DNA of 24,502 nt from Candidatus Heimdallarchaeota archaeon (GCA_016839945.1 JAEOTE010000055.1:1-24502), one strand, 5' to 3'. Shown: positions 1 to 24,502, numbered from the stretch's first letter. The notes: generated from the sequence alone by a model not told the origin. Made by a program: numbers and translations.

Positions 1-229
1 GAATATCTCTAAAGAGATCAACATAGCTTTCCTTGAAGTTTCGTATAATTCCATCAACTTCTGAAACTGAATATTGTGCCTTACCAGGGGCTAAAGAATT
101 GCTTTTTATTTCTTCAGCTCTAGCTTTGGCTTGTTCTTCAGAATTAGTTCTGATAACTCTCATATCAGCTAGAAATTTCTTTACCAGTGAACGTACAATA
201 CTAAAAGGACTTTCTGATTCAACTGCCAT
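1..229 (-). CDS. Hypothetical protein, N-terminal part only (runs off the left edge)
   Basis: Manual translation from ATG at 229 gives MAVESESPFSIVRSLVKKFLADMRVIRTNSEEQAKARAEEIK..., open to the window edge. AT-rich TATA-like sequence lies upstream. It is absent from the ORF track because it has no stop in the window. Confidence 0.7.
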   Translation of the reverse strand, partial: MAVESESPFSIVRSLVKKFLADMRVIRTNSEEQAKARAEEIKSNSLAPGKAQYSVSEVDGIIRNFKESYVDLFRDI

Positions 230-340
230 ATATTTCAGCTCTATCCTTTATATTATAGATGATAATAAGTATTTAAGGTATAAATTAATTTCGTAACTGA
301 TAGCTAGAATTTAAGGTGAAATGGAGATTTTCTTACTTAT

Positions 341-1033
341 TTATTCAAGATAGAGATTCAATCTAAACAAATTATCCCTATATTCATCTATTTCTTGTAA
401 GAATCCCGGTAATTGTTGATACGGAAGAATGGCTATATCTTCATGAAATTGAACAACATTGTCTCTCCATGAGATAACCAGCGGGATAATAAGGAGTTTT
501 CTTCTTAAGGGAAGGGACAATTTTCTGATTAGTTCATCAGATAAAATAGGAAACATCTCCACTAAAATTTCAGCTCTGTCTCTCTGTTTATCAGCAGCTT
601 CTTTCAACATTGCAGAAGAAGCTTTTTGGTGATATTTACAGTCAATAATAAACAGATATGGATACTTAAAAGCAAGCACATCAATTTCATATCTGGTAAA
701 CTCATCTTTGAATCTAAAATTTGTTATAACTGTAAAATCCATCTGATCAAAAACTGTTGCAATTATATTTTCAAATTGTTTCCAATCTAATATCCTACTT
801 ATTGATAGTGCATCGACACCTGATTTGATTATCTCAGAAATAATATCTCTTTCTTCCTTTTCTGAAAATTCTTTTCTAAAAAAGAAACTATCCAGAGTAA
901 AATTTAATGGTTTAATTATTACCAGAATTTTCTCTTTTTCAACTGAAGATAGTTTTGAAAGAACTGTTTTTTCTTTTTTAAAAACATGAAATAAGATAAT
1001 TCTTATTGAACTATTTATCTGCAAAATTCTCAC
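341..1033 (-). CDS. PD-(D/E)XK restriction-endonuclease-fold protein (NERD/Mrr-cat-like)
   Basis: Motifs WKQFE...EIDVLA...IIDCK supply the E, D, D-x-K catalytic set. The GTG start is uncertain. Confidence 0.75.
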   Translation of the reverse strand: MRILQINSSIRIILFHVFKKEKTVLSKLSSVEKEKILVIIKPLNFTLDSFFFRKEFSEKEERDIISEIIKSGVDALSISRILDWKQFENIIATVFDQMDFTVITNFRFKDEFTRYEIDVLAFKYPYLFIIDCKYHQKASSAMLKEAADKQRDRAEILVEMFPILSDELIRKLSLPLRRKLLIIPLVISWRDNVVQFHEDIAILPYQQLPGFLQEIDEYRDNLFRLNLYLE

Positions 1034-1049
1034 TCAAATTAAAGAGGTT

Positions 1050-1814
1050 TTAACTTCCTTTTGCTGATTTCACTCTGTGAATTACAATTTCTCTTGTTAT
1101 CTGTTCAATTGGTTGTGCCACTTTTTGAACACTAAGAGGTCTAGCTCCCTTCTTTAATCTTCCATATTCATCAAGTTTTGCTTTGATATCTGGGCTTCTT
1201 AGGAGAGTCATCAATTCGTTTCTTGCTTGTAAACAGGAAGTTTCTATCACTCGCATATATGCATCTCCTTTATTATTAGATAGACCTTTTTCTATCAAGA
1301 GATCTAAGAATTTGTCAGTTGGAGTTCTTTCTTCAGGGGGAAGATCCATTTTATTTAAAACTATGAGATATGGTAAACTTTTTCCTAATGTATCTCCTTT
1401 TAAGGAAATCAATTCAGTAAGACTTTCAACATTGTCTTCCCACATATTTTTGGTAGGATCAAAGAGAAAAATAAGTCCGTCAGCACCTTCAAGAACAACT
1501 TTTCTTTGAATATAATGTCTTTTTTGCCCTGCTACAGTCCAGACTTGGTATCTTAATTTCGGAACACTTACTCCTTGTCCTTTTGGTAATTCAAATGTAC
1601 TTTGATCATAGAAGATAGTTCTTCCGCTTGGATCATCTATCTTCTTCAGAGAAGAATAGATTGTTTCTGGATCTTCTACTTTTCTTAAAACGTTGTAAAC
1701 TGTAAGCATTGAGGTTTTACCACCCAGAGATGGGCCGTAAATAACGATTTTAAGATAAGGTATACCACTGCCATCAATCTTGAAAATGTCCTTGATAGTA
1801 AGTTTGCCCGACAT
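1050..1814 (-). CDS. MglA-like small Ras-superfamily GTPase
   Basis: KIVIYGPSLGGKTS (G1), GRTIFYD (G2, MglA-type RTLFFD), WTVAGQ (MglA-type TVPGQ instead of DxxGQ), RKVVLEGADG and NKMD (G4). Confidence 0.85.
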   Translation of the reverse strand: MSGKLTIKDIFKIDGSGIPYLKIVIYGPSLGGKTSMLTVYNVLRKVEDPETIYSSLKKIDDPSGRTIFYDQSTFELPKGQGVSVPKLRYQVWTVAGQKRHYIQRKVVLEGADGLIFLFDPTKNMWEDNVESLTELISLKGDTLGKSLPYLIVLNKMDLPPEERTPTDKFLDLLIEKGLSNNKGDAYMRVIETSCLQARNELMTLLRSPDIKAKLDEYGRLKKGARPLSVQKVAQPIEQITREIVIHRVKSAKGS

Positions 1815-1843
1815 ATAGTCCTATCCGCCAATTGTACTGGTGT

Positions 1844-1874
1844 AAAAGATTTGAATTTTTATTAAATCTTTTCC
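1844..1874 (-). promoter_or_regulatory. Putative BRE-TATA promoter of the GTPase gene, overlapped by a 9-bp inverted repeat
   Basis: The minus strand reads GGAAAAGATTTAATA about 50 nt upstream of the ATG. AAAAGATTT (1844-1852) and AAATCTTTT (1864-1872) are perfect reverse complements. Confidence 0.45.
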
Positions 1875-1984
1875 GTTTAGGGTATATTTTTCTATAAGAA
1901 GAAAATCTATTAAACTTTGCTATGGTTTCATTCATGAAATCTGGAAAATATATATGAAAAAAGAGTATTTGAGTTGTTTATTTT

Positions 1985-2668
1985 TTAAAGCCCTTGATTA
2001 TGCTCATTTAGAAGACTTTCCTCGTCTCTATGTAAAGAAACAGCAAGTTCTGCAACGATTCCATCTAGAAATGCTAATGCAGCTTGTTCAAACGCAGTTC
2101 CTTCAGGTGATAAAGTACTATCTAATCCTATATTTCTTCTCTGAATATCAGATTTTGTTCTTCCTTTTAATTTTACAGTAACATCCCCCAATCTACCGAT
2201 GACACTGTTTGGATAACTTGTAAGAACAATAACAAATGGATTATATATCAAATAAGTCTCAACCATTGCTTTTACAATTGGAGTTGTTCCCGATCCACTT
2301 ATCACAATAATTGTATCACCTTCTCTCAATTTGGGTACTGAACGAGTATTAGTAATGAACCTACTTTCTACACCGAAATGTTCCAATCTAGTTTGAAACA
2401 TCTGTCCAACCATTGCACTCCGACCACTAGCAAGAATGTAAATCCTTTTCTCTTTTAAGATATCATCCATTAATCTATCTCTTACTTGTTGAACATATTC
2501 ATAATGTTCTGTCATATGCTGTATATTCTCTTGTAAGTTATCTACCATTAACTCCATTGCTCTGAAAATAACGGGTTTTTCTGTATAACTAGCTAGATAT
2601 TTAATTCTCTCATCCTCGGGTAGAGAACTTTTTTTTTCGATTTCTGTTTTTTCTTCTTTCTTACCCAT
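1985..2668 (-). CDS. hxlB: SIS-domain sugar isomerase, 6-phospho-3-hexuloisomerase (HxlB/Phi)-like
   Basis: SGRSAMVGQMFQTRLEHFG, IVISGSGTT and PEGTAFEQAALAFLD resemble HxlB motifs (GRSG..FAMRL.HLG; SGSG.T; PMGT.FEQ). It has a charged N-terminal extension. Confidence 0.75.
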   Translation of the reverse strand: MGKKEEKTEIEKKSSLPEDERIKYLASYTEKPVIFRAMELMVDNLQENIQHMTEHYEYVQQVRDRLMDDILKEKRIYILASGRSAMVGQMFQTRLEHFGVESRFITNTRSVPKLREGDTIIVISGSGTTPIVKAMVETYLIYNPFVIVLTSYPNSVIGRLGDVTVKLKGRTKSDIQRRNIGLDSTLSPEGTAFEQAALAFLDGIVAELAVSLHRDEESLLNEHNQGL

Positions 2669-2884
2669 CTAAACCACATATAAGGATACAAATTTTAGGA
2701 AATTATTAAGATTTTAACTTTAGTTGTTATTGGATTTTTAATTAGGTTATTTATCAAGTTAACTAGTACATTTAATACATTTTGTTGATAATCTATTGAA
2801 ACAAAAAAACAATGTGAATATCAATTCTATATTTATGTTATTTGTCTAGAAATAAACATATAAGTAATAAAACTACATAGACTA

Positions 2885-5824
2885 TTGATTAATGTGAAAA
2901 TATTGGAGAAAATTTGGAAAAAACCAAAATACCTTGCAATTGGTATAATACTATTTTGGTTATTAATTGTCTCCACAAATTTTAACAAAGTCCTCAATGT
3001 TTTTGATTACGTTAGTGAAGAAGGAACAAATGTTGCTACAGGGTCCACTACTGAATCAAAAACAGGATTAGATATTTTAGCTAGATTTAGTGATGTTAAT
3101 AGTACATTTCAATTGATTGTTCATAATCCTAATGGATCAATCATTACAGAAGAGTCAAAACAAACAATCACTCAGATAATAAACAACATCACGTATAATC
3201 CAAAAATCGGTCCTTATCTTTCACCAAATTCTCCATATTCCTCATTATATGATGATGCAGATGATATTTTAAGAACAATTTTTTCTCTTCAATGGTATGG
3301 TACACAAATGGCTTTTGCTTCAATTCATTATATCTGGGCAGGAATTGATTTTTTTAATGCTGAATGGATTGATGCATATAACATAACAGGAGATGTTCAA
3401 CAATCTTCCAATGTTAGCAAACTACTCACAATAGATTATGTGACACAGTTATTGCATGATAATAATGAATCAAGATATTCAACTGATGCGGAAACCTTCA
3501 TTAGTTCATTCACTAGTAGTTTTACTTACCACGCTAACATAAGTCTTCCAAATACTACTTCTGAAGCTCTTAATATATCAAAAACCATTATCGCCTCAAA
3601 TGAAACACTGTTTGAATCTTTTTCTTCAGATAACAGACAATATGAATTATTAATTGCTATATCAAGTGAATTCAATGGTAGTGAATGGAATAATCAAGAT
3701 TATGCTTTTGAAAGGATAACTAAATTTCTTTTTGGTGTCAATGATACTTCAAGCATTGACTTTGTAAAAGAAGTTTTTGCAAATGGTGATATTGAAGGAT
3801 TTGTAAGAGCAAAAAATAATTATCTTCTCCCAATATTAAGAAAGGAGGTTTTTGTACCTTCTTTATCTGAAGAAATAATCAACGCATTCTTGATGCAATA
3901 TACCAATTATCAAACTGATCTTGAGGTTACTGATACAACAATCATCGTATTTAATTTAGCTCTAGATCACATAACTGAAAATGGTAAAGGAGCATATTTA
4001 GAGTTAATAAGAATTTTACCTATTCTCAATGAGAATTTTTCTCCAATGGAAGTTTATGCGACTGGAATAGATTATTATGTTATTGAAATATCTCTTGATT
4101 ACGAAAATCAGCTTCATAGAACTGATTTAATTGTAGTTATTACAATAATAGTAATTCTTCTTTTAGTATATAGATCCCCCATCCTACCACTCATTCAAAT
4201 CTTTGTTTTAGGAGTAGCTTTTTGTGTTTCTAGAATATTTTTTGTTGGAGTTGGTAATCTTGTTGGTGGTTTAGCGAGCACTAGTTTAATTATTCTAAGT
4301 GTAAGTCTGCTAGGTGCAACTACTAATTATTGTGTTTTTTTGATGGGTGATTATTTATTGAATCTTAAAAAGCACAAACAGAAAATTTCAGCATTAAAAG
4401 CAACATTGAATAGAACTGCAAGAAGTATAATGATTTCATCAATAGCTCTAGCTGTTGGTTTTGGTGCTTTGATATTTAGTGGTTTTCCTACAGCAACTGG
4501 TTTGGGAATTGGAGGAGCTTTAGGTTTTCTTACTAGTATGCTAGTTTCCCTTACTCTAGTCCCCTCAGTTTTAGTTTTAGTTAATGATAAAATTCTTACA
4601 AAATGGAAACTAGATTTAAAGAAACTCAAAATTCCAAAACTATCTGTTAGTAAAGCATTAAGAAAAGCAGTCAACAATCCAGTCAAAGTTCTTGTAATTG
4701 CACTAATAATAGCAGGAATAGGTATAGGAATTTTCTTTATAGTTCCTTTAGATTATGCTCAAATTACAACAGCACCATCATATTACCAATCAAGACAAGG
4801 TGTTGATGCTATCAATCAGCATATGGGAACAGAATATATTAGTCAAATTATGATCGTATTTCAAACTCCAGAAACAAATCCCTTTCTCCATGAAAACAAT
4901 AGTCTAAATTTTGAGCATATAAACCATATTGTAGATATTGCAGAAAATGCATCGATTCAGGCAAATGTAACGCGGATTATTGGATTAAGTCATCCTCTAG
5001 GACAACCTTATACTGAAAGTTTGCAAAATACATCTTTATTCTTAAGAGAAGAAATCTATATTCTTATGAAGAATTTTGTGATGGCTGAAGAAACTATAGC
5101 AATCGTTGTTTTTGGTTCACAGTTCAAAGAAGGAGATGAATTACTTGATGAACAAATCGTTACTATCAGAGAGAGTATTGAAGAACAAAAAGAAGTAAAG
5201 AATCTCATTCAATGGAACACGTACGTAACAGGTTTTGCTCCAAGACTTTATGATACGAAAAATGAAATTGCAAAAATTTTCAACTTAATATTTGCACTTA
5301 CTTCTTTAGCTATTGTAGTTTTGCTTTTTATCTTTCTTAGAAAATTCTTTATGTCATTACGAGTACTTGTTACTATTCTCATTTCCTTAGGAATGAGTTT
5401 AGGAATATTTGCGATATTTAGTCTTATCTTCTTTGGTGGTTTTATTTATTGGATAGTTCCTTTGATGTTGTTCGGTGTTCTTACTGCACTTGGGTTAGAT
5501 TTTGATGTTCTATTTCTAGGTATTTTCATACATATAAATAAAGAGAAGGACGATCCCAAATCATCAATAGTTGATTCAGTAGAACAAACAATGAATAATA
5601 TATCTATAGCAGGATTAATTATGGCTGCCACTTACTTAAGCTTGCTATTTACCTCTTCAGTCCAAATGCAGCAATTAGGTCTGGGTCTTGGTATTGGTAT
5701 ACTGATTGATGTCTTTATTTCAAGAATATTTATTGTTCCTCCAGCTGTCATAATTACATTCAAGGAGAGTAAGAAGAAGAAAAAAATAAACAGTGAATCA
5801 GAAGGTGAAACAAATGAAGTATAG
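2885..5824 (+). CDS. MMPL-family (RND superfamily) transporter
   Basis: Two repeats, each with 1 TM, a large extracytoplasmic domain and 5 TMs. Motifs include VYRSPILPLI, GATTNYCVFL, SLTLVPS, ALGLDFD, IAGLIMAATY and ILIDVFISRIFIVPP. Confidence 0.88.
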   Translation: MINVKILEKIWKKPKYLAIGIILFWLLIVSTNFNKVLNVFDYVSEEGTNVATGSTTESKTGLDILARFSDVNSTFQLIVHNPNGSIITEESKQTITQIINNITYNPKIGPYLSPNSPYSSLYDDADDILRTIFSLQWYGTQMAFASIHYIWAGIDFFNAEWIDAYNITGDVQQSSNVSKLLTIDYVTQLLHDNNESRYSTDAETFISSFTSSFTYHANISLPNTTSEALNISKTIIASNETLFESFSSDNRQYELLIAISSEFNGSEWNNQDYAFERITKFLFGVNDTSSIDFVKEVFANGDIEGFVRAKNNYLLPILRKEVFVPSLSEEIINAFLMQYTNYQTDLEVTDTTIIVFNLALDHITENGKGAYLELIRILPILNENFSPMEVYATGIDYYVIEISLDYENQLHRTDLIVVITIIVILLLVYRSPILPLIQIFVLGVAFCVSRIFFVGVGNLVGGLASTSLIILSVSLLGATTNYCVFLMGDYLLNLKKHKQKISALKATLNRTARSIMISSIALAVGFGALIFSGFPTATGLGIGGALGFLTSMLVSLTLVPSVLVLVNDKILTKWKLDLKKLKIPKLSVSKALRKAVNNPVKVLVIALIIAGIGIGIFFIVPLDYAQITTAPSYYQSRQGVDAINQHMGTEYISQIMIVFQTPETNPFLHENNSLNFEHINHIVDIAENASIQANVTRIIGLSHPLGQPYTESLQNTSLFLREEIYILMKNFVMAEETIAIVVFGSQFKEGDELLDEQIVTIRESIEEQKEVKNLIQWNTYVTGFAPRLYDTKNEIAKIFNLIFALTSLAIVVLLFIFLRKFFMSLRVLVTILISLGMSLGIFAIFSLIFFGGFIYWIVPLMLFGVLTALGLDFDVLFLGIFIHINKEKDDPKSSIVDSVEQTMNNISIAGLIMAATYLSLLFTSSVQMQQLGLGLGIGILIDVFISRIFIVPPAVIITFKESKKKKKINSESEGETNEV

Positions 5825-7433
5825 GTGTTTGTATACTGCTTTATTACTTATTGGTATCTTGTTATTACCTATAAAGTATACAAAATCTGATGATTCAAAT
5901 ATTGATTTTAGGAGTGCCAGTTTTAATAACAAAGGTTATGATATCACATATGAGATTGTTCAGGGAGAAAACATAGAAAATATGTTTGCAGATCTAGGAT
6001 TTGATGTATTAGATTCCTTATCAGGAGAATTTCATGTTTTATTAAAAAATAGAAATACAGAAATTCGGGATATTTACATGATTGAATCAGGAAAATATAT
6101 TCCTACATATGAATCTGTTTATTCTTCAGAATGTTATATAGTTGTTTCAAATCCAGTTAAAGTAGAATTAAATACATCAAGTGAATTTTTAACTGGTTTC
6201 ATTGGGTACAATTACAGACCAGTAGAATCAAAGATTATTCAAGCCGAAATACCTGAAACATCTTCATTTCATATTCCTAAAATATTCACAAATATAACAA
6301 GGCCTAATTTTGCTTCCATTATTGAAGAAATAGATTATTTTGACTTCTTACCAATTATATTGAATGATAATTATGAAAGATTCGAATCAGAATTTGCTTC
6401 TTTGGTTCTAGAACAATCATTCTCTGCTAAAATATATAATCAAGGTTATAATGAGTTTACAGTCTCACTTGATGTTGATATTGAACCTGCTATTTCTATG
6501 AGAGCTTCTTGGGATAAATCCAATGGTTTACTAACATCATTTTCTCTCCATATTATTTACGGAAACAAGAAAAACAATTTTGTATTATCTTTAGTTGATT
6601 ATAAGGAAATAATTTCTCCTACAATTATTCCTGTAAAGATGATGTATATAACAAATAGTTATGCAAATTACACGCTCTATCAGCAGAAAAACTCAACAGA
6701 AGAGAAATTGGAAGATTGGAAGCACTTCATTGATTTGTTAAATCAGACAAATGGTTTGAGGTATACTTTCGCTAGAAGCGGTTTAGAATTTGATTGGAAT
6801 CTCTATATTTTTGATGCAGAAAATTCATTATTCACGCAATCACATCCTTTACAGAATTCAATAATCACGATAATACCTCCAGCTTTAATTCCTGTTTGGG
6901 AAAGATATTCTGGCATAGTTTACTTAATTGATAATGTCTGGCAACAGCTGCAAGAGACACTTGTAGGTTATCAATTTATAGTATCTGGTGTAACTCAATC
7001 ACTTTTTACTCTTAGAGATGCTAATCTTCGAATGGAGTATTTCTTTGAAGAAAACATTCATCATTTGATTTGGGATGTTTCTTATGATTTTCAGGAAATA
7101 AACTCTCTCACTCTTGAAATTAAAGATTTCATTAAAGAAATTAAAACAAATATGACAGGATGGATTGCTTATTCAAACGAAGGTGATTTAGTAGGATTCT
7201 CAAGTTTCTTCCAAGAACATTTTCATGCTTACTACGATCCAGAGGAACCAGATTATGGTAATAATTATCAATACGAATTTTATATAGAATCAGTACCAGA
7301 AAATATTACTATACCAGAATTTACTGAAATAGAAAAAACCTCATTCACATCTAATCTATTGCAGATAGTTTTTTATTCAATAATCGTGATTCCTATCTAT
7401 AGGGTAAGAGGAAAAAAGAAGGATAAAATATGA
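5814..7433 (+). CDS. Secreted, C-terminally membrane-anchored hypothetical surface protein
   Basis: ATG at 5814 follows a GGTGA SD (5804-5808). It has a signal peptide (MKYRCLYTALLLIGILLLP), several N-x-S/T sequons, and a C-terminal hydrophobic segment plus basic tail (RVRGKKKDKI). It overlaps the MMPL stop. Confidence 0.75.
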   Translation: MKYRCLYTALLLIGILLLPIKYTKSDDSNIDFRSASFNNKGYDITYEIVQGENIENMFADLGFDVLDSLSGEFHVLLKNRNTEIRDIYMIESGKYIPTYESVYSSECYIVVSNPVKVELNTSSEFLTGFIGYNYRPVESKIIQAEIPETSSFHIPKIFTNITRPNFASIIEEIDYFDFLPIILNDNYERFESEFASLVLEQSFSAKIYNQGYNEFTVSLDVDIEPAISMRASWDKSNGLLTSFSLHIIYGNKKNNFVLSLVDYKEIISPTIIPVKMMYITNSYANYTLYQQKNSTEEKLEDWKHFIDLLNQTNGLRYTFARSGLEFDWNLYIFDAENSLFTQSHPLQNSIITIIPPALIPVWERYSGIVYLIDNVWQQLQETLVGYQFIVSGVTQSLFTLRDANLRMEYFFEENIHHLIWDVSYDFQEINSLTLEIKDFIKEIKTNMTGWIAYSNEGDLVGFSSFFQEHFHAYYDPEEPDYGNNYQYEFYIESVPENITIPEFTEIEKTSFTSNLLQIVFYSIIVIPIYRVRGKKKDKI

Positions 7434-9217
7434 AAAATGAGCAACTTCAATCTAAGAAATATGTTTTAGATACAAATTTCTTTATTAGCGGTTTTGAGAA
7501 GAATCCTGCTGATTTTAATATATTCTTAGAGATTGCTCAAGACTTAGAAATTGAACTTTACGTATCCAATCACATCATGCAAGAAATCAGATGGTATTTA
7601 AGGAGGAGAGTTAAAGATCCTGTTCAATTTATAAGAATCCCAATAAAAGAAATCCGAGAGTATAAAGAGGAAATAGAAAAAGAACAAGTTTCCACACCTA
7701 GTCTAAATGATTTATCTAACATAGTAGTAGCAAAAAGAATAGGAGGGATTGTAATATCTAGCGATTTGAAGCTAGTAAAAACATGTGAAGCTTTGGATGT
7801 TCCAGTTCTTATTAGTTCTTCCTTTATATTCCTGTTGAACAATGTTAGCACAAAGACTGAACAAAAAGTAATGTTAGAAAAAATCTATGACACTATTCTT
7901 TCAGATGAGATAAGACATTCAGTAGAAAAAAGACAAACCTATGACCCAGTTACAAGAATAAAGAAAATCCAAGAACATGCTCTTTCAGTTCTTCAGAATA
8001 TATCTAAAGTTAATCATGTAAAACAAGAAGTTGTTCAAGAACAGCATTATCTTCTTCCTGAAGAGAGCAATTTGATTGAGATAATGAATGAAATAGAATT
8101 TGAGTTTCCAATTTTTCTAGATCAATTAGAAAAAGGAAACCTAGAAGTTCTCCGTTTTGAATTAATTGAAGCATATACAGTACTGTCAGATTTATCTTTA
8201 GAATTGAGAGTAGCATTAATGGATAAAGAAAGCTATACTGAAGAGCTTGCGATTAGATTAAAGGCACGAATTTTATTTCTACTTAGTGTAGCAGAGTTTA
8301 CTCTTTTGGATTTAGAAAAATTGGATGGGCATCTTAATATCTTAATAGAAATTTCTCTAGTATATCCAAAATTAGTTGCAGATTTTTTCATGGACTTACA
8401 TTTTCTCAGAATGGTATATTTTCTTGTCACCAACAATCATGAACGTTTAAAGGGATATTATTCTGAAAAATTTCTTTTCTTATGTGAAAAGCAAGAAAGA
8501 ATAGATCTTCTGAGACTTACAAGAGTTGTGATTTTAGCTTCAACAATCATGGAAAGTGGATTGATTGATAAGAGAGCTGTTATAGATGGAAAAGATGAGA
8601 TTTCACTTCTAATCCAAATTGGGTATATATTGCTTCAGAATGAACAATTTGAACACGCTTTACTTATTCTTTTACAGTCACACTACCTTGCTGTAAACCT
8701 AAAGAATCAGCTTCATGCTAAAGACACTCTAGAACTTCTAGTCATTTTACATTATTCTATCAAAGAAAGATGCACAGAAGAGATTTTTCAAGGTATAGAG
8801 GACTTAAAAGAATTAGGGGTTTTTGAGTTACCAAACATCAGTTTTGCAGATATTAATGAGCTACAAAGAATCGTTACAACTGAATTTGTACCTTTAGATG
8901 ATTTATCTTCATTTCTAAAAGATTGGTTCTACATTTATCATGCAGGAACTGTAGTCAGAGAAGGTGAAATTTCATCATTTATTCTTATGAAGAATCCATA
9001 TTTTTCTCCTAGAATTGCATTGATTAGAAAGACACCCTTTTCTTCATATGACACAAGTCCAGGAAGACAAATCAAGTTATTCGAAGGAAATGCTAAAATC
9101 TCAATTCCTAAAGAAACAACAATTGATGGTTTCCCTATTGATCTAGTTGTTGAGTTTCAAGAAAAGGACAGCAAGTTCATTTTCCGCGGACCTTTTGGAA
9201 TGAAAATCATTCTGTAG
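7430..9217 (+). CDS. PIN-domain protein with a long helical region and a C-terminal beta-rich domain
   Basis: N-terminal VLDTNFF...MQE...NDL...ISSDLKL is a PIN pattern. ATGA start/stop overlap with the upstream gene. Confidence 0.75.
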   Translation: MKNEQLQSKKYVLDTNFFISGFEKNPADFNIFLEIAQDLEIELYVSNHIMQEIRWYLRRRVKDPVQFIRIPIKEIREYKEEIEKEQVSTPSLNDLSNIVVAKRIGGIVISSDLKLVKTCEALDVPVLISSSFIFLLNNVSTKTEQKVMLEKIYDTILSDEIRHSVEKRQTYDPVTRIKKIQEHALSVLQNISKVNHVKQEVVQEQHYLLPEESNLIEIMNEIEFEFPIFLDQLEKGNLEVLRFELIEAYTVLSDLSLELRVALMDKESYTEELAIRLKARILFLLSVAEFTLLDLEKLDGHLNILIEISLVYPKLVADFFMDLHFLRMVYFLVTNNHERLKGYYSEKFLFLCEKQERIDLLRLTRVVILASTIMESGLIDKRAVIDGKDEISLLIQIGYILLQNEQFEHALLILLQSHYLAVNLKNQLHAKDTLELLVILHYSIKERCTEEIFQGIEDLKELGVFELPNISFADINELQRIVTTEFVPLDDLSSFLKDWFYIYHAGTVVREGEISSFILMKNPYFSPRIALIRKTPFSSYDTSPGRQIKLFEGNAKISIPKETTIDGFPIDLVVEFQEKDSKFIFRGPFGMKIIL

Positions 9218-10154
9218 TTTCAGAGGTCCACTTTTGAATAGTATCTATAATCTCTTGAGATTCAATTGGATGTCTTTTTATTTTTTCAAGAAGTTGACTT
9301 AATTCATGTCGTCTAGTAGTTGTTAAAGCTCCCATCTCCATCAATGCATCTCTTGCTTTTGTAAAAGCATCTACTAGTTCATCTCTATTGCTTCCAACGT
9401 ATACTACAGATAGAAGATTTTCGAAAATCTGTTCTGGAGCTAATCCACTCCAATTTTGTGAGACATCAGTCATCTCAGCAAAATCAGAAGAGACTAACAC
9501 ATATCCTTTTCCTACTTTCTTCACATTTTCCTTTTGAACCAATCTAAATAGAGCTCTGTTTGCTTCTTGTGGATTTAAATTTATTTTTTGAGTGATTTCC
9601 TCTTCAGTTTGAGGCATTTCATCCTTAAGAAGGACTCCTAGAATCTTTTGTTCATCAGTTCCGTTTTCTCCAGAATGTTTAATCAGATTTGTTAGAGATT
9701 CAACGAAAATTTCATTTGTTGGTCGTTTGAAGAAGGACATCATTTTTGAAATATAATCGTTAGTAGGATCACTTAAATCGTCCTTTTTTTCAACAATAAC
9801 TTCAGCAACAGGTGCTGTAGGTATTGGACTATTTTTTAGTTGATCAATCTCTTGTTCTTTTTCCTTTAGCAAGTTTTGTAATTCATACTCTCTATCGCTT
9901 CTTGCTTTTTTATCTTGTTCAAAATATAATCTTTCTTCTTCTACTTTACTAGAATAATTACCCAATTCTTGATCTTTCTGTGCTATAACAGCATTAAGAT
10001 CAACTATTTGTTTTTGAAGATCCTCTAATGCAGCAGTTTGATTTGCTAGTCTTTGTTGGAGTTGAGCTATAAACTCTTTTTGAGCTTGTTCTCTTAATTT
10101 TGCCTTTCTAGGATCATCAGATGAATCTTCTGTATCGAATGGATTATGAACCAT
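9207..10154 (-). CDS. Hypothetical coiled-coil + winged-helix + helical C-terminal domain protein
   Basis: Heptad-rich Q/E/K segment of about 90 aa, a Pro-rich linker, and wHTH-like EQKILGVLL..PQTEEEITQKINLNPQEANRALFRLVQKENVKK. ATG at 10154 is preferred over the TTG at 10187. Confidence 0.7.
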   Translation of the reverse strand: MVHNPFDTEDSSDDPRKAKLREQAQKEFIAQLQQRLANQTAALEDLQKQIVDLNAVIAQKDQELGNYSSKVEEERLYFEQDKKARSDREYELQNLLKEKEQEIDQLKNSPIPTAPVAEVIVEKKDDLSDPTNDYISKMMSFFKRPTNEIFVESLTNLIKHSGENGTDEQKILGVLLKDEMPQTEEEITQKINLNPQEANRALFRLVQKENVKKVGKGYVLVSSDFAEMTDVSQNWSGLAPEQIFENLLSVVYVGSNRDELVDAFTKARDALMEMGALTTTRRHELSQLLEKIKRHPIESQEIIDTIQKWTSETTE

Positions 10155-10244
10155 ATCTATCCCTAATCTTAATTCAAGAAGAAACAAATAAAGTTATTTA
10201 TTCACAAATAAAATAATGAGATAAATAAATGCTTGAAAATATTT

Positions 10245-10856
10245 CTAACAGACTTTCAAGATCTCTTTAACTATAATGTCAAAATATTCTGTATTCTTGT
10301 CAACAGTAACATATGGCCATAATTCGTTTTCTGTACTCATCATATAGTCTGATAAAGCCATAACATCACCAACACCATATCCAAGTTCCTTTTTGTTTCT
10401 TGCTAGGAAATTATCAAAATTTCTAAGTAATTTATCTTCTTCTGCTTTTGCTCCTTTTGTATCTTCTATTCGATCTGGATTGTTGAGTCTATTAAATCTA
10501 GTTCTCATAGAAGTATGAAATGCAATGACAAAAACATTATCATCACCATAATGTTTCTTCAAAACTTCAACTTCAGAAACAGCCCTGATACCAGATAGAA
10601 AAACTCCAGGAATATCATCTGAAAGAACATCAACTTTTTTCATTAATCTTTCAGTGAAATAACTGTCCGAGATTTTTTTACATTCGTCTGTGACTTTCTT
10701 AATGTTTTCAGGTGTAAATTCAAGACCTCTTCCAGTTACTTCTTCTAAAACCTCAGTTCCAGTTTCATATAGAGGCATATTATATTTAGGACCTATTTTT
10801 TTAGCATAAGTAGTTTTACCACACAATGGCAAACCAGAAAGTACAATAATTTTCAC
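10245..10856 (-). CDS. UPF0200 / dephospho-CoA-kinase-like P-loop kinase
   Basis: Walker A GLPLCGKTT, SGIR..SEV, and C-terminal ARNKKELGYGVGDVMALSDY typical of this archaeal family. GTG at 10856 follows a GGTGA SD. Confidence 0.75.
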   Translation of the reverse strand: MKIIVLSGLPLCGKTTYAKKIGPKYNMPLYETGTEVLEEVTGRGLEFTPENIKKVTDECKKISDSYFTERLMKKVDVLSDDIPGVFLSGIRAVSEVEVLKKHYGDDNVFVIAFHTSMRTRFNRLNNPDRIEDTKGAKAEEDKLLRNFDNFLARNKKELGYGVGDVMALSDYMMSTENELWPYVTVDKNTEYFDIIVKEILKVC

Positions 10857-10872
10857 TTTATTCACCTTTATT

Positions 10873-10945
10873 TTTGGCCAGAGAGCACTTTCTCTTCACC
10901 GCTAGCCATGACATTGCTCCGAGAAGTCTATGATAAGCTCTGGCC
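10873..10945 (-). ncRNA. Candidate K-turn-containing small RNA, H/ACA-guide-like
   Basis: About 49% GC island in AT-rich intergenic DNA. It has a basal stem GGCCAGAG/CUCUGGCC, an internal loop, an upper stem UUCUC/GAGAA, a K-turn (CGGA opposite GGUGAAGA) and a 3' AAA. A TATA-like TTTATATT lies about 21-28 nt upstream. Confidence 0.6.
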
Positions 10946-10999
10946 AAATATTATTGAAAATATGTAATATAAAAAATCGCTGGTTGGAATATAAGAAAA

Positions 11000-12229
11000 T
11001 TAAAGGAGTCTTTTTTCTCCTTCTAGTTTCTTAATATCTGCAATATTCTGAGTAACTTCAAGTACTCCTTTGTATTCTCCTTTCTCATTTCGCAATGGGA
11101 AATATCTTATGTAAACTAATTTTTCTCCAAGATTTAACCAAAAATCTGCTTTGTCTAAAGTATTATTTCTAAAACCTTCAATAATTTTTAGTACTCTGTC
11201 AACACTTTTATCTGGATGACAATTTTCTACTGATCTTCCTACAACACTTGGAGTTCTGACAAAAATTCTGTCTGGACCTTCGCTATAGAATTTTACTATA
11301 TTATCTTCATTTACATATGTGATATCAACTGGGAGAGTCTTAAAAAGCATTAAAAGTTGTTCCAAAGATAAAGCACCAGTACCGAAATCAATCAAACTGG
11401 AATCTATTTCTTCTTTTGGTTCCTCCTCACTAACAGCTGTAATCTCTGGTAATTCAGGAGTGAAACAGCAATAACCAACTTCATCAAATTGCTTTCTTAT
11501 CTCTATCCATTCTGAATCCTTAAACAGTTGCATAGCTGTTGGGAAAAGAACACGATTTTCTTTTGAAAAGTGTTCAGCTAATAGCTCTGCTAGTCCATGA
11601 GCATGGAGGTGATATTGTTTTACAAATTCTTGATAATCTAGAGTTGATTTATTCTCTATTAATGAATATAATTTCTTTTCAATATCTCTTATTCGATCAT
11701 GATCCATCCACATTATTTTTGGTGGTTGAGTAACACCATATTTTTCTAATTGAGAGAATAGAATGTTTTCTTCTCGTAAATAATGACTTTCTGAAGCTTT
11801 CAGATGTTTAACAATTCCTTCTATTTTAGTTAGTTCATCTTCCATCTCAGCAAGACTTCCTTTTTCTTTGATTTGTTTATATAAATCACGTAATTCGTTC
11901 GCATATTCTAGGAGTAGTGAATGTTCTTGCATCAGTATGTTTACTGGATGTCCTTCAGGAGCCAAATCTGCATCTTCTTTTAATGATTCTTGCATAACTG
12001 CTAAATGAACATCACACATATGGTGTATCTCTTCTGCAGGCATACCTTCTTTAATTAACAGTTCCTCAGCTTGTGAAATTTGTAGTGGGGTTAATTTTTT
12101 AATAACTCCTTTAAATTCCTCTTTTACTTTCACAGGATCTTCTCCCCTGTGTAATTTCTTGATTAATTCCTTTATTATTTCTTTATTTTCTTCTGAAGAC
12201 TTACCAATCTTTTCATGCATCTTAACCAC
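11000..12229 (-). CDS. DUF438 + hemerythrin-like + PAS domain protein
   Basis: IKKLHRGED...ISQAEELLIKEG...MCDVH (DUF438), GHPV..LMQEH, HYLREENILF, MWMDHD and HFSKENRVLFP (hemerythrin), and LPVDITYV...RIFVRT...NCHP...GVLEVTQ (PAS). An alternative ATG lies at 12220. Confidence 0.9.
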   Translation of the reverse strand: MVKMHEKIGKSSEENKEIIKELIKKLHRGEDPVKVKEEFKGVIKKLTPLQISQAEELLIKEGMPAEEIHHMCDVHLAVMQESLKEDADLAPEGHPVNILMQEHSLLLEYANELRDLYKQIKEKGSLAEMEDELTKIEGIVKHLKASESHYLREENILFSQLEKYGVTQPPKIMWMDHDRIRDIEKKLYSLIENKSTLDYQEFVKQYHLHAHGLAELLAEHFSKENRVLFPTAMQLFKDSEWIEIRKQFDEVGYCCFTPELPEITAVSEEEPKEEIDSSLIDFGTGALSLEQLLMLFKTLPVDITYVNEDNIVKFYSEGPDRIFVRTPSVVGRSVENCHPDKSVDRVLKIIEGFRNNTLDKADFWLNLGEKLVYIRYFPLRNEKGEYKGVLEVTQNIADIKKLEGEKRLL

Positions 12230-12368
12230 TTTTTTAATTCATATTGGAGACATATATATCCCCTATATGTTTGAGCTTTCTTTTTTCTGATGTAAATAAA
12301 TATTTAGTTTATTCAAGATTTAAGGATTGTTTAATCTAAGTTTTTATTTGATAAAAAATTGTCTTAAT

Positions 12369-12382
12369 GGAAGATTTTAAAT
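12369..12382 (+). promoter_or_regulatory. Putative BRE-TATA promoter of grpE
   Basis: GGAAGATTTTAAAT lies about 47 nt before the ATG, and a GAGGG SD sits at 12417-12421. Confidence 0.45.
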
Positions 12383-12428
12383 GTCAGTAAATGTTCTGAA
12401 AAACGCTATTTAAGGCGAGGGTACTCTC

Positions 12429-13091
12429 ATGGAAGAAAAGAATGAAGAAGAATTCATCGAAGTAGATGTGGAATCAGTAGAAGAGACCAAGGATACAAAA
12501 AAAGTAGAAGAAGATGACCAAGAAACTAAAGAACTTAAAGAAGTGAGAGAAGAAGTACTTAATTTCATAAAAGATGCTAATACAGATAAGCTTCTTGAGA
12601 AATATATTGCTTTGTTCAGAGATCTTAAAGATTCTAACAAATTGAAAGAAGAATATCTTGAAACAGCTCAACTGGTCCAAGCTGAGTTTGAGAACTATAA
12701 GAAACGTATTCATAAAGATCAAGAATGGTATAGTTTTCAAAACAAACAGAAAATTTTACAAAAATTCTTACCTATATTTGATGATATTGAACGAACAAAC
12801 TTGATGTTTGAAAATCAACCAGATCCAGTAGAATTAAAAGAAGCTATAGGATTAATTTTCAATAATCTAAAATCAACATTCGAATCCTTAGAACTTGAAA
12901 TTATTGAACCAATAAAGGAAACATTTAATCCTCAATATCATGAAATAGTTCATTTCATTGAAGGAGAGGATTTAAAGGACAACCAAATAATGGAAGTAAT
13001 CTCTAAGGGATTTAAACTTGGGAATATTGTTATTAGACCTGCAAAGGTTGTTATCTCAAAGAAAGCTAAAAAAGATAAAAGTAAAGAATAA
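12429..13091 (+). CDS. grpE: Nucleotide exchange factor GrpE
   Basis: Acidic N-terminus, QAEFENYKKR, LPIFDDIER, FNPQYHE and KGFKLGNIVIRPAKVVI. Confidence 0.95.
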   Translation: MEEKNEEEFIEVDVESVEETKDTKKVEEDDQETKELKEVREEVLNFIKDANTDKLLEKYIALFRDLKDSNKLKEEYLETAQLVQAEFENYKKRIHKDQEWYSFQNKQKILQKFLPIFDDIERTNLMFENQPDPVELKEAIGLIFNNLKSTFESLELEIIEPIKETFNPQYHEIVHFIEGEDLKDNQIMEVISKGFKLGNIVIRPAKVVISKKAKKDKSKE

Positions 13092-13186
13092 ATCATCAAA
13101 CCATTCAGCAAATCTTAATTATTAGTTTATATTACATGTTTTAAGTGCAAAGAATTGTGCATTATTGAATAATCAAAGGTTTTGAA

Positions 13187-14227
13187 ATGAGTAAGTTAGG
13201 AATAGTATCCTATGGTTCTTACGTTCCTCAATATAGGATTAATGTAGAGGAGATAGCAAAGGTTTGGGGAGAGGACCCTAATGAAATTAAATCTCAATTG
13301 CAGGTCAATAGCAAATCAGTTCCTGGACCAGATGAAGATGTAACAACTATGGCTGTTGAAGCTGCAAGAAATGCAATGAGTAGATGGAAGGGGAATCCTA
13401 AGGATATCGGAGCATTATATGTTGGAAGTGAATCCCGAGCATACGCTGTTAAACCAACAGCTACAATAGTTGCTGCTGCAATTGATGCTGAAGGAGCACT
13501 TCAAGCTGCCGATTTAGAATTTGCATGCAAAGCAGCTACAGCAGGAATGCAAATGTGCTTTGGATTAGTTAAATCTAAAATGATTTCCTATGGATTATCA
13601 ATAGGTTCAGATAGTAGTCAAGGAAGACCTAGAGACCCTCTTGAATATACAGCTGGAGCAGGAAGCGTAGCATTCCTAGTCGGTTCAGAAAATGTTGTAG
13701 CTGAACTTGAAGGAACATACTCTGTTACAACTGATACTCCTGATTTTTGGAGAAGAGAAGGAGCAGTTTATCCTTCTCATGGTGTAAGATTTACCGGAGA
13801 ACCAGCTTATTTTCAGCACACAGTTAATGCTTCGAAAGGATTGATGGAAGAATTAGGAACAAAACCTCAAGATTACAAGTATGTAACATTCCACCAACCA
13901 AATACTAAATTTCCTTTAAGAGTTGCTAGAATGTTAGGATTTTCTAAGGAACAGGTAGAACCGAGCTTGGTATGCAGAGATATTGGTAATACATATTCTG
14001 CATCCTCTTTGTTAGGATTATCACAACTTCTTAATAAGGCTCAACTAGGAGATAAAATATTTATGACATCTTATGGTAGCGGTGCCGGAAGTGATTCGTT
14101 TTCTTTTGAAGTTACTGATGAGATAGAAAGAGTTCAGGCATACCAGTTCAATGTTGATTATTATGTTAACAGAAAGGAGATAATTGATTACGGAATCTAT
14201 GCTCGATTCAAAGGAGTTTTGAGGTGA
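13187..14227 (+). CDS. Hydroxymethylglutaryl-CoA synthase, archaeal type
   Basis: [16 protein letters not shown] (catalytic Glu), DLEFACKA (Cys114), [14 protein letters not shown] (His), IGNTYS and SYGSGAGSD. Confidence 0.95.
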
Positions 14228-14231
14228 TACT

Positions 14232-15413
14232 ATGAGTTCGAATAAAGTATATGTTATCGGATATGGTATAACAAAATTCGGAGAATTATACAGACAAGGA
14301 CCAAGTTCATTGGCTGCACAAGCTTTAACTGATGCAATAGTAAATTCACAAGTAGATAAAAATCAAATTCAAACAGCATTCTTTGGTTCTCTTGTTTCAA
14401 GCTCTAACTCTCAACCTTCTATTGGTGCTTCATGTATAAGAAATTGTAACCTCAATATCCCAATAACTAGGATAGAAGCGGGAAATGCAAGTGGTGCAGC
14501 CGCATTCTACCAAGCTTATCTTAGCATATTAAGTGGAGTATACGAATGCACTGCTGTTATTGGAGTAGAAAAATTAAGTGACTATGTTCAAAGTGGTGTT
14601 ATTGAGAGAATATTAGGTTCCACAATTGATTATCAATGGGAGTATGAAATGGGAGCTACTTTGACTAGTCTTTATGCAATGTTAACAAAAGCTCACATGA
14701 AGGAATTTGGCACAACCTTGGAACAACTTGCTTCTGTCCCTGTAAAGAATCATAAAAATGGAGTTCATAATCCCCAAGCTCAATTTAGAAGAGAAATAAA
14801 AATTGAAAATTTCTTAAAAGCAAAACGAATTTCTGATCCAATTGGAAGATTTGATCCTGCTACTTATTGTGATGGTGCAGCAGTTGTAATTTTAGCTTCT
14901 TCAAAATATATCGAAGAAAATTCTGATATCTCAACTCAAATTCCAATCTTAGGATCAGGTCAGGCATCTGACAGTTTAGCTCTTCATCATCGTGATTCTT
15001 TAACAACTTTTTCTTCTTCTACAAAAGCTGCAACTGTAGCTTACATTGAAGCAAAATTATCTCCTAAAGATATCAATTTTGCAGAAGTACATGATTCATA
15101 TCCTATAGGTGAAATTTTAGCAATTGAAGACCTAGGTTTCTTTACAAAAGGAGAGGGGAATAAAGCAACTCAAGAAGGATTAACTGAATTAAATGCTGAA
15201 ATTAGCGTAAATCCAAGTGGAGGATTAAAATCTAGAGGTGATCCTTTTGGTGCAACAGGAGTTGCTCAAATAGTTGAGATAGTTGAACAAATGAAAGGAA
15301 GCACTGGACAAAGACAAGTATCAGATAACAACTATGGTCTTACACAAAATGTACTAGGTACTGGCGCAATGTCTTACGTAAATATCTTTGGAAAAGATGA
15401 GGTGAAAAAATAA
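14232..15413 (+). CDS. Thiolase-fold protein (archaeal/SCP2-like acetoacetyl-CoA thiolase family) with non-canonical active site
   Basis: Thiolase motifs GVEKL, VKNHKNG..NP.AQ, DGAAVVIL, AEVHD and NPSGGL are present, and the gene lies between HMGCS and DUF35. EAGNASG replaces EAACASG and GDPFGATG replaces GHPxGATG. Confidence 0.88.
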   Translation: MSSNKVYVIGYGITKFGELYRQGPSSLAAQALTDAIVNSQVDKNQIQTAFFGSLVSSSNSQPSIGASCIRNCNLNIPITRIEAGNASGAAAFYQAYLSILSGVYECTAVIGVEKLSDYVQSGVIERILGSTIDYQWEYEMGATLTSLYAMLTKAHMKEFGTTLEQLASVPVKNHKNGVHNPQAQFRREIKIENFLKAKRISDPIGRFDPATYCDGAAVVILASSKYIEENSDISTQIPILGSGQASDSLALHHRDSLTTFSSSTKAATVAYIEAKLSPKDINFAEVHDSYPIGEILAIEDLGFFTKGEGNKATQEGLTELNAEISVNPSGGLKSRGDPFGATGVAQIVEIVEQMKGSTGQRQVSDNNYGLTQNVLGTGAMSYVNIFGKDEVKK

Positions 15414-15802
15414 TGGAACCACCAAAAATATGGAGAGAAAGAAGAGAAAGATATCTTGGAATAGGTAACAAGTGTTTAGATTGTAATGAAAAAAGCTTTC
15501 CAAGAACAGATTATTGTTTGAAATGTAGTAGTAAGAATATCGAAGAGTATAAACTATCAAAAACAGGCAAGATACTGCAATTTACACAAGTAACACAACC
15601 AGCACAGGAACACATTTTCTACAGTCCTTTCATTATAGGTTTAATTGAATTAGATGATGGAATACAAGTTACAGGTCAAATAGTTGACTACAATTATGAT
15701 GATGTCAAAGAGGGGATGAAAGTAAGGATGACCTTCAGAATTTTATCAATAGATAATGAAGAAGGTTTAATCAAATATGGGTACAAATTTGTACCTTACT
15801 AG
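15413..15802 (+). CDS. DUF35 Zn-ribbon/OB-fold protein (scaffold partner of thiolase/HMGCS)
   Basis: WR...RY.G..KCLDC...FPR..CLKC Zn ribbon followed by OB-fold PFIIGLIELDDG...GMKVRMTFR...YGYKF. Confidence 0.92.
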   Translation: MEPPKIWRERRERYLGIGNKCLDCNEKSFPRTDYCLKCSSKNIEEYKLSKTGKILQFTQVTQPAQEHIFYSPFIIGLIELDDGIQVTGQIVDYNYDDVKEGMKVRMTFRILSIDNEEGLIKYGYKFVPY

Positions 15803-17178
15803 TTATTTTTTGCTTTAATATGATGAAAAGAATGAACTTTGAGACCAATTTGCTCAAATTGAGTTTTTACTCCATCTAACTCATGAACATATTGTTGTTC
15901 TTTTCCAACAAAAAATCCATGAATTCCTCCTAAGATCATATCCTTTATTGTAATAAAACCCCAACCACAGCCAGCTTTCTTGTTATCACAAAAAGCTATG
16001 TAGGAATTTTCTTTAGATAATTCAATATTTATTTCTAATTTGTCTCTTACTTTCTTAGGTAATTGATGAACTATGTTTCCATTAGAGCAGAAGGGACAAG
16101 TTGGAGAAAATAGTGATTTTAATCTTCTTTTAGCTTCTTGAAAAATTTTGGAGAACCAGTATCCTGAAGTTTCTTTTACTAGCTCATCAAAGCTCATTTT
16201 TGGAATTTTACTTAGCTGAATGATTCCAGGTAATTCGTCAATCGTCGCAACATCGAGAAGATGTTTAAAACCTTTTACTGTTGTTCTTATTACTTTGGGA
16301 TCTTCAAAATGCTTTTCAACAAACTCATTGTCTTTTGGGATGTAAGGTTGAAGATAGCCTTCATCTGGTTTTGTTGTATCAATATTGAAGAAGATTGCTC
16401 GAGTAGCTGTTGGGAATTTTTCTGTTTTTGGACCAAAGTAGTATACAGCAAAATCCATTAGCTTAGGATGTATATCATCATCAGGTTCATCTATTAGAAA
16501 AATCAGCATTTGATCTGTTTGTGTTAAGGTAAAAGCTAAAGGTGGTAGAGTTGGTTTATTTAGGTAAACAGATTTTAGTATTCCTATTCTTCTAGATGCT
16601 AGAACTTCCTCGATTTCTCTAACTGCCTTTACTATATTTGGGGGTGCTTGATATTCAATTGGAGGAGAAATATCATAACTCTGATCTATTAGCGAATTTT
16701 CAAAATCAGAATTCCAAAATTCCTTTATCCACTCCCAAGGAAGATATACAACATTCTTCTTTAGATACCATAATTTTGATTCACGTGTTTCGCTATCATA
16801 GTAATAATATAATGGGTGACTTCTGGAAGATTTCTCCATGATAATAACTGGGATTGCTTTCATTTTTTCAAATTTTTCACAGTAAATTGGATCCATTCCA
16901 GTATTTAATGATCGGATACAGCTGAGTAGTTTCAAAGCCGGTTCTTGTAGTTTAATTTCTATTTGTTCTTCATCACCAACAAATGGATCGCTAGCAGTTC
17001 CGCTTCTTGCCCTAATACAGAGGAGAAGATCATCTTTGTATGCACACATAATTACTCTCTTGTAACTCTCGTAGAAATCCACTCCTCTCGTATAAATATT
17101 ACACATCTCTATTGTAAAGCCTTGGTCTTGTAAATAAGCTTCCACTAGCTTCATAAAGTTGGTTTTGAACAGGCTCAT
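15799..17178 (-). CDS. Hypothetical protein: degenerate PD-(D/E)XK-like domain(s) plus C-terminal C4 zinc ribbon
   Basis: The N-terminal domain aligns by eye with the 341..1033 nuclease. C-terminal CPFC...FCDNKKAGCGW resembles a topoisomerase-type Zn ribbon. ATG at 17178 is preferred over the TTG at 17241. Confidence 0.6.
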   Translation of the reverse strand: MSLFKTNFMKLVEAYLQDQGFTIEMCNIYTRGVDFYESYKRVIMCAYKDDLLLCIRARSGTASDPFVGDEEQIEIKLQEPALKLLSCIRSLNTGMDPIYCEKFEKMKAIPVIIMEKSSRSHPLYYYYDSETRESKLWYLKKNVVYLPWEWIKEFWNSDFENSLIDQSYDISPPIEYQAPPNIVKAVREIEEVLASRRIGILKSVYLNKPTLPPLAFTLTQTDQMLIFLIDEPDDDIHPKLMDFAVYYFGPKTEKFPTATRAIFFNIDTTKPDEGYLQPYIPKDNEFVEKHFEDPKVIRTTVKGFKHLLDVATIDELPGIIQLSKIPKMSFDELVKETSGYWFSKIFQEAKRRLKSLFSPTCPFCSNGNIVHQLPKKVRDKLEINIELSKENSYIAFCDNKKAGCGWGFITIKDMILGGIHGFFVGKEQQYVHELDGVKTQFEQIGLKVHSFHHIKAKNN

Positions 17179-17334
17179 AATCGAACATCTTTTTAATTGA
17201 TGATAAATTTTCTTATCTTTTTGAATCTTACTAGTATACAAATATTTCTGTTTGTATCATTTGGTCAAACTATCATATATACATTGTTTAAAATCATATA
17301 AAAACTAAATATACGGCCCCACAACTTTGAAAAT

Positions 17335-17826
17335 TTAATCTAGAGAAAGAAGTGCAAGTAATTCTTCTACAATTTGAAGTGTATTGGATTTTTCTTTTGT
17401 TACATCCATTTGAATAAAATCACATACACAATCTGGATGAATTATAGCTCTGTAACCTTTCGAAAGTTTTCTGATAGAGAATGGATATAGTTGACATGCT
17501 AAAGGTTTGAATTCATGAACCTTACATAAGTTATTCTCATCTACAAATGCACATTCATTTACGAATGGTTTTCTTCGCAAGATATATGCCTTGGTTACAC
17601 CATTTTCTACGTTTGGACAGGGTACTAAAATAGGACTGAGCTCTTCAACAGCTTGATCAACTTCTATACCATTTTCTACCATCTTAATAATGTCTTCTTC
17701 AGTTGCAGGTATGTTATTTAGTTTACAGCATTCAGCACAGTTCTTACATTCAAAAAAGATATCTTTTAACACTTCAATAGAACCATCATTATTTACAGTA
17801 GCTATTGGAGTGTTACTAATGTCCAT
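17335..17826 (-). CDS. YkgJ-family cysteine-cluster (Fe-S/Zn) protein
   Basis: FECKNCAECC...CAFVDENNLCKVHEFKPLACQLYPF. An alternative GTG start lies at 17835. Confidence 0.88.
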   Translation of the reverse strand: MDISNTPIATVNNDGSIEVLKDIFFECKNCAECCKLNNIPATEEDIIKMVENGIEVDQAVEELSPILVPCPNVENGVTKAYILRRKPFVNECAFVDENNLCKVHEFKPLACQLYPFSIRKLSKGYRAIIHPDCVCDFIQMDVTKEKSNTLQIVEELLALLSLD

Positions 17827-17951
17827 GACTCTCACAATCGACCAATGGAATATTAATAAAAAGTTGTTGATTAACTCTTTGATTTGAATAAAAGACCTTA
17901 CATCTCGTTTTCATCAACAGTTTTATAATCGTTACAAGATTCTAACTTTTT

Positions 17952-18605
17952 GTGACTGAATACTCTGAAACTTCAACATTTGAATCTTTTTGGAAAACAA
18001 ATCTTCCAACAAGGAATTTTTTCATTGTCATTCTTGTTGTATACTTAATCATAACAATCATCACACTTGCTACTGTTCAGATAAATGACATCGTTGATTT
18101 TTTTTCAATTTCAGAAAATATCTTAGTAGTTATAGGACAATATAATGCTAAGGTCTATAGTGGACACATTTACCAACTTTTTACATCAATTTTTGTGCAC
18201 TTTAATATTCTGCATTTTCTCTCAAACTGCTTATTTCTGTTCATTTTTGGATTAAGAGCTGAAGAAAATCTACTATCATGGCATTATTATCTTATTTTTA
18301 TAGTTTCAGGATTAATGGGAGGTCTTTTATCTCTCTCATTTGGACCTAATGTTATATCAGCAGGTGCAAGTGGTGGAATTTTTGGTTTATTAGGCACAGA
18401 TTTAATTCTTGCTTATGAAGAGAATAAAAGAAGATCTATTTGGAGCCATTTGGGAGCAGGAGTTATTTTTCTTGCAATATCTGGGGGTTTGAATGTTAAT
18501 TTTTTGGCACATGCGATAGGTTTGGTTTCGGGTATACTACTTCCATTATTTATATTAAAAAAACGCAAAAGAAGTTCTTTTTCTCAGATTAAAGAAGCGT
18601 CATGA
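17952..18605 (+). CDS. Rhomboid-family intramembrane serine protease
   Basis: QLFTSIFVH..ILHFLSN, GASGGIFG (catalytic Ser), AHAIG (catalytic His) and about 6 TMs. Confidence 0.92.
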   Translation: MTEYSETSTFESFWKTNLPTRNFFIVILVVYLIITIITLATVQINDIVDFFSISENILVVIGQYNAKVYSGHIYQLFTSIFVHFNILHFLSNCLFLFIFGLRAEENLLSWHYYLIFIVSGLMGGLLSLSFGPNVISAGASGGIFGLLGTDLILAYEENKRRSIWSHLGAGVIFLAISGGLNVNFLAHAIGLVSGILLPLFILKKRKRSSFSQIKEAS

Positions 18606-19286
18606 AGAATCTATATAGTCAGTTAGTTTTTTAGAATTAGATAATTCTGTTCTTATTTTCTTAGCTGTATCCCAAGATTCTCTAACATATGGTGGGAACT
18701 TATTTTGTTTCCTAAATAAATCTCGTAAGAACTTGATAGTCTTTGGATCTGCAGGATAACCTGAACCGAAATCAATACCTGTTTCTTTAGATATCTTCTG
18801 GATTTCTTTATCTCTTTGAACCTTTGCAATTATAGAAGCAGCTGAAACAACTGGATAAATTTCATCTGCTTTGTGTTTTGATATTACTCTTGCTTGAGGA
18901 AATTCGGTTTCAAAAACAAAACCAAATCTTTTCTCTTTTACATCAGCTGCATCGATGTATATCTCAATGGGTTTTACAGATATTTTTTTGGCTAAATTTA
19001 ACATAATTTTTTGTTCAATCACATTAAGTGAGTGACTCTTCCTTAACTCATCAATTTCAGCTGGAGACACATGTTTAACTTGAGTATCAGCTGCTAATTT
19101 CATTAATTTAGAATAAAGCTCTTCTCTTCTTCTTTTGGAGAGTTTCTTTGAGTCTTTAACGCCTATTTTCTTTATTTCAAGTTCTTTTTCTTTCTCAATT
19201 GCGTATGCGCATATTACCATTGGTCCTATTACAGGACCGCGACCAGCTTCATCAATTCCAATGATATATTGTTTCTTCTGAGACAT
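18600..19286 (-). CDS. rnhB: Ribonuclease HII
   Basis: GIDEAGRGPVIGPM, VKDSKKL, HKADE.YPVVSAASIIAKV.RD and GSGYPADP. ATG at 19286 follows GAAGGT. Confidence 0.96.
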   Translation of the reverse strand: MSQKKQYIIGIDEAGRGPVIGPMVICAYAIEKEKELEIKKIGVKDSKKLSKRRREELYSKLMKLAADTQVKHVSPAEIDELRKSHSLNVIEQKIMLNLAKKISVKPIEIYIDAADVKEKRFGFVFETEFPQARVISKHKADEIYPVVSAASIIAKVQRDKEIQKISKETGIDFGSGYPADPKTIKFLRDLFRKQNKFPPYVRESWDTAKKIRTELSNSKKLTDYIDSS

Positions 19287-19301
19287 TTGACAAACCTTCA
19301 A

Positions 19302-20483
19302 TTAGAATTTATTAATTATTTCAACTAATTCAACATAGGAAGCATTAGTTTTTATTCCTTCGGGATTAAAAATAGTTCTAGAAGCTTTAAAATTATTTGA
19401 TTTAAGTTGCTCGATTATTTGCTTAATTGAAACTCCACCTTTCTGGAGAAGTCTTAGAACAAATGGAATAAAGTAGAAGAAGGGTTGAGGATCCTCTTCT
19501 TCAGATACTTGAGTCAGAATTTGACTTACCTGTTTTTTTGTTGGTAAGTCCAAATCATCTAAAACATCAAACATTTTGTTAATAATTTTCTTATTATATA
19601 ATTCACCTAACCATAGAGGTCCAGCTTTTTCCAGTTTTTTCATACAAACTGGACAATGAACTGAAACATCACTTTTTTCAATTTGTTGAATTTTATAAAA
19701 AGAACATTCAGTACAAAAATAAACAAAACCTATTTTCTTGTGTTGCTCATTAGCCTTTTCTTTACTTTCTGTAATCTTTACTTTCACTCTCAAGAAATGT
19801 TCATGATGGTAACAAAACGTTGGTTCGATTGCAACACCTAATCTTCCAGCGCTTACAAGAAGATTGTATATCAAAATTCTTAGTGCAACTTCATGGCATA
19901 AGAAATGCCTAGTTGGAAGAGCATTATAAATTCTCATACAAGCATCAGAATGCTTACCACATAATACTTGAAGGTCTGTTGCTGTAATCAAAAGATATCC
20001 TTCAAACCTCATCAAAGCTCTAACTGATACTTCAAGAAAGGAGATGGGAGAACCAAATGGATCTATATCAATAACATCTATTTTCTCTTTTTTTTCAATC
20101 AAACTACTAATTGTGTTATATGCATCTGATCTTTTAGTTTCGGATTTTTTTTCGAGACATAAATCAGAAATATTTTTTTGTATTATTTCAACTGCTTTTG
20201 GATTTTTATCTCCAATTATTATTTTATCTATTTTTTCAGTAGGTAATTCTACCAAGATCCTAAAACTTCTTACACCTGTTCCTGCTAATGGATCAACTAT
20301 AGTTATAGGATGTGAGGGATCCTCAGCTATTACAGTCAGAAATAATAATGTAAAATCCCTATTTATTGTCATTTTTGGATTATAGAAGACTGATGCATCA
20401 TAGATTCTTTCAGCATCTTGGTAGATAATGAATTTAGTTTTTCCTTCCATCACTTCTTTCCAAGAATCATTGAAGGTACTCAT
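19302..20483 (-). CDS. trm1: tRNA (guanine-26,N2/N2,N2)-dimethyltransferase Trm1
   Basis: VFYNPKM..NRD, DPLAGTGVR, DIDPFGSP, TATD, HEVALRIL, a CxxC..CxxC zinc finger and GPLWLG. Confidence 0.95.
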   Translation of the reverse strand: MSTFNDSWKEVMEGKTKFIIYQDAERIYDASVFYNPKMTINRDFTLLFLTVIAEDPSHPITIVDPLAGTGVRSFRILVELPTEKIDKIIIGDKNPKAVEIIQKNISDLCLEKKSETKRSDAYNTISSLIEKKEKIDVIDIDPFGSPISFLEVSVRALMRFEGYLLITATDLQVLCGKHSDACMRIYNALPTRHFLCHEVALRILIYNLLVSAGRLGVAIEPTFCYHHEHFLRVKVKITESKEKANEQHKKIGFVYFCTECSFYKIQQIEKSDVSVHCPVCMKKLEKAGPLWLGELYNKKIINKMFDVLDDLDLPTKKQVSQILTQVSEEEDPQPFFYFIPFVLRLLQKGGVSIKQIIEQLKSNNFKASRTIFNPEGIKTNASYVELVEIINKF

Positions 20484-20506
20484 ATTAACCTACTCATTAT
20501 TACTGA

Positions 20507-21103
20507 TTAGTTGTGTTTTCTTAGCTTAAGACCAATTATATAAATTTCTGCACTTTTCTTCCTTGAAGATTTCGGCTTAAACAGCTTAATTGCTTCAAAA
20601 GACTCTTTAACCTTGTTTGTGAAATCTTGTAACTCTTTTCCCTGAAATAGTTTACACACAAAGCATCCTTCAGATTTCAGGAGAGATTGCGATAAATCTA
20701 AAGCTCTATTAGCTAGATATATCTGTGTAAAATGATCTCTGCTGTAATCTCCAGAGATGTTTGGGGAACAGTCAGAAAGAAGAACATCTATTTCACCATA
20801 GTTCTCTTCTATTAAATCCTTCAATTCCTCGTCAAAAATATCTTTATTTATAATCTCTATGTTTTCCTCTTTAAAAGGAGAGATATATGCTTTATCTATT
20901 GCTAGAACCTTTCCATTTTTACCTACTTTTTTAGATGCTACCTGTGACCATCCTCCAGGTGCAGCACCCAAATCTAATACTATCTGGTTTTTTTGAAAAA
21001 TGCTGAATTTTTGTTCAATTTCTAATAATTTGTATGAAGCTCTAGATCTATATCCCTTGTACTTCGCTTTTAGATAGTAATAATCATCACTCACAAAATT
21101 CAC
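20507..21103 (-). CDS. rlmE: rRNA large-subunit 2'-O-methyltransferase RlmE/FtsJ/RrmJ
   Basis: GYRSRASYKL, VLDLGAAPGGWSQV, LSDCSPN, VCKLFQG and KPKSSRKKSAEIY give the K-D-K-E tetrad. Confidence 0.95.
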   Translation of the reverse strand: MNFVSDDYYYLKAKYKGYRSRASYKLLEIEQKFSIFQKNQIVLDLGAAPGGWSQVASKKVGKNGKVLAIDKAYISPFKEENIEIINKDIFDEELKDLIEENYGEIDVLLSDCSPNISGDYSRDHFTQIYLANRALDLSQSLLKSEGCFVCKLFQGKELQDFTNKVKESFEAIKLFKPKSSRKKSAEIYIIGLKLRKHN

Positions 21104-21181
21104 AGTTATAATTTGTACAGCTATAAAATATTATATTGATAAAATTTCCGTCCTCCCCAATTTCTAAAGTGATAGACTAAT

Positions 21182-21634
21182 TTATTTAAAAGGTATTTTT
21201 ATTGAATCATCTTCTAAAATTTCATATTCAACAAATTTGAATGCTTGTATTTTATCTGTTGTATCTTCTTCAATAAGCCATTCATTGAATAATCTGCAAG
21301 ATACTGGATTAACAGGGTTATTAATACCACATTCGCTAATTCTATCACAAAGATAACATGGGCAAATCATTGTCATCCAACCAGTTTCTTCTTTCTTTGG
21401 TATTGTTAAGACATAATCCTTGACATTCCCTTTTTGAATCGGGATTTTTAGGATTTTATTAGTATATAAAAGCTCACTTATTTTGAGAACAATTGAGTCA
21501 TGGATACCTAATAAATCCAGAACTTCTCTGTAAAGCAGTTGTCCATTTTCTGTTCGATCAATTAGCTCTATAATTTCATCACTTAATGCGTTATTATAAT
21601 TTCTTTCAGTTCGAATTCTCTGAATTGGTATCAT
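21182..21634 (-). CDS. RPC34/RPC39-like protein (TFE-beta-like), winged helix plus 4Fe-4S Cys motif
   Basis: PCYLCDRISECGINNPVNPVSCRLFNEW matches the PCxxC-x5-C...PxxC..W Fe-S motif of archaeal RPC34 homologues. It has an N-terminal wHTH-like region and sits in gar1/trm1 context. Confidence 0.75.
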   Translation of the reverse strand: MIPIQRIRTERNYNNALSDEIIELIDRTENGQLLYREVLDLLGIHDSIVLKISELLYTNKILKIPIQKGNVKDYVLTIPKKEETGWMTMICPCYLCDRISECGINNPVNPVSCRLFNEWLIEEDTTDKIQAFKFVEYEILEDDSIKIPFK

Positions 21635-21827
21635 TCTCTATTACACCTTTATCTGACAATTATACTTAGACAAAGATAACACTAAACGTTAATCCTATCT
21701 TCAATAGATACATTCGGTTTGACCATATTTAAATCTTAACACGTGTCTAGAAAATGTATTTTATTGAATGAGTTTCATAACATTAAAAATTGATTAAAAA
21801 TTTGCGACAAAAATTCTTACACAAGGT

Positions 21828-22151
21828 TTAGTTTTGTTTTGTATTTTGTAATTTTCTTGATTTTTTTCCTTTTGTGATTTTCTTTTGCCTTACATCTAGA
21901 GGTTTCCTATCGATTATGTAAAGCACAGTATCTTTTGGGATTTTATCCTTAAATTGAGGTTTTAGTTTAACACTTACATATGGTTTTTTTACTGGCCCAA
22001 AAATATCAAAAACATTACCAATATGTTCCATATTTTCATTGACAACGTTTGACCCAATTTTGGGGAGTTTACCAGGATTGTAAATGATAGCATTTCCAAT
22101 GTCAGAGAAATGAACTATTGAACCAAGTTTCTTAATGCGAGAAGGGATCAT
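21828..22151 (-). CDS. gar1: H/ACA RNP subunit Gar1/Naf1
   Basis: IGNVFDIFGPVKKPYVSVK and a basic tail; it lies next to srp19. Confidence 0.88.
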   Translation of the reverse strand: MIPSRIKKLGSIVHFSDIGNAIIYNPGKLPKIGSNVVNENMEHIGNVFDIFGPVKKPYVSVKLKPQFKDKIPKDTVLYIIDRKPLDVRQKKITKGKKSRKLQNTKQN

Positions 22152-22189
22152 GAAATCATCTACCTATTCCTGAATTTCAAGAAGAAAAA

Positions 22190-22537
22190 CTATTTCTTAG
22201 TTTTAGTAGAACTTTTGGTTTTTTTCTGATCTTGAGGTTTTTCTACTTTCTTTAATTTTCTTGAGATATTCGCAATTCTGCGAATTAAATCTGTTTTACT
22301 TGTAATTCCCTCAGGATTTACTATAATCCTACCCTCACTATTCCACCAGTTTTTTGAATATTTTTTATCTTTTTCAATTTCATAGTCAAGTTCTAAATGC
22401 TTGCATGCATAAACAATCTTAGATAAGGTACAGTTCTCTACAGCTCTATTTCTTGGTATTTTCCTACCTTGTTTCCTTGATAAGGATTTATTAAAATATT
22501 CAGGATAAAGAACAAAATACTTTTTTCTTCTTAACAT
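22190..22537 (-). CDS. srp19: Signal recognition particle protein SRP19
   Basis: VLYPEYFNKSLSRKQGRKIP...AV...KKY...W...GRIIV. Confidence 0.92.
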   Translation of the reverse strand: MLRRKKYFVLYPEYFNKSLSRKQGRKIPRNRAVENCTLSKIVYACKHLELDYEIEKDKKYSKNWWNSEGRIIVNPEGITSKTDLIRRIANISRKLKKVEKPQDQKKTKSSTKTKK

Positions 22538-22578
22538 GATTCAGCCTTTTTTTTTATATTCTTAAATTATTTGGAATT

Positions 22579-22980
22579 TTATTCTTCAGTTTCTTTTTTC
22601 TCAATTAAAATTCCGTTAATAGTTCCATGCTGACCAGGTCTACTAGTAATCATTGCTTTTCCAATTTCAGTATCAATGATACATCCCTTTGTGATAATAC
22701 GTCTTCTGGCGTATTCACGGTTTGCTTTGTTTTCAAGAACATTAGTTATTTTGACTTTGGTGGATTCCCCTGTAGATTGATCAAGAATATTTGCATACTC
22801 ATCTCTTAGAACTCTAATTTTGCTATGACCACCACGAGTTCTGATATGTTTAAGACTTTTTTCACCTATTTGTGTTTCAGCGGGATATCTTCCCATATCT
22901 CTTTTCTTTTTTGAAGCAGCTCTTCTAATAAGACCGCCAGAGAGTTTTCTTCTTGACCTTTTTAACCATTGATAAGGCAA
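22579..22980 (-). CDS. rps8e: 30S ribosomal protein S8e
   Basis: SRRKLSGG...KKKRDMGR, RTRGG, N.AN.EYARRRIITKG and TSRPGQHGTING. TTG start follows a GGTGA SD. Confidence 0.96.
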   Translation of the reverse strand: MPYQWLKRSRRKLSGGLIRRAASKKKRDMGRYPAETQIGEKSLKHIRTRGGHSKIRVLRDEYANILDQSTGESTKVKITNVLENKANREYARRRIITKGCIIDTEIGKAMITSRPGQHGTINGILIEKKETEE

Positions 22981-23118
22981 TTCTTTTCACCTTGGAACCC
23001 ATCTTTTCTGTTTAAATATAAGAGTTTCCATTACATAGTCATGAGAATATCCCTTAAAACGTGAGATACATCCAAAAACTAGAGAAAAATCTAAAAGCAA
23101 AGAACTTATTTTTTATTT

Positions 23119-24502
23119 ATGAACAATAAGCATGTTCTCTTCTTATTGCTATGTTTCTTGCTCTTTCCATTTGCGGTTTTGAATACAACTTTTTCAAGCA
23201 CAGAAAGTGATTCTTTATTCTACATTGCTAATAAAGATTCATTAGAAGTTGGAGATTTTATTCAAGCTGAAAACCAATTAACAAATTCACGTTGGAAATA
23301 TCCAATGAAATCAAAGATTATCCAGAGTAAGTTGATTGAATATGAAAATAGAGCTCTTCTATCTTTTTTTGATTTTGAGGATAGAGATGCATTTCAAGAG
23401 CTTGCTAAACAAATTGGGATTCGAATTGAAAAAATATACAATCCAATTCCAGCAATTACTATAAGCTACAATAAAGAACAGATTTTGAATGTAGATTTCA
23501 GTGGTTTTGAGGTTAAATATGTTTATCCTATTGGAACTAACTCCTATTTCATTCCCCAAAATATAGACAAGGAATTAAGTGGGAGAATAGATATGAAAGA
23601 AATACGTGAAGCTCTAGAAATTGATGTCATACATAATCAAGGGTATACTGGTTATGGTATGAAAATTGCTGTTCTCGACAGTGGAATGAATGTTTCTCAG
23701 GCTCCTTCTCTAAGCACTCTTCGTATAAATGATAATGCTAAAGTTATCTACGGTTTAAATTACGTTCCAATAGAAGATTCAAATGACCGTTCAGGTCATG
23801 GTACTCATATAGCTTCAATTCTTGCAGGAAATGGAGATTTTATAATAAATGATAGAGTTGAAAGAACAGTAAATTACGGGGTGGCACCTGACGCTCAATT
23901 ATTTAATATTAAAGTTTTAGATGAAACTGGTTTCGGAGAAGATGAATGGCTTATTGATGGGTTTGCACATGCAATTGACGAAGATGCTGATGTAATATCA
24001 GCTAGCTTGACTTCAATTACTTTTGCAAAAATTGGTGATCCTGTTGAGGAACTAATGTATGAAGCTGGAAGAAGAGGAATCCCTGTCGTTGCATCTGCAG
24101 GAAATAAAGGTCCTACTTCTTCTTCAGTAGGAGCCCCTGCACTTTGGGATTACGTCCTTTCTGTTGGTGCAACTAAGAATCTTCAGGATCTTGAAATTTA
24201 CTCTTCAAGAGGCTTAAACAGGAATTTTACTTCAGCTGTTGATATTCTTGCTCCTGGTAGTTCAATTGGCGGAGCAGACGCTGCTGAAGGTGGATTAAGA
24301 TATGTTTCCGGTACATCGGTAGCAGTTCCTATTGTATCAGGAGCTTTGATACTTCTTATGCAAGCATATCCAGACATGAATATTCATGAATATGAAGCTG
24401 CACTTTTAGAAACTGCGGTGGATTTAAATCATCCTGTTTATGTTCAAGGTAATGGCCTCATTGACCCTTTAGCTGCATTTGAATATCTCGAAAACAATGA
24501 AC
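23119..24502 (+). CDS. S8 (subtilisin-like) serine protease, secreted; runs off the right edge
   Basis: Manual translation from ATG 23119 gives a signal peptide MNNKHVLFLLLCFLLFPFAV, a propeptide, then IAVLDSG (Asp), GHGTHIAS (His), SAGN (oxyanion Asn) and SGTSVAVP (Ser). It is open to the edge and not in the ORF track. Confidence 0.92.
   Translation, partial: MNNKHVLFLLLCFLLFPFAVLNTTFSSTESDSLFYIANKDSLEVGDFIQAENQLTNSRWKYPMKSKIIQSKLIEYENRALLSFFDFEDRDAFQELAKQIGIRIEKIYNPIPAITISYNKEQILNVDFSGFEVKYVYPIGTNSYFIPQNIDKELSGRIDMKEIREALEIDVIHNQGYTGYGMKIAVLDSGMNVSQAPSLSTLRINDNAKVIYGLNYVPIEDSNDRSGHGTHIASILAGNGDFIINDRVERTVNYGVAPDAQLFNIKVLDETGFGEDEWLIDGFAHAIDEDADVISASLTSITFAKIGDPVEELMYEAGRRGIPVVASAGNKGPTSSSVGAPALWDYVLSVGATKNLQDLEIYSSRGLNRNFTSAVDILAPGSSIGGADAAEGGLRYVSGTSVAVPIVSGALILLMQAYPDMNIHEYEAALLETAVDLNHPVYVQGNGLIDPLAAFEYLENNE

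Follow-up and report, generated by a model that had tools for sequence, protein, structure and literature searches.

Archaeal single-hairpin box H/ACA guides, as known from the Pab and Pf RNAs of Pyrococcus, have a lower stem of 8-9 bp, a large internal loop, an upper stem of 5-6 bp and a K-turn with its 3-nt bulge on the 3′ strand (PMC2377435, PMC4652768). The ranges established by experiment in Pyrococcus are a lower stem (H1) of at least 7 bp, an upper stem (H2) of 5-6 bp and a spacing of 14-15 nt (PMC2377435), and productive folds in the i/j/k (GA-stem) notation are 10/5/9 or 10/6/9 (PMC4652768). The ACA box itself can be missing. The single stem-loops of Haloferax volcanii sR-h45 direct typical pseudouridylation without ACA; in the Haloferax/Methanocaldococcus system, a single-hairpin guide does not need the box for typical guiding (PMC7075261). 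In Pyrobaculum and Sulfolobus, atypical H/ACA-like sRNAs are devoid of ACA, bind both L7Ae and Cbf5-Nop10 and are active (PMC4652768, PMC11077068); ACA-less guides are functional in Sulfolobus (PMC11077068).

A full-text search of the literature on Asgard small RNAs found nothing on the topic. Kink-turns (K-turns) are not confined to guides: Daume et al. in 2017 and Huang et al. in 2019 are said to have described L7Ae-binding K-turns in the 5′ leaders of archaeal mRNAs, together with the autoregulation of L7Ae.

The window analysed here is a stretch of 24,502 nucleotides from Candidatus Heimdallarchaeota archaeon (GCA_016839945.1 JAEOTE010000055.1:1-24502), for which an unannotated K-turn small RNA with H/ACA-guide geometry and its own promoter had been proposed on the minus strand. 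The features of the locus are the following.

10966-10980, minus strand: putative promoter, a purine/GC-containing BRE-like stretch followed by the TATA box TTTTTTATAT, recognized by conservation and constant spacing
10973-10966, minus strand: TATA-like box as given in the original prediction, TTTATATT
10945-10876, minus strand: hairpin small RNA of 70 nt, GGCCAGAG-CUUAUCAUAGAC-UUCUC-GGA-GC-AAUGUCAUGGCUA-GC-GGU-GA-A-GAGAA-AGUGCU-CUCUGGCC, then AAAAA
10938-10945, minus strand: lower stem, 5′ strand GGCCAGAG (pairs 1-70 to 8-63)
10926-10937, minus strand: internal loop ("pocket"), 5′ strand CUUAUCAUAGAC, with the core YCAUAGAC
10921-10925, minus strand: upper stem (H2), 5′ strand UUCUC, pairing with 10894-10890
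10895-10920, minus strand: K-turn and apical hairpin
10920-10918, minus strand: K-turn, non-bulged strand N-G-A
10917-10916 with 10902-10901, minus strand: K-turn C-stem GC/GC, extended by an irregular hairpin with a YAUG loop
10900-10898, minus strand: K-turn, 3-nt bulge N-R-U
10897-10896, minus strand: K-turn, G-A of the sheared G.A pairs; position 3b is 10895
10890-10894, minus strand: upper stem (H2), 3′ strand GAGAA
10884-10889, minus strand: internal loop, 3′ strand AGUGCU, of which WGCU alone is kept family-wide
10876-10883, minus strand: lower stem, 3′ strand CUCUGGCC
10871-10875, minus strand: 3′ tail AAAAA, the site expected for an ACA/ANA box
10245-10867, minus strand: downstream P-loop nucleotide-kinase-like gene (AAA_17), SD included

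The sequence, the 8-bp basal stem (10945-10938/10883-10876; 11 bp in the DNA with the flanking TTT/AAA) and the 5-bp upper stem are present as they had been described, and the GC content of 37/76 nt is confirmed.

The RNA has in common with the Pyrococcus guides the lower stem, the large internal loop, the upper stem and the K-turn with its 3-nt bulge on the 3′ strand. Unlike them, it has no conserved ANA, no rRNA or tRNA target that could be found and an invariant apical hairpin; its 5′ loop strand is of 12 nt, and its 3′ loop strand falls to 4 nt elsewhere in the family. sR-h45 possesses a natural ACA box and known 23S targets, whereas this RNA has neither. The atypical sRNAs of Pyrobaculum and Sulfolobus are, like it, K-turn hairpins without ACA, but they have free guide arms and no lower stem, and here a perfect, covarying lower stem of 8 bp is found. 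The K-turns of L7Ae leaders lie near a start codon, as does the RNA in the genus of the present genome. Conversely, those K-turns are located at the ribosome-binding site of the L7Ae gene, whereas this one is ~45 nt from the SD, in a closed hairpin ahead of a kinase gene, and is kept where the kinase gene appears to have a separate promoter.

Conservation, promoter and structure of the hairpin RNA

The fold of the single sequence, with an MFE of -22.9 kcal/mol and z = -1.4 against shuffles, is unremarkable, so that the sequence by itself would prove nothing; the weight lies with comparative evidence. Rfam 15 gives no family match at gathering scores in the window, only chance-level matches in the region 10700-11150 at E values up to 10, and no H/ACA family that matches the hairpin; the Infernal search against Rfam that had been recommended thus returned no relevant family at gathering or permissive thresholds. 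ARAGORN finds neither a tRNA nor a tmRNA in the window. A separate hairpin on the minus strand at 10996-11025, GAAGGAG-AAAAAAGA-CUCCUU followed by UUUAAUUUU, likewise has a chance-level Rfam match only. It covers the last codons and the stop of a DUF438/hemerythrin/PAS_10 gene and may be the transcript-end structure of that gene.

A 141-nt query matches the region in 23 of the 24 other genomes of the genus. In a genus alignment that spans the segment from the upstream stop codon to the kinase gene, the hairpin has a mean pairwise identity of 0.93 over 70 nt (22 genomes); the values are 0.40-0.52 for the flanking spacers and 0.68-0.79 for the neighbouring coding regions. With covariance models built from the genus sequences, 28 of the 30 genomes of one Heimdallarchaeia family, distributed over four genera, yield a single copy each, and three other families in the order and another three in the class yield none. 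Metagenome contigs add 13 copies, all of the same form, in an exact-pattern scan. The hairpin is a genuine small RNA gene, strongly conserved in one Heimdallarchaeia family, and the claim that it is an unannotated small RNA is borne out by the absence of an Rfam match, the 93% identity and the covariation described below.

The TATA-like box and the promoter that had been assigned to the RNA also find support among the relatives. The 10-nt TATA block (TTTTTTAWAT) is 86% identical within the genus, where the adjoining spacers reach 40-45%, and its distance to the first G of the hairpin is constant at ~25 nt in every genus. An invariant T directly precedes G10945, which is the predicted transcription start. 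The best explanation for the locus would be a stand-alone RNA gene of about 70-75 nt, transcribed on the minus strand from its own putative TATA promoter.

The structure was tested at the lower stem (1-8/63-70), the upper stem (21-25/52-56) and the K-turn C-stem (29-30/44-45). All 15 pairs are intact in every sequence, with standard pairs in 270 of 270 cells, and four of them show compensatory changes in the genus alignment; none of 500 shuffles reaches the observed values of pairing and covariation. When the partners are slid by 1-3 columns, only 38-52% of the cells are paired. The check for covariation in relatives, which had been suggested together with the prediction, is therefore positive. 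In the lower stem, compensatory changes from C-G to U-A or from G-C to A-U occur at pairs 2, 3 and 4, and three pairs covary once the other genera are added. The upper stem shows a compensatory U-A to C-G change inside the genus (pair 21), and its CUCUC/GAGAG is elsewhere CCAGC/GC(AC)UGG, CCGGG/CC(AC)UGG or CCAGUAC/GUGUUGG. Covariation is present in all three helices. In all genera compared, the 3′ strand measures exactly 19 nt between the K-turn and the foot of the lower stem. The G-U pairs found in some species at 22-55, 25-52, 30-44 and 35-40 would be A-C mismatches on the opposite strand, which indicates that the minus strand is the RNA.

The loops and the apex are conserved in a different manner. 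The core YCAUAGAC of the 5′ loop strand is common to all four genera, and the strand is invariant within the genus, one lineage excepted. Within the genus, columns 57 (A/U/C) and 59 (U/A) of the 3′ loop strand vary; in the genera g10, g12 and g13, columns 57-58 pair into H2, leaving a 3′ loop strand of 4 nt (AGCU). The apical hairpin, GAGC-RAUGYUAUGGCUAGC, is near-invariant in sequence. Such constancy is uncommon among H/ACA guides, and it hints at a further partner or at a different one. Taken together, the alignments show strong purifying selection for a predicted structure of lower stem, loop, upper stem, K-turn and apical hairpin.

Other foldings were considered. Pairing of CAUAG (columns 14-18) with YUAUG (columns 35-39) in a loop-loop pseudoknot is unsupported, as two independent U36-to-C changes, in the present genome and in g12, are uncompensated. 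The apical helix proposed by RNAalifold (34-45 and following) is 90% paired and broken in four cells of ten distinct sequences, whereas the standard K-turn C-stem model is 100% paired; the latter is preferred on this ground. The lower stem could on paper also pair in another register, AGAGCU with AGCUCU, whose columns are invariant; MFE folds mostly take the 8-bp register.

The K-turn was found where it had been placed. Its non-bulged strand reads 5′-N26-G27-A28-G29-Y30 and its bulged strand R44-C45-N46-R47-U48-G49-A50-N51; G27, A28, U48, G49 and A50 are unchanged in every sequence, so that the tandem G-A positions are invariant. The 3b.3n pair (G.A, A.A, U.U, U.C, C.A and others) and L1 vary freely, and free variation at both is tolerated in K-turns. 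The GC/GC C-stem that had been described is present, with pair 29-45 an invariant G-C and pair 30-44 a C-G, U-G or U-A; it is longer than first drawn, since it continues as an irregular hairpin (29-45, 30-44, 32-42, 34-41 and 35-40) capped by YAUG. Some relatives have CUGA on the one strand and GUGAUGA on the other, which is the box D/C consensus bound by L7Ae. Tandem sheared G.A pairs, a 3-nt bulge and a Watson-Crick C-stem can all be assigned in the aligned sequences. The predicted K-turn shows the signature RUGA-N opposite N-GA, which is that recognized by archaeal L7Ae, and L7Ae would be expected to bind it.

The H/ACA-like architecture and the search for a target

The reading of the RNA as an H/ACA pseudouridylation guide stands in part: the build of stem, pocket and stem and the K-turn are upheld, and the ANA box and the target are not. 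An 8-bp lower stem, paired in 100% of cells, closes the internal loop, where at least 7 bp are expected. The upper stem has 5 bp followed by 3b.3n and two G.A pairs; it ends in the K-turn with the bulge on the 3′ strand, and the orientation of the K-turn is the same as in Pf9-type guides. In the genus of the present genome, the geometry of 8 bp (H1), 5 bp (H2) and 14 nt from H2 to the stem end falls inside the ranges of PMC2377435. The 14 nt that had been counted from the upper stem to the 3′ box hence hold for this genus, but in g10, g12 and g13 only 12 nt separate the pocket from the end of the stem, which departs from the 14-15 nt rule. In i/j/k notation the RNA is 8/6/8, or 10/4/8 with columns 57-58 stacked in, and neither form is one of the productive folds. 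Genes for the Gar1, Nop10 and L7Ae partners of such particles are present: gar1 is in the same window, as had been stated, at 21912-22136, and nop10 and two L7Ae-family genes are found elsewhere in the genome.

The AAA that had been taken for an ANA box is not conserved as such. The triplet after the stem is AAA, AAU, AAC, AAG, ACG, AUA, AGU, ACU or GUU among relatives; only its first A is kept in most genomes, and in one genus this is a G. Because single hairpins can guide without ACA (PMC7075261), the missing box is not disqualifying.

No assembled rRNA exists for the present genome, and the rRNAs of relatives were used instead. The 16S and/or 23S RNAs from 15 related genomes that carry the sRNA were scanned with each genome's own loop sequences, with a pocket of 12/6 or 11/4 nt, offsets of 0-2, UN or UNN, and G-U pairs and one mismatch allowed. 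No conserved site with bipartite complementarity to the loop strands around a U-N appears in the 16S/23S RNAs of the 15 genomes, the best scores are at the level of shuffled guides (87 of 100 shuffles are as good in G004), and no rRNA scanned contains a site that pairs the four 3′ nucleotides in full together with at least six of the 5′ strand. The one outlier, position 728 of the 23S RNA of G009, was discarded, as the position is G and not U in three other aligned rRNAs. With G-U allowed, the complement of YCAUAGAC occurs in no 16S RNA, and in 23S RNAs only in G-U-rich form and unsuitable context. Two short rRNA similarities, UGGCUAGCU in 23S RNA and GUGCUCUCUG in a variable 23S region, were judged to be chance. 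The rRNA flanks were negative as well, no targets were found in 22 ARAGORN-predicted tRNAs, RNase P RNA or SRP RNA, and target counts in the whole genome equal those of controls, with no enrichment. The target that had been put forward, AGCACU-UN-GUCUA, is accordingly absent, also in relaxed forms, from the 16S/23S RNAs of 15 genomes, the 22 tRNAs, RNase P RNA, SRP RNA and the genome.

The 23S genes of the relatives (L027-L030, L036, L037 and L109) are mostly of 3.4-3.6 kb, and of 4.1-4.4 kb in G017, G021 and G046, with an archaeal model of 2987 positions as the reference for length. Such lengths indicate expansion segments, and introns are probable as well. In G004, G002 and G005, a single contig carries the 16S and 23S genes in divergent orientation.

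The same script recovers a known kind of site. As a positive control served a three-hairpin HgcG/Pab40-like H/ACA RNA, found in nine genomes of the genus (L095-L103, e.g., L097:1501-1785, plus strand) and not found in the present one; for its hairpin 3, the helix-69 site of 23S RNA, GAGCUAAC-UA-UGAGCU, was retrieved in both genomes tested. This control RNA scores 33-59 bits, under the Rfam cut-off of 77 bits (RF00064). It occurs in the same genomes as the hairpin RNA and has the same style of K-turn, with one bulged nucleotide in the upper stem; it has the helix-69 match and an internal ANA, whereas the RNA studied here is a single hairpin without such a match. ANA is kept in its internal boxes, and AUA, AUU or ACU follows the 3′-terminal hairpin. 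Given this degenerate terminal box in an RNA with a helix-69 match, a strict terminal ACA seems dispensable in the lineage, in agreement with PMC7075261 and PMC11077068.

A second K-turn hairpin sRNA, which is outside the window, is present in 21 of 24 genomes of the genus, on contig C16 of the present genome at 4060-4132 (plus strand; L115:1061-1133). It has a lower stem of 10 bp, AGCGAAGUUU/AAACUUCGCU, whose first pair covaries, a pocket of UCUCGU / YUCG, an upper stem of 8 bp, a K-turn and a freely covarying apical stem, followed by A-Y-N (no ANA) and T-runs. In several genomes the 23S gene shares its contig, at a distance of about 6-17 kb. Its best rRNA match, AAUGAA-UUG-ACGGGA at ~position 915 of 16S RNA, is not above shuffled guides. 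Its apical stem covaries freely, whereas the apical hairpin of the first RNA is invariant, which leaves room for an extra partner or for a non-guide role of the latter.

Membership of the H/ACA class is thus partly supported: the architecture, the orientation of the K-turn and the 14-nt spacing fit, and the ANA and the target do not. A probability of roughly 0.45 can be given to the reading as an atypical, orphan member of the H/ACA class, in which the RNA is bound by L7Ae, keeps the classical lower stem, has neither an ACA box nor a substrate identifiable among the stable RNAs, and is at most a candidate guide.

The kinase gene and the competing readings

The foremost rival, though a doubtful one, is a trans-acting K-turn RNP without Cbf5, in which the RNA would serve as a scaffold, chaperone or antisense RNA and would contact a protein or an mRNA through the apical hairpin and YCAUAGAC. 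A guide pocket would not require the degree of invariance seen in the apical hairpin and in the 5′ loop strand, and the same reading would accommodate the lack of an ANA box, the short 3′ loop outside the genus, the lack of a target in stable RNAs and the existence in the genus of a second ANA-less K-turn hairpin sRNA. On the other hand, we know of no other archaeal RNP class with a hairpin of stem, loop, stem and K-turn, and no complementary site is enriched in the genome.

A different possibility, already raised in the original prediction, is that the RNA is a cis-acting 5′ leader of the kinase gene; L7Ae, as proposed there, another K-turn-binding protein, or a small ligand lodged in the conserved internal and apical loops in the manner of a riboswitch would set translation or stability of the mRNA. 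The nearest solved relatives of the kinase are the UPF0200 protein SSO1041 and an AdkA-like protein. Its SD, AGGTGA, is at 10867-10862 and its start codon is GTG at 10856-10854, as established by alignment with relatives (ATG/GTG-AAA-ATT). A start at GTG 10865, given by a mechanical ORF call, was rejected; it is inside the SD and is contradicted by that alignment. In the genome G001, a reading frame that begins within the sRNA continues into that of the kinase and could mislead gene callers into an over-extended ORF.

The place of the RNA relative to this gene is constant. The kinase gene is the next gene downstream on the same strand at every genome locus whose flanks were read (four genera) and in 12 of 12 metagenome contigs with inspected flanks, while the upstream neighbour of the RNA differs among genera. 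In the genus of the present genome (g1) and in g12, 15-24 variable nucleotides, SD included, separate the hairpin from the start codon. Since this stretch contains neither a T-run nor a TATA, the promoter of the sRNA is, in these two genera, probably also the one from which the kinase mRNA starts. Moreover, the RNA is single-copy, and a K-turn with invariant loop nucleotides and covarying stems is also found in several bacterial riboswitches.

In the other two genera the arrangement is different. A conserved BRE/TATA-like block, AAAAAA-TTAAATAT, precedes the kinase ATG by about 25 nt in g10, where no SD is present, and the predicted arrangement is that of a leaderless mRNA. In g13, runs of T5-T7 directly follow the hairpin, and a TATA-like block, TTTATTTTATA, stands before the kinase gene. 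In both genera the lower stem, the loop core, the K-turn and the apical hairpin are kept, and the upper stem alone is rewritten. As the core of the RNA persists despite these separate promoter-like blocks, its conserved function is unlikely to be the control of the kinase in cis. The spacer between the hairpin and the start codon is 52% identical and ranges in length from about 15 to about 60 nt, and no expression platform that would connect an aptamer to the SD or to a terminator is conserved, as a riboswitch or leader would need; no SD-sequestering pairing that holds across relatives was seen. No hairpin of this kind lies upstream of the kinase orthologues found in three other families of the order. 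The gene after the kinase is also syntenic with the RNA and the kinase, so that the adjacency may be plain conservation of gene order. The gene at 9207-10187 (minus strand), which is syntenic with the kinase gene across genera, encodes a coiled-coil protein of 326 aa that has no Pfam match and a weak match to a Sta1-type winged-helix regulator. Of the L7Ae-bound leader, the constant position upstream of the kinase is retained, and the separate promoter-like blocks of g10 and g13 and the T-runs of g13 speak against it. A regulatory leader of the kinase gene is an unlikely reading, and so is a purely cis-regulatory one.

Still less probable is a non-guide K-turn RNP peculiar to Heimdallarchaeia, either a K-turn-containing sensor controlling the UPF0200-type kinase or a non-modifying H/ACA particle similar to snR30/U17 with a role in RNA processing; the invariant apical hairpin and the YCAUAGAC/WGCU loop would then bind a specific protein or a small ligand.

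A box C/D sRNA was rejected, as there are no terminal C/D boxes: the ends are GGCCAGA and CUGGCC, and the D′/C′-like pair is internal only. A small peptide, read from the AUG at columns 37-39 (MASGEE...) or from that at columns 32-34, can be dismissed as highly improbable: AUGGCU is invariant and opens a frame of 12-17 codons in all genera, with some variable columns at third codon positions, but conservation is as high in the 5′ half, which is outside the frame and changes in concert with the 3′ half (pairs 2-4, 21 and the upper stem), the peptide differs radically between genera (ESV, ALE, PLE), no SD is conserved and the AUG at columns 32-34 is lost in g13.

Proposed particle and its significance

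The preferred reading is the L7Ae-bound particle of the H/ACA class. The RNA would fold as a lower stem, a large internal loop, an upper stem, a K-turn and an apical hairpin. L7Ae would bind the K-turn, and the RNA would then most likely assemble with Cbf5-Nop10-Gar1 into an H/ACA-class particle, because archaeal single-hairpin box H/ACA RNAs share its architecture and the orientation of its K-turn. A substrate RNA may be held between the conserved loop strands YCAUAGAC and WGCU, and this substrate would be outside the stable RNAs scanned, which would make the RNA an ACA-less "orphan" member of the H/ACA group. In the genus of the present genome and in g12, the 15-24 nt that lead to the kinase start contain neither a terminator nor a promoter, so that the kinase transcript probably carries the RNA at its 5′ end, and the RNA may be cut out of it.

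Asgard archaea are the closest known relatives of eukaryotes, in which H/ACA and other K-turn RNPs have diversified into orphan, processing and scaffold roles. In this regard, the RNA represents a well-delimited candidate, with a promoter, a 70-nt structure, covariation and a K-turn, and with a lower stem yet neither an ACA nor a target. Annotation based on Rfam misses small RNA genes of this type in the Heimdallarchaeia lineage. If the RNA is part of a Cbf5 particle, it would extend ACA-less guiding beyond Crenarchaeota and to a new architecture, and would point to an unconventional substrate; otherwise, it would belong to a new class of K-turn RNPs.
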